Positions 1 through 64,000 of a stretch of DNA of 64,000 nucleotides are shown here, in pieces. Under the pieces are notes generated by a model. That model did no database searches. It was given only the letters and a program-made list of their open reading frames with translations, and was not told the DNA's origin. Positions within the stretch are counted from its first letter, which is position 1. Every line of letters starts with the position of its first letter. Made by a program: the position numbers and the translations under genes. Source of the stretch: an uncultured Chloroflexia bacterium (GTDB lineage: Bacteria > Chloroflexota > Limnocylindria > Limnocylindrales > CSP1-4); NCBI GenBank assembly GCA_963835945.1, contig CAWIHR010000054.1:8727-72726 (forward strand), given 5' to 3'.

Positions 1-593
1 GCCCCAGGATGAATGTCGATGCCCGTGCGGGAGTGCGCCACCTCGGCGAGCATGCGGGGAACTAACGGCACGCCCAGCTCGGCTAGCGCGTGAGCGACGC
101 GATGGAAGGCGAGGGCCGCGAAGCCCGGGTAGGCCAGCACAACCTCCGACACGCTGCGCGCGGCAGGGTCTCCGGCCTCGATAGCGGCCGCGTCGAGCTC
201 TAGGCGCTGATGGATCTCGGGCAGCGCCGCGAGGAACGGCTCGCAGAGGTCGGCAGCTGTCTGCGGCAGCGACTCCTCCAGCGGGCGGAGCAATTCGCCG
301 AGCTCCGAGCAGAGGTCATCGAGCTCGGCCCGCACCTGGGCCGAGGAGCGGGGCGGGCGGCGACCATCGGGGAAGAGCAGCCCCACCACCCGGTCCCCGA
401 GGGCCGCCACACGTCCTCGGTCGGGGAGGCGCCCGAAGCTTGTCGCCTCCGCGGCGGCGATGTGCCCGGCGAGCACGGCGAGCGGCTCAGTGTTGTCTGG
501 AACCGGAGGCGCCGGGGCGGCAGGGCCAGGCGGGTCGTCTGACCCGGGTACGGAGCGGTGGGATGACAGCATCGCAGGGGCCTCGAAGAGCAT
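1..593 (-). CDS. cysE: Serine O-acetyltransferase (EpsC/CysE type), runs off the left edge
   Basis: Manual translation gives GDPAARSVSEVVLAYPGFAALAFHRVAH...VPLVPRMLAEVAHSRTGIDIHPG. Start is ATG 593 or 572 (uncertain). Confidence 0.9.
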   Translation of the reverse strand, partial: MLFEAPAMLSSHRSVPGSDDPPGPAAPAPPVPDNTEPLAVLAGHIAAAEATSFGRLPDRGRVAALGDRVVGLLFPDGRRPPRSSAQVRAELDDLCSELGELLRPLEESLPQTAADLCEPFLAALPEIHQRLELDAAAIEAGDPAARSVSEVVLAYPGFAALAFHRVAHALAELGVPLVPRMLAEVAHSRTGIDIHPG

Positions 594-958
594 GCGGAAG
601 GGGCGCGGACGGTGCAGACGAGGGGTGCGGCGCTCGCTCGACGCAGCTCTGGAGGGACGTTGGCTCCATCAACGGGGGAGCCGGACGGGGTTCTCTTGGA
701 GGCTCAGGGCCTCAGGCGCGTTCCTCCGGGCGGCGAGCTCGCCGCCAGGGACAGGAGCAGGAGAACCACCGAGGCGCCACAGGACAACCATGCTAGCCCG
801 AACTTGCCGACTATGGGGACCGAAGGCCCGCCGGCGCGGGAACGTGCTGCGCCCTCTCGTCATCCCCATGCATCCACCAGCGGGCCCCACCCGCAAACCC
901 TCGCCGTGACCGGACGGGCGTCGCGCACGTCCGGATCGCATCGGCTGGTGAGGCTCGC

Positions 959-1692
959 TCAGGCGCTCGCCGGCGACTGCGTGCGGAGCATCCCCTCGGC
1001 CAGGAGCCGGCCGAGTTGATCCCACTCGACGAGGAACGCGTCATGGCCCTTGTTCGAGTGGATCTCGCGGTAGGCGGGGTCGACGCCGGCCCCCTCGGTC
1101 AGGCGCACGAGCTCGCGCACCTGCGCGGGCCCGAAGAGGATGTCGCCCGCGATCCCCACCCCGAGGAGCCGCGTCCCGCCTATGACCAGCCGGCGGAGGG
1201 CCGCGCCCGGGTCCCCCCGGCCGCGCCCGATGTCGTGGCCGTCCATCGCCCCCACGAGCACCCGGTACGTGTCGGCGTCGAAGCGATCCACGAGCTTGCG
1301 CCCCTGGTGCGCGAGGTAGCTCGTCACGGCATGGCGCCCGTCGGGTTCGCGGCGTCGACCGAAGCGCACGTCGAAGTCGGCTTCGCTCCGATAGGTGGTC
1401 ATGGCCAGGCGCCGGGCGAGGTCGAGCCCCTCGTCGCCCAGTCGCGCGATGAGCTCCAACTGGAGGTGGTCCCAGGCGAGGGCCAGGGGTCCCGTGGCGG
1501 CCGGCGCGGCGATGGGCATGAGGGTGTCCACGCTGCCTGGCCGCGCCAGCGCCACCTCGAGCGCCACCATGCCGCCCAGCGACCCGCCCACGACGAGGGA
1601 CAGCGTCTCGATCCCGAGCGCGTCGAGGAGCGCCCATTGCGCGCGCCTGGTCGCGCACGGACACCTGCGGGAACCGCGTGCCGTACGGACGC
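959..1692 (-). pseudogene. metX: Homoserine O-acetyltransferase, N-terminal third missing, frameshift near 1640
   Basis: PYGTRFPQVSVRDQARA/QWALLDALG, nucleophile motif GGSLGGM, DILF and C-terminal GHDAFLVE. The N-terminal HALTG region is absent. Confidence 0.85.
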
Positions 1693-1694
1693 GC

Positions 1695-1805
1695 GGTGCG
1701 CGGCGGGCGTCCGCGCACTGGTAGCTCACGTCGCCGCCGAGATCACGCATCGGGCGCAAGGTGCGTCCGCAGCTGCAACGCAAGAGGCCCGAGAGGAGGC
1801 AGGTC
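1695..1805 (-). pseudogene. Zinc-ribbon fragment of a large serine recombinase
   Basis: CLLSGLLRCSCGRTLRPMRDLGGDVSYQC resembles the recombinase Zn-beta-ribbon consensus (LLSGLLxC.CG...Y.C). Confidence 0.6.
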
Positions 1806-1841
1806 CCGGATCGCCCGCACGCTGCGACGCTGGCGCACCCC

Positions 1842-2615
1842 TCAGCCGACGAGGGCGACCTCAGGCGGCGGCGTGCGGGAGGAGGCCAGTCCAACCTCCG
1901 CGAAGATCAGGCTGGCCACGGCGGCGTCGCGGACCGCGCAGCCTGCGGGGTCGTTGTTGAAGTAGACGAAGCGGTCGGCATCCGGCGGCCACTCGGAGGC
2001 GAGCCGGCGGGCCCATGACTCGATCTCCGCGCCCGCGTAGCAGGGCCAGGGCTGGCCGAGGCCCTCGTGAAACCGCAGGTACGTCCAGTCCGCTGTCCGC
2101 CACAGCGGCGTGACCGGGCCGCGCCGGTCGGCCAGGCAGAGCGCCGCGCCGTGACGCTCGAGGACCCGCCGCACCTCGTCGACGAACCACGACGCGTGGC
2201 GGGGCTCGACGGCCACCCGCGTCCCCGCTGGAAAGGCGTCGAGCGTCGCATCGAGCGCCGCGGTGTCGCGCTCCAGCGACGGCGGGAGCTGGACCAGCAC
2301 CGGGCCGAGGTGCGAGCCGAGCCCAGTCCCCGCCTCCATGAAACGCTCGATCGGCTCGCGCGGTGCCTTGAGCCGGCGGATGTGGGTCAGGTACCGGCTC
2401 AACTTCACCGCGAAGACGAAGTCCGGCGGTGTGCGCGCCGCCCAACTCTCAAAGGTGGCACGCGACGGGAGGTGGTAGAAGCTCGCGTTGAGCTCGACGG
2501 TGGCGAAGTCGGCGGCGTAGTGCTCGAGCCAGCGCGCCGGCGCGAGCTCCCGTGGGTAGTAGCGGGCCCGCCAGTGCTGGTACTGCCAGCCCGAGGTCCC
2601 GATGAAGACCGGCAT
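1842..2615 (-). CDS. DUF72 domain protein
   Basis: IGTSGWQYxHW, TVELNASFY, LGPVLVQLPP, YLRFH and YFNND motifs. Confidence 0.95.
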   Translation of the reverse strand: MPVFIGTSGWQYQHWRARYYPRELAPARWLEHYAADFATVELNASFYHLPSRATFESWAARTPPDFVFAVKLSRYLTHIRRLKAPREPIERFMEAGTGLGSHLGPVLVQLPPSLERDTAALDATLDAFPAGTRVAVEPRHASWFVDEVRRVLERHGAALCLADRRGPVTPLWRTADWTYLRFHEGLGQPWPCYAGAEIESWARRLASEWPPDADRFVYFNNDPAGCAVRDAAVASLIFAEVGLASSRTPPPEVALVG

Positions 2616-3002
2616 CCGCCGATGCTACGGCGCTGGGGACGGCGCGCATCGAGCGACGGCCGCTCGCATGGTTCGCCTGCGGGTCTCCGGGCGGGGGCAG
2701 GGGAGCAGCCGAGCCCCGCGCGGCGGATCCAGGCTGCGGCTACGGTGCTGACGCGCCGGAAGCCGGCCTGTTGGAGGGAGATCAGGCGTGCGCGTCAGCT
2801 TCGGGCGCCAGCCTCACCCCGGGTGGCAGCCCACAAGAGGGCCGGACCGCAAGGGGCACGCTGCCGTCGCCGGTGGCCCCGCTCCACGGGTGGGCGACAA
2901 CCCCTGGCTACGGTCGTATCTCATTCCTGCCGAGTGTCTGGCCTCGGTGGGCATCGACGCGACCGCAAGGTACGGAACGCTTACAGCGCGTGTCCGTGTC
3001 CG

Positions 3003-3032
3003 TTGACACCCCCTCGCCGGCTCGCGTAGTGT
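3003..3032 (+). promoter_or_regulatory. Sigma70-type promoter for the leader-aroF transcript
   Basis: TTGACA (3003-3008), 18-nt spacer, TAGTGT (3027-3032), about 10 nt before the leader GTG. Confidence 0.65.
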
Positions 3033-3041
3033 TCGAACACC

Positions 3042-3080
3042 GTGAGAGCGTTCTTCTACTTCTACCGCGGCCCGGCATGA
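3042..3080 (+). CDS. Phe/Tyr-rich attenuator leader peptide MRAFFYFYRGPA
   Basis: GTG AGA GCG TTC TTC TAC TTC TAC CGC GGC CCG GCA TGA, directly upstream of hairpins and DAHP synthase. Confidence 0.85.
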   Translation: MRAFFYFYRGPA

Positions 3081-3123
3081 CCGCTCGGGGGTCCTGAGAC
3101 CCGAGCCGGGTCGTGCCGGGTGG

Positions 3124-3150
3124 GCAGAGGTCTGGGACCTCTGCTTTTTT
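3124..3150 (+). terminator. Intrinsic attenuator terminator
   Basis: Perfect 9-bp stem GCAGAGGTC-tgg-GACCTCTGC followed by TTTTTT. Confidence 0.9.
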
Positions 3151-3191
3151 GTTTATTCGCAGCGGGAAGCGCCAGGTGAAGGGTCGGTCGG

Positions 3192-4268
3192 ATGTTCGTG
3201 GTGATGGCCGTGGGGGCCAGCGAGGACGAGGTCAACGCCGTCAAAGCGCAGGTCCTTGCCGAGGGGCTGCACCCGCACGAGAGCCAGGGGGCTGACCGGC
3301 ACGTGATCGCCGTTGTGGGCGATGTCGGCCCGCGCAAGCAGGCCCTGATGAACCGGCTCTCCGCGCTGCCTGGCGTGGAGTCCGTGACGCCGATCACGCG
3401 GCCCTTCAAGCTCTCGAGCCGGGAGTTTCACCCCGGGGACACGGTGATCCGCGTGGGCAGCGCCATGATCGGGGACGGGTCGCTCACCGTCGTGGCCGGA
3501 CCGTGCTCAATCGAGAGCCGCGACCAACTCATGGAGACCGCGCTCGCCGTCGCTGCAGACGGCGCCACTATCCTCCGCGGGGGCGCCTTCAAACCGCGCA
3601 CCAGCCCGTACTCCTTCCAGGGGCTGGGCGTGGAGGGACTCCGTTACCTCGCCGAGGCCGGCCGCGAGACGGGGCTGCCCGTCGTCACGGAGGTCATGGA
3701 GCCCGGGCAGGTCGACATCGTCAACCGCTACGCCGACATCCTGCAGATCGGCACCCGCAACATGCAGAACTACTCGCTGTTGCAGGCGGTCGGCCGCGTC
3801 GACACCCCGGTCATGCTCAAACGCGGCTTCGGCGCCACGATTGAGGAGTGGCTGATGGCGGCCGAGTACATCGTCTCGGCCGGCAACCCGAACGTGATCC
3901 TCTGCGAGCGCGGCATCCGCACCTTCGAGACCTACACCCGGAATACCCTGGACATCTCGGCGGTGCCGCTGCTGCACCACCTGACGCACTTGCCAGTCAT
4001 CGTGGATCCATCGCATGCCACGGGCAAGCGATGGCTGGTGAAGCCGATGGCCCTGGCCGCGGTCGCCGCAGGCGCCGACGGCGTGATGGTCGAGGTGCAT
4101 CCGCGTCCTGAGACCGCGCTGTCGGACGGCGAGCAGTCGCTGACGCTGGAGCAGTTCCGCGACCTGATGCTGGCGATCCGCGCCGTTCACGGCGAGTGGG
4201 AGGCCTCCACCGGGACCCTGTCCTCGAGAGCCGCCGCGCTGGGCATCGGCGGCGGGAGCAAGCACTGA
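3192..4268 (+). CDS. aroF: 3-deoxy-7-phosphoheptulonate (DAHP) synthase, type I-beta with N-terminal regulatory domain
   Basis: [45 protein letters not shown] and DPSH motifs. Confidence 0.97.
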
Positions 4269-4569
4269 CATGGCGGCGGTCGCCATGATCACCTGTGTGG
4301 CTGCCACCATGAGTAGCAGCGGGCCGCTCCTTGGGCCTGGTCGGGGGGATCCCACTGGCAGCGTTGGTGGGTGGTCCCGCCTGACGCGGTGCTCGGCCGC
4401 CCACCGGTGCCCGGTGGCGCGGTCACGTGGTCGCCTGTCCGTGCCCCGCGGCCCGCCCCCGCAACGCGACCGATGGCCCCTGCTACTGCCCTCGCTACGG
4501 TCCTAGAATCGACCGGGCAATCCAATCACCGGACAGGAGGCCAGGCGGCACGAGTCCGCGGAGGGAGCC

Positions 4570-4986
4570 ATGGCCCAGCAGTTCATCGTGCAGCTCAAGA
4601 ACGAGCCGGGCGCGCTCGCGACCCTCGCCGAGGCGCTGGCCGCACGCGGCGTGGACCTGCGTGCGATCGGTGGCGGTGGCCTCGGGGATACGGGGCACGT
4701 GATCCTGACCACGGCCGACGACGACACCGCCCGGCGCGTCCTCGATGATGGCGGGTACACGTACTTCGAGGGTGAGTCGCTCCTGGCCGAGGTGGACGAC
4801 AAGCCGGGAGGGATGGCGAAGATCGCACGACGGCTGGCCGACGCTGGCGTGAATATCCAGGGCCACCTGTTCATCGGGCGGTGGGGGGACCGCGCCATGT
4901 TCGCCTTCGTGGTCGACGACCCGGAGAAGGCCCGGCCCGTCCTCGAGCAGGCGCGGCCACCTCAGCTGCCTGCGTCGCGGCCATGA
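4570..4986 (+). CDS. Tandem ACT-domain protein
   Basis: Two ACT repeats (KNEPGALA...GVDL; DDKPGGMA...GVNI). RBS GGAGGGAG. Confidence 0.85.
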   Translation: MAQQFIVQLKNEPGALATLAEALAARGVDLRAIGGGGLGDTGHVILTTADDDTARRVLDDGGYTYFEGESLLAEVDDKPGGMAKIARRLADAGVNIQGHLFIGRWGDRAMFAFVVDDPEKARPVLEQARPPQLPASRP

Positions 4987-5041
4987 TCCCCTCATGCTGG
5001 TCAGCCGACCAGCATGGTGACACTGGGTGGGCTGCCGCCCA

Positions 5042-6008
5042 TCACCAAGACTTCCAAGGCTCGACTGGACGCGGTTCGCGGGACACGCGGAGCAGCTCCG
5101 CCCGGAGCTCGGGCAGCTCGCTAAGCAGGCGCGGGATGTCCTCGATGTCGAACGGAGTGGCGCGGCCGTCCTTCATGAGCGCCACGATCCCCTCGTTCTC
5201 CGGCACGCTGCGCTCGGCCTCGGAGAGTCGAGGATACAACACCCACCGGCGCGCCTCGAAGGCGAAGTGGACCGTGTGCTGGGTCCCGCCCGCCAGGCCC
5301 ATCTGGACGGGCACGACCACGATCGAGAGCCCGGCCTGGATGCGATCCCGGGCCACGAAGGCGTCCGTCCCCGTAGTGCACCCGATGGGGTACTCCGAGA
5401 CGAGGGCGCCGCGCTCCTCGATCCGACGCGCCAGCTCGCGGTTCTCGGGCGGATAAACCACGTCAATGGCGGTGCCGAGGACGGCGACGGTGCGCCCGGC
5501 CTCGAGGGCTCCCTCGTGACCGGCGGTGTCGATGCCTGCGGCCAGGCCGCTCACCACCACCGCCCCGCCTTCGGCGAAGCGGCGCCCGAGGCGTCGGGCG
5601 ATCTCCCGTCCACGGAGAGTTGGGGTCCGCGTGCCGATGACCGCGACCGTCAGCGGGGGCGTTCAAGGCGTCCACCTCGCCCCGCACGTAGAGGATCGCC
5701 GGCGGATCGGGGACGACCGCCAGCAAGGGCGGGTAGGCGGCGGATCCGAAGGGCACCACGCGCACGCCGGTCTGCGCATGGCGCTCCAGTTCGCGCTCGG
5801 CCCACTCCCGCGCCGGCGGCCAGTCCCGCGAGATCTCTGCAAGGAGCGGGCCAGCCGCTGGCCCAGCCGCGCCGGCGAGATCGGCCTCCGCTGCTTGCTG
5901 GAAAGCTTCTGCGGTCGGGTACGTCGTGAGCAGCCTGATGGCGGTGCGCCTGTCCATGCCACACAGGCGAAGGAGGGAGAGGGCGTAGACCGCGGAGGGC
6001 TCAGTCAC
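5042..6008 (-). CDS. dprA: DprA/Smf-family DNA-processing protein, frameshift near 5650
   Basis: YPPLLAVVPDPPAILYVRG, VVSGLAAGIDTAGHEGAL, YPPEN, LVSEYP and RDRIQAGLS, split over two ORFs. RBS GGAGGAG before GTG 6008. Confidence 0.85.
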
Positions 6009-6277
6009 ACAATCTCCTCCCCCGTCGACGCACGAGCCGGCAGGCTCATTGTCGGGCCATCGCCAGGATTGAGGGAGCTCCGAGCCGACGACCAGGTGGT
6101 GCCCGCAGTCCGGCAGACAGAGGTCACACGTGTCAGGGTGCAACCGGACGCGAGTACCGCGGACGGTTGAGCGGGGCCCCGCAGATCAGCGGCCGAGCGT
6201 CCGGCGCCGCTGACGTTCCCAATCACCACCGGATCATGGTGAGGGGGCTGGCATCGGGCTCGGGTGGCCCGACTGGT

Positions 6278-6980
6278 TCAGGCGAGATCGAGGTCCACGA
6301 CGAGCGCCGCATGGTCCGTGATCCGGGGGACCCGCTCGGCCTCCGAGATGACCGCGAGCTCGCAGGCGGGGAGCCAGGCTCGGTGAGAGCAGGGCATGGT
6401 CCACGCAGAAGCCCTCGCCCCGGTTGCTGACCCAGGTGGACGCTCGCCCGTAGGGATGGAGCGCCCGCCAGGCGTCCGTCCAGCCGGCCTCGAGCAGGGC
6501 CTCGAACTCCCGTGCGGCGGAGAAGCTGGCGCCGGCCTCGTCCAGCTGGTGGCGCCCGGTGTTCCAGTCGCCCGCGAAGCAGTACGGACGGCCGATGCGG
6601 GTGGCGGCCAGGGCCAGGAACTTGTCGCGCCAGAAGGCGAGCGTGGCGCTCCCGAGGGGAAAGTAGACCGCGCCCAGGGTCAGGCTCCCCAGCTCGACCT
6701 CCAGCACGCGATGACCGTGCCGTCCGGTCAGTGGCTCGCGCACGCCACCGATCGGTTGGCGGGAGGCGACTGCCACCGTCTCGACCCCCGACGGTGGATG
6801 GCTGGTGGCCTGAGAGGTGAGCCCCCCGACCGCCAGCCGCCGCAACAGGCGGGCGCCCGCCTCGTTGACCCGAAACTCCGTCACCACGACCACATCGGGA
6901 TCGTGGCGCAGCAGCGCGGTCGTGATGGCCGGGACGCGCGGGCCACCCCCATGGTCGACGTTCAGGGTGACGAGTCTCGT
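6278..6980 (-). CDS. Endonuclease/exonuclease/phosphatase (ExoIII-like) protein
   Basis: RLVTLNV, DVVVVTE, AGDWNT, DAWR, DHALLS, and a frameshifted C-terminal TDHAALVVDL. Start is unclear. Confidence 0.75.
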
Positions 6981-7009
6981 GGCCCGACGTCTCCGCTGGC
7001 TGGCGCAGA

Positions 7010-7213
7010 CTAGGCCGCGCGCACCTTCACGGCGCGCGAACCCCTGGGGTTGGCCTCGATCTCGAAGGCGACGCGCTCGCCGCCCGCGAGTCGGTCGAAG
7101 TCGAGGGTGGGCTCCACGCCGCTGCGATGGAAGAAGTAGTCCTTCCGGTCGTCGCCGGTGATGAACCCGTAGCCCCGATCGGCGATGAGCTTCCTGACGA
7201 TGCCGCGGGTCAT
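7010..7213 (-). CDS. Cold-shock domain protein
   Basis: RGYGFI (RNP1) and YFFHRS (RNP2) motifs in a 67-aa ORF. Confidence 0.93.
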   Translation of the reverse strand: MTRGIVRKLIADRGYGFITGDDRKDYFFHRSGVEPTLDFDRLAGGERVAFEIEANPRGSRAVKVRAA

Positions 7214-7367
7214 GCCGGACCCCTGTATCTCACTTCCCGAACCGGACGGCAGACGCACGGTCTGTTCGAGAAGGGGGATCGACCACGCGGAGCATCGCCG
7301 CGAACGGCGGCAGTGCCTGCACTATACGCGCAGCACGGGAGCTCGGGCGCCGGCCGGTCCCCTGAGC

Positions 7368-7622
7368 CTAGTCGAGCGAGATGCTCTCCTGACGAGGCAG
7401 CGCGTCGGAGGGCTCCTTCTCGAGATGCTCGATCCGATGGTCCAGGAGGGCCCGGGCCGCGAGCAGCCGCTCCTTGCGCGCGGCACGCAGGTGCGTGCGC
7501 ACCTCTGAGGGCACCACGTCACGCCAGAGTCCGATGAGCCCCCTGGGCGCTCGCGCGCTCCGTGCCTCCACCGCCGCCAGCCGCTGCTCCAGCTCCGCCA
7601 GCCGGTCCTCAAGATCGGTCAT
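7368..7622 (-). CDS. Small hypothetical coiled-coil protein
   Basis: MTDLEDRLAELEQRL... with upstream AGGAG and protein-like composition. Confidence 0.65.
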   Translation of the reverse strand: MTDLEDRLAELEQRLAAVEARSARAPRGLIGLWRDVVPSEVRTHLRAARKERLLAARALLDHRIEHLEKEPSDALPRQESISLD

Positions 7623-7888
7623 TGCTTCGACGCTCCTGCCTTGCCGCGCGGTCTCGCCGGACACGGACCCTGTGACTCATGCTGCGGCGGCATCGAGGCG
7701 GTCGCCAGTGCCGGACGAACCTGTCCGAGGGGCGGCGGGCAGTCAGCCCCACGCATGTGACCTCCGCCCTGTCGGCCGGCATCGAGGTGGCAGTGGCGGG
7801 GTCGCGCATTCAAAGTCGGCCGAAGACGGGACCTGTGGTAGCGGGCCGAGCGAGCGGTCCTCTTTGCCTGACGGAACCGGATGCTGTC

Positions 7889-8632
7889 CTAGCCGTTCCC
7901 GGTCCGCGCGGCCCCGAGGCGCGCGCGCGATGCCACCATCAAGGCGACCGCCTCGTCCACATTGTCGGTAACGGTCAGCAGGTCGACGTCGGACGGGTCG
8001 ATCTTGCCCTCGGCCGCCACCCGCGCCCGCAGCCAGCGCAGCAGCCCGGCCCAGTACGCCGTGCCAATCAGCACCACCGGGAAGTGATCGATCTTGTTGG
8101 TCTGCACGAGCGTGATCGACTCGAACAGCTCGTCGAGGGTGCCGTACCCGCCAGGGAAGATCACGAACCCCTGCGCGTACTTGACGAACATCATCTTGCG
8201 CACGAAGAAGTAGCGGAAGCTGACCGACAAGTCCGTGTATTCATTGACGCGCTGCTCGTTGGGGAGCTCGATGGTGCAGCCGATCGACAGCCCGCCGCCC
8301 TGCTGGGCGCCCATGTTGGCGGCCTCCATGATGCCGGGACCGCCTCCCGTGATCACCGCGAAGCCGGCCTGGGCCAGGCCTCGCCCGAGGGCAATCGCAG
8401 CCCCGTACATGGGGTCGCTGGACCCTGTGCGCTCCGACCCGAACACGGTCACGGCGGGTCCCAGCCGCGCCAAGGCCTCGAAGCCGCTGATGAACTCGCC
8501 CAGGATCCTCAGAGACCGCCAGGCGTCCGTCTCCAGGAACGAGACATCCTGGTATGGCTTCGTCTCCAGCAGCTTGCGGTCCGCGGTGGCGTGGGGAAGG
8601 AGCTGCGACTGCCGTCCTCGTTGCTCGGTCAT
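7889..8632 (-). CDS. LOG-family nucleotide phosphoribohydrolase (TIGR00730)
   Basis: ITGGGPGIMEAAN, YFFVRKMMFVKYA and PGGYGTLDE. Confidence 0.95.
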   Translation of the reverse strand: MTEQRGRQSQLLPHATADRKLLETKPYQDVSFLETDAWRSLRILGEFISGFEALARLGPAVTVFGSERTGSSDPMYGAAIALGRGLAQAGFAVITGGGPGIMEAANMGAQQGGGLSIGCTIELPNEQRVNEYTDLSVSFRYFFVRKMMFVKYAQGFVIFPGGYGTLDELFESITLVQTNKIDHFPVVLIGTAYWAGLLRWLRARVAAEGKIDPSDVDLLTVTDNVDEAVALMVASRARLGAARTGNG

Positions 8633-9432
8633 GCGCGGCAGGATACCCCTGTGTCCCTGGGCGGACCCTGCGCCCCCAGACGCTCACGCGAATGCGCAAT
8701 CAAAGGGTCCTCCCGCTCTCGTGCAGGGGTCCTCGGGTCGCAGGCGGCACCCGCGGCTCCAGGATGTCCGGTGGAGCGGCACGTGCCCGCGTTCACCACC
8801 GGAGCCGTCAGCCCCTCACCATCGTTCCATGGTGTCGGGGTCGCGACCCGCTGTCGTCCGGTGATGATGCCTGCGGTCGCGCGGTTAGAGGTACCAGCGC
8901 CGGATCGAGGCCTGGTCCGAGGAGGCGCGGGCCTGCGCGGAGCGGGCGCGGTCGATGGCGCGACCAGCGTGCCAGGACTGCAGCGGATCGGGCCTGGACG
9001 GCAGTCGCTGACCACGTTCCGGACGGATGCTGCCCCAATCTCCTTCGTCGGACTCGCAGAGTCGGTCGGCACGCGGTCGTGCGGGGAGGAGGTCGGTGCG
9101 CGTCATGGTGGACGCGCCGATTGTGCGCCTTCCGGAGCCCGCAGCGCGTGGGATTGCGGCCCGCATTGGGGTCTCGCGCCCTGTGCGTGGACCCTCGGCA
9201 CCAACGAGAGCAACCGCCGCTGCCGGCAGTACGGTGGGCGATCCGGCACTGGGCTCAACGGTCCGGCCGATCAGGCAACTCCCAGCACGCTCTGGGTGGG
9301 TTCCGAGCGGTGACCCTGTGGAGTCTTGCCCGGCCGGCGGGGTGACCGACGCCCCCGCGCTTCGGGGCGAGCGGCACTACACCACGTCCGCGGAGCCCAC
9401 GATGCTGAGGAACCCTCGACGGAGGCGCTGCT

Positions 9433-9534
9433 TTGGACTCCGGGTTCCTGTTCCTGCTGAGCCTCGTCCTGGCCGTCGTCCTGCTGCAGGCCGCGTTCGC
9501 GGTTCGGCGCGTGTGGAGGGGGCGTCGCCCGTGA
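9433..9534 (+). CDS. 33-aa single-TM peptide, copy 1 (MDSGFLFLLSLVLAVVLLQAAFAVRRVWRGRRP)
   Basis: GGAGG RBS and TTG start. Stop overlaps the regulator start (GTGA). A paralog lies at 14454-14549. Confidence 0.65.
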   Translation: MDSGFLFLLSLVLAVVLLQAAFAVRRVWRGRRP

Positions 9535-10184
9535 ACGCACCCATGGTTTGCGACCCGCTCCGGCTCCTGGTCGTGGACGACCACGAGGTGGTGCGTCAGG
9601 GGCTAGTGGCCCTGCTGGCACGGCGGGCGCGGTTCCAGGTCGTGGCGGAGGCCGGCACCGTGACGCAGGCGCTGGAGGCGGCCCGCACGTACCACCCTGA
9701 CCTGGTCGTGATGGACGCCCGGCTGCCCGATGGCTCAGGCATCGCGGCCTGCCGCCAGATCAGGCACGAACGACCGGCGACGCGCGTGGTGATACTGACT
9801 GGCTACGCCGACCAGGGGGCAGTGGTCAGCGCGATCGTGGCCGGCGCGAGCGGGTACCTCTTGAAGGACAGCCGGGGGCGCGACCTGGTGACCGCGCTCG
9901 AGGCGGTGGGGCGCGGCGAGTCGCTCCTCGACCCGGCCGTCACCGAGCTGGTGCTCGAGCGCCTTCGGTGCACCCCGGGCGGGACCTCCAGCGAGAAGCT
10001 TGCCGCGCTCACTCCCCAAGAGCAGCAGATCCTGGAGCGCATCGCCGAGGGCAAGACCAACAGACAGATCGCGGCGGAGCTGTTCCTCTCCGACAAGACC
10101 ATCAAGAACTACGTCAGTACCATCTTCGCCAAGCTCCATGTGCGGCGCCGTGCCCAGGCCGCCGCGGTCGCCGCCTGCCGCTAG
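9531..10184 (+). CDS. NarL/DevR-family response regulator
   Basis: VVDDHEVVRQG, VVMD, GYLLK, and a LuxR HTH (LTPQE...GKTNRQIAAELFLSDKTIKNY). Confidence 0.93.
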   Translation: MNAPMVCDPLRLLVVDDHEVVRQGLVALLARRARFQVVAEAGTVTQALEAARTYHPDLVVMDARLPDGSGIAACRQIRHERPATRVVILTGYADQGAVVSAIVAGASGYLLKDSRGRDLVTALEAVGRGESLLDPAVTELVLERLRCTPGGTSSEKLAALTPQEQQILERIAEGKTNRQIAAELFLSDKTIKNYVSTIFAKLHVRRRAQAAAVAACR

Positions 10185-10324
10185 CTGTCCGGGGCCGCGT
10201 AACCCGATCCGCCACCACCCCGCGTTCCTGGGGGTCCCGGCGTAGTCAGGCGTACCATGACGCTCCGACCCGCGGCCGCCGGGTCCGCTTCATGATCGGT
10301 GCCCCGGGCGGAGGAGGCATCGCC

Positions 10325-10720
10325 ATGAAGGCGTTCGTGGTCGCGGCCGAGGACCGGCCGGGCGAGCTGGCCCGGATCGGCGAGGCGATGGGGAAGGCCG
10401 GCGTCAACATCACCGCGCTGGCGGGGCTGACCGAGGCAGGGACCGGGCTCATTGGCTTCTTGGTCAGCGACGAGGCCGGGGCCCGCGGGGCACTCCGGGA
10501 AGCCGGCATCGAGGCCCGCGAGCTCGAGGTGCTCCGGATCGCCTTGGCCGACGTGCCCGGCGCGCTGGCCGCCGCGGCCCGCAAGCTCGCGGGCGCGGGG
10601 CTCAACATCGAGCTGTTCCTTCCCACTGGGGTCTCCCATGGCAAGGGAACTGGTGTGCTGGCCGTGAGCGATGCGCGCAAGGCGCGCGCGTTGCTGGGCG
10701 ACCTCGTGGTGGCGGACTGA
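10325..10720 (+). CDS. Tandem ACT-domain protein
   Basis: EDRPGELA...GVNI and ADVPGALA...GLNI. RBS GGAGGAGG. Confidence 0.85.
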   Translation: MKAFVVAAEDRPGELARIGEAMGKAGVNITALAGLTEAGTGLIGFLVSDEAGARGALREAGIEARELEVLRIALADVPGALAAAARKLAGAGLNIELFLPTGVSHGKGTGVLAVSDARKARALLGDLVVAD

Positions 10721-10770
10721 GCGCGGCGTCCCGCACGCGACACTCCACGTGTCGAACGCTGGACCGTGGC

Positions 10771-11163
10771 ATGGACCTTTTCGAGCACTGCCACGACGCG
10801 ATGCTGCCCGGCGACGCGGTCATGGCGGTGCGTGCCACGGAGTGGTCGGACCGGGCGGCGCACGGCCGGGTGCTGCGCCGCTGGCGCGCCTGCGCCGACA
10901 CGCTGGTCGTGCGCTGGGAGGCCGCACCGCCCTCCCTGCGCGAGGCCGTCCTGGCGCGCACGGAGTTGCGCCACGAGGGCCGCTGCCCGGAGCCCTTCGG
11001 GTGGGGTGATCGGGTACGGGTGGCGGCGTCCGCGGCGGCGCTGGCACGCGGGACCACCGGGCGCGTGGTGGCCATCAACGCCGAGGGCTGGCTGGCCGTG
11101 GTGCCCGACGGGACCATCGACACGATCGCGCACGTGCGACGGGCAGACCTCGAGCGGGTGTGA
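10771..11163 (+). CDS. Hypothetical protein, possibly two small beta-barrel modules
   Basis: 130-aa ORF with repeated GDxVxV...GRV segments. Confidence 0.55.
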   Translation: MDLFEHCHDAMLPGDAVMAVRATEWSDRAAHGRVLRRWRACADTLVVRWEAAPPSLREAVLARTELRHEGRCPEPFGWGDRVRVAASAAALARGTTGRVVAINAEGWLAVVPDGTIDTIAHVRRADLERV

Positions 11164-11404
11164 GGGGCGGTTCTAGGTCTAGGTCGGCAGGTCCCCGAAC
11201 TCCCCGTCCGCCAGGCCCTTCGGGGCGGGCCGTTTCGGGGGTGGAGGAGGTGGCGGCGTCGACCTGACACGGGAGGGCGGCGTGACGGGACCCTTCCGGT
11301 GGGGAAGCGGCGGCTGTCGCGGGGACGGCGAGGTCTTGCGCGTGCCGGCCCGAACATTCGACGCTGCGCCGCCGAAGCCCGACGCCTCGATCGGGACCGT
11401 CTCC

Positions 11405-11941
11405 TTAGGCACCGAACAGCACCCTGGCCGGGGCGGTCTCGACGCGGTACATCTGGCGCAGGTAGGCCAGCCCTGCGGCTTGGTCCTCCGCGCTGATCGC
11501 CTCGACCGCGTCCTCGGGCACGAGCAACCGGTAGCCGCGGAAGAAGGCGTCGGCGCTCGTGTGGCGGAGGCAGATGTTGGTGTGCTGGCCGGTGAGGACG
11601 AGCGTGTCGACCCCGAACTGACGGAGCAAGGGATCGAGCCCGGTTTCATAGAAACTCGAGTAGCTCCGCTTGGGCAGGATGAAGTCGCCCGGCGCGGCCG
11701 CCAAGGCCGGGATGATCTCCGCTCCGGGCGTGCCGGCCATGGCGTGCTCGCCCCACACCGCGAGCTCGAAGTCGCTCGGCAGGTGCGCGTCGTTGGCGTA
11801 CACCACGAGCCAGTCGGAACGGTTCGCCCGAGCTTGGGCGAGGAGCGCCGCGATGGGAGGGATGATGTGTTCGGCGCGCGGGTTCGCGATCTTGCCGGTG
11901 AGAAAGTCGTTGAGCATGTCGATGACGACGAGTGCCTGCAT
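11405..11941 (-). CDS. Isochorismatase/nicotinamidase-family cysteine hydrolase
   Basis: ALVVIDMLNDF, DAH, KRSYSSF and GQHTNICLRHT. Confidence 0.92.
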   Translation of the reverse strand: MQALVVIDMLNDFLTGKIANPRAEHIIPPIAALLAQARANRSDWLVVYANDAHLPSDFELAVWGEHAMAGTPGAEIIPALAAAPGDFILPKRSYSSFYETGLDPLLRQFGVDTLVLTGQHTNICLRHTSADAFFRGYRLLVPEDAVEAISAEDQAAGLAYLRQMYRVETAPARVLFGA

Positions 11942-12145
11942 GGCCCGCTCCTCTTGAGAGTTCCACGCTACCTCGCGGCAGCGCTGGGGTCGAGCTGATT
12001 GTTCCCACTTGATCCGGCGGGTGGCACGACGGTCACGCGACAGATCGAGCGAGGGAGCAGGCTGCAGATGCCCTCGGTTCGGCGCGGCCCGGGCGCCCAC
12101 CCGCACCGGTGCAGCACAATTCGAGGGTGGTGGTGGGCCCCGTGT

Positions 12146-12739
12146 TCAGGCCTGCCGGGTCGCCACCTCGAGGGCGGCCAGCACGTCGGCCGTGGAGCGC
12201 ACCCGACCGATGCGCGGGAAGATGAGGCGCACCGTGTGCGCATGCTCGCCGGCGTCCCGGGCGGTCATGGCATCCTCTACGAACACCTGCTGGTAGCCGC
12301 GCTCGTAGGCGTCACGGGCCGTGCTCTCCACGCCGATGTTGGTCGAGATGCCGGCGAGGAGGATGGTGTCGATGCCGCGGCGACGAAGCTGCAGGTCGAG
12401 CTCGGTGCCGTAGAAGGCGCCCCACTGGCGCTTGCCGATGAGGAGGTCACCCGGCTCGGGGCCGAGCTCGGGGACGATCTCGGTCCAGTCGGGGGGATGG
12501 GCCCCGGGCTGCCAGGCCGGCGTGTCGACCTGGGGGTGCAGCGCATCTTTGCCGTCCGCCGACTGCGTGCGATGGACCAGGACCACGGTGCCCCCGGCGG
12601 CCCGGAGCGCGACGGCCAGCGCCGCCGTATGCGCCGCCACGTCGCTGGCAGAGTGGGGGGCCGCCGGCACCTGCGCGATGCCCCGCTGCAGGTCGATCAC
12701 CACGAGCGCCGTTCGCGCGGGAATGAGCGTCAGGTCCAT
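12146..12739 (-). CDS. Isochorismatase-family hydrolase (YecD-like)
   Basis: ALVVIDLQ, KRQWGAFYGT and GISTNIGVESTAR. Confidence 0.92.
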   Translation of the reverse strand: MDLTLIPARTALVVIDLQRGIAQVPAAPHSASDVAAHTAALAVALRAAGGTVVLVHRTQSADGKDALHPQVDTPAWQPGAHPPDWTEIVPELGPEPGDLLIGKRQWGAFYGTELDLQLRRRGIDTILLAGISTNIGVESTARDAYERGYQQVFVEDAMTARDAGEHAHTVRLIFPRIGRVRSTADVLAALEVATRQA

Positions 12740-12889
12740 CTCGACCCTCCTCCGTTTCACTGTTGCTCGATAATCCGCACCCAGCACCAACTGCTCGGGG
12801 TGCCGCGCCTGCGCGAGGGACGCAGGGGCTGGCCTCCGGCCGCCGATGACCCTGGTGATGGGGTCTGGGCCCGCCGCGGCCATCCCGCG

Positions 12890-13183
12890 TCAGCCGCCAC
12901 GGCGATTGGCGGGGACGCGGGCGATCGGGGGCAGGTCAATGACACGCACCCCGGAGTTCGCGAGAGCCTCCGCGTGCTCGGGACATAGCCGTAGGACTCC
13001 TGCCAGCGCGCCCTCCACGCGGACCTCCCGGGCTGGCTCACCGCAGGCGTGGCCCGCCACCCGCTGCTCGCAGCCGAGCTCCTCGGGCGCCGCACGACTG
13101 ACCTGATAGCCGGCGGCCAGCACCAGGGCGAGGTGCCGTCGGCAGAGCAGGATCAGCCGGTTCCTGCGGCCCCCGGCCGCCAT
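12890..13183 (-). CDS. Hypothetical Cys/His-containing protein
   Basis: LCRRH...C...C...LCPEH pattern in a 97-aa ORF. Confidence 0.45.
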   Translation of the reverse strand: MAAGGRRNRLILLCRRHLALVLAAGYQVSRAAPEELGCEQRVAGHACGEPAREVRVEGALAGVLRLCPEHAEALANSGVRVIDLPPIARVPANRRGG

Positions 13184-13385
13184 GCCTGTGACGCGATACG
13201 GGCGCGCGGGCCACGCGCAGACCACGTGGCCACGGGCTGATACCAGGGGGTACTGGCACGCCGGCAGCCCCGGGCGGTCAGGCTGCGGCGCCCGAGCCAC
13301 CCGCCACGGGGCCCGTGAGCGGCGCGGGCGTGCCGACGAAGCATCGCCCGTCGCGCCCCTGGTCACGGCAGACCCAGGCCGAGCG

Positions 13386-13514
13386 TCAGCGCTTCTTGCC
13401 TCGGTGTGTCGCAGGCCGCACGTCCGGCGCCACCACGGTCGGGGCGACCGTCGATGCCTGCGCCGTCTTCTCCTTCTTGGATTTCTTGTCTTTCTTGGCC
13501 TTCTTCTTGGCCAT
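13386..13514 (-). CDS. 42-aa lysine-rich basic peptide
   Basis: MAKKKAKKDKKSKKEKTAQASTVAPTVVAPDVRPATHRGKKR, with GAGGGGAG RBS. Confidence 0.6.
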   Translation of the reverse strand: MAKKKAKKDKKSKKEKTAQASTVAPTVVAPDVRPATHRGKKR

Positions 13515-13766
13515 CGCACACTCCCCTCAAAGATCGCGCAGGTCTGCCACGCGTCAGGACATCAGTCTAGATGCGGTCCGTGAACGGCAGCGGTGTACTG
13601 CTGCCGGGACCGCTGCCCGCGAACTGCGCCTCGTGCCCGGACCGAGACGGCCGGCCGCCTGACCGACCGCCCGCAGGGGAATACCACTCACGGCGAGCGG
13701 GCGGACTCCCCCGATTGGAGTAGGGATCGCCTCGGGCGTCGAGCCCCCGCTCGCTCCCAGGGAACC

Positions 13767-14060
13767 TCAGGCGGGGAGGTCCCAGGTCGCCACCCGATCA
13801 ACGATGGCCTGATGGAGGAGCGTCTCGAGTTCCTCGACGAAGGCGCCGTGCTCTTCGCTCAGCGGGTGCCGGACCAGCCCCTCCAGCAGACCCCGCAGGA
13901 CACGATCAAGGTCGCGCTGGAGCCTCGCGGGCACAGCACCGTGTTCCGCACGCTGCCCGCTCTTGACGACGCCTTCGAGGAGCCCGGTGTAGCGATCCTC
14001 AAGGATCATGCGAGGCAGCCGCGTGGGCGACATCGGCCCGCGGGTCTCGGTATCCATCAT
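13767..14060 (-). CDS. Hypothetical helical protein
   Basis: ORF preceded by AAAGGAG, with protein-like composition. Confidence 0.5.
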   Translation of the reverse strand: MMDTETRGPMSPTRLPRMILEDRYTGLLEGVVKSGQRAEHGAVPARLQRDLDRVLRGLLEGLVRHPLSEEHGAFVEELETLLHQAIVDRVATWDLPA

Positions 14061-14198
14061 GGGAGTCGCTCCTTTCACCGGTGCGCGAAGCGCGATCCGT
14101 GGGCCGTGCTGCACCGCCGGTCAGGCCCACGGCCCGCACGGCCCAGCCCCTGAGCCTCGGCGGGGTGGTGCGGGCTTTCCGACGTGGGCGGGCGACGA

Positions 14199-14441
14199 CT
14201 ACGGCCCGACCTCGAACCAGACGTCCGGCACCGCGTTTGGCGGCAGGCGCCGCTGGATGCGGTGCCGGAAGATGCGCCCGAGCGCCTGCTCCAGGTCGTC
14301 AACGTCGGCGGCGAGGGAGATGGCGTGGACGACCGCTGCCCGCCGCCGTGCGCTGAGCACTCCCCAGGAGAGCAGGTGGAGGCGCCGTCCGCCCGACCAA
14401 ACGAAGACGGTCTCGAGGCGCCCGGGAGCGGCGGCAAGCAT
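14199..14441 (-). CDS. Hypothetical protein (80 aa)
   Basis: Starts 12 nt downstream of TM peptide copy 2, on the same strand. Confidence 0.45.
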   Translation of the reverse strand: MLAAAPGRLETVFVWSGGRRLHLLSWGVLSARRRAAVVHAISLAADVDDLEQALGRIFRHRIQRRLPPNAVPDVWFEVGP

Positions 14442-14453
14442 CAGTCGGCAGCC

Positions 14454-14549
14454 TCAGCGCCGGTGCCAGACGCGCCGGATCGAGACGACGACCTGCAGCA
14501 GCACGACGGCCAGGACGAGGCTCACCAGGAGCATGAACCCAGTGTCCAT
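14454..14549 (-). CDS. 31-aa single-TM peptide, copy 2 (MDTGFMLLVSLVLAVVLLQVVVSIRRVWHRR)
   Basis: GAAGGAGG RBS. Similar to 9433-9534. Confidence 0.65.
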   Translation of the reverse strand: MDTGFMLLVSLVLAVVLLQVVVSIRRVWHRR

Positions 14550-15083
14550 GGCAGCGCCTCCTTCGAAGCTGCTGCAAGCATGGCTGGTGCGGCGGGCGCT
14601 GCCTAGTGCCGCTCGCCCCCTACCCCGGCCCGTGGTGACCCGCAACCGCAGGCTGGGTCTCCGGTCCGTGCTGCCGTCACAGGTTAGCACGTCGGCACGG
14701 GCGCGAGGACGGCGCTGGTCGCAGCATCGACACCAGGCACCCATGGTGTCGGGGCATACGCGTGAGATCGGGTGTCGGTCCGCCATTGCGGGGCCGGGCG
14801 CTCATCTAGGTCGATGGGTGCTCGCGGTCCGTCCCGTTCGGCGAGGGGTCCCCCGAGGAACCCACCAGCAAGGCGCCATACACCCTAGCCAACTCGCCGA
14901 CGCTCCCTGTTCGGCCACCTCCCTCGGCCCGAACCGCATCCGCTAGCTGTCGTCTGGCGACAAGGGTGACGCCACTCGCTTCCTCGTCCTCCATCCGGGC
15001 GTCGATCGCGATCACGACGGCCCGCGTGCGATTCCACGCGTGAATGTGGGCCGCGCAGGGCGTCGACGGGGCGGCCGAAGCCC

Positions 15084-15150
15084 GATTGACAGCCCCGGAG
15101 ACAGCCACGTCAAACACACCGGGTGGACAAGCTGCAACCCGGTGGACGGG
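15084..15150. mobile_element. att-arm-like sequence beside the integrase 3' end
   Basis: GATTGACAGC...GGAGACAGCCACG...CCCGGTGGACGG, shared with 26088-26212. Confidence 0.5.
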
Positions 15151-15186
15151 ATCGCACCAAGGCCCCTCGCGCGCGGTTGCTTGGGC

Positions 15187-15490
15187 TCAGGCCCCAAAGA
15201 TCGCATCCATGCCAGCAGCAACCTGCTGCTGGCGCTGCTCCAGAACGTGCCCGTACGTGTTCGAGGTCAGCGTGATGGAGCTATAGCCGAGCAGGTTCTT
15301 GACGTCCTGGAGCCTGAAGCCTTGAGCGAGCAGGTAGGTCGCCGCGTTGTGGCGCAGGTCGTGGAACCGGCTGTGCGGCAGCCCGGCCCGCTCCAGCGCG
15401 CGCTGGAACGCGCGCGTCACGGTGGCTGCATCGAGCGCTGATCCGAGGCTCGTCGTGAAGACGTAGGCCGTCTCCTGCCAGCGATCGTCG
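15187..15490 (-). pseudogene. Tyrosine integrase C-terminal remnant
   Basis: YVFTT...RFHDLRHNAATYLL...LLGYSSITLTSNTYGH. Confidence 0.88.
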
Positions 15491-15632
15491 AAGATCGTCG
15501 GCGAGTAGGCGATGCGGTACTGATCGAGGGTCTTGCGTTTCGCCTCCGCGTGGACCGGCTCGGAATCGACGACGACCCCACCAAAGTCGAAGATGCACGT
15601 GCGAAAGGGGTTGGTCCCTGTCGTCGACATCG
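15491..15632 (-). pseudogene. HAD-family phosphatase N-terminal remnant
   Basis: CIFDFGGVVVDSEPVH resembles a degenerate HAD motif I (FDxDG..xDSE). Confidence 0.65.
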
Positions 15633-15833
15633 CCTGGAGACTAGCGGCCGTTCGCCCGTTCATCCGTCCTTTGGGCACCCGTTCGGCGCCAACACCACAG
15701 CGAGATGGTGTCGGTCCGTCGAACGGCCCCGCCTGCTGCCTTCATGACCGCGCGCAGCGGGCGCAACACGGGCGCCTCGGCTCTTGCGCGCTTGGTCGTC
15801 CAACGCGAGAGTGGACGCCGAGGCAGGGGCGAC

Positions 15834-16049
15834 ATGAAGCTCTGGATCACGACCCGTGACGACGATCTGACGTTCCTGGCCCGCCACGTGCGCTGCTTGA
15901 GCACCGGGCCGCTTCAGCAGTGCGCCTGCGGGTGGGCCGGGATCGACTGGTGCCAGCACCGGGAGGCGGCACTCGCGGGCTGGCTCGAGGCGCAGCGCCG
16001 CGCCCTGCGCGCACGGCTCCTGTCCGAGGAGGGCGTGGACCGGCCGTAG
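15834..16049 (+). CDS. Small SWIM-type zinc-finger protein
   Basis: CACGWAGIDWCQH fits CxC-Xn-CxH. RBS AGGGG. Confidence 0.55.
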   Translation: MKLWITTRDDDLTFLARHVRCLSTGPLQQCACGWAGIDWCQHREAALAGWLEAQRRALRARLLSEEGVDRP

Positions 16050-16299
16050 TCGACGCAGGCTGTCGCGCACGCCCGTCGTATGCGCACGCGCTCACGGCGC
16101 AGGGCGGCGTTCTTCTCCCACGGGTTGTCGCCCAGAAACCTCAGGCCTGGACCGGCGATGTGCCGATCGACGGTCCTGAGACGGATGCCAATCGTGAAGC
16201 CTGACCCCGGTCGGGCTCCACAGTGTCAGCAGCCCGCGCGAACCTTGCTGCGCCTCACGACGCCAGCCGATGCTCCAGCGTTGTCGCAGGTCCTCGTCT

Positions 16300-16471
16300 C
16301 GAACGCGGCATCGTACTCGTGGCGCACCTCGTCGAGATCCTCGAGGTCCCAGCCCAGCGCGCGCAGCACGGGATCGATGAGCGCGGTCTTGGTGTTCTCC
16401 TCGCCGATCGCCTGGCCGCGCTAGCGCGAAATGCGGTGCACGTTGTTGAGAGCGCTCGCCAGGTCGTCCAT
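16300..16471 (-). pseudogene. Type I restriction enzyme HsdR N-terminal-like fragment
   Basis: MDDLASAL...(stop)...IGEENTKTALIDPVLRALGWDLEDLDEVRHEY. Confidence 0.6.
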
Positions 16472-16550
16472 CGGCCCCGCACCTCCCGGGGCCAAGGGTA
16501 GGTGCGTCGGGCCGCGTGGAGGAAGTGACCTTCGTCGATCGACAGACGGT

Positions 16551-17438
16551 CTACCGACGCGGTGACGGGAAGGGGTCCGGTTCTCCCGTGATTTGGGCGA
16601 TGTCCTGACCAAATGCGGCGAGATCGAGACCCACCGGATTGAGGCCAGCGCGTCCGAACCACTGAGGCGTCGCGGCCCACCAGCATTCATCGAGACGCGG
16701 GCCCTGACCAGTGATGTTCTGATCCCACCAGGCCCAGGTCGCCCACTGGGAGGTACCCCAGGTGCCAAGCAGGACGCCGCCGCTGGTCGCGTTGAGCACC
16801 TGTGCACGCCCCTTCAGCGGACCAGCCTGGGTGTAGCCACCGACGACGACGGAATGGCCCCCGAGGATCGCACCTGGATCGGTCGCCGCGTCCCACACCT
16901 GGCCGGCGCTGAACTGGTCTTCGTCGGATTGGGTGACGGTGAAACCGATGTCCAGGATGCCGCCGAGTTGGAACGCCGCCAGCACCTCGGCGTGTTTGGT
17001 TTCGTCCACCCGCGCGAAGCCGAGGATCTTGCTCACGCCGGAGGGCGTCTGGAGGCCCGTCTTGCGCCAGGTCGTCAGGACGGTCTCGACCACTGCGCCG
17101 CGGTCGTTCGCCCCGGTGGTCGGGTTGTAGCCGCTGACGAGGGAGTAGAACGCCACAATCTCGTCAGTGGTCGGCCGAACCATCGTCCCGCTGCCGGCCA
17201 GGGAGTCGGCTTCGAGGGCGTGCCCGATCGCGGCACAGGTGCAATCGCCAACCGTGTCGTTCCCGAACATCTCGCCACCGCCGGCCGCAAGCACCGGGGC
17301 ATAGATGTCGAGCGCCGCCGGAAGCGGCGGAAGCTGGTTGGCCCTCAGGTATTTCGCCAGCAGCAGCGAGCGGCCCTCGCCGTACTTGGTCAGGGGCGGC
17401 AGCTTGCCGTAACGATGGGGAAGCGCAGCGAGCATCAC
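16551..17438 (-). CDS. Papain-like cysteine peptidase-fold hypothetical protein
   Basis: GNDTVGDCTCAA (Cys), GGHSVVVGGY (His), and TWG...TWAWW. Confidence 0.65.
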   Translation of the reverse strand: MMLAALPHRYGKLPPLTKYGEGRSLLLAKYLRANQLPPLPAALDIYAPVLAAGGGEMFGNDTVGDCTCAAIGHALEADSLAGSGTMVRPTTDEIVAFYSLVSGYNPTTGANDRGAVVETVLTTWRKTGLQTPSGVSKILGFARVDETKHAEVLAAFQLGGILDIGFTVTQSDEDQFSAGQVWDAATDPGAILGGHSVVVGGYTQAGPLKGRAQVLNATSGGVLLGTWGTSQWATWAWWDQNITGQGPRLDECWWAATPQWFGRAGLNPVGLDLAAFGQDIAQITGEPDPFPSPRR

Positions 17439-17632
17439 TCATACCTCGCGATGACAGGGGCGAGAGCAAGAGTAGGGCGCAGACGCCCAAAATCCAGGGA
17501 AACGTTGCTGCGTCGTTGTGGCGCTCGGGGACCTCCGCGCCTGTTAGCCGCGCCCTTCACGCGTCGACGTACCTTACGTTTGCCATTCGTGCAGACGCAC
17601 ACCATCACCACGTCGTGTTCATTGGCGGGGGG

Positions 17633-18757
17633 TCAGCCCCCGGTGTTTCGCCGATCGCGGGCAGCGCTGACGGCGTGGGCCTTGAGCTGCTGGAGGATCG
17701 CAGCGCCGAGTCGGCTGGTGAGCGAGGCGGCGAACGTGGCGGTGAGATGCCCACCGTCGCGATACACGAGCAGCGTGCCGATCACCGGCGGGCACGGGCT
17801 GGAGGGACAGACCCAGGCGGTGGGATCGATGAAGCTGACCCCGGTCTGCGCGACGACCGCGCGGTCGGCAGCGAGGAAGGTCGCGTTGATCGCAACGCGC
17901 TCGGGCATGCTGCAGGCGAGGATGCTTTGGGGATGGGCCGAGAGGCAGACCGGCGGGTCCACGTCCGAGGCCGGCGTGTCGGCGAGGAAGATCACCACGC
18001 CGGCGGCGGGAATGAGCTTGGCCAAGGTGCGCACCATGCCGGCCTCCCAGGCCGCCACGAGCTCCGCACCGCTGAGGAGGTGTCCGACAGCATCGACCGG
18101 GGGTTCGATCCCGTGGGCGCTCGTCACCACGATGACCGCCGGGTGCATCTTCACCAGCTGCGCGATCGCCTGCGCCCGCCATGTGGTGCACTCGGTGTAG
18201 ATCCGCTTGAAGATCGTGCTGTAGACGACGAGGTCGGCCGGCGTGCACGAGGACATCGTCAGGCTGAGCATGCGCCAGCCCTGGCGTGCGGCGAAGCCCT
18301 CCACGGCGGGGAACCAGGAGAGCGCGTGGCTGTCCCCATAGAGCGCGATCGTCGTCTTCGAAGCGAGGTTTGCGTACAGGCAGGTCGCCCGCGAGGCGTG
18401 GCCCCCTTCCTGCACGTGGCAGCCGTCGAGGTACGACTCGGGTAAGTCCTCCGGAGCTTCGGCGAGCGAGGGTCGCAAGTCCGCCGGCACCGGACGATCC
18501 GCGGTCGGGGGCAGGCTCGGCAGCGCGACGGGCTGAAGTGTTGGAGCGAGTGAGCTCCGCGCAGGCGAGGCGGGCGCCGCCGAGGCAGGGGCGGTAGCAG
18601 AGAACGCCGGGGCGGCCGACCGGCTCGCTAGGGACGGGGTAGGCGACGCCGAGGGCGCCACGATCGAGGACGGGGAGGGCGCCACTGCCACCGCGCACCC
18701 CGCGATCGTGAGCACGGCGATCAGGCCTCGAGCGAGAAGCCGTGCGGGCTGGGTCAT
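17633..18757 (-). CDS. Stand-alone SGNH hydrolase-domain putative lipoprotein
   Basis: Signal with IAGC lipobox, Ser/Pro/Ala linker, GDSHA and DGGH motifs. Confidence 0.85.
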   Translation of the reverse strand: MTQPARLLARGLIAVLTIAGCAVAVAPSPSSIVAPSASPTPSLASRSAAPAFSATAPASAAPASPARSSLAPTLQPVALPSLPPTADRPVPADLRPSLAEAPEDLPESYLDGCHVQEGGHASRATCLYANLASKTTIALYGDSHALSWFPAVEGFAARQGWRMLSLTMSSCTPADLVVYSTIFKRIYTECTTWRAQAIAQLVKMHPAVIVVTSAHGIEPPVDAVGHLLSGAELVAAWEAGMVRTLAKLIPAAGVVIFLADTPASDVDPPVCLSAHPQSILACSMPERVAINATFLAADRAVVAQTGVSFIDPTAWVCPSSPCPPVIGTLLVYRDGGHLTATFAASLTSRLGAAILQQLKAHAVSAARDRRNTGG

Positions 18758-18940
18758 GCTGCCATCCTGGCGATCCCGGCTTGTGCGCGCAAGCCGCGTC
18801 GTGCCGTGACGTGAACGGGGGCAGTTCACCTCCAGTGGGCTGCCGGCCGCTTTGGCCCACCCGCGGACAAAGACCCGCACCATGAGAGGGATCGTGTCAG
18901 CTAAGCCTTGAGGGCGCCCGTCACTTCGGCAGGTTGGCGC

Positions 18941-19735
18941 CTAGCGACGGAGGTGCAGCGCCACCTCCCGCGCCTGCTCTTCGAGGACATCGTTGAGCGG
19001 CCCGAACGGGACCTCGCCATAGCGCTGCTGGAGCGCGAGTCGAATCAAATGGTCGGCGAGCGCCGGGTTCTTGGGGAGGACCGGACCGTGCAGGTAAGTC
19101 CCGTAGGCGTGCCGGAAGATGGCCCCTTCCGTGTGATCTTTGCCGTTGTTGCCCGCGCCCACGACGACCCGACCGAGCGGCCGAGCCCCCGCCCCGAGAT
19201 AGGTCCGCCCGCCGTGGTTCTCGAACCCGACGAGGGTCCGGCCCTCCCACTCCACGACCACGTTTCCGACCATCCGCCCGCGCCCCGCGCTCGTGATGTC
19301 CCGGATGGTGACCTTCTCCTCGGCCGCCCAGTGGATCGTCTCAGCATCGAAGATCCCGAGGCCCTCGAGATCGTCGCCACGGAAGGGACGGTAGCGGCGA
19401 CCCCACATCTGGTAGCCGGCGCAGATGAGGAGGGCGACGGTTCCCGCCTCGATGGTTTGGCGGATGGCGTCGCCCTTCGCCACCACGAGGTCCCGGGCGA
19501 TCAGGCGCTGCTGCGAATCGGCGCCCCCGCCCATGAAGAAGAGATCGACCGCGGACGGTTCGATCGGCGTGCCGACCTCGAGCGGCAGCACCTCGACGTC
19601 GATGCCCCGCCAGCGGCAGCGCTGCTGCAGACACAGCACGTTGCCCCAGTCGCCGTACTGGCTCAAGACGCTCGGGTAGAGGTAGCCGATCGTGAGCTTG
19701 ACCGTGCTTGAGGGCGAGACGCTGGAGGCGCTCAT
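18941..19735 (-). CDS. gatD: Lipid II isoglutaminyl synthase glutaminase subunit (CobQ-like)
   Basis: YGDWGN, ICAGYQ, GFENHGGRT and YLHGPVLPKNP. Start overlaps the murT stop. Confidence 0.92.
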   Translation of the reverse strand: MSASSVSPSSTVKLTIGYLYPSVLSQYGDWGNVLCLQQRCRWRGIDVEVLPLEVGTPIEPSAVDLFFMGGGADSQQRLIARDLVVAKGDAIRQTIEAGTVALLICAGYQMWGRRYRPFRGDDLEGLGIFDAETIHWAAEEKVTIRDITSAGRGRMVGNVVVEWEGRTLVGFENHGGRTYLGAGARPLGRVVVGAGNNGKDHTEGAIFRHAYGTYLHGPVLPKNPALADHLIRLALQQRYGEVPFGPLNDVLEEQAREVALHLRR

Positions 19736-21150
19736 GCCTGCCAGAAGGGCACGAGCTGCCCGCGCCGCACGAATCCATCGCGCAGCGCCCACATGGCCGT
19801 GTACGTCGCGATGATGGTGAGCTCCTCGTCGGGCGGGGTCCGGCGCAGTCCCTCCTCGACGGCATCCGGCAGGGCGGGGACCGTCGAGAGCGTGGGGCGG
19901 CCATCCGAGGGGCCCTCGAGGACCCCTGCGTACTTGAGCCGCAGCGCCAGGTCCGCAGCACGGTGGCCCGAGGCGATCACCCACTCCAGGCGGCCGCAGA
20001 GCTGCTCGAAGGCGACGTCCCAGATCCACGAGACGTCCCGGCTGTCCTGGCCGTTGTCGTTGAGCGCGAGGACCAGCCGCAGGGTGCTGCGGTTGCGGAG
20101 CAGGATCTCTGTGACCTGGTCGAAGCTGCTGGGGTTCTTCACCAACGCGAGCAGGACGCGGCGGCCATCGAGCTCGAACCGCTCGAGGCGGCCGAAGGCC
20201 CCCGACACAGCCCCCACCGCCTCTTTCACGAAGTTGGGCCGGACGCCCAGGCTGTACGCGGTCGCCGCCGCCGCGATCGCGTTGTAGGCGTTGAAGAGGC
20301 CGGGCAGCGGCACCTCGAGGGTCTGCGGCCCCCAGGGCGTCTGCAGCTTGAGGGTGGAGCCGTCGAGCCCCCTGATCTCAACGTGCCACGCCGAGAGGCG
20401 GGGGGTGGGCCGGCGCCAGCCGCAGGCAACGCAGGCATAGTGGCCGAGGTGTGCGTAGAACGAGCGGCTGTACTGGAGGTCGCTCGCGCAGCGTGGGCAG
20501 CGGCGCGAGTCGGCGCTGTGCTGCAGCTGCGACCGTCCCCACCGCGCATCCTCGAGGCCGTAGTAGAGCACCGGGTTCGAGACCGACTCCCCGAGATAGG
20601 CCACTAGCGGGTCGTCGGCGTTGAGGATCAGCGTCGTGGCGGGCGGCAGCCGCTGGAGCGCCGTCGCCCAGAGCGAGGCCACGAAATCGACCTCGAAATA
20701 GCGGTCGAGCTGGTCACGGAAGAGGTTCGTGATGAGGAGCATGCGGGGCGAAAGCCCGTCGATCACCCTGGGCAGGTGGCCTTCGTCCACCTCGAAGACT
20801 CCGATCAGGTTCTCGCTCGCCGGAAGCCGTCCACGCCAGCTGGCCTCGGCCAGGAGGGTGGTCGTGATGCCGCTCAGCATGTTCGACCCCTCACGGTTCG
20901 TGAGGGGGGTGAGGCCGGCGCCGCGGAGCGCTGCCACGATCATCCGCGTGCTGGTGGTCTTGCCGTTCGTCCCGGTGATGAGGAGTGAGCCGTTCGGGAT
21001 GTGCTGCGTCAGCTCACCGGCGAGGCGGGGGTGGATGCGCTCGGCGACAAGCCCGGGGAGCGACGTGCCGCCGCGGCCCGAGCGGCGCAGCAGCCAGCGC
21101 GTCCCTTTGCCGGCTTCCAGGGCGACCAGCCCGGTGGCGCTGCGGGCCAC
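19732..21150 (-). CDS. murT: Lipid II isoglutaminyl synthase Mur-ligase subunit
   Basis: GTNGKTT, NLFRDQLDR, two CxxC pairs, LVKNP and DVSWIWD. Confidence 0.93.
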   Translation of the reverse strand: MARSATGLVALEAGKGTRWLLRRSGRGGTSLPGLVAERIHPRLAGELTQHIPNGSLLITGTNGKTTSTRMIVAALRGAGLTPLTNREGSNMLSGITTTLLAEASWRGRLPASENLIGVFEVDEGHLPRVIDGLSPRMLLITNLFRDQLDRYFEVDFVASLWATALQRLPPATTLILNADDPLVAYLGESVSNPVLYYGLEDARWGRSQLQHSADSRRCPRCASDLQYSRSFYAHLGHYACVACGWRRPTPRLSAWHVEIRGLDGSTLKLQTPWGPQTLEVPLPGLFNAYNAIAAAATAYSLGVRPNFVKEAVGAVSGAFGRLERFELDGRRVLLALVKNPSSFDQVTEILLRNRSTLRLVLALNDNGQDSRDVSWIWDVAFEQLCGRLEWVIASGHRAADLALRLKYAGVLEGPSDGRPTLSTVPALPDAVEEGLRRTPPDEELTIIATYTAMWALRDGFVRRGQLVPFWQA

Positions 21151-21168
21151 GGACCCAAGGCCTCCCGC

Positions 21169-22107
21169 TCAGGCGCGCTTCTGCGCGAGCAGCGAGATCC
21201 AGTACGGGCGCACGATCATCTCCAGCACGCCGCATTGCTGGGCGAAGGGGAGTCGCTTGACGCGTTGGATGAACCCCGGGCTGGTCGAGTGCTCGGCCAC
21301 GTCGAGCGGGATCTCTTGGTCGTAGTAGTCGGTGAGGCGCAGCACCGCTAGGCCGTTGCCCTCGAGCCACGCCACGATGTCGGCGAGCTTCAGGTGGTTC
21401 TCCCAGACGTGGAGGAACTCGTCGACCACCCAGTCGTCGTCGTGGAGGTCGACCGGCGGCGCCGTGTAGTAGTTCTTGAAGTTGCGGTCCCCGGTGGCCC
21501 ATTCCCGCACGATCGTGATGCGGTGGTCAAAGTCGAGCGGATCACAGTCCCAGGCCAGGGTCCGGAGCATCTCCTGCTGGACGCGGCGTTCCCAGTTGCC
21601 GTAGAAGCCGTAGATGCCGGTGCGCAGCACGCCGCCCGGCTGGAGCGCGCGGGCCAGGATGGCCACACCCTCGGCGGGATCGGGCAGGTGGTGGATGGTG
21701 CCCCAGGAGACGATGTAGGCGAAGCGGTCCACATCCTGCATCTGCATGATGTCCTGCACCACGGCGCGCGCATTGGCAACCTGCTCCGCGGCCAGCGTCG
21801 CGTTGGCGCGCTCGACCGACACCGACGAGAGGTCGTAACCAAGGAACCGCGTGTCGGGGAACTCCTGCGCGTAGTCGAGCATCATGAGCCCGGTGCCGCA
21901 GGCGAAGTCACCGAACTCCTGTCCCCGGGCATCGATTCCCAGCTGCTCGAGGAAGCGGCGCACGTAGGCCGCGTGGTTGCGGTACGTGTGCTTGCGCTGG
22001 GCGGGCGGGAACGGATGCTGGCGGTACATCTCCCGGACGCGGGCGATGATCTCGTCACGTGTGGCCACTTGGTCGCTCGGGGGCACCGATCGCAAGCCGG
22101 CGCTCAT
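21169..22107 (-). CDS. Class I SAM-dependent methyltransferase
   Basis: DFACGTG, GTIHHLPDP and LQPGG. Confidence 0.88.
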   Translation of the reverse strand: MSAGLRSVPPSDQVATRDEIIARVREMYRQHPFPPAQRKHTYRNHAAYVRRFLEQLGIDARGQEFGDFACGTGLMMLDYAQEFPDTRFLGYDLSSVSVERANATLAAEQVANARAVVQDIMQMQDVDRFAYIVSWGTIHHLPDPAEGVAILARALQPGGVLRTGIYGFYGNWERRVQQEMLRTLAWDCDPLDFDHRITIVREWATGDRNFKNYYTAPPVDLHDDDWVVDEFLHVWENHLKLADIVAWLEGNGLAVLRLTDYYDQEIPLDVAEHSTSPGFIQRVKRLPFAQQCGVLEMIVRPYWISLLAQKRA

Positions 22108-22462
22108 CGGCCGCTCCCTCCCGCCGGCACCCACGGGAGCCCCCATCCTCCCTGCGCCCGGAACGCGGCGTCTGCCACCACCTACCCCTACTGCGGCACG
22201 GCCACCGTACTGAGCGACCTGAGCCATGTCAAGGTCGGCGTCACTGCCACGTAGCGCCCGCCTGCTCGGCTGGTCGCACGCGCTCATCCTCGATCACGAG
22301 ACCATGGCGCGGCGTGGGATCATGGGGGCATCCCGTGCGGCGCTGCTGCTGCCGAGCGGGTCAGCCGTCGCGACTGGCCGCCGGACGGCCAGCGTGTGAC
22401 GGGAAGGCCCGCGCGTCGGGGACATCGGCGCCATGTCATCGATACCGGCTTCCGACCGGGCC

Positions 22463-24746
22463 TCACGGGCGTTCTGGTGTGCTGAGGCCGGCATGCGCCT
22501 GCACCTGCTGAAGGACCGCCTGGCCGAGACGGTCGGCGAGCGCAGCGGCAAAGGTCGCAGTTAGGTGCCCGCCGTCTCGGTAGACGAGCAGGTTGCCGAT
22601 GATGGGCGGGCAGGGGCTCGAGGGGCAGACCCAGTAGGTCGGGTCGACGAAGCCGACGCCTGTCTGCTGGACCACCTGATGCTCGGCCGCCAGCCAGGTC
22701 TCGTCGATGGCCTCATCCACCGGCGTGCTGCAGGCAAGGATGCTGTCCGGGTGCGCCGAGAGACAGACCGGCGGATCGACCTCCGAGGCCGGCGTATCGG
22801 CCATCAGGATCACCAGGCCGGCCGCCGGTATGAGTTGCTCAAGGGTGCGTGCCATGCCGGCCTTCCAGGCCTGCGTGAGCGCCTGACCCGTCAATTGGCG
22901 TCCTGACGCATCGACCGGGGCAATGCCGTGCGTGCCGGTGACTAGGATCACTGCCGGCCGGGTCGCGATCAGGCGTGCGATCGCCTGGTCCCGCCAGGCC
23001 GTGCATTCGGTGTAGATCCGCTTGAGGGTCGAGTTGTAAACGGTCGACGTCGGCCGGCGTGCAGGCGGACATCGTCAGGCTGAGCATGCGCCAGCCCTCG
23101 CGCTCGGCGAAGCCCTCCACGGCCGGGAACCAGGAGAGGGCGTGGCTGTCCCCGAAGAGGGCGATCGTCGTCTTCGAGGCGAGGTCCCCGTACAGGCACG
23201 TGCCGCGCGAGGCATGGCCACCCTCCTCTACGTGGCATCGATCGAGGTACGACTCCGGGTAGTCCTGCGAGGCAGCGGCGAGCGAGGGCTGCAGGTTCGC
23301 GGGCACGGGTCTGTCGAGGGTCGCCGGCAGGTAGGGTGCGGCGCTCGGCGTGGCCGTGGGAGCAGCGGGCGCTGGGGCGCTGGGCAGCGGAGCGCCGGAC
23401 GGGGAGGCGCCGGGTGCTGGAGTGCCGGACGATGCAGCCCCGCCGATCAGCGCCGCCCCCGGCGACTGGCTTGCCAAGGTGTTGAGGGCCCGCTCGAGTG
23501 CCTGTGCGTTGGCCACCGCGTTGGAGGCGCTGCCACCGCTCTGCAGGCGCGCGCCCGCGATAACCCCACTGCCGACTGCGATGAGCGCGACGCTGAGCGC
23601 GAGAGCGCCCGCCTGCGCTAGGTTCCGTCGCGGCACGCTGCCCACCAGCCGTCCGCGCCGGACCGGGTCCTCCACGAAGCGCTGCGTCAGCGCCGCCAGG
23701 AGGACGGCGACGACGACCAGGCCAGCCCGCTCCCCCAGCGGCAAGGGCGTGCCGGCGGCCAGCGCCGGCAGCACCAGCAGCGGCCAGTGCCAGAGATAGA
23801 GCGAGTACGAGATCCGCCCGAGGTAGCGCGGCACGGCCTGCCCGAGCAGCCGCGCTGGGGCAAACGCGCTTGGCCGGGCGCCGCTAGCCACGACGAAGGC
23901 GGCGCCCGCGGTGGGTAGCAGGGCGGCCAGCCCGGGATAGGGCGTCGCGTCATTCACCACGATCCCAGCCAGCGCGATCAGCCCGAGGCCGGCCCAGCCA
24001 CCCATGGCCGCCGCCCACCCAGGAACCCTCCGGAGCCAGGTCCCGGCAATCGCCAGGAGCGCGCCGAGCCCGAGCTCCCAGGCACGCGCCGGCAGCAAGT
24101 AGAAGGCCAGCGGAGCATCCGCCGACGTGAGCCACAGGGACAACCCCAGGGAGAGGGCACCGATCAGCAGGGCGGCGCTGCCGACCCGCCAGGTGGGTCT
24201 GCTGGCGCGGTGCGCCACGAGCAGCACGATCGCCGGCCAGAGAAGATAGAACTGCTCCTCGACCCCCAACGACCAGTAGTGCAGGATGGGCGAGGGCGCC
24301 TGCCCGGCCGCGAAGTAGTCGGTCGCCTGCACGGCGAAGCGGATGTTCGCCACGTACAGCGCGGCTGCCGCCGCATCACCCGCGATGCCCGGCACGAGGA
24401 GCGGCGGCAGCAGGAGGATGGAGGCGAGGAGGGTGACGAGCAGCACCAGGGCCGCGGCCGGTAACAGGCGGCGCGCCCGCCGCGCGTAGAAGGCGGGCAG
24501 CGAGATCCGGCCCGTGGTGCGGAGCTCGCGCAGGAGGATCCCGGTGATGAGGAACCCGGAGAGGACGTAGAAGACATCCACGCCGATGAAGCCGCCCGCG
24601 AACGGACCGATGGCCGCGTGGTACAGCACCACGAGCAGGATGGCGACCGCCCGCAGGCCTTCTAGGTCAGGGCGAAAGGCCCACTCGGCGGGCCGCTCGC
24701 CCGCGGGTGGCAACGCGATCGGTTCCCGAGCGTCTCGCGTGCCCAT
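22463..24746 (-). CDS. Acyltransferase-3/SGNH fusion O-acetyltransferase (OatA/OafA-like), frameshift near 23045
   Basis: RPDLEGLRAVA, GVDVFYVLSGF, HYWSLGVEEQFY, SYSLYLWHWP, then GDSHA and DGGH. Confidence 0.9.
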
Positions 24747-24972
24747 CGGACCCTGCCGCCTGAATGCTGCCGGAGGCGACTGAGGAAGTATTGGCCCAAT
24801 CCTGGGTTCCTGCCCGAATGCGGTTAACGCGGCGGCGTCTTCGCGCGGAACCGTGCCAATCGGGCTCGTCGCGTTGTGGCCATGCGCGGGCGTCTGCGCA
24901 CGAGGTGCCCATCATGTCAGCCTCGCACTCCGGAGCGGTCGGCCGGCGCCGAGGTCTGGACCCGCGGCTGGC

Positions 24973-25788
24973 TCAGGTCAGCCGAGCTCGGCGCGGCTCC
25001 CCGGTGGGTTTGTCGTCGTCTCGTAGCCGCAAGAGCGCTGCCACGACCGGGAGACCCATGGCGAACGGACCGATGACCGCTGCCGCAACGGGGAGGGCTC
25101 CTGACCAGAGGTTGGCCAGCAGCATGGAGAGGTAGGCCGCGATCGGCATCGCTGTCGCCCCGGCGGACAGTGGCCCGCCTGGCTGTGGCCGCCAGCGCCG
25201 CTCGAGCGAGCGGTACAGCGCAAAGACGACGAACGTGGTCAACACCCAACCCAGGTAGTTCTGGACCGGCACCCCGAAGTAGGGGCCACCGTGCTCCCAC
25301 ACCCAGGCCCGATAGATGGGGCCCGAGAGGATCGGATCGGCCAGCAGATCCCAGGCGGTCATTACGACGGCGCCCAAGAAGGCCAAGCCGAGCAGATGGG
25401 CGCGGCTGCCCGGCGTCCCGACCACTCTCCCGTCGACAATCAGGTTGGCCAGCGCGTAGCTCGGGTAGATCATCATGAACCAGGCCAGGGGGATGAGCAC
25501 CGGAACGCTGCCCAGCCAGGGTCCGAGCGTGGCCGTGTAGTGGTAGGACCCGTAGATGAGCCCGCTCGCGACCCCTACCTCCTCGAAGATCCACGACGTG
25601 ACCGCGGTGATGGCGAAGAAGGCAACGGTAAGTCGCGGGCCCAGTGTGTACGAGGCGTGCGACACGCTGAACAGCACGAGGATGACGGTGATGGTATTCA
25701 GGCCGCCCGGGATCACGGGCAGGGCGACCAGCGCGGCCACCAGCGGGCGCAGGACCCCTTCGTAGACGAAGAGAGCTAGGAACACCAC
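24973..25788 (-). CDS. Carotenoid biosynthesis membrane protein (CruF-like)
   Basis: YGSYHYT..LGP, VPVLIPLAW, WDLLADP and GVPVQNYLGW. Confidence 0.85.
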   Translation of the reverse strand: MVFLALFVYEGVLRPLVAALVALPVIPGGLNTITVILVLFSVSHASYTLGPRLTVAFFAITAVTSWIFEEVGVASGLIYGSYHYTATLGPWLGSVPVLIPLAWFMMIYPSYALANLIVDGRVVGTPGSRAHLLGLAFLGAVVMTAWDLLADPILSGPIYRAWVWEHGGPYFGVPVQNYLGWVLTTFVVFALYRSLERRWRPQPGGPLSAGATAMPIAAYLSMLLANLWSGALPVAAAVIGPFAMGLPVVAALLRLRDDDKPTGEPRRARLT

Positions 25789-26087
25789 CGCGAGGGCGAG
25801 CCGACTGCGCGGGCTGATCGATCTCCTCCTAACGGCCGCACGCCGATGCGGCGGGCTCGCCTCCGGCGTGGCTGGGCTCGTGTATGCGGCACCGTCGCTC
25901 CCTTGTCAATGGCCGGTTCGGCCCGGCACACCGTTGCACGCTGCCGGAGGCAGGACAGGACCTGCCCTTCCGTGGATCGGTGCTGGCCCATGGCCCCTGG
26001 CGGTCACATGACCGAGCTGCGCAGGGTGGCGTCGAAGTTCGGCGTCGCGGGAGGTCGCAATCGCAATCGGGTGTGAGCCGACTGGTC

Positions 26088-26212
26088 GATTGACAGCTGA
26101 CCGCCACGGAGACAGCCACGGCGGTGACAGCCGGTCCCACCCAGTAGATTCCGTGCACGAGCACCGCGCGCCGGGTGGGCCTGATGGGGCTCCAAGCGAC
26201 CCGGTGGACGGC
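26088..26212. mobile_element. Integrase arm-type site cluster adjacent to the att core
   Basis: Repeated (T/A)GAC(A/C)GC(C) units: TGACAGC, TGACCGCC, AGACAGCC, TGACAGCC. Confidence 0.55.
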
Positions 26213-26222
26213 CTCCGGCAAC

Positions 26223-26266
26223 ACTCTTAACCCTCGTGTCCTGGGTTCGAATCCCAGCCGGCTCAC
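26223..26266 (+). tRNA. 3' half of tRNA-Lys(CTT), an att-site remnant and not a full tRNA
   Basis: Anticodon loop CTCTTAA, T-arm CTGGG-TTCGAAT-CCCAG and acceptor 3' strand CCGGCTC-A. No D-arm or 5' strand upstream. Confidence 0.85.
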
Positions 26267-26388
26267 TCCTCGGCCCGCTCCGGCGGCACTGGCAGTCGCT
26301 TGCATCCCTCCCGCGGAGCATGCGCTCGACCCCGGGGACCTCGCTGAGCTGGCGCCGCGACCGAGCCATCTCGGCTGCCCCCAAGGGC

Positions 26389-27108
26389 TCAGTACGCGTC
26401 CCCCGCACCGGCGGTCGCCGAGCTCTCGGACGGGAGGTCGAGTTCCAACTGCGGGCTGCTCTCAGCGTCAGCAGAGGGCGGGCGCGCCGGCCGGGCCGCC
26501 CGCCGCCGGTGGTGACTGACGCCGTCGGCCAGCAGCGGCTCGCCGACGATCGCGGCCAGATGCTCGGCGATCGGCCACCAGTCCATGGCGTCGGTCACAT
26601 CGGAGGCCCGCACCCCCACCACGCGGTCCGGGCGGAGCAGGTCGGGAAGCACGCGATCCAGGATCGCCTCGATCTCGTCACGGAATGCGTCGCTGGTGCT
26701 CCTGACGCCGTCGGCGCGCAGCGCGATGTCGGGGAGTAGGCGCACCACCAGGTCGTACGTCCCCGCCCAAGCGCGCACGAACGGCTCGATGACGAAGCGG
26801 TCCTGCATCCCGCACGCGCGGAGGTAGTAGGCGAAGTTGTCCACCACGCCGCGGTCCGTCACCAGGGCCTCGGCCTTCGGCGCCAGCTCGAGCTCCTGTC
26901 GCACCTGGGAGACAAGCACCCAGAGCTGCGCCTCCCCGCTGGCCGTCTCGTTAATGCCCAGCGGGTTGTCCCGGACGACCTCGCGGCCGTACTCGACCGA
27001 CCGACCGGCGCGCTGGAGTTCGCCCACGAACGCGTGCGCCGCGGTGGTCTTGCGGATCCCATGCGATCCGACGAACGCGACCTTGGCGTGATGCACCCAG
27101 GCCGTCAC
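26389..27108 (-). CDS. AAA_28/NadR-like P-loop nucleotide kinase-fold protein
   Basis: GSHGIRKTT, E..R, TDRGVVDNFAY and DGVRS. Confidence 0.75.
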   Translation of the reverse strand: MTAWVHHAKVAFVGSHGIRKTTAAHAFVGELQRAGRSVEYGREVVRDNPLGINETASGEAQLWVLVSQVRQELELAPKAEALVTDRGVVDNFAYYLRACGMQDRFVIEPFVRAWAGTYDLVVRLLPDIALRADGVRSTSDAFRDEIEAILDRVLPDLLRPDRVVGVRASDVTDAMDWWPIAEHLAAIVGEPLLADGVSHHRRRAARPARPPSADAESSPQLELDLPSESSATAGAGDAY

Positions 27109-27308
27109 GGCCGGCCTCGCTCCGCGCGCGGGCCCCTCGGCACGCACCGCTCGACAATCTGGACGCCTGGTACGTGGCGCCCAGACTCCCGAAGGACCTC
27201 GACCGCCGCCGTCGGCCGCGGCGTGAGAAAAAGGTCGAACTGCCGCATTTGTCCCGTGACCTTCGGCCAGGCGAGGGGTGCCGGCCAACCTGGCATCCTG
27301 CGGTCGCC

Positions 27309-27623
27309 TCAGTGCCGAGGCGGATCGTCCGGGTCGAGCCGGACGGCGTGGCCCTCGATGATCGTGCCCCGGGCGGGCCGCCGATGCCAGCGTTCCCACC
27401 AGGTTGCGACTCCACTGAACGGCGCCAGGTAGAGCAGTAGCAGGATCGGCAGGAGGTAGAGGCCGAGGTCCTCTAATTCGATCGCCGCGAGTCCGAGCAC
27501 GATTAGCGTGGCGAAGTAGCCGACGCGCCACTTCAGGCGCGCGCCGGCTACTCCCAGCCGACGCGTGGGCAGCAGCGCGAGCGCGAATAGAACCGGCAGC
27601 AGGCCCAGGCTCAGGTCGCCCAT
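27309..27623 (-). CDS. Small membrane protein
   Basis: Three hydrophobic segments. Confidence 0.6.
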   Translation of the reverse strand: MGDLSLGLLPVLFALALLPTRRLGVAGARLKWRVGYFATLIVLGLAAIELEDLGLYLLPILLLLYLAPFSGVATWWERWHRRPARGTIIEGHAVRLDPDDPPRH

Positions 27624-27890
27624 CGCCTGTCATGGTACCCGCGGGAGGGGCGCTGCGGATAGCATTCTCGCCCCGCGCGCGACCGCTCAGAGTGCGTCCA
27701 CGAATGGCCGTGTCTGTCGCGGTTCCCAGCACATGAGATGGACGGATGTCGAGGATCGCCCGTTCGATTCTGCCGAGACCGATGCCGCCGCGCCACGGCC
27801 CTGTCCGGGCGCTCGCAGAGGAGGGGCCGTGAGCCGCCTAAGCGCCAGGGACGCGAAGGCCTGACGTGCGCCTCCCGCAGTTCCCGGTCC

Positions 27891-28676
27891 TCAGCCGACG
27901 ATCCTGACCGCCAGCACGACCGACCAGGTCGCCTGCTCGCCGCCCTGCCAGGGCTGGCTGTACGTGAGCGTGAGCGACGTCGTGGCGGAGCGCAGCGCGC
28001 GGAACGTCCAGGCCTCGCTGCCGGCCGCACCGATCAACCCGGACGTCGGCGCGACCACGCGATGGCTGAGCAGGGCGAGATACCGGGGATTCGCGTGGGG
28101 CGCGTCCCAGCGGTACCCAGTCGAGGCGTTGGAGCAGAGTGTGACCCGAAGCACCGCGCCCGCGCGAACCGATGCGGCCCGCCGGAGCACGGCCCTGCCG
28201 TCCGAGGTGGTCCACTGCTCGAACTCGCCGCAGCCGATGGCGATGAGCCCGTCCCCGCGCGCGGTCACGGTGGCGATGCGTCCGTGGGACGCTGAGGTAG
28301 CCGTGGTGTTGTCGCCGGCATAGCGCGCCTGGAACGCAGTCCAGGCCGTGATCCGGGTGACGTAGCGCATCGTCCCGTCGGCAGCGACTGTTCGACTGGT
28401 TGCCTCGGTCCACGCTCCCGCCCGCGTTCGTGTCCAAATCTCGAGCGTGCGGCCGGCGAGCGCCGGCGTCGCCCCGACGAAGTAGGTCACGGAGGTGCCA
28501 CCCGGGACGACGATGCTGGCGGTGCCGAACGACGCGGCGCCCGAGCCGCTGCCGACGACCCCCGCCGCGATCCCGTCGGTCAGCGTCACCGGATTCGGCG
28601 CGGCGAGCGCCGGCGAGCCACCGACGAGCACCGCCACCAGCGCGAGCGCGAGGGCCAGGAACTGCGCGCGATGCAC
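27891..28676 (-). CDS. Secreted protein with C-terminal chagasin/I42 protease-inhibitor domain
   Basis: Signal peptide, SNASTGYRW, GAAG.E.WTF and YSQPW. Confidence 0.8.
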   Translation of the reverse strand: MHRAQFLALALALVAVLVGGSPALAAPNPVTLTDGIAAGVVGSGSGAASFGTASIVVPGGTSVTYFVGATPALAGRTLEIWTRTRAGAWTEATSRTVAADGTMRYVTRITAWTAFQARYAGDNTTATSASHGRIATVTARGDGLIAIGCGEFEQWTTSDGRAVLRRAASVRAGAVLRVTLCSNASTGYRWDAPHANPRYLALLSHRVVAPTSGLIGAAGSEAWTFRALRSATTSLTLTYSQPWQGGEQATWSVVLAVRIVG

Positions 28677-29280
28677 GTGACTGAACCTCCCTGGGCGCCA
28701 CGGGTGTCCGCGGCGCGCATCCGGGTGCGCGATCGGCCGCGCACCCTAGGCTACGACGTCGCGACCGGGGTCCGGGTTCCCTGCACCGGTCGCGCTCGGG
28801 TACATCATCGTCATCCTCTCGCCTGCGCGACCCGATGGCTCAGCTCCTTGGCGTTTCGCGGGCGGCTACTTCACCTACTTCCCGGCGTTGACCAGCAGAG
28901 GTAGGGGGAGGTAGGCGGAGCTGGGCTGGCGGGCCGTCAACTGTGCCGTGCCCGTGCTCCGCCGGTTGCCATCTTCAAGCCGACCGTCGCCGGTTGGTTA
29001 GCTGCGGGCAGACACTTGACGACTGGCTCGGACCGGCGGTAGCGTGGTCTTGGACCGGATGGCCCGGTCATCGAGTCGTAAGGAGCTTACTGCGGACACC
29101 ACCTAGCCTCAAACAGTTCAGCGCATCCGATGAGCACCGCGGCGCGGCCTCCGAGGCCGACTCCGTCGGTGCTTTGTTATTCTCCGAGCGCTCGTTGAGC
29201 GCCGAGCAGATCGCTGCCGGCTGGGCGGCCTTCGGCCTCCACGAGCCAGTTAGGTTGCCGGCTGGCGAAGGGGGCGTGCG

Positions 29281-29713
29281 ATGAGCGCCCTGCGGCTGCA
29301 CGGCCAGCTTGTCCGACGGCCGGCCCTGCCGGGCGACCCGACTGCGCGATGGCGACTTCTGCGTCTTTCACGATCCCGCACATGCCGACACGCTGGCCGA
29401 GGCCCGCCGGCGCGGCGGCCGTCACCGGCGGCACGAGCAGACACTCGCCACTACACACAACTTCCGCGGCCTGCGCGACGCCGAGGCGGTCCGCGGGTTG
29501 CTCGAGGTTGCGGCATCCGACACGCTAGGCCTCGAGGCTTCCGCCACACGGGTCCGTCTGATCGTCGCGGTGTGCGAGGCCGCGACGCGCCTGCTCGAGC
29601 CCGGCGATTTCGAGCAGCGGCTGGCCGCGCTTGAGGCGGCCCGCCGGGAGGCGGACTCGCGCCCGGTCACCGACACCGGTGAGGGGCTCGGCCTGCAGGA
29701 GCCGGCGACATGA
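29281..29713 (+). CDS. Phage-like protein, putative terminase small subunit (probable frameshift near start)
   Basis: C...GRPCRA...FCVFHDP and C-terminal FEQRLAALE. Stop overlaps the terL start. Confidence 0.6.
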
Positions 29714-31309
29714 GCCGGCGGCAGGAAGCTCGACTGGCCAAGCTCGAGGCGGCGTACGCCGCCGACCGACTGCGCCGAGCGGCAGCCAAGGATCGGCTCG
29801 CCCGACCGATGCCGCCGAACCCGACGACCACGCTGGCGTTCGCGGAGAGGTTCCGGCACTTCTCGATCACCCCGACGCCGTGGTTCCATGCCGCGTGGTT
29901 CGCGGCCATGGACGACCCCGCGCTCAGGCGCATCTTCGTCATGGGTCCGCGCCAGCACGCAAAGACGACCACGCTCATGACCCACGCCTTGCGCCGCGTC
30001 TGCGAGAACCATCACCTGCGCATCGGCATCATTAGCCAAACCGATGAGATGGCGAAGCATTTCCTCGGCGAGATCAAGCACGAGCTGGAGGCCAACGAGG
30101 AGCTGATCGAGCAGTACGCGACGCGGGACGCGTACGGACGGCCGCTCCCGTTCCGGGGTGACACTTGGACCACGCACCAGATCGTCCTCAGTGACGCCCG
30201 GGATGGCCCGGACGGCCTCAGCGGCAAAGACGTGTCGATCTTCGCCGTCGGCCGCGGGGGCCAGATCACTGGCCGTCACTGCGACTTGCTGTTCGTCGAC
30301 GACCTCGAGACGAAGGAGGCGACCGACAGCGACACGGTGCGGCAGCGCACCCGGGAGTGGTGGTCGAGAGAGGTCGAGCCCGTGCTCGTGCCGGGTGGCA
30401 AGCTGATCGGCACAGGCACGCGAAAGCACTTCGACGACATCTATTCGTACTGGCTGCGACCCGGCTCAGGCTGGCACGTCGTGGACGTGGTCAAGTCTGT
30501 GTTCAAGCCCGATGGCACGCCGATCTGGCCGGAGATGTGGTCGAAGGAGGCGCTAGCCGAGCGCAAGGCCAGCATGGACCAGCAGGATCTGCTGGCGTGG
30601 CCGCAGGAGTATCTCAACGAGCCACGTCCGGCCGAAACTCAGATGTTTTATCCCGACGCGTGGCCCACGTTCGTCAAGCCGCCGTTCGGGCTGACGATCC
30701 TGCAGTACTGGGACCTCGCCATCAGCGAGCGCACTGGCGCCGACTACACGGTCGGCTGGACCATCGGCGTGGACGACAACAACAACATCTTCCTGCTCGA
30801 ACGCCGCCGGGGCCACTGGGATTTCAACACGACGCTGGCCGAGATCGGCAGCATGGGCGCCGCGTGGCCGGTCGTGCAGGCCATCGGGATCGAGCAGGTC
30901 GCGTATCAGGCGGCAGCCGTGCAGGAGGCGCTGCGGCGCACGATGCTGCCGATCGTGCCGGACAAGATCACGGGCGGCGACAAGGACAAGGTGACGCGTG
31001 CGACGGCTGCTCGAGGCACGTGCCGCCGCCAAGAAGGTGGTCCGCCCAGCAGACGCGCCATGGTGGGTCGAGTTCGCGCAGGAGGCCCTGTACTTCCCGG
31101 CCGGTTCCCACGATGACCAGATCGATGCACTGTCAGGTGCCGTCAGGCTGGCTGGCTTCTCGGCGTCGTCGATCGCCTGGCAGTATGGCGTGTGGGAGTG
31201 CCTCAACCCCACCTGCAAGCACCAGTTCCGTCAGGAGAAAGGGCGCCACTGCCCGAAGTGCGGCCTGCAGGTGCCTGACACGTACGAGAACCCGGAGATG
31301 GCGGGGTAG
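29710..31309 (+). CDS. terL: Phage terminase large subunit with C-terminal Zn ribbon, frameshift near 31000
   Basis: PRQHAKTT Walker A, LLFVDD Walker B, nuclease motifs WDLA...DYT and HDDQIDA, and tail CLNPTC...CPKC. Confidence 0.88.
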
Positions 31310-31329
31310 GCGGGCTGTCGCCACCAGCC

Positions 31330-31398
31330 GGTGACGTGCCAGGCTGCCGATCGCTGTGCCCGGAGCGGTGTTTCTCGAACGAGCGAGGCCTGTGCGCG
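31330..31398 (+). repeat. ~68-bp imperfect direct repeat, copy A
   Basis: GGTGACGTGCCAGGCTGCCGATCGCTGTGCCCGGAGCGGTGTTTCTCGAACGAGCGAGGCCTGTGCGCG, matching 34348-34415. Confidence 0.85.
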
Positions 31399-31485
31399 AA
31401 TCGCCCGATGTTGCCCCCTCGGCGTACCCACATGTGCTGCACTCCTAATGATCCGATCAGATCATAAGGACGCTACACTCACGAG

Positions 31486-31941
31486 ATGTCCGCGCTGTAT
31501 ACCGCCCGACAACGCGCCGCCTGGTTCCGGTGGCGGGCAGCGCATGACGCCTCGATCAGCGCCACCTGCCGCCACTTTGGGATTGCCCGCTCGACGTTCT
31601 ACCGCGCGCGCCGCCGCAGGGATGAGGAGCGCCTGCGTCGGCTCCTGGCTGGCACGAAGGGGACGCCGTCACCCCGCACGCCGCAAGGACGACCCCGGGT
31701 GTACTGGACGGCGATCAATCTCGAGCTCGTTAGCCGGCTGGACCTCGAACATCCCCGTTGGGGCAAGCGTCAGGTGCACGCGGAACTCGTGGCCCACGGC
31801 TTCCCGATGTCGGAGGCCACGATTGGGCGAATGCTCCGCGAGGTCCGTCGGCGCTGCCCGGTGTGCCAGGGCGAGGGCATCCACCGCAGCCTCAGCCATA
31901 CGCTCGAAGGAGGCATCCGCCGCAGTAAGGCGTACTGGTAA
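31486..31941 (+). CDS. IS481-like double-HTH protein lacking the DDE domain
   Basis: SATCRHFGIARSTFYR, HPRWGKRQV and SEATIGRML, followed by CPVC...H...H. Confidence 0.75.
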   Translation: MSALYTARQRAAWFRWRAAHDASISATCRHFGIARSTFYRARRRRDEERLRRLLAGTKGTPSPRTPQGRPRVYWTAINLELVSRLDLEHPRWGKRQVHAELVAHGFPMSEATIGRMLREVRRRCPVCQGEGIHRSLSHTLEGGIRRSKAYW

Positions 31942-32476
31942 GCCCCGAGGCGGCTCGATGCCGTGCCGGCGCCGGACAGCTCGGGACCCCTACGACGAGG
32001 TCCAAACGATACGCCGGGGAACGCCAGCGTCTCGAGGTGTCCTCGCGCGACGCCCAGCTCATCGTGCTGCTCATCGCGGCCCCCTCGGCAGCCGCGTTCG
32101 ACACGTTCGAGCCGCTCGCCGAGCAGGTCCTCAACAGCCTGACGTTCCCTCCGCGCCGGCTGAGCAGGCTGCCCGCGACCCAGGGCAACGGGCCATAGAA
32201 CCGGCTATCGTCGGGGCGAGAGGGCTTGACCACGCCGTTCCCACATGCCAGATCGTGGTACCGACGTGCATCACGGACGCTCCAAGCTAAGAGGAAGATC
32301 AGGATGACCATCCGTACCGTCACGAAGGTCGTCTCCGACCCAGCGTGTTGGGCCGAGGAGCACGCGGCCGTCGAGTCGCTCGTGCACGAACTTCCTGCCG
32401 CGCATGACCACGCGCCCGGACGGTACGGGGCACGAGAGGCGGCACGGGAGCCGGAGGCCGTGGCCGGCGGCCGACA

Positions 32477-33340
32477 GTGACCGCGACCACTATCGCAATC
32501 GTCGGAGGACTCGGGGCGGCCATCTGCTGGACCGTCACCACCATGTCGTCGGCGGAGGCCAGCCGCCTGATCGGCGCCCGGCTCACGCTTGCCTGGGTCA
32601 TGACGATCGGGCTCGTGATCGTGGCGCCGTTCGTGCTGACGGAGCCCGTGACCCTCGATCCGCGCTCGGCCTTCTGGCTCTTCCTCGTCGGTGCCGGCAA
32701 CGTGGTCGGACTGCTGTTGGAGTACGCGGGGCTTCGGCTGGGCCGAGTTGGGGTTGTCGCACCCATCGCCTCTGCCGAAGGAGCCGTCGCCGCGATCCTC
32801 GCGGTCATCGCGGGGGAGGCCATCGCGCCGGCCGTGGGCGCCTCGCTCGCGCTGATCGCCGGCGGCGTTGTGCTGGCGGCAGGACTCGATCCGTCGTCGA
32901 AGCAGGAAGAGGGCGAGCGGACGGCCCGGCTGGTGCCGGCGCTGTTCGGGCTCGGCGCGGCCCTGGCGTTCGGGACCGTGCTCTTCTCGGCAGGACAGGT
33001 GAGCGCTGACCTTCCGATCGCCTGGGTCGTCCTGCCGGCGCGCTTGGTCGGGTTCGTGTTCATCGCCCTGCCCCTGCTGTTCACGAGGAACCTGCGACTG
33101 ACCCGGCAGGCGGCGCCGTTCGTGACGGCGTCAGGCGTGATGGAGGTCGTGGGGTTCGCGATCTACACCGTCGCGTCCGAGCACGGGATCGCCATCGCGT
33201 CCGTGCTGAGCTCCGAGTTCGCGGCCATTGCGGCGGTGGCGGCATGGGTGCTGTTCCACGAGCGCCTCAGCCGCATTCAGGTCACGGGCGTGGGGGCGAT
33301 TGCCGTGGGCGTGGCCTTGCTCGCGGCGTTTCGCGCCTGA
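32477..33340 (+). CDS. EamA/DMT-family transporter
   Basis: About 10 TM segments in two repeats, ending HERLSRIQ. Confidence 0.9.
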   Translation: MTATTIAIVGGLGAAICWTVTTMSSAEASRLIGARLTLAWVMTIGLVIVAPFVLTEPVTLDPRSAFWLFLVGAGNVVGLLLEYAGLRLGRVGVVAPIASAEGAVAAILAVIAGEAIAPAVGASLALIAGGVVLAAGLDPSSKQEEGERTARLVPALFGLGAALAFGTVLFSAGQVSADLPIAWVVLPARLVGFVFIALPLLFTRNLRLTRQAAPFVTASGVMEVVGFAIYTVASEHGIAIASVLSSEFAAIAAVAAWVLFHERLSRIQVTGVGAIAVGVALLAAFRA

Positions 33341-33416
33341 GGATCGGTCGAGGTCGTCGCGTCAAGGTTGCTCGCGTTGCCGCCCAGTGAGCGGCGGCCT
33401 CCTTCCAGCGGCTGCC

Positions 33417-34316
33417 TCAGTCCACCCCGACCGGCACTTCGGCCCGCGCCAGGAGTTCGTCGAGGATCTCAGGCTCGCGCCGGGCGGTGACGAGATGACC
33501 GGCCACTTCCCAGGCGACGAGCCGGGCGTGCGGCAGACGCGCGACGAGCCGTTGCGCGGCCGAGAAGGGACAGTTGCGGTCGGCGCGGCTGTGCCACCAG
33601 GTGACGCTGCTCGTCACCGCGCCCAAGTCGACGTCCGGCCACTCGCCGTTGATCACGAGCGCCTCGTCGAGCCAGCCGTCCACCCCCGGCGCCAGCGCCT
33701 CGCACAGGCCCCGCCCGAAGCCGGCCATCCAGGCCGGGTCGGCCAGGATCGCTTGGTCCTCGGGTGGAGCGGTGGCCATCATGTCGCGGAACCCGGCCAC
33801 CGGGTCGGCCAGGATCGCCGCGCGAGCCTCGCCCAGCATGGCGCGCAGCGCGTCGACCTGGCCCGCCCGCGCCAGCCCATCGCCTGTGACGTTGAAGGCG
33901 ACCTGCTGGCGGACTTCGTCGTCGGTGAGGGGGGCGATGCCCTCGACCACCGTACAGGCCGATACCCGCTCGGGATGGCGCGCCGCGAAGGCGAGGATGT
34001 GGGGCGCCGCCCCGCTGCCCCCATACACGGGTACCCGAGAGATCCCGAGGTGGTCGAGGATCGCCGCCAGGTCGTCCGCGTGTTCGCTGAAGCCTCGCCC
34101 TGGCAGCCGCGTCGAGGCACCGAAGCCCTGGCGCTCGACTGTGAGCGCCCGCAGGCCGCGCTCGATCCAGGGTGTCCGGTCGGGCGGCAGCGAGAGGCGT
34201 GACCCCGGGGTGCCCGGCAGGCGCAGGACCGGCCGTCCGTGCTCCACGCCGCACTCGCTCCAGGCGACGATCCGCCCGTCGGAACGGACGAGGCGCCCTT
34301 CCCGCACGTCGCTCAT
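33417..34316 (-). CDS. Alpha/beta hydrolase
   Basis: PGTPGSR, GFGAS, GGSGAAP nucleophile elbow and GH. Confidence 0.88.
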   Translation of the reverse strand: MSDVREGRLVRSDGRIVAWSECGVEHGRPVLRLPGTPGSRLSLPPDRTPWIERGLRALTVERQGFGASTRLPGRGFSEHADDLAAILDHLGISRVPVYGGSGAAPHILAFAARHPERVSACTVVEGIAPLTDDEVRQQVAFNVTGDGLARAGQVDALRAMLGEARAAILADPVAGFRDMMATAPPEDQAILADPAWMAGFGRGLCEALAPGVDGWLDEALVINGEWPDVDLGAVTSSVTWWHSRADRNCPFSAAQRLVARLPHARLVAWEVAGHLVTARREPEILDELLARAEVPVGVD

Positions 34317-34347
34317 CGCCGACGAGGGTACGCGCGTCCACTTGCCA

Positions 34348-34415
34348 GGTAACGCGCCAGGCTCCCGATCGCTGTGCCCGGAGCAGTGTTCTCGAACAAG
34401 CCAGGCCTGTGCGCG
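34348..34415 (+). repeat. ~68-bp imperfect direct repeat, copy B
   Basis: GGTAACGCGCCAGGCTCCCGATCGCTGTGCCCGGAGCAGTGTTCTCGAACAAGCCAGGCCTGTGCGCG. Confidence 0.85.
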
Positions 34416-34532
34416 CCTTGTCTGGCCCGCCATCCCGACGCGACTGGGCCCCTCGGGCCGCGACCAACGCGGCTCCCAGGTCGTAAGCACGGCAGTGCAG
34501 ATGCGCGTCACAGAGCGGACTGCGCCCGCTCG

Positions 34533-34765
34533 TCACGCATCCTGGCTTGCCGCACAGTTATCGACGGCGAGCATCACCTCGGTGGACTTGATGACCGCGA
34601 CCACTCGCTTGCCAGGCACGAGTCCGAGCTGCGAGCGGACTCCGCCGTGATCGCGGACACGAGCTCGTGCCCGCCCTCGACATCGACCACGACCTCGGCC
34701 ATCACCTGGCCTTGGGTCACCGTCCGGACCGTGCCCGGCAGCTGATTGCGTGCGCTGATCTTCAT
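34533..34765 (-). CDS. mop: Molybdenum-pterin-binding (TOBE/molbindin) protein, frameshifted
   Basis: MKISARNQLPGTV...SAIT..S/LGL...VIKSTEVM. Confidence 0.85.
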
Positions 34766-34895
34766 GTCGCTTGTCCTTCCCGGTTCGGGCCGATCGATGT
34801 GGTCGCGCCCGCGAGTGGGTTCCGTAGCCATCGGGCGCGGTGGCCCACGTCGGCGGGCCGCCATCCTACCCCAGCCAGCCGTGTGACGGAACGGC

Positions 34896-35763
34896 TCAGG
34901 CGCCGACGCGCAGGTCCAGAACGCGTCCCCAGTGAAACGCCCGCACCGCGACCAGGACGCCGAAGGCGGCCAGCACCAGGATCGCCGCAGCCGCGATCGA
35001 ACTCTCCAGGTCCCCGCCTTCGAACTGGCCGTACACCAGCAGCGGAAGGGTCTGGGTCCGGCCTTCGACGTTACCCGCGAACATGATGGTGGCGCCGAAC
35101 TCGCCGAGCGAGCGCGCCCAGCTCATGACCAGGCCCGCGGCCAGGGCCGGGCTCGCGAGCGGGAGCGTGATCGAGCGGAAGAGCTGCCACTCCGACGCCC
35201 CGTCGACGCGGGCCGCGTCCTCGAGGTCGCGATCGATCGCCGGCAAAGCCGGTGCGGGCCGAGCGGATGAAGAACGGGGCGGCAACGAAGGTCTGGGCGA
35301 GGATCACGGCGGCCGTCGTGAACGGCAGCTCGACCCCGAACGCCTCGAGCGCTGGACCCAGGAGCCCCTCCCGGCCGAGGGCAAGGAGTAGGGCGAGCCC
35401 TGCCACCGACGGCGGCAGGACGATGGGCAGGTCGACGACCGCTTCCAGGAGCGAGGAGCCGTAAAACGATCGCCGGGCCAGGACGAGCGCGAGGGGCAGC
35501 CCGAACACCACGGTCACGACGAGGCTGACGGCGGTGGTCAGCGAGGCTCAGGCTCAAGGCATCGAGCACGACCGCCGTGCCGAGCGCGTGGGCGAACGAT
35601 CCGTCCACGACGGCGCGGACGACGAGCGTGACGACCGGCAGGGCGAGGAACAGCGCGCCGAGGCCGGTGATGGCCCAGAGGGATCGACCCCCGGGTCCGG
35701 GCGCCCGACGCGACCGGACGAGTGGTCAGGCTCGTGGCCGCCATCGACCCTCTCGGCCGTCAC
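34896..35763 (-). CDS. modB: Molybdate ABC transporter permease, frameshifted
   Basis: [26 protein letters not shown] and [17 protein letters not shown]. Confidence 0.9.
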
Positions 35764-35774
35764 GGCCCGTCCGC

Positions 35775-36607
35775 TCAGGACGGGGCGGCAGGAAGCCGAA
35801 CGAGGCGAGGATGGCCTGACCAGCAGGGCCCGGCCAACCAGGTGAGGAATGCCTGCGCCGCCGCGAGGTTCTTCGGTGCCTTCGACGACGACGCCCGCGT
35901 AGGTCGCCGGCACGTTGGCGGCGGCCGGCACCGCGATGGTCGTGACCTTCGGCGTGGTCCGGGCGTCAGTGACATACACGATCCCCGCGTCACCCTCCCC
36001 GAGCGAGACCTTGGTCGACCACGACCGAGACGTCGTCCTCTTTCGATACGACGTTGGCTTGTAGGCGGCGACGAAGTCAGCCGGGTAGGCCGGCTGCTTG
36101 GCGAGGTTGGCCACCAGCTGCGCGGCGTACACGGCGATCGGCACGCTGTCGGCTGCCGCGATGATCTTGACGCCCGGCTTGGCGAGGTCGGCCGGGGTCG
36201 TGATGCCGGCCGGGTTGGCAGTCGGCACGATGATCGCGAGCAGGTTCCCCGCGAAATTCACGGCCGGGCCGGCGGCGAGGCCCTTGGCCACGAGCTTCTG
36301 GGGGTTGGCCATGTCGGCCGAGAGGAAGACGTCGGCAGGCGCGCCCTGCTCGATCTGGGTCTCGAGGGCGGTCGAAGAGCCGGTCGAAATGGTGAGAGAC
36401 ACACCCGGGTACGCGGCCTCGTAGGCCGTCTTCACCTTGGCGAGCACGGCGCTAAGAGACGCCGCGCCGTAGATCGTCAGGCTGCCCGAGGCCGCCGTGC
36501 TGGCGGCGGGGGGCGGAGGTGACGGCCGGTGCTGCCGTCGCGGCGCTGGAGCAGCCCGCGAGGACAAGGGTGATGACGGCGAGCGACGCCAACAGCCGGG
36601 ATCTCAT
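35775..36607 (-). CDS. modA: Molybdate ABC transporter substrate-binding protein, frameshifted
   Basis: GAASL, QIEQGAPADVFLSA and GEGDAGIVYVTDA. Confidence 0.9.
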
Positions 36608-37014
36608 GCGCGGGTCTCCTTCGATGCGGGAACCTCGATGATCACGTTGGTCGCCTTGACGACACCCACCGCCTCGTCACCTACCCGCAGCCCGAGCTCC
36701 TCGACGGCCTCCGCGGTGAGGAGGCTGACGAGCCGATGCGGTCCAGCCTGCACCTCGACCACCGCCGCGACCCCGTCTCGCTCGATGCGGGTCACGATGC
36801 CCGGGAAGCGATTGCGCGCCGACTGGGCGACGATCGGACGGTCGCTCGCAGCCTTGCGGCGCTCGTCGAGGAGGCGCGTGACCTCGTCGATGTCGACCAC
36901 CCGCTGGCCGCCAGCGGAGCGCTCCATGCGGAGGCGTCCCTCGGTCTCCCAGCGTCGCAGCGTCTCGACCGAGACGCCCAGCATCTCAGCCGCCTGACCG
37001 ACGCGAACCAGACA
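36604..37014 (-). CDS. MerR-type HTH + TOBE molybdate-responsive regulator (start approximate)
   Basis: GQAAEMLGVSVETLRRW, SARNRFPG and VVKATNV. Confidence 0.88.
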   Translation of the reverse strand, partial: CLVRVGQAAEMLGVSVETLRRWETEGRLRMERSAGGQRVVDIDEVTRLLDERRKAASDRPIVAQSARNRFPGIVTRIERDGVAAVVEVQAGPHRLVSLLTAEAVEELGLRVGDEAVGVVKATNVIIEVPASKETRA

Positions 37015-37131
37015 CGCCGGGTGCTCGCCTTCCCCTGACGTACCGATGATCGTGCCGGGATTGACGGGCCTCATAGCGATGTATTGTGGCATACGTGGTA
37101 GGAACGGGTGAACATGCTCGGCCCGGCGGGC

Positions 37132-38010
37132 ATGGGCAACCAACGACAAGGCCTGAATTTCCCTAAGGCCGCTGCACCTCGTGCCAGGCACCTCCCTGCC
37201 GTCGCAGTTCGTCGGCGCCGTCTTGGTGCGGGACCTGGTGGTGGACGGGGAGCGCTGGTCGAAGGGCCGCCGGCTCAGTCCGGCCGACATCGTGCATCTC
37301 GCGAGCCCTGACACGCTAATCGACGAGGGCGAGGTGCACGAGGACGAGGCGGGGCTGCGTCTGGCGGCTGCGGTCGGCGGCGCGGGCGTGTGGCTGCGGG
37401 GCCCCACCGAGAGCCGCGTTGATCTCGTGGCGACGGCCGCCGGCGGGGCTCCATGTCAGGGTGGCAGACCTGGAGCGCGTCAACCGCGTCGATCCGCTGG
37501 AGGTGTTCACCCTGCTGGATGGCCAGACGGTAAACGCCGGCGAGGTGGTCGCCAGCGTCAAGATCGGGCCTCACGCGGTGGACGCGGCCGTACTCGACCG
37601 CGGGATCGCGTTGGCCGACAGCGCGGGCCTATCGTGCGCGTGGCCCGCTTTCTGCCTCACCGGGTCGCCCTCCTCGTTAAGGACTCAGCCCGCGCACCGG
37701 CTCGCGAGGGGTTCGAGGAGGGGATGCGCGCCCGCATCGAGTCGCTCGGCTCGACGCTGACCGCTCTCTCGTACGTCCCCGCTGACCCGCAGGCTGTGGC
37801 CGCCGATCTCGGGCCGCTCGTACGCGGACGCGACAGGGTCGACCTCATGCTGATCGTGAATGGCGTCAGCACCGATCCCGGCGACGCCTGCTTCGTCGCC
37901 ATCGAGGCCCTCGGCGGGCGCGTCGCGCGGCGGGGGGTACCCGCGAACCCGGGCTCGATGACCTGGCTCGCCCGCATCGGCGCCACCGACCTGTTGGGCT
38001 ATGCGTCAGG
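37132..38010 (+). pseudogene. Molybdopterin-binding (MoeA-like) protein, frameshifted and apparently truncated at the 3' end
   Basis: KGRRL, EVHEDEAG, GEVVASVKI, STDPGD and GVPANPGSMTWL. Collides with the convergent MFS gene. Confidence 0.65.
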
Positions 38011-39445
38011 CGGCGCTGCCCGCAGCCACCGCCCGGCCCACCGCGACGGCCGTACGGTGTGCCCAGGCGGTCGTGGTGATGAGCGCGAGCGCGATGACGA
38101 AGACACCCGCGCCGGCCATGACCCACCAGGCTGGATGGCTGGCCGGGGCGAGGCCTGTTTGGATTGAGCCGTGGAGGCTGGACGCAAGCAGCGCGCCCGC
38201 CACCGCGACGCCCAGGGTCATGCCCACCTGGCGGCCGGTCGAGACGATCGCGGCCGCCACCCCCGATTGCGCGCGCGGCATGCCCGAGAGCGCGGTGTTG
38301 TTGACGGGGGCACTCACCGTGCCGAAGCCCAGCCCGAAGACGACGTAGGCAGCGAGCAGCCAGCCGACCGATGTGGTCGCGGTGAGCCCGGTGAGCATCA
38401 CCGCGCAGAGCGTGAACGCGGCACCCGCCCCCAACAGCGAGAGTCGCGCACCGCGGTTTGCCACGAGCCGGCCCGAGAGCGGACCCGAGATCATGGCCGC
38501 CGCCGCCACGGGCACGAAGAGGAGCCCCGCGTGCAGCGCGGAGTAGCCGCGCACCTCTTGGAGATAGAGCGTCGTGAGCAAGGCGAAGCCACCCACCGCG
38601 GCGAACGCGATAAGCGCGATGGCCGTCGCTCCCGAGAACGGCACGCTGGCGAAGAACCGCAGTTCCAGCAAGGGTTCAGCGTGGCGTGGCTCATAGACGA
38701 GGAGGCCGATCAGCGCGAGCGCCGCCAGGGCGACGCAGGCGAGGATGGCAGGCGAGGTCCAGCCCATATCCGGCCCCTCGATGATGGCGTACGTCAGGGT
38801 CGTCAGCATGCCGATGACGAGCACCTGGCCCACCGGGTCGACGCGGCGGGGGTGGGCGGCCCTGGACTCCGGGACGAAGCGCGCCGTCAGGAGCAGCGCC
38901 ACGAGGGCGATGGGCACGTTGACCCAGAAGAGCGAGCGCCAGCCCAAGGAGGCCTGCAGGAGCAACCCACCGACCAGGGGCCCGAGCGCCATGCTGAGCC
39001 CGAACACCCCGGCCCACACGCCGACCGCGCGGGAGCGCTCCCGATCATCGGTGAAGACGTTGCTGATGATGGAGAGGGCTACCGGGTTCAGCATTGAGCC
39101 ACCGATGCCCTGGATCGCCCGGAACGCGATGAGCCAGTTGATGTCCGGCGCCAGGCTGCACAGGAGCGAGGCGCTGCCGAACAGGGCCAGGCCGGCCAGG
39201 AAGACCCGGCGCCGGCCGAGTCGGTCCGCCAGGGAGCCCGAGAGCATGAGCAGGCTGCCGAGGACGAGGGCATAGGCGTCGATCGTCCATTGCAGTCCCG
39301 AGATCCCCGCGTGCAGGTCCTGAGCGATCGTGGGCAGGGCGATGTTCACGATCGTCGTGTCCATACCCACCATGAACAGGCTCAGGCAGCAGATGGCCAG
39401 GATGAACATCCGTCCCCGGTAGGTGCGGTCCGGCTGGGCGGTCAT
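38006..39445 (-). CDS. DHA2 (EmrB/QacA-like) MFS efflux transporter
   Basis: DTTIVNIALP, LADRLGRRRVF and WRSLFWVNVP. About 14 TM segments. Confidence 0.93.
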   Translation of the reverse strand: MTAQPDRTYRGRMFILAICCLSLFMVGMDTTIVNIALPTIAQDLHAGISGLQWTIDAYALVLGSLLMLSGSLADRLGRRRVFLAGLALFGSASLLCSLAPDINWLIAFRAIQGIGGSMLNPVALSIISNVFTDDRERSRAVGVWAGVFGLSMALGPLVGGLLLQASLGWRSLFWVNVPIALVALLLTARFVPESRAAHPRRVDPVGQVLVIGMLTTLTYAIIEGPDMGWTSPAILACVALAALALIGLLVYEPRHAEPLLELRFFASVPFSGATAIALIAFAAVGGFALLTTLYLQEVRGYSALHAGLLFVPVAAAAMISGPLSGRLVANRGARLSLLGAGAAFTLCAVMLTGLTATTSVGWLLAAYVVFGLGFGTVSAPVNNTALSGMPRAQSGVAAAIVSTGRQVGMTLGVAVAGALLASSLHGSIQTGLAPASHPAWWVMAGAGVFVIALALITTTAWAHRTAVAVGRAVAAGSAA

Positions 39446-40119
39446 GCCGGTCGGGTCTCCGAGGCGGGTTGTCCTGGGGGGCTCATCCGAGGCGACTGCG
39501 GCGCGAGGTAGCTGCGAGCGAGGGCGGTGCAGGCCGCGATCCACCGCTCGCGCTCCCCGCCGGCGAGCACGGCGTCGGCCGCGGCGTGGACGGCGGCGAA
39601 GAGCAGCTGGGCGGCGGCCTCGGCATCGACCGGCCCAAAGCATCCCTCGGCGACCCCCCGCTCGATCGCCGCCGCGAGCAGCGCCGGACCGGATCGCGAC
39701 GCCCCGGCAGGATCACGAGGCAGGACCGCATGGAAGATCAGGGCGTGGTGGCGGCCGAACTCGGCGACCATGTCGACGAAGCGCCCACACTGATCCTCGA
39801 GGACGGCCCACCAGTCGACGCGGTCGGGGGCGGCGAGGGCGTCTCGGATCGGTGCATTGCACTCCTCAATGAGGCGCGCGCGGACGACGGCGAGCATGTC
39901 TTCCCAGGACGGGAAGTACACGTAGAACGTGCCCTTGGCGGCGCCTGCCGCCTGCGTCACCTCCGCGACCCAGTTGCCCTCGTCCACGCCGGCGCGCAAG
40001 ACCCCGATGGCGGCGTCGATCAGCTCGGCCCGGCGATCGTCGGGCGCCAGTCGCCGCCGGCGCAGCGCTGAGGCGGACGGGGCCCCCGTCACGTCGCTGC
40101 CTGCCCCGACTCTTGCCAT
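39442..40119 (-). CDS. TetR-family regulator
   Basis: VTQAAGAAKGTFYVYF HTH. Overlaps the MFS start. Confidence 0.9.
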   Translation of the reverse strand: MARVGAGSDVTGAPSASALRRRRLAPDDRRAELIDAAIGVLRAGVDEGNWVAEVTQAAGAAKGTFYVYFPSWEDMLAVVRARLIEECNAPIRDALAAPDRVDWWAVLEDQCGRFVDMVAEFGRHHALIFHAVLPRDPAGASRSGPALLAAAIERGVAEGCFGPVDAEAAAQLLFAAVHAAADAVLAGGERERWIAACTALARSYLAPQSPRMSPPGQPASETRPA

Positions 40120-40139
40120 GCCTATCTCCCCTCGGCTAG

Positions 40140-40173
40140 TGACCTCGGGTCATCATATCCTGACCTCAGGTCA
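40140..40173. promoter_or_regulatory. Tandem palindromic TetR operators
   Basis: TGACCTCGGGTCA (40140-40152) and TGACCTCAGGTCA (40161-40173). Confidence 0.7.
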
Positions 40174-40423
40174 CTACGCAAGAGGGGAGGCGCAGTTAGC
40201 TCAGGAGGGAGGCTGTCGCGTCGGGACGGCGCTCCGAAATCGGCCCCGCATTTTGGCCCAGATCGAGTGGCAGCTGGCGGTCACCGGGGACGCCTCAAAC
40301 TGACGTACCGGCTACCGTGGCCCAGCTCGGAGAGCGGCCCGGATGGTCGCACGGTGTGACGTAGGACCTCCTAGGGTTCGCTGCGCGAGCGTTGGGGGTT
40401 CACGTCCCGGGGTGGCCGCTGAT

Positions 40424-42226
40424 TTAACGCGAGGTCCGCCGCCCGTATGCCCAGATGGTCAGCGGGATGATGATGGCAAGCAGGCGGAGGCACCACGCGG
40501 TCGTCTGCCAGTTGGCGGACATGTCCGGCTGCCCGAGCAGCAGTGCGCGAACCGCGTTGATGAGCAGGGTGACCGGCTGGTGCTCCACGAAGGGGCGCAG
40601 CCAGTCGGCCATCGTGCTCGGTGGCACCAGTGCGCTGCTGGCGAACATCAGCGGCAGGGCCCAGATGACGAACGCCTGTTGGATCGCTTCGACCCCGCTC
40701 AACAGCAGCCCCATGAGGGCCGAGAACCAGGCGAGCACGAGGCTGCCCAGCAGGAGGAGCCCCGTCGCCGCCAGCCAGTCCGCCAGGGTGCCGCCTGGCC
40801 GGAAGCCGACGAGGAGCCCGACGACCCAGACGAGGAGGACGATGAACGCGCTGCGCAGGAGGTCGGCCAAGATACGCCCGCTCAGCACCGCCGAGCCCGC
40901 CATGGGCAGGGAGCGAAAGCGATCGACGAGGCCGCGTTGCAGGTCTGTGGCGATGCCAATGCCAGTGAAGGCCGAACCCATGATCACCGATATCACCATG
41001 CTGCCCGGCATCAGGTAGTTGACGTAGCTCGTACCCGGGACGGCGATGGCGCCGCCGAGGATGTAGCGGAAGAGCACGACGAAGACGATCGGTTGGAGTG
41101 CCGTCGTGACCAGCTCGTCGGGCACCCGCCACATGCGCGTCAGCTGCCTTCGGGCCAGGACGAGGGCGTCCGCGAGGACCCAGTAGGGTGCGGCGCGGGG
41201 TGCTGGCGCGAGGTCGCGCCGCGTGAACGACGCCCCGGTCATGGGACGGTGCTCCTGTTCCGGCGTCGACTCGGGTTCGCTCTCGCTCGCACCGCGTCCG
41301 GTAAGGGCGAAGAAGACGTCGTCTAGGGTCGGGCGGCGAACCGCGAACTCGCCCACGTCGACCCCCGCAGCCTCGAGATCGCGGACGACCGCGGCGAGCC
41401 GCTGTGTCCCGGGCGCGATGGGCACCGTCAGGTGGCGGTGCTCACCGTCGAGTGCGATCTCACCCAAAGCGTGTGCGGCCAGCGCGCGCCGCGCCGCCGG
41501 CAGGTCTGTATCTGGCGCCAGCGTCAGATCGAGCCGCTCCCCGCCGATGCGCGCCTTCAGATCGTCGGCGCTGCCGGCGGCGATCACGCGGCCATGATCG
41601 ATGACCGCGATGCGGTGGGCGAGGTGGTCTGCCTCCTCGAGGTATTGCGTGGTGAGCAGGACGGTCGTGCCCTCCGTCACCAGGCCCCCGATCACGTCCC
41701 AGACCGCGAGCCTGCCTCTTGGGTCGAGACCTGTCGTCGGCTCGTCGAGAAACATGATGGGGGGCGCCACGATCAGGCTGGCGGCGAGGTCGAGCCGGTG
41801 GCGCATGCCACCCGAGTACGTCTTGACGAGCCTGCCAGCGGCCTCGGCCAGATCAAAGCCCGCCAGCAGCTCGTCCGCCCGTCGCGAGGCGCTGGCCCGG
41901 GAGAGGTGATAGAGCTGCCCGAACATGCGCAGGTTCTCGAAGCCGGTGAGCTCCTCGTCGAGCGCGGCGTATTGGCCGCCCAGTCCAATGCGCCGGCGCA
42001 CCTCAGCGGCCTGCGTCACCACGTCGAGGCCCCCGACCTCGGCGTGCCCGCCATCCGGACGCAGCAGCGTGGCCAGGATGCGCACCGCGGTCGTCTTGCC
42101 AGCGCCGTTAGGGCCGAGCACGCCCAGCACGGTCCCTTCCTCCGCGGAGAGATCGAGTCCGTCGAGCGCTCGGACCGTGCCGTACGACTTGCGCAGGCCC
42201 TCGGCCCGGATCGCAAGAGAAGTCAT
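40424..42226 (-). CDS. DrrAB-type ABC exporter, ATPase and permease in one frame
   Basis: GPNGAGKTT, YSGGM, LDEPTTGLDP, then an ABC-2 permease (DRFRSLPM). Confidence 0.88.
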   Translation of the reverse strand: MTSLAIRAEGLRKSYGTVRALDGLDLSAEEGTVLGVLGPNGAGKTTAVRILATLLRPDGGHAEVGGLDVVTQAAEVRRRIGLGGQYAALDEELTGFENLRMFGQLYHLSRASASRRADELLAGFDLAEAAGRLVKTYSGGMRHRLDLAASLIVAPPIMFLDEPTTGLDPRGRLAVWDVIGGLVTEGTTVLLTTQYLEEADHLAHRIAVIDHGRVIAAGSADDLKARIGGERLDLTLAPDTDLPAARRALAAHALGEIALDGEHRHLTVPIAPGTQRLAAVVRDLEAAGVDVGEFAVRRPTLDDVFFALTGRGASESEPESTPEQEHRPMTGASFTRRDLAPAPRAAPYWVLADALVLARRQLTRMWRVPDELVTTALQPIVFVVLFRYILGGAIAVPGTSYVNYLMPGSMVISVIMGSAFTGIGIATDLQRGLVDRFRSLPMAGSAVLSGRILADLLRSAFIVLLVWVVGLLVGFRPGGTLADWLAATGLLLLGSLVLAWFSALMGLLLSGVEAIQQAFVIWALPLMFASSALVPPSTMADWLRPFVEHQPVTLLINAVRALLLGQPDMSANWQTTAWCLRLLAIIIPLTIWAYGRRTSR

Positions 42227-42259
42227 CAGCGCTGATATTAGGTCCGGGAACGACGCATT

Positions 42260-42274
42260 GTCAACAACGTTGAC
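42260..42274. promoter_or_regulatory. Palindromic operator between the divergent ABC and TetR genes
   Basis: GTCAAC-AAC-GTTGAC, overlapping a TTGTCA-17-TAGACT promoter-like pair. Confidence 0.6.
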
Positions 42275-42292
42275 TTAGCCTAGACTTCCGCC

Positions 42293-42934
42293 GTGGCAGT
42301 CAGCCCTCCGCGACCTCGCCGCCGCACGGGACGGCCGGCCGGTTCCCCGCCGAACCGGGCAGCCATCCTCGCCGCGGCGCGCGAGCAGTTCATCGCGCAT
42401 GGCTACGACGCCACGGTCCGCGACATCGCGGCCGGAGCTGGGGTCGACCCGGCCCTCCTGTATCACTACTTCGACTCCAAGGATCGGCTCCTGCTCGCCG
42501 CCATCCAGGAAGGGGCAGCGGGTGAGGTCTCGATCGAGTCAGTCGTCCCCCAACTCCTCGAGGGCGATCCGGATCGGCTCGGCGAGCGACTCATGCGGGC
42601 CGTCTTTGCCGCCTACGAGACTCCTTTCTATCGCGCCGCCTGGGGCTCGCTCGTCGAGCTGTTTCGCCTGGCGACCGCACAGCCGGACGCCGCCGGGATG
42701 CTGCGGGAGGGCCTGACGGGGGGCGGACTGATCCGGCTGGTGGAGGCGCTCGGGGTGCCCCACGCCCAGACACGGGCGGCCCTGATCGGAACGGAGCTCG
42801 TCGGCCTCGCGCTGGCGCGGTTCGTGCTCAGCATCGAACCGATCGCCAGCGCCCACCTCGAGACGCTCGTCGCCTGGTATGGCCCGACGCTGCAGCGCTA
42901 CCTCACCGCGCCGCTGACGGTGGACATCGACTGA
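42293..42934 (+). CDS. TetR-family regulator
   Basis: TVRDIAAGAGVDPALLYHYFDSK and GPTLQRYLT. Confidence 0.92.
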   Translation: MAVSPPRPRRRTGRPAGSPPNRAAILAAAREQFIAHGYDATVRDIAAGAGVDPALLYHYFDSKDRLLLAAIQEGAAGEVSIESVVPQLLEGDPDRLGERLMRAVFAAYETPFYRAAWGSLVELFRLATAQPDAAGMLREGLTGGGLIRLVEALGVPHAQTRAALIGTELVGLALARFVLSIEPIASAHLETLVAWYGPTLQRYLTAPLTVDID

Positions 42935-43202
42935 GCACCAGGCGACGCGGCTCCCTTGCTACCTCGGCTTCAGGCCAGTCGCCCCGACCATAACTCCACC
43001 TTCTGGCGCGCCCGGCCCGGGCTCGCCGACACTCCCATCAGGAGCCAATCCGAAGCTCCCGTTTCCGGATGGGCTCTTGCGCCATGGCAGGTCGCACGTC
43101 CGGCGCGGAGATCTCCGGGCTCAGGTCCGTCCCCTAACCCGGCCCGAAGCGCCAGGCAGTAGGCGATCCCCTGCTACCCTGGGCCGAGCGATGCTGCCGA
43201 GG

Positions 43203-43988
43203 ATGCCGACCGTGGCGGACACGTCTGACGCCGACCTACGGACGACGCTGCGCGCGCACCGCGGCGACTACGGGGTCGATGGGTCGCTCTGGGGCGTCTC
43301 CTCCATCCTTGCTGCCGGCGCCGCGCTCGCCGGCCTCGCTGTCCGGCATCGCCGAGCCGGCCGCGGACGTCTGGCGTTCCTCGAGTTTGGGGGCAGCCTG
43401 GCCGTGCTCGCGTTGGTAGCGTGCGACCTGCATGCGACCCGCCGGGGCAAGTTCGCCGTGTGGGCCGAGCTGCTGGCGGCCCTCCCGCTGCGGGGCGACG
43501 ACCAGGTGCTCGACATGGGCTGCGGGCGAGGGGTCGTCCTCGCCATGGTCGCCAAACGCCTGCCCCAGGGGAAGGCCGTCGGGCTCGACCTCTGGACTGC
43601 CGATCAATCCGGCAATCGCCCGGAGGCCACGCGGCGGAACCTCGCCGCCGAAGGCGTGGCCGAGCGTTGCGAGCTCGTCACGGCGGACATGCGGTACCTG
43701 CCCTTCCCCGATGCCACCTTCGATCTTGTCCTCAGCAACTTGGCCATCCACAACATCGACCGGTCCCGCCCGCGCGCCCACACCGAGCGTCTGCGGGCGG
43801 TCGAGGAAGCCGTGCGCGTCCTGCGGCCCGGGGGCCGCCTGCTGATCGCCGACCCGCGCTGGACGCCGCGCTACGCCCAGCGCCTGCGCGAACTCGGGAT
43901 GCGGGACGTGCAGCAGCGCTCGCTCGGGTGGCGCGTCTGGTATGGCCCGGGGAACGGCGCCGCGCTGGTCAGCGCGACTAAACCCTGA
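43203..43988 (+). CDS. Class I SAM-dependent methyltransferase with N-terminal TM segments
   Basis: VLDMGCGRG, FPDATFDLVLS and LRPGG. Confidence 0.88.
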   Translation: MPTVADTSDADLRTTLRAHRGDYGVDGSLWGVSSILAAGAALAGLAVRHRRAGRGRLAFLEFGGSLAVLALVACDLHATRRGKFAVWAELLAALPLRGDDQVLDMGCGRGVVLAMVAKRLPQGKAVGLDLWTADQSGNRPEATRRNLAAEGVAERCELVTADMRYLPFPDATFDLVLSNLAIHNIDRSRPRAHTERLRAVEEAVRVLRPGGRLLIADPRWTPRYAQRLRELGMRDVQQRSLGWRVWYGPGNGAALVSATKP

Positions 43989-44339
43989 CCGCACGGGGCG
44001 AGGACAACTAGCGCGTAGCCGGGGCGCCACACGATTGGATGGCCCGTGGCCGACCTGGTGCACAGCCCGCCAGGCGGACCGACGGGCAAGCGTCAGAACC
44101 CGCCGCGGCGCGATGCGCAACGTTCACCCGCAGGTTCGGCACTACTCCTCCCGCCGCGACCAGAACCACGTCGTCGGTCCCGCTCGCTTGAGTACGCGCT
44201 CCCGGGCAACGCAGCGGTGGCTCGTCACCCTTGCGAAAGGATTGCTTGCACAAGGTGACGATGCTGGCAAGATGTGCCCGGAGCCGACGCGCGCCCGTTT
44301 CGTCGAGTCCGAGCCAGTAGCTGTCCTGCGGGACAAGGA

Positions 44340-45968
44340 GTGACGGTCGTGCATCGCGAACGACTGCCGATCCGACTGGGCATCGCGACGATAGGGATGG
44401 CCGCCCTCGTGGCCGGCTGCGCCAGGACGACCTCGAGCCAGGGCGCGTCGCAGCGGGCGTCGAGCGGGACAAGCGTCTCTCCGGCGGCGAGCGGCTCACT
44501 CGTCTTTCCGAAGGACACTTACACGACCGAGACCAAGACGGTCACGACCTCGACGGGCTCGGTGACGGTCACGGATCACCTCTACTCCGCGATCCCCTAC
44601 GTCGCGAAGCCGGTGGACACGAGGTACGAGAGCCTGAACGTCGAGGTACCGGTCGCGATCGACGGACAGACCATCGACGCGACCGGCGCCCCCATCGTGC
44701 TCAACATCCCCGTCGGCGGGTACCTCGCTTCGGCGGTCGGGGGCGGCTCCGGCGGCGCTCCGAGCGGAGGCGTACCAGGCGGGGCGATGCCTAGCGGCGG
44801 GCCTGGCGGCGCTCCGAGCGGAGGCGTACCAGGCGGGGCGATGCCTAGCGGCGGCCAGAGCGGAGTCGCGGGCCAGGGCGGATCCGGAGACGCCGACCTC
44901 GCGCTCGCGGCCGGCTACGTCGTCGTCACGCCTGGCGTCCGCGGTCGCGACAACAAGGCCTCCGACGGCACGTACTATGGCAAGGCCCCGGCCGCAATCG
45001 TCGACCTCAAGGCAGCCGTCCGGTACATCCACGCCAACAAGGGCGTGTTCCCGGGCAACACCGACTGGATCATCTCGACCGGCACGAGCGCTGGCGGCGC
45101 GCTCTCGGCGATCCTCGGCGCGTCGGGCAACAGCAGCCTCTACGACGCTGCCCTAGCGAAGATCGGTGCGGCTAACGCCTCCGACGCGATCTTCGCGGCT
45201 GCGGCCTATTGCCCGATCACCGACCTTGACCACGCCGATGCGATCTACGAGTGGACGTTCGGCTCTTCGACGCTCAAGAACGGCGGCACCGTCGATCAGA
45301 CGATCTCGACGGCGCTTGCCGCCGAGTTCGCCCCGTACGTCGCGTCGCTCAAGCTGACCGCCGACGACGGAACGGCGATCACCGCCGACACCGAGGCGAA
45401 CTACCTGCTCACGACCTTCCTCGAGCCGGCGGCGAAGACGTACCTTGCGTCGCTCTCCGACACCGCCCGCGCGAGCTACCTCGCCTCGAATGCCTGGATC
45501 ACATGGGTAAACGACAAGGCGACGTTCTCCTGGTCGGATTTCCTGGCCCACATCGGACGGTCCAAGACCGCCCCCGCCTTCGACGCCCTTGACCTCTCGG
45601 CCGCCGAGAACATCGAGTTCGGCAGCTCGACGACGAACGCCCGACACTTTACGGAGTTCAGCCTGCGGAAGGCGACCGGGAACCCGAACGCCAAGATCGA
45701 CGCCGACCTGCCGGCGGTCCTCGACGAGATGAACCCGATGTACTTCATCGGGCAGGAGAACGCAGGCCTGGCGAAGCATTGGTTCCTGCGGGTGGGTACA
45801 AGCGACACCGACACCTCGCCGGTGATCGTCGGCAACTTGGCGGCCTCGCTGCTGAACCACGGCAGCGATGTGGACGCCCTCATGTACTGGGACGCCGGGC
45901 ACGGTGCCAACCAGGACCCGGCCGCGTTCATCGCCTGGATCGCCAAGGAGACGGCCTACACGAAGTAG
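44340..45968 (+). CDS. Subtype B tannase-like lipoprotein esterase
   Basis: VAGC lipobox, GKAPAAIVDLKAAVRY, GTSAGG, YCPITDL and WDAGH. Confidence 0.85.
   Translation: MTVVHRERLPIRLGIATIGMAALVAGCARTTSSQGASQRASSGTSVSPAASGSLVFPKDTYTTETKTVTTSTGSVTVTDHLYSAIPYVAKPVDTRYESLNVEVPVAIDGQTIDATGAPIVLNIPVGGYLASAVGGGSGGAPSGGVPGGAMPSGGPGGAPSGGVPGGAMPSGGQSGVAGQGGSGDADLALAAGYVVVTPGVRGRDNKASDGTYYGKAPAAIVDLKAAVRYIHANKGVFPGNTDWIISTGTSAGGALSAILGASGNSSLYDAALAKIGAANASDAIFAAAAYCPITDLDHADAIYEWTFGSSTLKNGGTVDQTISTALAAEFAPYVASLKLTADDGTAITADTEANYLLTTFLEPAAKTYLASLSDTARASYLASNAWITWVNDKATFSWSDFLAHIGRSKTAPAFDALDLSAAENIEFGSSTTNARHFTEFSLRKATGNPNAKIDADLPAVLDEMNPMYFIGQENAGLAKHWFLRVGTSDTDTSPVIVGNLAASLLNHGSDVDALMYWDAGHGANQDPAAFIAWIAKETAYTK
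44751..44854 (+). repeat. 54-bp in-frame tandem duplication in the tannase gene
   Basis: GGAPSGGVPGGAMPSGG encoded twice with near-identical DNA. Confidence 0.9.
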
Positions 45969-46084
45969 TGGCCTGAGCGGGCCAGCGAGCGACCACTCGA
46001 CCGGATCGCCAGCTGGGAGTCGCTCGTGCGCGTGACGCGATCCCCGGGTCATCGCGGGCCCCTCGGGCAGTCCGAAGCTCAAGG

Positions 46085-46415
46085 TCGGCCCGCGTGTCCC
46101 ACCGTCGCTCGCGGTACCCATTGCGGCGGGTGAGTCTCCGCTCCGGGTCGCGCTCTCCATGCGGCACCCCGGTGAGCTCGGTGACCTCGGCCTCCATCAC
46201 CGCCTGGGCGAGCACGCGCACCCTCTCGCGCAGGAAGTCGACGCCGCCTGTGGCGATCGCCTTGCGCACCGTGTCGAGCACGGCCATCCTGTCCTCGGCC
46301 ATCGCGGCCTCCCTTCGTGTCGTCGGTTCCTACTCCAACGACGCGAGGATGACGCGGTGGCCGCTCTCGTTCACGGCCTGCTTCTCTGTGACACCACGCT
46401 ATGGGACACGACCCC
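46085..46415 (-). mobile_element. IS256-family remnant (one end plus transposase N-terminus)
   Basis: VMEAEVTELTG...RNGYRERRWDTR. Probable terminus GGGGTCGTGTCCC at 46415. Confidence 0.85.
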
Positions 46416-46576
46416 GTGAGCAGGATGTCGGCGTCTGTGCTGGTCGTGTCGACCGGGCAGTGATCAGAGGGTGGCGGGGGCTCCCCGACCTGGCCGGGGA
46501 CGACGCACGCTCGATGTACGATCGCTGCTCGCAGACCCAGCGGTCGGTGGTAGGCGATCGTGACAGGGAGCAGGGC

Positions 46577-47497
46577 GTGCGGCTCGCGGTGGTCGGTGTT
46601 GGCGGCCTCGGTGGGTACTTCGGGGCGCGCCTGGCGCAGGCCCAGAACGACGTTCGCTTCTTGGCTCGTGGGCGGCACTTGGAGGCCCTGCGGATCCGCG
46701 GCCTGCGCGTCCAGAGCGTCCTCGGCGACTTTGCCCTGGCGCCTGCACAGGTCCCGGCGGCCGACGACCCGTACCAGATCGGCCCGGTCGATGTCGTCCT
46801 CTTCACCGTCAAGTCCTTCGACACGCAAGCGGCCGCCCGCCTGCTGCCACCCCTGCTTCGACCGGACACGGCCGTGATTTCCCTACAGAACGGCATCGAC
46901 AACGAGGAGAAGCTCGGCGCCGAGATCGGCGCCCAGCACGTCGTCGGAGGGGCGGCCTACATCTTCACTGAGCTCGTCGAGCCGGGCGTGGTGCGTCACT
47001 CCGGCGGCCCCACGCGGCTCGTGTTCGGGGAGCTCGACGGGCGCCGATCGGCGCGGCTCGAGGCGTTCCGTGCCGCCTGCCTGCGGGCTGGCTTCGGCGC
47101 CGAGATCGTGGCTGACATTCGCGCCGCCCTGTGGACCAAGTACGCCTTCATCTGCGCCCAGGCGGGCACGACCGCCGCGGTGCGGCAGCCCATCGGGGTG
47201 ATCCGCGAGACACCCGCCACCTGGGCGCTCTTCGGGCACATCGTCGAGGAGGCCTGGCGCGTCGGGCGCGCGGAGGGAGTCCGGCTCCCGGACGACCTAG
47301 TGCAACGGCAGTTAGACCTCGCCACGAGGATCGAGCCGGCGAACTACTCCTCCCTCTACGACGACCTCATCGCTGGGCGCCGGATGGAGCTCGATGCCTT
47401 GCTTGGCGAGCTCGTTCGGCGCGGTGGACGAGCTGGCGTGCCCACGCCGGCAGCGGAGACCCTCTATGCCGTGCTTCGCCCGTGGGCGGATCGATGA
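46577..47497 (+). CDS. panE: 2-dehydropantoate 2-reductase family protein
   Basis: GVGGLGGYFG, VKSFD, LQNGID, WTKY, SSLYDDL and ELD. Confidence 0.9.
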   Translation: MRLAVVGVGGLGGYFGARLAQAQNDVRFLARGRHLEALRIRGLRVQSVLGDFALAPAQVPAADDPYQIGPVDVVLFTVKSFDTQAAARLLPPLLRPDTAVISLQNGIDNEEKLGAEIGAQHVVGGAAYIFTELVEPGVVRHSGGPTRLVFGELDGRRSARLEAFRAACLRAGFGAEIVADIRAALWTKYAFICAQAGTTAAVRQPIGVIRETPATWALFGHIVEEAWRVGRAEGVRLPDDLVQRQLDLATRIEPANYSSLYDDLIAGRRMELDALLGELVRRGGRAGVPTPAAETLYAVLRPWADR

Positions 47498-47717
47498 GCC
47501 GAGCCGGCTAACCAATGAACGGATGTCTGGTGCGCTCCGGTCGACTCACGGGGCATGACCGGATATCGAGGTCTGGGCCATCGATATCGCCCGCGAGCTC
47601 CGGCCGGTGTCAACCGGCGAGCGCTGTGGAAGAGCCCGAACGAGCGACCTGCGTTGGGAGGATGAGCCCGACGAGCACGACTGCCTTTATTGGTCGACCA
47701 CGCGTGCGAGTTGTGCC

Positions 47718-48980
47718 GTGGAGCTGACGTTGGCCTACGGCTCAGTCGGCCTGCGGGCCGAGGTGCCTGTCAACCGCACGACCGTCGTTCGCCCTCGCCA
47801 TCGCGCTGCGGTCGCGCAACCGCTCGAGACGATCCAGGATGCGCTCCGACGGCCCGTTGCGGGCGCACCTCTCCGGGATCTTGCGAGGCCTGGCCAGCGG
47901 GTCGCGGTCTCTGTCTGCGACATCACCCGGCCGCAACCCCGCCGGCTGATGCTGGAGGCCATCCTCGCCGAGCTCGATGGGGTCGTGCGCCCGAAGGACG
48001 TGACGGTGATCATCGCGACGGGGACGCATCGGTTGAACACCCAGGACGAGTTGGACGAGATGCTTGGGCCGACGGTCCGCGGCTCCTGTCGCGTGGTGAA
48101 CCACGATGCTCGGGATGCCAGCACCCATGTGGATCTCGGGATGGTCGACGACGTGCCGGTGCTCCTCAGCCGGGAATGGGTGGACGCGGACCTCCGGATC
48201 ACCACGGGGTTCGTTGAGCCGCATTTCTTCGCGGGCTTCAGCGGCGGTCCGAAGATGGTGGCGCCCGGACTCGCTGGCCTCGAGACCACGCTCCAGCTGC
48301 ATAACGCGCGTCGGATCGGCGATCGGCGGGCAACCTGGGGCATCTGCGAAGGCAATCCGGTCCACGATGCCATCCGTGCGGTGGCCGCCGCCGCCCCTCC
48401 GGCGTTCGCGCTGGACGTGCTCCTAAACCGCGAGCAGCGCATCACGGCGGCGTTCGGTGGCCCCCTGTTCGAGATGCATCGCCTCGCGCGAGAGCGCGCC
48501 AGGGCGGAGGCGATGGTGCCCGTCGATGGGCCGTTTGACATCGTCGTGACGACGAACAGCGGGTATCCCTTGGACCAGAACCTCTATCAGGCCGTCAAGG
48601 GGATCTCGGCGGCCGCGGAGATTGTGCGAGACGGCGGCACGATCATCTGCGCCGCCGAATGCCGCGACGGGCTGCCCGAGCATGGCTCTTACGCTGCCCT
48701 CCTGGCCAGCCGCAACACGCCCCAAGAGCTGCTGCGCATGATCGAGGCGGCGCCGGTCACGATCCCCGACCAGTGGCAGGTCCAGATCCAGGCTAGGGTC
48801 CAGTGCCGGGCGCGCGTGCTTGTCCACACGGATGGGCTTACCGACCGTGAGATCGCGGCGGCTCACTTCGAGCCGGCTGGCGACGTCTCGCGCGCCCTTG
48901 CGGGCCTCCTGCGGAAGGATCCCGACGCACGAGTCTGCGTGCTGCCGGAAGGCCCACAGACCATCGCGTACATCGCGTGA
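47718..48980 (+). CDS. larA: Nickel-pincer-dependent lactate racemase family protein
   Basis: DITRP, ATGTHR, EPHFFAGFSGGPK and DQNLYQAVKG. Confidence 0.92.
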   Translation: MELTLAYGSVGLRAEVPVNRTTVVRPRHRAAVAQPLETIQDALRRPVAGAPLRDLARPGQRVAVSVCDITRPQPRRLMLEAILAELDGVVRPKDVTVIIATGTHRLNTQDELDEMLGPTVRGSCRVVNHDARDASTHVDLGMVDDVPVLLSREWVDADLRITTGFVEPHFFAGFSGGPKMVAPGLAGLETTLQLHNARRIGDRRATWGICEGNPVHDAIRAVAAAAPPAFALDVLLNREQRITAAFGGPLFEMHRLARERARAEAMVPVDGPFDIVVTTNSGYPLDQNLYQAVKGISAAAEIVRDGGTIICAAECRDGLPEHGSYAALLASRNTPQELLRMIEAAPVTIPDQWQVQIQARVQCRARVLVHTDGLTDREIAAAHFEPAGDVSRALAGLLRKDPDARVCVLPEGPQTIAYIA

Positions 48981-49135
48981 CCGGCCCGGAGTGGGATCGA
49001 CCTAGTCAAGGTTGTGCCGGCAACCACCGTGACCCTCCCTGGAGGCGTAGACCCGCAACGCGGGGCTCATTCGCCCACGGGCGCGAGAGCACGTCCCCGG
49101 CGCTCTCGCGCAGAGGCTGTCCCAAGTGTGGCCTG

Positions 49136-49849
49136 TCACCACTCCCCGATGACGACGCCGGCGCGCCGGGGCCCATGCACGCCCACCGCCACGTCGCCCT
49201 CGATGTCGGCACTCCGGCTAGGACCGCTCACGAGGTTCACCGCCGACGGAAGGCCACCCTGCTGAGCCCTGTGATTGGCCATGACGCGCAGCCCGTCGGG
49301 GACGCTCCGCACGATCTGCGAGGGGCGCACGAGGGCGACGTGCGCCGTTGGCAGCAGGCTCGGCAAGCGCCCCGTGGAGGGTGTGGCGTAGAGCGCGATC
49401 GTGCCGGTGTCGGCCACCGCCCAGGCGCAGGTCGTGATGCCGAGATCGCTCGCGGCAGCCAGGTTCCGACGTCGAGACAAGGCGGCGCCGGGTGTCGCCG
49501 GCTCGTCCGCGGGCCCGCCAGGAGGGGAGTCCTGATGATCTCCTGCCACATCTGCGCCGCCGGGATGGTCGGTCCACCACACGCACTCGCAGCCTAGCGA
49601 GGCGAGTAAGCCGGGCAGGTCCAACGGGGCGAGCTCGTCGGTTGCCCAGGCGATCACACGGCGGGGGGCGGGACCACGTTCCGAGACCATCGCGCTGACG
49701 GCCTCGGCGAGGGCGCGACGGACGTCGTCGACTCCGCCCAGGGCGAGCCAGGCGTCGCCGGACAGGGCCACCCAATGGTCCATGAACTCCTGGACGAGTT
49801 CGCCGTCGCTCTGGTGACCGAGGGGAACCGTCGTGCCCGTTCGACTCAT
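49136..49849 (-). CDS. lutC: Lactate utilization protein C (LUD domain)
   Basis: ADTGT, SLLP..H and SGPSRSADIE...GVHGP. Confidence 0.88.
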   Translation of the reverse strand: MSRTGTTVPLGHQSDGELVQEFMDHWVALSGDAWLALGGVDDVRRALAEAVSAMVSERGPAPRRVIAWATDELAPLDLPGLLASLGCECVWWTDHPGGADVAGDHQDSPPGGPADEPATPGAALSRRRNLAAASDLGITTCAWAVADTGTIALYATPSTGRLPSLLPTAHVALVRPSQIVRSVPDGLRVMANHRAQQGGLPSAVNLVSGPSRSADIEGDVAVGVHGPRRAGVVIGEW

Positions 49850-51290
49850 GTCCGCGACCCCGGTCTGGCCCGCTGCCACCACTCGTGGAATGTCTCCTTG
49901 GCCACGGGGGGCGAATCGCGGGTCGCAGTCCAGCCCCCCACGAGACCGGGCGCCCGCGTCAGCCGGCCGTTCTGCATGAATGCCCACTGCCCGAGTCGAA
50001 CCAGGCGAGCCGTCAAGCGGTAGCCAGCCGGGTTGGCCCAGAAGCGCCCCCAGAGCTCGAAGGTGAGGCGCATCGTCGTGGGCTCCATCGAGGCGTCGAT
50101 CTCGGTCCGCCGCAGCGCCAGGATGTGGTGCGGCAGCTCGATCTCCATGGGGCAGGCGTCGCGGCAGGCGTAGCACATCGCACAGGCCGACTTGGGCAGT
50201 TCCGGCGCGTGATCGAGGCCCCCCAGCAGTGGCGTCAGGACTACACCGATCGGGCCGCTGTACATGCTTCCGTAGGCTTGGCCCCCGATTGTGCGGAACA
50301 CGGGGCAGACATTGAGGCAGGCCCCGCAGCGGATGCAGGTGAGGATGTCCTCGTACTCGGTTCGCAGCAGCTCGTGACGCCCGTTGTCGAGCAGCACGAC
50401 GTGGAACTCCTCTGGCCCATCAAGCTCGCCAGACCGTCGCGGGCCCGTGATGAAGCTGGTGTAGGTGGAGAGGAGCTGGCCGGTTCCGCTCATCGGCGGC
50501 TGCTGGAGCAGCCCGGCTAAGTCGTCCCACGTCGCCACGACCTTGTCGATGCCCACCACGGCGATGTGCACGGGCGGCAGCGAGGTCGTCATGCGCCCGT
50601 TGCCCTCGTTGGTGATCAGCACGAGCGTGCCCGTCTCGGCGATGAGGAAGTTGCCTCCCGTGATGCCGATGTCGGCGGCGAGGAACTCCTCCCGCAACTG
50701 TCGCCGGGCGAACGCCGTCAGCTCAGGCGTGGCGTCGCCAGTGGGTGGCGTGACCTTGCTGCGCTCGGCCTCATCGTCGAAGAGCGCCCGGATCTGCTGT
50801 CGCGTCTTGTGCGAGGCGGGCACCAGGATATGAGCTGGGCGCTCCCCTGCGAGCTGGATGATGTACTCGCCCAAGTCGGTCTCGCGGACGTGTAGGCCGG
50901 CCGCCTCAAGCTGCTCGTTGAGCGCGACCTCCTCAGTGGCCATGGACTTTGATTTCACCACGCGCTGGGCGCCGCGCCGCCGAGCGACGCCGAGCACGTA
51001 GCGGCCGACATCGGCCGGACCGGCGGCCCGCGTGACGTGCCCCCCGTGGGCCTCCACGTGGCGGGTGAATTCCTCGAGCAGCGCATCTGTGTGTGCCAGC
51101 GCGCTCCGGCGGGCCGCGACCGCTCGCGCCCGCATCGCTTCGCCGGGGGGTAGGAGGCGTAGGCGGCCGCCTTCTTCTCGGCGAGGCTGCGGGTGCTCTT
51201 CGCGACGGCCGCGCGCATCGTCGGGTCGCCGAGGGCGCGCCGCCGCCGCTCGGGCCAGGTTGCCCCAGCCGGGGGCAGGACACCCGGCAT
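49846..51290 (-). CDS. lutB: Lactate utilization Fe-S protein B, frameshift near 51150
   Basis: VKSKSMATEE, ETDLGEYIIQL, TNEGNG and CIRCGACLNVCP. Confidence 0.92.
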
Positions 51291-52162
51291 CAGGCGTCGC
51301 CTCCCTGACTGCGCGCCGCTCGCCCGATCTCGGCGGCCGTCAGCTGGCCTTGGTCGGCCAAGTCCACCATCTCAGCGAGGTGCAGCATGGGGAACTCGTC
51401 GCCGCTCCGGGTGAGCCGTCCGCCGAGCTGCATGAGGCAGCCGAGGTCGGCGCTTACGAGACAGGTCGCTCCTTCGACCCGGGCCGCCGCCAGGTGGGCT
51501 AGCTTGGCGTCGCTCATGGCGGCCGAGATCTCGGGCTCGATGAGCCCGAAGCTCCCCCCAAAGCCGCAGCACTGGTCAGCGTCCGCAAGCTCGTGCGGCT
51601 CGGCGCCGGCGCGGCGCAGCGCGCGGAGCGGCGGTTCGGTGAGACCCAGCAGCCGGCGCATATGACAGCCGGTGTGGCAGGCGACAATCAGGGGCCCGGG
51701 TGCCCCGGGTTCCGAAGCGGCCACGTCGGATGGCGCAGGCGCGTCGTGCCCGTCGAGCCATTCGCTGAGCTCGACCACTCGGCCGCCGAGCGCCTCCGCC
51801 CGCTGCCGCCACTGTGTCGCCGTCGCCGGCGTCCGTCCCCGTCGCAGGGCGTCGCGCTCAAGGAGCTCGGGAATCTCGTGCTTGACCATGGCGGCGCAGG
51901 AGCCCGAGAGGGCGATCACGGGGATGGAGTCGGCCGCCGAGCCGTCGACGCCGTCGCCTTCGAAGGCCCGCACCAACTGTCGACCCATCGCGGCCGCCTC
52001 GCGGTGGTGGCCGGCGTTGTACGCGAACTGCCCGCAGCACGTCTGACCTGCGGGAAACTTCAACTCGACCCCTCGCCGTTCGAGGACGTGCACAGCGGCG
52101 ATTCCGACCCGAGGGCGGAAGAGGTCCACCATGCAGCTTACGAACAGCTGCGCCCGCGTCAT
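51290..52162 (-). CDS. lutA: Lactate utilization protein A (CCG domains)
   Basis: QTCCGQ, SGSC, CCGFGGSF and DLGCLMQ. Confidence 0.9.
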   Translation of the reverse strand: MTRAQLFVSCMVDLFRPRVGIAAVHVLERRGVELKFPAGQTCCGQFAYNAGHHREAAAMGRQLVRAFEGDGVDGSAADSIPVIALSGSCAAMVKHEIPELLERDALRRGRTPATATQWRQRAEALGGRVVELSEWLDGHDAPAPSDVAASEPGAPGPLIVACHTGCHMRRLLGLTEPPLRALRRAGAEPHELADADQCCGFGGSFGLIEPEISAAMSDAKLAHLAAARVEGATCLVSADLGCLMQLGGRLTRSGDEFPMLHLAEMVDLADQGQLTAAEIGRAARSQGGDA

Positions 52163-52347
52163 CGTGTGCGCCTCTTTGCCGCTTGCACGTCTACGCCTCG
52201 ATCGAGCCCAACCAACCCACCCCCCGGATCAGAAAGCCCGGCCTGCACGGTGCGCTGACCGACAAACGCCTCGCTATCCCTGGGCGAACGGGCACCGGCA
52301 GCATGAACGCTGGCTTCGGGAAGAGGCAACTCTGGATGCAAGTGCGC

Positions 52348-52381
52348 GCCCTCGGGTCTCGGACGACCGAAACCCGAGGGC
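52348..52381 (-). terminator. GC-rich hairpin downstream of aldA
   Basis: GCCCTCGGGT...ACCCGAGGGC inverted repeat. No U-tract. Confidence 0.45.
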
Positions 52382-52396
52382 GGCTGCTGTGTCCGG

Positions 52397-53872
52397 CTAC
52401 TTGTTGCCGGCCGAGGTGTCGTACTGGATGTAGACCATGTGGGTACGAGTGTTCTCGTACAGGCCGTGCTTGCCGTCGGCGCCCCCGATGCCCGACTTGC
52501 GCCAGCCTGCGTGGAACCCCTGCATGGCCTCGAAGTTCTCGCGGTTGATGTACGTCTCGCCGAACTTGATCTCCTTGCAGGCCCGCATGGCTACGTCGAG
52601 GTTCTTGGTGTAGATCGACGACGTGAGGCCATAGACGGAGTCGTTGGCGTAGGCGATCGCCTCGTCCAGGTCATCGAACGTGACGATCGGCATGACGGGC
52701 CCGAAGATCTCCTCGCGCACGATCGCCATATCCTGCCGGCAGTTGCCGAGCACCGTGGCCGGGTAGAAGTAGCCCTCCGGCTTGGCCGCGTCCCGCTTGC
52801 CGCCGGTGAGGACGGTGGCGCCGTCGGCGACGGCCTTCTTCACCCGCCCCTCGACCAGGCTGAGCTGCTCCCCGCTCACGAACGGCCCCATCTCGAGCGT
52901 TTCGTCGACGAGGGGGTCGCCGTACGTCGTCTCGCTCATGGCCTTGACGAACCGCTCGGTGAACTCGTCGGCGACGCGCTTGTCCACATAGACGCGATCG
53001 GCGCAGTTGCACACCTGCCCGGTGTTGATGACGCGGGAGGCCTTGATCGAATTGACGGCGAGATCCATGTCGGCGTCGGCCATGACGATGGCCGGAGCGC
53101 TGCCGCCGAGCTCGAGGTTGACCTTGATGATGTTTTTCGCGGCCGCTTCCATGACCCGGACGCCCGTGTCGACGCTGCCGGTCACGCTGACCATGCCGAT
53201 GGCCGGGTTGGAGGCGAGCTCCTGGCCTACGACGGCGCCAGACCCGCACACGAGATTGAAGACGCCGGCAGGGAGCCCGGCCTCTTCCACAGCCTTGGCA
53301 AATTCCCCGGCGTTGTTCGGCGTGATCGAGCTCGGCTTGATGACGATGGTGTTGCCCGTCAGCAGCGCCGGCGCCACCTTGCGCGCGATGACGAAGAAGG
53401 GGAAGTTCCAGGGCACGATGCCACCGATGACGCCGATGGCGTGCCGGAACAGGAGGATCTGCTCGTTGGGCCGATCGCTCGTGACGACCTCCCCCTCGAG
53501 CCGGCGGGCCCACTCGGCCATGTAATCGATGTAGTCCGCTGTGAAGCTCGCCTCAACCCGAGACAGGCCAAGCACCTTGCCCTGCTCCTCGGAGATCACC
53601 CGCGCGAGGTGCTCGGGATCCTTCCGGAGCGCGGTCGCGATCTTGCGCAGGTACCCGGCTCGTTCGATGGGCGCCAGCTTCTCCCAGGCGGGCTGCGCCC
53701 GCTCCGCACTGCGGATCGCCTCTCGCGTGTCGTCGAGCGACGAGTCCGGGACCTCCGAGATCACCTGCCCGGTGGACGGATTCTCCACCGGGATCGTCTT
53801 GCCTTCCTGGGCGTCCACGAACCGCCCGTCGACGTAGTTCTGATACCGGCGAAGCGCAACTTGCACCGCCAC
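52397..53872 (-). CDS. aldA: Aldehyde dehydrogenase A (lactaldehyde/glycolaldehyde type), copy 1
   Basis: PWNFP, LELGG, GQVCNC and FEAMQGFHAGWRKSGIGGADGKHG. Confidence 0.93.
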   Translation of the reverse strand: MAVQVALRRYQNYVDGRFVDAQEGKTIPVENPSTGQVISEVPDSSLDDTREAIRSAERAQPAWEKLAPIERAGYLRKIATALRKDPEHLARVISEEQGKVLGLSRVEASFTADYIDYMAEWARRLEGEVVTSDRPNEQILLFRHAIGVIGGIVPWNFPFFVIARKVAPALLTGNTIVIKPSSITPNNAGEFAKAVEEAGLPAGVFNLVCGSGAVVGQELASNPAIGMVSVTGSVDTGVRVMEAAAKNIIKVNLELGGSAPAIVMADADMDLAVNSIKASRVINTGQVCNCADRVYVDKRVADEFTERFVKAMSETTYGDPLVDETLEMGPFVSGEQLSLVEGRVKKAVADGATVLTGGKRDAAKPEGYFYPATVLGNCRQDMAIVREEIFGPVMPIVTFDDLDEAIAYANDSVYGLTSSIYTKNLDVAMRACKEIKFGETYINRENFEAMQGFHAGWRKSGIGGADGKHGLYENTRTHMVYIQYDTSAGNK

Positions 53873-53961
53873 AGTGAACCTCCACTAATGCGATGGACGC
53901 GCCAATTCAACAGTGCGCGCCCACGGGCCGCCTGGCTAGGTCCGGACGGCCCGACTTGGGT

Positions 53962-54010
53962 GGCGGGTGCGACGCCGCTTCAGCCGTTGGTCGGCCCCGC
54001 GCCCGCCAGC
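53962..54010. repeat. 49-bp hairpin element upstream of aldA copy 1
   Basis: One mismatch to 56556-56604. Confidence 0.88.
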
Positions 54011-54049
54011 GACAATTGGATGACACCTCCCCCTGTGTCCGGAACCCGG

Positions 54050-54345
54050 GACGTTTTCGCCGATCTCGTGCTCACGACCACGCTCGGCCCGCCGCTGGAT
54101 GGGATCGCGTGACACCCGCTTTCTAGCGCATGCTGTCTGCATCCAGACTCCCCCACTAGCGCTTCCACGACCTGCGCCATGCGTGCGTCTCGCTCCTGCT
54201 TGCCCAAGGGTGCCGGCACGCGTACCGATGGAGATGCTCGGGCACTCGGAGATCGGCCTGACGCTCAACACGTACAGACACATGCTGCCCACGCTCGGGC
54301 ATGAGGCGGCAGCGGATGGATCAGGTGCTCGGGGCGCGATCGTGA
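54050..54345 (+). pseudogene. Tyrosine integrase C-terminal remnant
   Basis: RFHDLRHACVSLLLAQG/VPARVPMEMLGHSEIGLTLNTY with frameshifts. Confidence 0.82.
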
Positions 54346-54559
54346 GCGGGGCCGGCCGCGTCGACCCGCCTTAGCACCTGCCTGCCCCGTTGCGGCCGGG
54401 CGATCCGCGCGTGACGGCGCGAACGAGTTAGGTCAGTGCAGCGTGCTCACAAGAAGGGCGATCGCAGGCGGGCCCAACGAGCCAGCCTGGCGTCCCACAC
54501 CACCAGTGCACCGTGGCAGGGCTGCAGCCGTCTGCAAAAGCCCGCGCCAGGACGAGGGC

Positions 54560-54985
54560 TCGATCAGGTCGACTGCACTGCAGTACACCGCCGTGTTGTC
54601 GGACGAGATGGTCGCCGCGGTCAGTCTCGCCTATCTCAGCGTCGAGCTGACCAAGTACCAGGTTGACGCGCTCGCCGCCCGGTTAATCTCCACATCCGAC
54701 TCTCTCACGTGATCGTGCGAGCAACTTGTTCGGCGATATCCTGACCGACCTCGGCGGCGCACTCCAAGGCTCGCTCGGCCTGCCCGCGGGCGCCGACCTC
54801 AACCCTGAGCGCCGGTTCCCGAGCATCTTCGAGCCCGTCCATGGCTCGGCGCGGGACCTCGCGGGGTCAGGGGTTTGCAAACCCGATGGCGGCAATATGG
54901 GCTGGGGCGCTGAAGCTCGAACACTTGGGAGAGCAGCCAATGGACGCGACAGGACGGCGCTTCGAAATGACCCCCTGGGTTTCGG
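54560..54985 (+). pseudogene. Tartrate/isopropylmalate dehydrogenase-family C-terminal remnant
   Basis: VDALAAR, NLFGDILTDL, FEPVHGSA and AAIWAGAL.LEHLG. Confidence 0.82.
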
Positions 54986-55034
54986 AGTGGCCACCGATCG
55001 GAGTCCTCCCGATCGGTGGCCACCATTCGCAAGC

Positions 55035-56504
55035 CTACGGCCTCCCAGCCGCCATGTCGTACTGGAGATAGATCACGTGGGTCCGGGTGTACTCGAGCAC
55101 GCCGTGCTTGCCGTCGGCGCCGCCGATGCCGGACTTGCGCCAGCCCGCATGGAAGCCCTGCATGTTCTCCATGTTCTCGCGGTTGATGTACGTCTCGCCG
55201 AAGCGCAGCTCGTTGCACGCCCGCATGATGACGCTGACGTCGTTCGTGAAGATTGAGGACGCGAGCCCGTAGATGGAGTCGTTCGCATAGGCGATCGCTT
55301 CGTCGAGATCGTGGAACGTCACGACCGGCATCACCGGCCCGAAGATCTCCTCCCGGACGATGGCCATGTCCTGGCGGCAGTTGGCAATGACGGTGGCGGG
55401 GTAGAAGTTGCCCTCGGGTCGGTCCGCCGCCCGCTTGCCGCCGACCACGATCTGACCTCCGTCGGCGACGGCCCGCTCGACCCGTCCGCTGACTGCCTCG
55501 AGCTGGCGTGCGCTCACGAGCGGACCCAGGTCGTGGCCCTCGTCGACGAGCGCGTTCCCGTACGTGGCCTGACCCATGGCCTCGGCCAGCCGGTCGGTGA
55601 ACTCGTCCCCGACGCCCTGGTGCACGTAGGTCCGGTCGGCCGCACCACACACCTGGCCCGTGTTGAGGAGGCGACATGCCTTGATGGACTTGACGGCCAG
55701 ATCCAGGTCAGCGTCCGGCATCACGATCACCGGCGCACTGCCACCGAGCTCGAGGCTCACCTTCGTGATGTTCTGGGCGGCGAGTTCCATGACCCGGGAG
55801 CCCGTCCGGATGGAACCCGTGACGCTCACCATGCCAATGAGCGGGTTCGAGGCCAGCTCCTCGCCGACGATCGGCCCGTAGCCACAGACGAGGTTGACGA
55901 CGCCCGCTGGGACCTCCGCCGCGTCGAAGATCCGACCGAGCTCGAGCGTGCTGTTCGGGGTGATCTCGCTCGGCTTCACGACGATCGCGTTGCCCGTCAG
56001 GAGGGCCGGCGCCACCTTTCGCGCGAGCACGTAGAGCGGGAAGTTCCAGGGCACGATCCCGCCGACGACGCCGATGGGCTGCCGCAAGAGCAGCTCCATT
56101 TCATTGGGCCGGTCGCTCGGGATGACCTCGCCCTCCACCCGGCGGGCCCATTCAGCCGTGTAGTCGAAGTAGTCCGCCGTGCCGTTGACCTCGCCCCTGG
56201 CTTGGTCCAGCGGCTTGCCCTGCTCCTCGGACAACACCCGCGCGAGGTGCTCAGCATCTGTACGAATGCCTGTTGCGATGCGGTGCAGGTACCCGGCTCG
56301 CTCGATCGGCGCTCGCTTCTCCCAGACGCGCTGGGCCTTGTCGGCTAAGGCGATTGCCTCGCGGGCATCCTCGGCCGATGAGTCCGGGACGTCGGACACA
56401 ATTTGTCCGGTGGCCGGATTCTCGACCGTCAGGGTCTTGCTCCCCTGGGCGTCTACGAACCGACCGTCGACATAGTTCTGGTAGCGGTGAGTGGCGACAG
56501 CCAT
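55035..56504 (-). CDS. aldA: Aldehyde dehydrogenase A, copy 2
   Basis: Same motifs as copy 1, with GQVCGA at the catalytic Cys. Confidence 0.92.
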   Translation of the reverse strand: MAVATHRYQNYVDGRFVDAQGSKTLTVENPATGQIVSDVPDSSAEDAREAIALADKAQRVWEKRAPIERAGYLHRIATGIRTDAEHLARVLSEEQGKPLDQARGEVNGTADYFDYTAEWARRVEGEVIPSDRPNEMELLLRQPIGVVGGIVPWNFPLYVLARKVAPALLTGNAIVVKPSEITPNSTLELGRIFDAAEVPAGVVNLVCGYGPIVGEELASNPLIGMVSVTGSIRTGSRVMELAAQNITKVSLELGGSAPVIVMPDADLDLAVKSIKACRLLNTGQVCGAADRTYVHQGVGDEFTDRLAEAMGQATYGNALVDEGHDLGPLVSARQLEAVSGRVERAVADGGQIVVGGKRAADRPEGNFYPATVIANCRQDMAIVREEIFGPVMPVVTFHDLDEAIAYANDSIYGLASSIFTNDVSVIMRACNELRFGETYINRENMENMQGFHAGWRKSGIGGADGKHGVLEYTRTHVIYLQYDMAAGRP

Positions 56505-56555
56505 CGTGATCCTCCGCGTTGACCGACCGCACCCCGAGGCGCGAAAAGACGATGA

Positions 56556-56604
56556 GGCGGGCGCGACGCCGCTTCAGCCGTTGGTCGGCCCCGCGCCCGC
56601 CAGC
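56556..56604. repeat. 49-bp hairpin element upstream of aldA copy 2
   Basis: GGCGGGCGCG...CGCGCCCGCC stem. Confidence 0.88.
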
Positions 56605-56619
56605 AACACCGGGATGGAC

Positions 56620-57759
56620 CTAGCCGAGGACCAGCGCAGCCACGCTCAGGTCCGCGTGGGTAGGGATGCCGGGCACCGAGCAACCCTGCTCGCCGAACGC
56701 GAGATAGCCGATCCAGGGCACGTGGCCGATGGTGTGCTCGAGCTCGCCTGGGATTTCCCTGATCCGCTCACCGAGGGCGATGGCGCGGCCACCGCAGTAG
56801 GCGAGCACGACGGCCTGCGGCTCCTTCACCCCCTGGGCCGCCTTGTGCACGGCATTGCCCGCCTCGGCGATCAGCCCATTCACGGTGTTCTCGCCCAGCT
56901 CCAGCACCATGCCGGGACTCATGGCTGCCCCGAAATCAATGGAGCCGTCCAGGTTGCTGTTCATCGGGTGGGCGGAGTAGGTGATCCCATCCTTGTGGAA
57001 GAGCAGCGGGTACTGCACGCTGAACGACAGAAGCGCCCCGCCGCCGATCTCGGATGCGGGTCGCCCCACCCATTCTGTGTAGACGTCCATGGCCGGGCGG
57101 CCGTCGAGCTCATACGCCGTCCGCCCAGTGGCCTTGGTGATCGTGCCCTTCTTGCCCGTCAGGCGGTACCCATTCGAGAAGGCGTAGCCGATCTGGCCTC
57201 CCAGGGCCGCGATGGCGAAGTGGTTCTTGTAGGCATGGCCGTTCGCGAACTGCTGGAACTTGCCGTCGGGAGAGTGGTCCGAAGAACTACCGCCCACCAC
57301 CGGCACGCCCGGGGCCACCTCGGCAATCCCTCGCAGGATCTCCTCTTCTGGTCCCATGTACGCGATGGTCAGCAGGACGCTGGCCTTGCCGCCCAGCTGC
57401 TTGAGAGCCTCCCGGGCCGCCTCCTTGCCGGCCGCGAAACCGTCGCCCTCGGCGACGGCGGCCACGCCCACGCCGGCCGGCCGGTCGGCGATCAACATCA
57501 GGCTGGCCGCGCCGCCATCACTAGTGACCCAGCCCGTGTCCTGGAAGACGCCCGCGGACGACGATCCGCCCCAGAGGGGGACGTCACCCAGCAGCCCGGA
57601 GACGCGCGCGACGAGGCTCTCCGTGTCGTACTGCGTCGTCGCAAACAGGATCGCCAGCGTGGGTGCACCCTGCAACTCGATCTTGGCTCGCTCCACGAGC
57701 TCGGCAGCCGCAGCTGCCGCGTCCGTGTTCGTGGTGTAACCGGTGCCAATTGCGCTCAT
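56620..57759 (-). CDS. Stand-alone FIST (FIST_N/FIST_C) domain protein
   Basis: WGGSSSAG, VGGSSSD, YELDGRPA, YCGGR and GYLAFGEQ. Confidence 0.85.
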   Translation of the reverse strand: MSAIGTGYTTNTDAAAAAAELVERAKIELQGAPTLAILFATTQYDTESLVARVSGLLGDVPLWGGSSSAGVFQDTGWVTSDGGAASLMLIADRPAGVGVAAVAEGDGFAAGKEAAREALKQLGGKASVLLTIAYMGPEEEILRGIAEVAPGVPVVGGSSSDHSPDGKFQQFANGHAYKNHFAIAALGGQIGYAFSNGYRLTGKKGTITKATGRTAYELDGRPAMDVYTEWVGRPASEIGGGALLSFSVQYPLLFHKDGITYSAHPMNSNLDGSIDFGAAMSPGMVLELGENTVNGLIAEAGNAVHKAAQGVKEPQAVVLAYCGGRAIALGERIREIPGELEHTIGHVPWIGYLAFGEQGCSVPGIPTHADLSVAALVLG

Positions 57760-59168
57760 GAGACCGCCTCCTTGTCCCTGCTACGAGTGACCTGATCGTG
57801 ACCCGGTATCCGTCCCGACTGATAGATCTGGCCGAGCATGGCTCCCCCGAGCAACGAGGACTGGTCCTGGTAGACGTACTCGAACGCGCCGGTCCAGCGG
57901 CGCCGTGCTTCAAGCATCCCGCGCACCTTGGCCCCGCCACCGGAGATCCCGACCGTGCCGCGCAGGCTCACAAGCTTCGCGACGGCGTCCAGGTGCGCAC
58001 CGAGATACGCTGCATTGCCTCGAATGAGACTCAGCAAGAGATCGTCGCGCGTGGTCTCGAGCGTCAGACCGGTGAACCCAGCCGTGAGTGGTTCGAGGGA
58101 GTAGCGACTGCCACCGAGGTACGGCTCGTACGCCGGGAGCAGGGCCTCCCGCTCAGCAGCACCCGGGTCCGTGAGGAACGCTGTGAGTGCGCCCGGGACG
58201 TACTCGTCATAGAACTGGTCATCGCTGAGCTCACGACAGAACGACGCGTGGAACCAATCCAGGGCTGCGCCTCCGGTGTTGAGGACAAAGAACGTGAGCC
58301 ACCGCCCGGGGATGGCGTGGCAGCGCACGTTGAAGTCGGGCGAGGCGACCGGTGCGTCGGTGCAGACGCTCGCGATGTCGCACGTCCCGCTGATGAGGTT
58401 GATGTCGCCGGGCTCGGTGAGGCCGCCCGACAGCGCGGCGAGGACGGCGTCGTTGCCCCCGCAGAGCACCGTACAGTCGCTGGGCAGACCGAGCTCGTCG
58501 GCGACCGCCGGGAGGATCTCGCCGGCAGGGTCGTAGGACTGCAGGAGTGGTGGCAGTTTGTGCTCGGGGATGCCGGCTAGGCGGAGGACGGTGTCGTTCC
58601 AGGTGAGGTCGTTGCGTGCCGTGTTGTAGAGGCCGGTGATCGAGACGGTGGAAGGATCGATCGCCCAGCTGCCCGTCAGGCGTTTGACCAGGTACGTGTT
58701 GCAGTGGCCGAACTTGGCCGCCTCCGCCCAGACCGTCGGTCGCTCGTCACGGAACCAGAGGATCGACGACAGTGACGAGCCACCCGACACCGGCAGGTTG
58801 CACGCCTCGGAGAGGAACCGTTCCTCGCCCACGATCCGGCGGATGGCCGCCGACTGCGCGCGCGAGCGCCCATCAAGGAACAACACCGCGGGGCTGAGCG
58901 CCCTCCCGTCCGCAGTCATGGGGGTGAGCCCGGGCGTGGTGACCGACAGCGAGACCACGCCGACGTCGCGCAGGCTCGCCGGCATTTCCGCGCAGCACTC
59001 GCGCAGCGCTCGCCACCACACCTCCGGGTCAATGTCCGCCTTCCCCCGGTCGTACAGGTGGGGCTCGTAACCCCGCTGCGTCTCGCAGCGTTTCTCGAGG
59101 TCCGGACCGAAGACGCCGAGCTTGAGCGCGCTGGTGCCCACGTCGACGGCCAGAATGTCGCGCGTCAC
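57756..59168 (-). CDS. FGGY-family carbohydrate kinase
   Basis: AVDVGTSALK, GGNDA, SGT, PYLGGSR and SGGG. Confidence 0.9.
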   Translation of the reverse strand: MTRDILAVDVGTSALKLGVFGPDLEKRCETQRGYEPHLYDRGKADIDPEVWWRALRECCAEMPASLRDVGVVSLSVTTPGLTPMTADGRALSPAVLFLDGRSRAQSAAIRRIVGEERFLSEACNLPVSGGSSLSSILWFRDERPTVWAEAAKFGHCNTYLVKRLTGSWAIDPSTVSITGLYNTARNDLTWNDTVLRLAGIPEHKLPPLLQSYDPAGEILPAVADELGLPSDCTVLCGGNDAVLAALSGGLTEPGDINLISGTCDIASVCTDAPVASPDFNVRCHAIPGRWLTFFVLNTGGAALDWFHASFCRELSDDQFYDEYVPGALTAFLTDPGAAEREALLPAYEPYLGGSRYSLEPLTAGFTGLTLETTRDDLLLSLIRGNAAYLGAHLDAVAKLVSLRGTVGISGGGAKVRGMLEARRRWTGAFEYVYQDQSSLLGGAMLGQIYQSGRIPGHDQVTRSRDKEAVS

Positions 59169-60151
59169 GACACCAACCCCTCGTCCGTGAGCAGCGCCCG
59201 GAGCGCGACGAGGTAGGTGTCCTCTAGCGGCAGGAGGGGCCGGCGCGGAACGCCCCCCACGAAGCCCGCCAGGTCCATGGCCGCCTTGACGCCGGCGACC
59301 CCGTAGGCGCCGGAAATCGCATGATTGATGCGACTCACGCGGGCCTGCAGGGGAAGGCCCGTGACCTTGTCCCTCGCCCGCCCGGCCTCGAACAGCTCCA
59401 GTGCGAGCTGCGGGAACGCGTTCGCGAGGGAGACGGTGCCACCGGGCGACCCGCCCATCATGGCGGGGAAGAGGAAGTTGGCCGAGCCCGCCAGCACATG
59501 GAAGGACTGGCTCTCCAAGGGGAGGAAGTTCTCGATGCCGCTCGTTGCACTGTCTTTCATCCCGACGATGTTGGGATGCGCGGCGAGGCGTCCGACGAGC
59601 TCGGGACTCAGCGTGATCCCGCAGAACCCCGGCGCGTTGTAGAGGAGCAGCGGGACTCGCGCGCCGTCGGCAAGGGAGGAGAAGTAACGGAACAGGACGT
59701 CGTCGGTCATCTGCCGCCGGTAGTAGCCTGGGGACAGCACGAGCCCGAAGTCGGCGCCTAGGTCCGCGGCCGCGGCGAGGAAGCGTTCGGTGTCACGCTG
59801 TGCGTCATATGTCGCCCCGGCCATGACGATCTGCCCCGGGCCCTTGTGGCGCACGACCACGTCGAGCACGCGCAGCCGTTCGTCCTCCGAGAGACTGCGG
59901 TTCTCGCCGTTGGAACCGAGTGCGAGGTAGCCGAAAATCCCGCTCTCCGCGTAGCGGCCGACGTTGAATCCCAGGGCCCCGTAGTCGACGTCCTCGTTGT
60001 CGGCGAACGGCGTGCAGATTGGCGCGAACACCCCCGCGAAAGTTGCCTGGAGGGGGTTGGATCGCGTGGAGCACCCCTTGCGGCGAGTGGCGCTCGAGCC
60101 TCCGTCGAGCGCCTGCAACGGACCTTGGCGGACTGCAGGCCGGTCGTGCAT
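59165..60151 (-). CDS. DHDPS-family class I aldolase (HOGA-like); true start probably near 60070
   Basis: PICTPF, GSNGE, LYNAP and GMKDS. Confidence 0.88.
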   Translation of the reverse strand: MHDRPAVRQGPLQALDGGSSATRRKGCSTRSNPLQATFAGVFAPICTPFADNEDVDYGALGFNVGRYAESGIFGYLALGSNGENRSLSEDERLRVLDVVVRHKGPGQIVMAGATYDAQRDTERFLAAAADLGADFGLVLSPGYYRRQMTDDVLFRYFSSLADGARVPLLLYNAPGFCGITLSPELVGRLAAHPNIVGMKDSATSGIENFLPLESQSFHVLAGSANFLFPAMMGGSPGGTVSLANAFPQLALELFEAGRARDKVTGLPLQARVSRINHAISGAYGVAGVKAAMDLAGFVGGVPRRPLLPLEDTYLVALRALLTDEGLVS

Positions 60152-60279
60152 ATTCGTCCGGCCCGCGGGCTACTCACGCTACGGCAGCTGGCCCCACGCG
60201 ATCAGTGCCGTTCGTCGCCACTTGTCGAGGATGCCTTGGCGAAACTGAGGCGCGGGTTCCTGATGCGCTGCCCTGCCCA

Positions 60280-61215
60280 TCACCCCTCACGGGCCGGCCC
60301 GACCTCGGCCAGGGCCGCGATGATGGCCTCGGCGGCGCGGCGCTTCATCTCGACCAGCAATTCGCGGCTGTAGAAAGCGGCGTGCGGCGTGAGCGCGACA
60401 TTCGGCAGTGCCAGGAGCGGATCGTCGGGAGCGATCGGTTCCCGCTCGAGGACGTCGAGCGCAGCGCCGCCGAGGCGGCCCGATCGAAGCGCTTCGACGA
60501 GCGCCCCCTGATCCACCACGCCACCCCGAGATGTATTGACGAGGTACGCTCCGGGCTTCATACGGGCCAGCGCGGCGGCGTCCAGCAGGTGACGCGTCGA
60601 CGGATCGAGCCGGGTGTTCACACTCACGAGGTCGCTTGTGGCGAGGAGCTCCTCGAGCTCAACCAGGCGAACGCCCTCGACGGCCGGCTGACGCGGATCG
60701 GCGGCCACGACCTGAAAGCGCAGCGCGAGCGCCCGACGGGCGACCGCGGACCCGATGCGTCCCAAGCCTATGATCCCGATCTGCAGCCCGCTGCTGCGGC
60801 GCAGCTCGCCGCCATTGCGGAAATCCCAGGTCCCGGCGTGGACCGCGCGGTCGAGCCGCACGATGCCGCGGGTCAGGGCGAGGATCAGCCCGATGGTGTG
60901 ATCGGCCACCTCGTCGACGCCATAGTCGGGCACGTTCACGATCCGAAGTCCGCGTCGCGCGGCGGCCGGCAACTCGACGTTGTCAAGGCTAGCGCCGTAG
61001 ATGCCAACGACCCGGACTGATGGGAGCGCTGCCAAGACCGCCTCGGTGATCGGGGCGTACTGGGTGAGCAATGCGACTGCCCCAGTGCCCGCCGCGATCA
61101 CTTCGTTAGCCGTGTGGCACTGGGCGAGCACCACCTCATAGCCGGCCTGAGCGAAGATCGTCCGCTCGATATCGATCGTCTGGTGGTCGCAGTCGGTGAT
61201 GACAATTCGGCTCAT
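60280..61215 (-). CDS. D-2-hydroxyacid dehydrogenase (CtBP-like)
   Basis: NVPDYG, GIIGLGRIG, VNTSRGG and TPHAAFYS. Confidence 0.92.
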   Translation of the reverse strand: MSRIVITDCDHQTIDIERTIFAQAGYEVVLAQCHTANEVIAAGTGAVALLTQYAPITEAVLAALPSVRVVGIYGASLDNVELPAAARRGLRIVNVPDYGVDEVADHTIGLILALTRGIVRLDRAVHAGTWDFRNGGELRRSSGLQIGIIGLGRIGSAVARRALALRFQVVAADPRQPAVEGVRLVELEELLATSDLVSVNTRLDPSTRHLLDAAALARMKPGAYLVNTSRGGVVDQGALVEALRSGRLGGAALDVLEREPIAPDDPLLALPNVALTPHAAFYSRELLVEMKRRAAEAIIAALAEVGPAREG

Positions 61216-61558
61216 TCGCGCCCTCGCCAAGGTTACTCGCGCGAAGCCGAGCCGCCAGCCGCGCTCCGACCCACACACCAGGCGCGGTCCCCAATCGCCA
61301 GGCGTGCCTGGCCACATAGTCGGCTGCCCTCTGCGTCGGCCAGTCGCTGTAAGGTTGGCTGGTGCGTGCCGCTAGGGGGTACGGTTCGAGCAGCCCCGGG
61401 ATGTCCCACGCCGATCGAGTCGCATCGGCGAGGCGAGCTGGCCTTGGGTTTGGATCACGTGAGCGGCGCTGCCGCGATAGGCACCGAGGTCGCCCCAAGG
61501 CCCGGCTGGTAAATCGCGGCCTCGGGACGCACCGAGCTACGGCCGCCCAGTTCGGTCC

Positions 61559-63103
61559 ATGACCGCCTCTCCCGCTGTTATTCGCCTCGCCCGCGAGGAC
61601 AACGTCGGGGTGGCCGCACTGCCGCTTGCGGCCGGGGATCGGATCAGCCTTGGCGACTGCCAGGTCACCGTGCTCGACCCGATCCCGGCGGGGCACAAGG
61701 TCAGCCTGGTTCGGATACCAGTCGGCGCGCCGATCCGTAAGTACGGTGAGCCGATTGGCATCGCGACGCGGGATATTCAGGCGGGGAGCCACGTGCACAG
61801 CCATAACTGCGCCGTCGGCGGGTTCGATCGGACGTATGCCTTTGCGACTGCCGGAGATCCACTACCGAAGACCGCGAACGTGGACGCCGACCAACGCACC
61901 TTCCTCGGCTATCTGCGCGCCGACGGTCGCGTGGGCACGCGCAACTACGTGGCCGTCGTCAGCATGGCCAACTGCTCGGCATCGGTCAGTCGTCTCATTG
62001 CGGATGGGATGACTTCCGACGAGCTCTCCGCATATCCGTCGGTGGACGGCGTGCTCGCCCTGACGCACAAGGGCGGATGCAGCATGCCGACGGACGGGCC
62101 GGAGCACTTGCAGCTCGAGCGCGTCCTGGCGGGGTTCGCACGGCACCCCAACGTGGGCGGCTACCTCGTCGTGGGCCTGGGCTGCGAGGTCGCCCAGGCG
62201 CGTCGATTGATCGAGCGCCAGGAACTGCGGCGCCCCGGCGATGGGGACGGGCCGCCCGTGCTCATCATCCAGGAGGAAGGCGGGGTCCGTCGCACGGTGG
62301 AGGCTGGCCTCGCGGTGCTCCGCGAACTTCTGCCGACCGCGGCCACGGCCCAGCGTGTTGAGGTCCCGGCGTCTCGCCTCGTGCTGGGTCTTCAATGCGG
62401 CGGCTCCGACGGGTACAGTGGCATCACCGCCAACCCGGCGCTCGGGGTCGCCGTCGACCTGCTCGTCGCCCAGGGTGGGACCGCGGTGCTGGGTGAGACG
62501 CCCGAGATCTACGGGGCGGAGCACCTGCTGGCGCGACGGGCGGCGAGCCGCGAGGTTGGCGAGGCGCTGATCGAGCGAATTCGATGGTGGGAGGCGTACG
62601 CCGCGGATCACGGGGCGACCATCGACAACAACCCCACGCCGGGGAACAAGGCAGGCGGCTTGACAACGATCTTCGAGAAATCGCTCGGCGCGGTCGCGAA
62701 GGCGGGATCGACCCGGCTCACCGCCGTGTACCGCTACGCCGAGCAGGTGTCGGGTCGCGGCCTCGTGCTGATGGACACGCCGGGAAACGACCCTGTCTCC
62801 CTTACCGGGATCGTGGCCGGCGGCGCGACGATCTGCGCGTTCACCACGGGCCGCGGCTCCGTCTATGGGTGCAAGCCTGCGCCGTGCATCAAGATCGCCA
62901 CCACGTCGTCGTTGTATCGCCGGATGGAAGAGGACATGGATCTTGATGCCGGCGTCGTCCTCGACGGCACCTCTGTCGAAGAGGTGGGGCGCGCGATCTT
63001 CGACGAGGTGCTCGCGGTTGCGAGCGGCAAGCACACGAAGAGCGAGGCGCAGGGCCTGGGCGACGAGGAGTTCGCGCCCTGGACGCTCGGGCCGATCCTG
63101 TGA
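61559..63103 (+). CDS. UxaA/GarD-family sugar-acid dehydratase with SAF domain
   Basis: GHK, KYGEPIG, GTRNY, QCGGSDG, NPTPGNKAGGL and FTTGRG. Confidence 0.93.
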   Translation: MTASPAVIRLAREDNVGVAALPLAAGDRISLGDCQVTVLDPIPAGHKVSLVRIPVGAPIRKYGEPIGIATRDIQAGSHVHSHNCAVGGFDRTYAFATAGDPLPKTANVDADQRTFLGYLRADGRVGTRNYVAVVSMANCSASVSRLIADGMTSDELSAYPSVDGVLALTHKGGCSMPTDGPEHLQLERVLAGFARHPNVGGYLVVGLGCEVAQARRLIERQELRRPGDGDGPPVLIIQEEGGVRRTVEAGLAVLRELLPTAATAQRVEVPASRLVLGLQCGGSDGYSGITANPALGVAVDLLVAQGGTAVLGETPEIYGAEHLLARRAASREVGEALIERIRWWEAYAADHGATIDNNPTPGNKAGGLTTIFEKSLGAVAKAGSTRLTAVYRYAEQVSGRGLVLMDTPGNDPVSLTGIVAGGATICAFTTGRGSVYGCKPAPCIKIATTSSLYRRMEEDMDLDAGVVLDGTSVEEVGRAIFDEVLAVASGKHTKSEAQGLGDEEFAPWTLGPIL

Positions 63104-63253
63104 TCGTGGCGCGCGGCTCCACCAGGAGGGCGGACCGTCCCAGGGCGGCGCACGTGCCCCGAACGCGAACCCGGTGGACGGTCAAGGCGGCCCATCGAAG
63201 ATAGACCACCGCGACGCGTGGTCGGATCCGCGGTGACAGGGAGTGAGGCGAAG

Positions 63254-64000
63254 ATGACGAACCTGCGAAGCCAGGCGTGGGCGTTCCCGGCGCATGACAT
63301 GGCCCCGCGGACCTTGCTCGGGCCGGGACCCGACATGGTCCACCGCCGCGTGATGGCCGCTATGTCGGCTCCCCTGCTGGGTCATCTCGACCCGGACTTC
63401 CTGGCCCTCATGGAGCGCACGCAACACCTGCTGCGGTACGTGTTTCAGACGGAGAACCGCCTCACGCTGCCCGTGTCGGGCAGCGGCTCGGCGGGCATGG
63501 AGGCCGCCGTCGCCTCGCTCGTCGAGCCCGGAGACCATGTGCTCGTCTGCGTCAACGGCTACTTCGGCGGCCGGATCGCAGAGATGGCGCGGCGCCATGG
63601 TGGCGAGGTCGAGACGATCGAGCGGCCCTGGGGTGAGGTCTTCTCGGCCGACGAAGTCCGGGAGGCCCTGCACCGGCGGCCTGCCCGCGTGGTCGCGATC
63701 GTCCACGCGGAGACCTCGACCGGTGCCCTTCAACCGCTCGAGGACATCGTGCGGGTCGTGCACGAGCACGACGCCCTACTCATCGTCGACGCCGTGACCT
63801 CGTTGGCAGGGGCGCCGCTGCGTGTCGATGAATGGGGGCTCGACGTCGTCTATAGCGGGACACAGAAGTGTCTCGGATGTCCACCCGGCCTGTCACCGCT
63901 GACGGTCGGGCAGCGTGGGGAGGAGAAGATCGCGGCGCGGAGCACCGCCATCGACACCTGGTATCTGGACCTGTCGCTCCTGCAGCGGTACTGGGGTCCC
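63254..64000 (+). CDS. Alanine-glyoxylate/serine-pyruvate aminotransferase (class V), runs off the right edge
   Basis: Manual translation gives LLGPGP, GHLDPDF, HAETSTG, VDAVTS and SGTQKCLGCPPG. Confidence 0.92.
   Translation, partial: MTNLRSQAWAFPAHDMAPRTLLGPGPDMVHRRVMAAMSAPLLGHLDPDFLALMERTQHLLRYVFQTENRLTLPVSGSGSAGMEAAVASLVEPGDHVLVCVNGYFGGRIAEMARRHGGEVETIERPWGEVFSADEVREALHRRPARVVAIVHAETSTGALQPLEDIVRVVHEHDALLIVDAVTSLAGAPLRVDEWGLDVVYSGTQKCLGCPPGLSPLTVGQRGEEKIAARSTAIDTWYLDLSLLQRYWGP

Follow-up and report, generated by a model that had tools for sequence, protein, structure and literature searches.

What controls expression of the DAHP synthase gene aroF in this 64,000-nucleotide stretch of DNA from an uncultured Chloroflexia bacterium (hereafter the window)? 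DAHP synthase is the entry to the shikimate pathway and the first enzyme of aromatic amino-acid synthesis. A first-pass annotation had proposed that a mini-ORF rich in Phe and Tyr codons attenuates transcription into the gene. The features on which the analysis turns are as follows.

3003-3008, + strand: -35 hexamer TTGACA, read in the sequence; TTGAC at the equivalent place in relatives
3027-3032, + strand: -10 hexamer TAGTGT, read in the sequence, after an 18-nt spacer (3009-3026)
3042-3080, + strand: putative leader ORF, MRAFFYFYRGPA followed by TGA; 12 codons, GTG start at 3042, TGA at 3078-3080
3051-3065, + strand: candidate sensor codons TTC TTC TAC TTC TAC (Phe Phe Tyr Phe Tyr), an in-frame aromatic enrichment
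3070-3121, + strand: hairpin P1, with lower stem 3070-3082/3109-3121, upper stem 3083-3089/3100-3106 and loop 3090-3099, from MFE folding and covariation
3077-3097, + strand: second frame, MTARGS, six codons; its ATG overlaps the leader TGA (ATGA) and its TGA (3095-3097) lies in the apical loop of P1
3122-3154, + strand: predicted intrinsic terminator, with stem 3124-3132/3136-3144, T-run TTTTTT (3145-3150), then GTTT
3192-4268, + strand: aroF, DAHP synthase of type I-beta with an N-terminal ferredoxin-like domain, from Pfam and NCBIfam matches

Promoter, reading frames and downstream gene

The downstream gene had been named a type I-beta aroF, and three models agree with that assignment: PF00793 (279.7 bits, E = 2.2e-83), PF18152 (55.5 bits, E = 5.1e-15) and NCBIfam NF006421 (492.6 bits, cut-off 335). 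The only PF00793 matches in the genome are its two aroF copies. No match to PF01474, the class II DAHP synthase, turned up; the genome is 85.7% complete, so a second class of the enzyme may have been missed. A genome scan for attenuators of the same build (runs of Trp, His, Cys or Phe/Tyr codons with a promoter or terminator) returned the two aroF leaders only. A Cys-rich mini-ORF on contig C27 was considered as an attenuator and dropped; it precedes a replication-protein-like ORF.

The promoter described in the annotation, TTGACA and TAGTGT with 18 nt between them, is present and its site is conserved: of 132 distinct sequences upstream of orthologues, 131 keep TTGAC-17/19-NANNNT, mostly TANNNT. 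Relatives have a spacer of 17-19 nt and a -10 element that ends 4-14 nt before the leader start. The window promoter was absent from the output of a sigma-70 scan, because TAGTGT agrees with TATAAT at only three of six positions. Nine nucleotides separate the end of TAGTGT from the GTG start, and we therefore infer that transcription probably begins 0-3 nt before the leader ORF, which would make the mRNA near-leaderless. No SD-like tetramer was found upstream of the window leader ORF, and such tetramers precede the leader in only 9 of the 132 orthologous sequences.

The mini-ORF matches its description as a 12-codon frame without an SD site that carries five consecutive Phe/Tyr codons. Its aromatic bias is confined to that frame: Phe, Tyr and Trp make up a fraction of 0.54 of the leader core in frame, versus 0.06 and 0.025 in the two other frames; the aromatic fraction of the genome's long ORFs is 0.058. 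The ORFs for the codon-usage comparison were picked on GC3, which biases Phe/Tyr codon preferences, and the aromatic fraction alone was used. Alignment of aroF upstream regions, suggested in the annotation as a check, showed that the Phe/Tyr codons are conserved in relatives and that the stems covary. An aromatic ORF of 10-13 codons occurs at 36 of 37 orthologous loci. Across the leaders Phe, Tyr and Trp swap with each other and the aromatic class is preserved. Five codons before the stop the residue is always Phe or Tyr (102 distinct leader peptides), and in 88 of 98 sequences the last two aromatic codons comprise one Phe and either a Tyr or a Trp. Both synonymous codons are used for each residue (TTC 133, TTT 136, TAC 157, TAT 45).

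These patterns bear on whether the mini-ORF is read by ribosomes. Were it untranslated, P1 and the terminator would form an RNA element under the control of a protein or ligand, with the aromatic codons incidental. GGCAYGA..UCRUGCC in P1 and GCAGAGG..CCUCUGC in the terminator are invariant across classes, and the frame over GGCAUGA differs among lineages; such invariance despite the frame differences hints at recognition of the RNA itself. However, the aromatic class is kept through Phe/Tyr/Trp swaps and synonymous changes in one frame only, start and stop codons are conserved at 36 of 37 loci, and no Rfam leader family was matched, either in the window (2600-3600, E up to 10) or in 20 related loci (E up to 1). 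We regard an untranslated element as extremely unlikely. It is very likely that the mini-ORF is translated as a sensor, without a Shine-Dalgarno site.

The second frame begins at the leader stop. Its ATG overlaps that stop in 122 of 135 unique leaders, and a stop codon at the P1 apex lies in the AUGA frame in 130 of 135 leaders, whereas the other frames have such a stop in just 8 and 11; each of the three stop codons is represented. Natural in-frame fusions exist, and other lineages have a single ORF running to the P1 apex. Part of the family, including the divergent f4 variant and many members of a second set of leaders, has no second frame or has it placed differently. In the window the second frame is probably translated by re-initiation at AUGA.

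Hairpin P1, the terminator and the extent of the family

Both structures drawn in the annotation were recovered. The long hairpin (3071-3082/3109-3120 and 3083-3089/3100-3106) is in the MFE structure of the window leader and extends to 3070/3121; folded alone it has a free energy of -41.4 kcal/mol, and the mean for P1 in 137 leaders is -38.9 kcal/mol. The 9-bp terminator at 3124-3150 is present, conserved and covarying. Its stem comprises 11 pairs from 3122 (to 3146) if G-U is counted, and 3122-3150 is the only terminator-like site in 2000-5000. The fold of the whole leader has a z-score of -3.29, with 0 of 200 shuffles as stable. Across 98 sequences, 95.5% of cells in P1 and the terminator were paired; double-sided pair changes numbered 9, versus 4.6 in shuffles, and the observed score was reached by 0 of 500 shuffles. 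The terminator core GCAGAGG..CCTCTGC is invariant, across classes too, and its two basal pairs covary.

The spacing of these parts is also constrained. The 3' end of P1 directly adjoins the terminator hairpin in the window, and the terminator stem begins 0-1 nt after P1 in 97 of 137 MFE folds and in 41 of 42 in a second set of leaders; the linker is 3-5 nt in the MFE of 24 of the 137. In the window 4 nt separate the end of the Phe/Tyr codons from P1, whose first pair comes 7 nt after the start of the last Tyr codon. Measured likewise from the first base of the final aromatic codon, this distance is 7-8 nt in 75 of 137 and 28 of 42 leaders. The leader stop falls 6-13 nt inside P1 across the family, and the window UGA is 8 nt inside.

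The whole unit (promoter, aromatic mini-ORF, P1, terminator and DAHP synthase) was found at 36 of 37 orthologous loci of the order Limnocylindrales located by protein search, the 37th being cut by a contig end. The distance from terminator to aroF start ranges from 35 to 264 nt among these loci. A search by terminator pattern added about 110 further Limnocylindrales loci: 107 of the 119 it located were parsed with an aromatic leader, one of the 107 being a chance match. Because the consensus fold of a MAFFT alignment recovered the lower P1 stem only, a covariance model (R1) was built to re-align the sequences. Covariance-model matches occurred in 52 of 151 genomes of the same class, and weaker ones in other classes (43 of 151 genomes phylum-wide, 103 of 121 of a second class). 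Among published genomes of that second class, 101 of 119 carry it. The window matches R1 by construction, having been in its seed, and scores 104.2 bits; independent members from the phylum search score 28-54 bits. Nineteen of 21 phylum-search members inspected precede DAHP synthase-like genes; L210 precedes a Pfam-confirmed prephenate dehydrogenase, and L208 was left unparsed. The family numbers more than 200 natural variants of one design. From these comparisons the element is likely to be a conserved Chloroflexota leader-peptide transcription attenuator that controls DAHP synthase, and its identity as an aromatic-tRNA-sensing attenuator appears highly probable.

The search for a competing fold

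The annotation had read the leader as a classic three-helix attenuator, in which the apex of P1 (3088-3101), once opened, would act as an antiterminator by pairing to the upper part of the terminator (3129-3141). Both strings lie at these positions, and the duplex reaches -13.2 kcal/mol in the window and -13 to -16 kcal/mol in the same genus. The pairing enters the window MFE, replacing the terminator, only with the first 42-45 nt of the RNA masked. For loop against terminator, a permutation test on all sequences, undereplicated, returned p = 0.007 and 0.0005, but after dereplication co-variation was absent (p = 0.14, 0.22 and 0.32 at 90, 80 and 70% identity). Among 23 segment pairs tested, nothing stood out but the P1 and terminator helices and, before dereplication, loop against terminator top. 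The energy of the proposed pairing was that of a shuffled apex (-9.96 versus -9.86 kcal/mol), with 34 of 70 dereplicated leaders beating their own shuffles. The position of the best partner of the 5' arm of the terminator shifts from genus to genus, and the proposed pair is absent from a mutual-information scan of 98 aligned leaders, which showed no notable Watson-Crick pair outside the known helices. The pairing also requires a ribosome at codons 10-12 or the stop, not on the Phe/Tyr codons, a position that would give read-through when tRNAs are plentiful. We consider the three-helix arrangement improbable. Folding of alternative structures, also suggested in the annotation, gave no supported antiterminator; no RNA antiterminator sharing a terminator strand was found by masked and truncated folds, duplex permutation and shuffle tests, or the mutual-information scan.

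The terminator core formed with a probability of about 1.0 under every ribosome mask; only the two basal pairs shifted, 0.75 versus 0.90. Because the core forms whatever part is masked, secondary structure alone predicts no regulation. The regulatory codons are not placed where a stalled ribosome would prevent the first helix: in most leaders the last aromatic codon starts 7-8 nt before P1, so a ribosome stalled there would disturb little of P1. The idea that P1 extends downward and so competes for the terminator base was also rejected (no co-variation, p = 0.24-0.82; small thermodynamic effect).

An antiterminator could instead form on a leader free of ribosomes, for example once a stalled ribosome carrying a very short peptide has fallen off the RNA. 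The pyrimidine-rich aromatic codons would then pair with the GCAGAGG arm, extending P1 downward and permitting read-through. Before the 3' arm of the terminator is made, the 5' arm is paired at 0.75 without a ribosome versus 0.28-0.48 under any mask, pairing chiefly with Phe and Tyr codons. GCAGAGG does not vary between classes, and a similar extension folds in the f4 variant, where both sides differ in sequence. The pairing is nevertheless unspecific: leaders paired with their own arm gave -8.12 kcal/mol, cross-paired leaders -8.35 and shuffled ones -8.12, shuffled 5' tails reached 0.69 versus 0.74, and in f4 31% of shuffles reached the observed value. A ribosome stalled on the aromatic codons covers the strand concerned, leaving the arm core paired at about 0.1, and the helix is weak against a terminator of -15.5 kcal/mol. 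We attach little probability to this idea.

Control might also act on translation, with the aromatic-codon tract pairing with the Shine-Dalgarno region of aroF and a stalled ribosome freeing it. The MFE of 3040-3195 does pair 3051-3068 with 3160-3185, which holds the aroF SD. However, no co-variation linked the leader to the 60 nt that follow the terminator (self -13.96, cross -14.57, p = 0.9975), the distance from terminator to aroF varies from 35 to 264 nt, and the strongly conserved canonical terminator would be left unexplained. Translational control is very unlikely on this evidence.

A frameshift into a +1 frame through the terminator was considered and rejected, since several lineages have this frame closed and chance alone should leave frames open at such G+C. 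In the window, the third frame from the conserved GUG in UCGUGCC spans 3113-3295; because all frames are open across the terminator, the openness of this one carries no information.

A proposed switch and related attenuators

Because no RNA antiterminator appears to exist, we suggest that closed P1 itself opposes termination. Steric opposition of this kind rests on the general features of hairpin-dependent termination; we know of no direct precedent for a closed abutting hairpin that opposes a terminator. The mRNA would start at or a few bases before GUG 3042. With charged Phe- and Tyr-tRNA plentiful, the ribosome would enter P1 and unzip it to the UGA, and after re-initiation at AUGA it would probably unzip P1 on to the apex. 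Once P1 was open, the terminator could fold behind RNA polymerase, and most transcripts would end near 3150. When Phe- or Tyr-tRNA is short, the ribosome would stall just as its leading edge reached the foot of P1, so that P1 would stay closed and more polymerases would read through into aroF. The base of the terminator stem could not enter the RNA exit channel of the polymerase because closed P1 sits 0-1 nt away, and a stalled ribosome at the P1-terminator junction would add to the steric clash. If closed P1 blocks the terminator in this way, termination would require a ribosome that translates into P1 and unzips it, and with the aromatic codons 7-8 nt before P1 this unzipping would depend on charged Phe-, Tyr- or Trp-tRNA. 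The forward move of five codons would take the ribosome away from the terminator in space. We put forward attenuation by closed P1 abutting the terminator, with no RNA antiterminator, as a tentative model that is somewhat more likely wrong than right.

The enterobacterial leaders pheL-pheA, pheM-pheST and trpL are mini-ORFs of end-product codons followed by an intrinsic terminator, and the position of the ribosome decides termination. They possess an SD, their regulatory codons lie in the 5' strand of helix 1:2, and a 2:3 antiterminator shares a strand with the terminator. The Chloroflexota element has the same succession of end-product-codon mini-ORF, intrinsic terminator and biosynthetic gene. 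In contrast, its codons precede the hairpin, which abuts the terminator without overlapping it, and a 2:3 pairing is undetectable; Rfam Phe_leader (RF01859) and Trp_leader (RF00513) matched neither 2600-3600 of the window nor the 20 related loci. Systems of the pyrBI/pyrE type work without an RNA antiterminator: the terminator hairpin is physically blocked by a ribosome that closely follows RNA polymerase, and the leader ORF reaches the terminator or passes through it. The absence of an RNA antiterminator is common to both, and in both nearness of the ribosome would block termination. Here, however, the ORF ends about 45 nt upstream, and a stalled ribosome would come near the terminator only because the hairpin is folded.

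The aroR/aroF attenuator of Corynebacterium glutamicum was reportedly described by Neshat et al. (2014, J Biotechnol 190:55). According to other papers, a Phe-Tyr-Phe leader peptide attenuates the DAHP synthase gene aroF (PMC11802643, PMC4046766), and ribosome stalling under Phe limitation raises transcription of the aroF operon, with Tyr supply reported there to have no effect (PMC11802643). The dual Phe/Tyr sensing proposed in the annotation fits the finding that 104 of 105 distinct leader peptides keep codons for both residues, but it is not assured, because Tyr supply had no effect in C. glutamicum. Both systems place a short leader of Phe-Tyr-Phe type before a DAHP synthase, a likeness that, as far as those papers describe aroR, is functional only; aroR belongs to Actinomycetota and the present family to Chloroflexota. 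To our knowledge, the C. glutamicum aroF enzyme is not of the I-beta/ferredoxin-like-domain type. Set beside aroR, the Chloroflexota element has an ORF that runs into the hairpin and no detected antiterminator.

Papers on other C. glutamicum attenuators, ilvB among them, report leader ORFs without an RBS (PMC4046766, PMC11857589). In the three-hairpin attenuator of ilvBNC, the leader ORF lies one nucleotide from the transcript start; a long antiterminator hairpin, its base adjacent to the terminator base, overlaps the terminator by GCC, the third hairpin is an anti-antiterminator, and the choice is made at the junction (PMC11857589). On that description a near-leaderless ORF and a long hairpin whose base adjoins the terminator base are common to ilvBNC and the present element. 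By comparison, boundary competition is small here (0.75 versus 0.90, two basal pairs) and the P1 extension lacks co-variation.

The literature searched described leader attenuation of a DAHP synthase only for C. glutamicum aroR and contained nothing on Limnocylindria. The claim of novelty in the first-pass annotation is thus narrowed. The family is absent from Rfam and from that literature, but a Phe-Tyr-Phe attenuator of DAHP synthase is already known from the aroR reports. The kind of switch is known; the Chloroflexota family is undescribed in these sources, and its predicted switch is non-canonical.

Across a large and mostly uncultured phylum, transcription for aromatic amino-acid synthesis would be governed chiefly by this element. 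Should the leader hide a classical fold after all, the family would simply be a new member of the trp/phe/his class. If hairpin integrity alone sets termination, the leader would represent a new physical coupling of translation to termination and a compact part for synthetic control, and the advance of the ribosome away from the terminator would invert the textbook logic of attenuators. The more than 200 variants share one design: no antiterminator was found, the hairpin abuts the terminator, and the ORF is read into the hairpin.

The aroF leader and its distribution

The first-pass annotation had placed a promoter, a mini-ORF, a long hairpin (P1) and a terminator ahead of the type I-beta DAHP synthase gene aroF, and all four were present in the window sequence as described.

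3003-3008, + strand: -35 element TTGACA, read in the sequence
18 nt: promoter spacer, between TTGACA and TAGTGT
3027-3032, + strand: -10 element TAGTGT, read in the sequence
3042 (GTG) to 3078-3080 (TGA), + strand: leader ORF MRAFFYFYRGPA, read in the sequence
3070-3082/3109-3121 and 3083-3089/3100-3106, + strand: hairpin P1
3124-3132/3136-3144, then TTTTTT at 3145-3150, + strand: terminator stem

The leader folded at -78.7 kcal/mol (z = -3.29), and none of 200 shuffles was equally stable. Its terminator was the only one found between 2000 and 5000 by the terminator scan. The promoter was below the TATAAT threshold of the promoter scan and was not called.

A protein search recovered aroF in 36 of 41 related genomes. 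The unit of TTGAC promoter, aromatic ORF of 10-13 codons, P1, GCAGAGG..CCTCTGC terminator and aroF was seen at 36 of 37 loci; at the 37th (L009) a contig end truncates the region. A pattern scan (CCGGG..GCAGAGG..CCTCTGCYYYTT, one genome per species) gave at least 119 loci. In 107 of these an aromatic leader could be parsed by script; one of them (L068) looks like a chance match. On inspection by eye, 5 of the 12 unparsed loci carried the element, in a form truncated by a contig end or with an in-frame ORF fusion reaching the apex stop; the other 7 were unrelated terminators. A covariance model seeded with 36 leader sequences was then used across the phylum.

Covariance-model matches in genomes; values in brackets omit four unpublished genomes (G127, G213, G355, G365)
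Same class: 52/151 (51/150); by family, f1 41/44, f2 5/6, f3 0/49, f4 5/50
Phylum sample: 43/151 (42/150)
Second class: 103/121 (101/119)

Family f3 showed no leader element at aroF (L191-L193); there the gene lies directly 3' of a chorismate-mutase-like ORF, AroH-type by eye. Family f4 (L187-L190) carried a divergent variant with a 9-codon leader, MNHPFWYYA or MNLVCWYYV (Phe, Trp, Tyr), a second, unpaired GCAGAGG copy inside the hairpin and a central mismatch in the terminator stem. In other classes the same element stood before DAHP synthases that differ at the N-terminus or, in some genomes, before prephenate dehydrogenase. At L205 it stood ahead of a DAHP_synth_1 protein whose 61-aa N-terminus lacks the ferredoxin-like domain and resembles type I-alpha enzymes. 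Five loci of another Chloroflexota class had a prephenate dehydrogenase-like gene after the element (leader e.g. ...YAYWFYFSPPA), called by PF02153 at L210 (E = 4.5e-34) and by a GxGxxG N-terminus only at L227, L230, L237 and L240.

The mini-ORF as a candidate sensor

Conservation of Phe and Tyr codons upstream of aroF in relatives, a check proposed with the original annotation, was borne out: the aromatic ORF recurred at 36 of 37 loci, and Phe and Tyr each occurred in 104 of 105 peptides. Trp occurred in 13, as in MRTTWFYRSPAR. The position five codons before the stop was Phe or Tyr in all 102 distinct peptides of the order, and the three positions preceding it were mostly aromatic. The aromatic fraction of the leader core was 0.54 in frame vs 0.06 and 0.025 in the other frames (0.058 in the genome's long ORFs), with both synonymous codons in use. 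Across 98 aligned leaders, the top mutual-information pair joined the middle bases of the two final aromatic codons. Counts for this codon pair were 47 for Tyr,Phe, 32 for Phe,Tyr, 9 for Trp,Phe, 5 for Phe,Phe and 0 for Tyr,Tyr; the leaders therefore retain Phe and Tyr codons in combination.

Of 132 upstream sequences, 131 had a promoter of the form TTGAC-17/19-NANNNT (mostly TANNNT), its -10 element ending 4-14 nt before the leader start, and just 9 had an SD-like tetramer ahead of the leader ORF. These sequence features fit a translated, leaderless or near-leaderless mini-ORF that would read Phe- and Tyr-tRNA and sometimes Trp-tRNA. An untranslated RNA under protein or ligand control is the least probable of the readings considered.

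Within the order, the leader stop was UGA in 134 of 135 loci, lay 6-13 nt inside P1 and overlapped an AUG in 122 of 135 (AUGA). The frame opened by that AUG met a stop in the P1 apex in 130 of 135 loci, vs 8 and 11 in the other frames. This second frame spanned 6 codons in 124 leaders and either 5 or 7 in the remaining 6, and its apex stop could be TGA (48), TAG (61) or TAA (22); UGG at the apex was noticed only at L090. At L083 and L085 in the order, and in many members of other classes, the ORF holding the aromatic codons itself continued uninterrupted to the apex stop. In f4 the leader stopped just before P1 with no second frame, and some elements of the second class lacked a second frame ending at the apex. 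Leader peptides of the window's order end in x-Pro-Ala before UGA (window 3072-3080), and those of one other class in Ser-Pro-Pro-Ala. Pro codons beside UGA might delay release and so hold the hairpin open, or they may simply encode the CCCGG stem.

RNA structure and a possible regulatory mechanism

Covarying stems, also among the checks proposed with the original annotation, were found for both P1 and the terminator. In 98 leaders aligned to the covariance model 95.5% of cells were paired (38-54% with slid control partners), and 9 of 23 pairs were altered on both sides vs 4.6 in shuffles. The covariation score was 0.166 vs 0.102, reached by none of 500 shuffles, in an alignment that was fitted to the model and so biased toward structure. 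GCAGAGG..CCUCUGC and GGCAYGA..UCRUGCC were invariant across classes; despite this, the reading frame across GGCAUGA was lineage-dependent.

Mean energies were -38.9 kcal/mol for P1 and -15.5 kcal/mol for the terminator. Of 137 MFE folds from the order, 66 left 0 nt between the two and 31 left 1 nt; among 42 parsed elements of other classes, 41 had a gap of 0-1 nt. These gaps are lower bounds because MFE folds maximise pairing. The two basal terminator pairs closing the gap covaried. In 75 of 137 leaders of the order and 28 of 42 from other classes, P1 pairing began 7-8 nt beyond the first base of the final aromatic codon. A ribosome usually reaches ~12 nt beyond its A-site codon. On this geometry, a ribosome stalled at the first aromatic codon would barely touch P1, and one at the last would open a few pairs at most.

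The competing pairing of the P1 apex (3088-3101) with the top of the terminator (3129-3141), proposed earlier to destroy the terminator, did not hold up as a conserved feature. Across the family, the equivalent pairing of the apex with the terminator 5' arm had the energy of shuffled sequence (-9.96 vs -9.86 kcal/mol), and no covariation was detected (dereplicated permutation p = 0.14-0.32). On refolding, the MFE kept the terminator under every 5' masking but one: hiding 42-45 nt let the competing pairing form in leaders of the window's genus, a state that matches a ribosome at codons 10-12. We consider this antiterminator improbable. Slightly less probable still is a naked-leader extension helix, in which the aromatic codons pair with the 5' arm: energies were indistinct (self -8.12, cross -8.35, shuffled -8.12), and shuffled 5' tails paired with the arm equally well (0.69 vs 0.74 for real ones). 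A P1 extension was also rejected as a switch (permutation p = 0.24-0.82). Sequestration of the SD is very unlikely, with p = 0.9975 for the leader against the SD region. At equilibrium, terminator core pairing was ~1.0 in every ribosome-mask state, and only the two basal pairs shifted (0.75 vs 0.90). A conserved RNA antiterminator thus appears to be absent, or at least invisible to MFE masking, duplex, permutation and equilibrium-pairing tests.

The sequence data make it likely that the element is an attenuator sensing aromatic tRNAs. The only reliable difference between a stalled and a free-running ribosome would be whether P1 is closed or unzipped. In the C. glutamicum aroR-aroF attenuator, starvation is reported to raise expression (PMC11802643). 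Since starvation must raise expression of a biosynthetic gene and a stall would leave P1 closed, closed P1 would mean read-through and opened P1 termination. Tentatively, closed P1 may oppose the terminator by abutting its stem. During termination the stem base forms inside the RNA exit channel and flexible RNA is needed just upstream. A -39 kcal/mol helix 0-1 nt away, with a ribosome at its foot, would block stem-base formation. A ribosome reaching UGA would turn the P1 3' arm into a flexible spacer and allow the terminator to work, and might re-initiate at AUGA and continue to the apex.

The element would work like the trpL, pheL and hisL leader-peptide attenuators, with which it shares a mini-ORF rich in end-product codons and a terminator before the gene; unlike them, it shows no antiterminator sharing a strand with the terminator, and its regulatory codons lie outside the first helix. 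Its closest functional relative is C. glutamicum aroR-aroF. The nearest published idea to abutment is C. glutamicum ilvBNC, where the base of the antiterminator adjoins that of the terminator, with competition at a trinucleotide (PMC11857589). No Rfam family matched the window region or related loci. The literature search, which covered subscription journals little, found leader attenuation of DAHP synthase only in C. glutamicum. The novelty suggested for this kind of lineage has to be narrowed in view of aroR-aroF; no case was found for Chloroflexi or Limnocylindria.

Genomic setting

The gene at 3192-4268 encodes a DAHP synthase with a ferredoxin-like N-terminal domain (PF00793, PF18152, NF006421). 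The window's genome (85.7% complete) yielded no class II DAHP synthase, and its PF00793 matches were two aroF copies only. The second lies outside the window on contig C19 (~12469-13727; L031) and likewise carries a leader (MRDRFYFYRSPA), a hairpin and a terminator. The copies were 87% identical in DNA, confined to the gene, with unrelated flanks; the second may be paralogous or come from a co-binned relative, the assembly's contamination being 4.1%.

Other canonical terminators were few in this genome; one, on contig C27 (minus strand, ~29040-29160 in reverse-complement coordinates), follows small Cys-/Val-rich ORFs and precedes a replication-initiator-like ORF; it is probably no amino-acid attenuator. 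The divergently oriented upstream gene (1842-2615, - strand) is of the DUF72 family and lies ~390 nt from the leader promoter, and ORFs in between had no match in a family search. Just 3' of aroF, a 138-aa ORF (4570-4986, + strand) gave weak ACT-domain-family matches far under cut-offs, namely PRK08577 (30 bits) and the C-terminus of PGDH; its product may be a small regulatory-domain protein.
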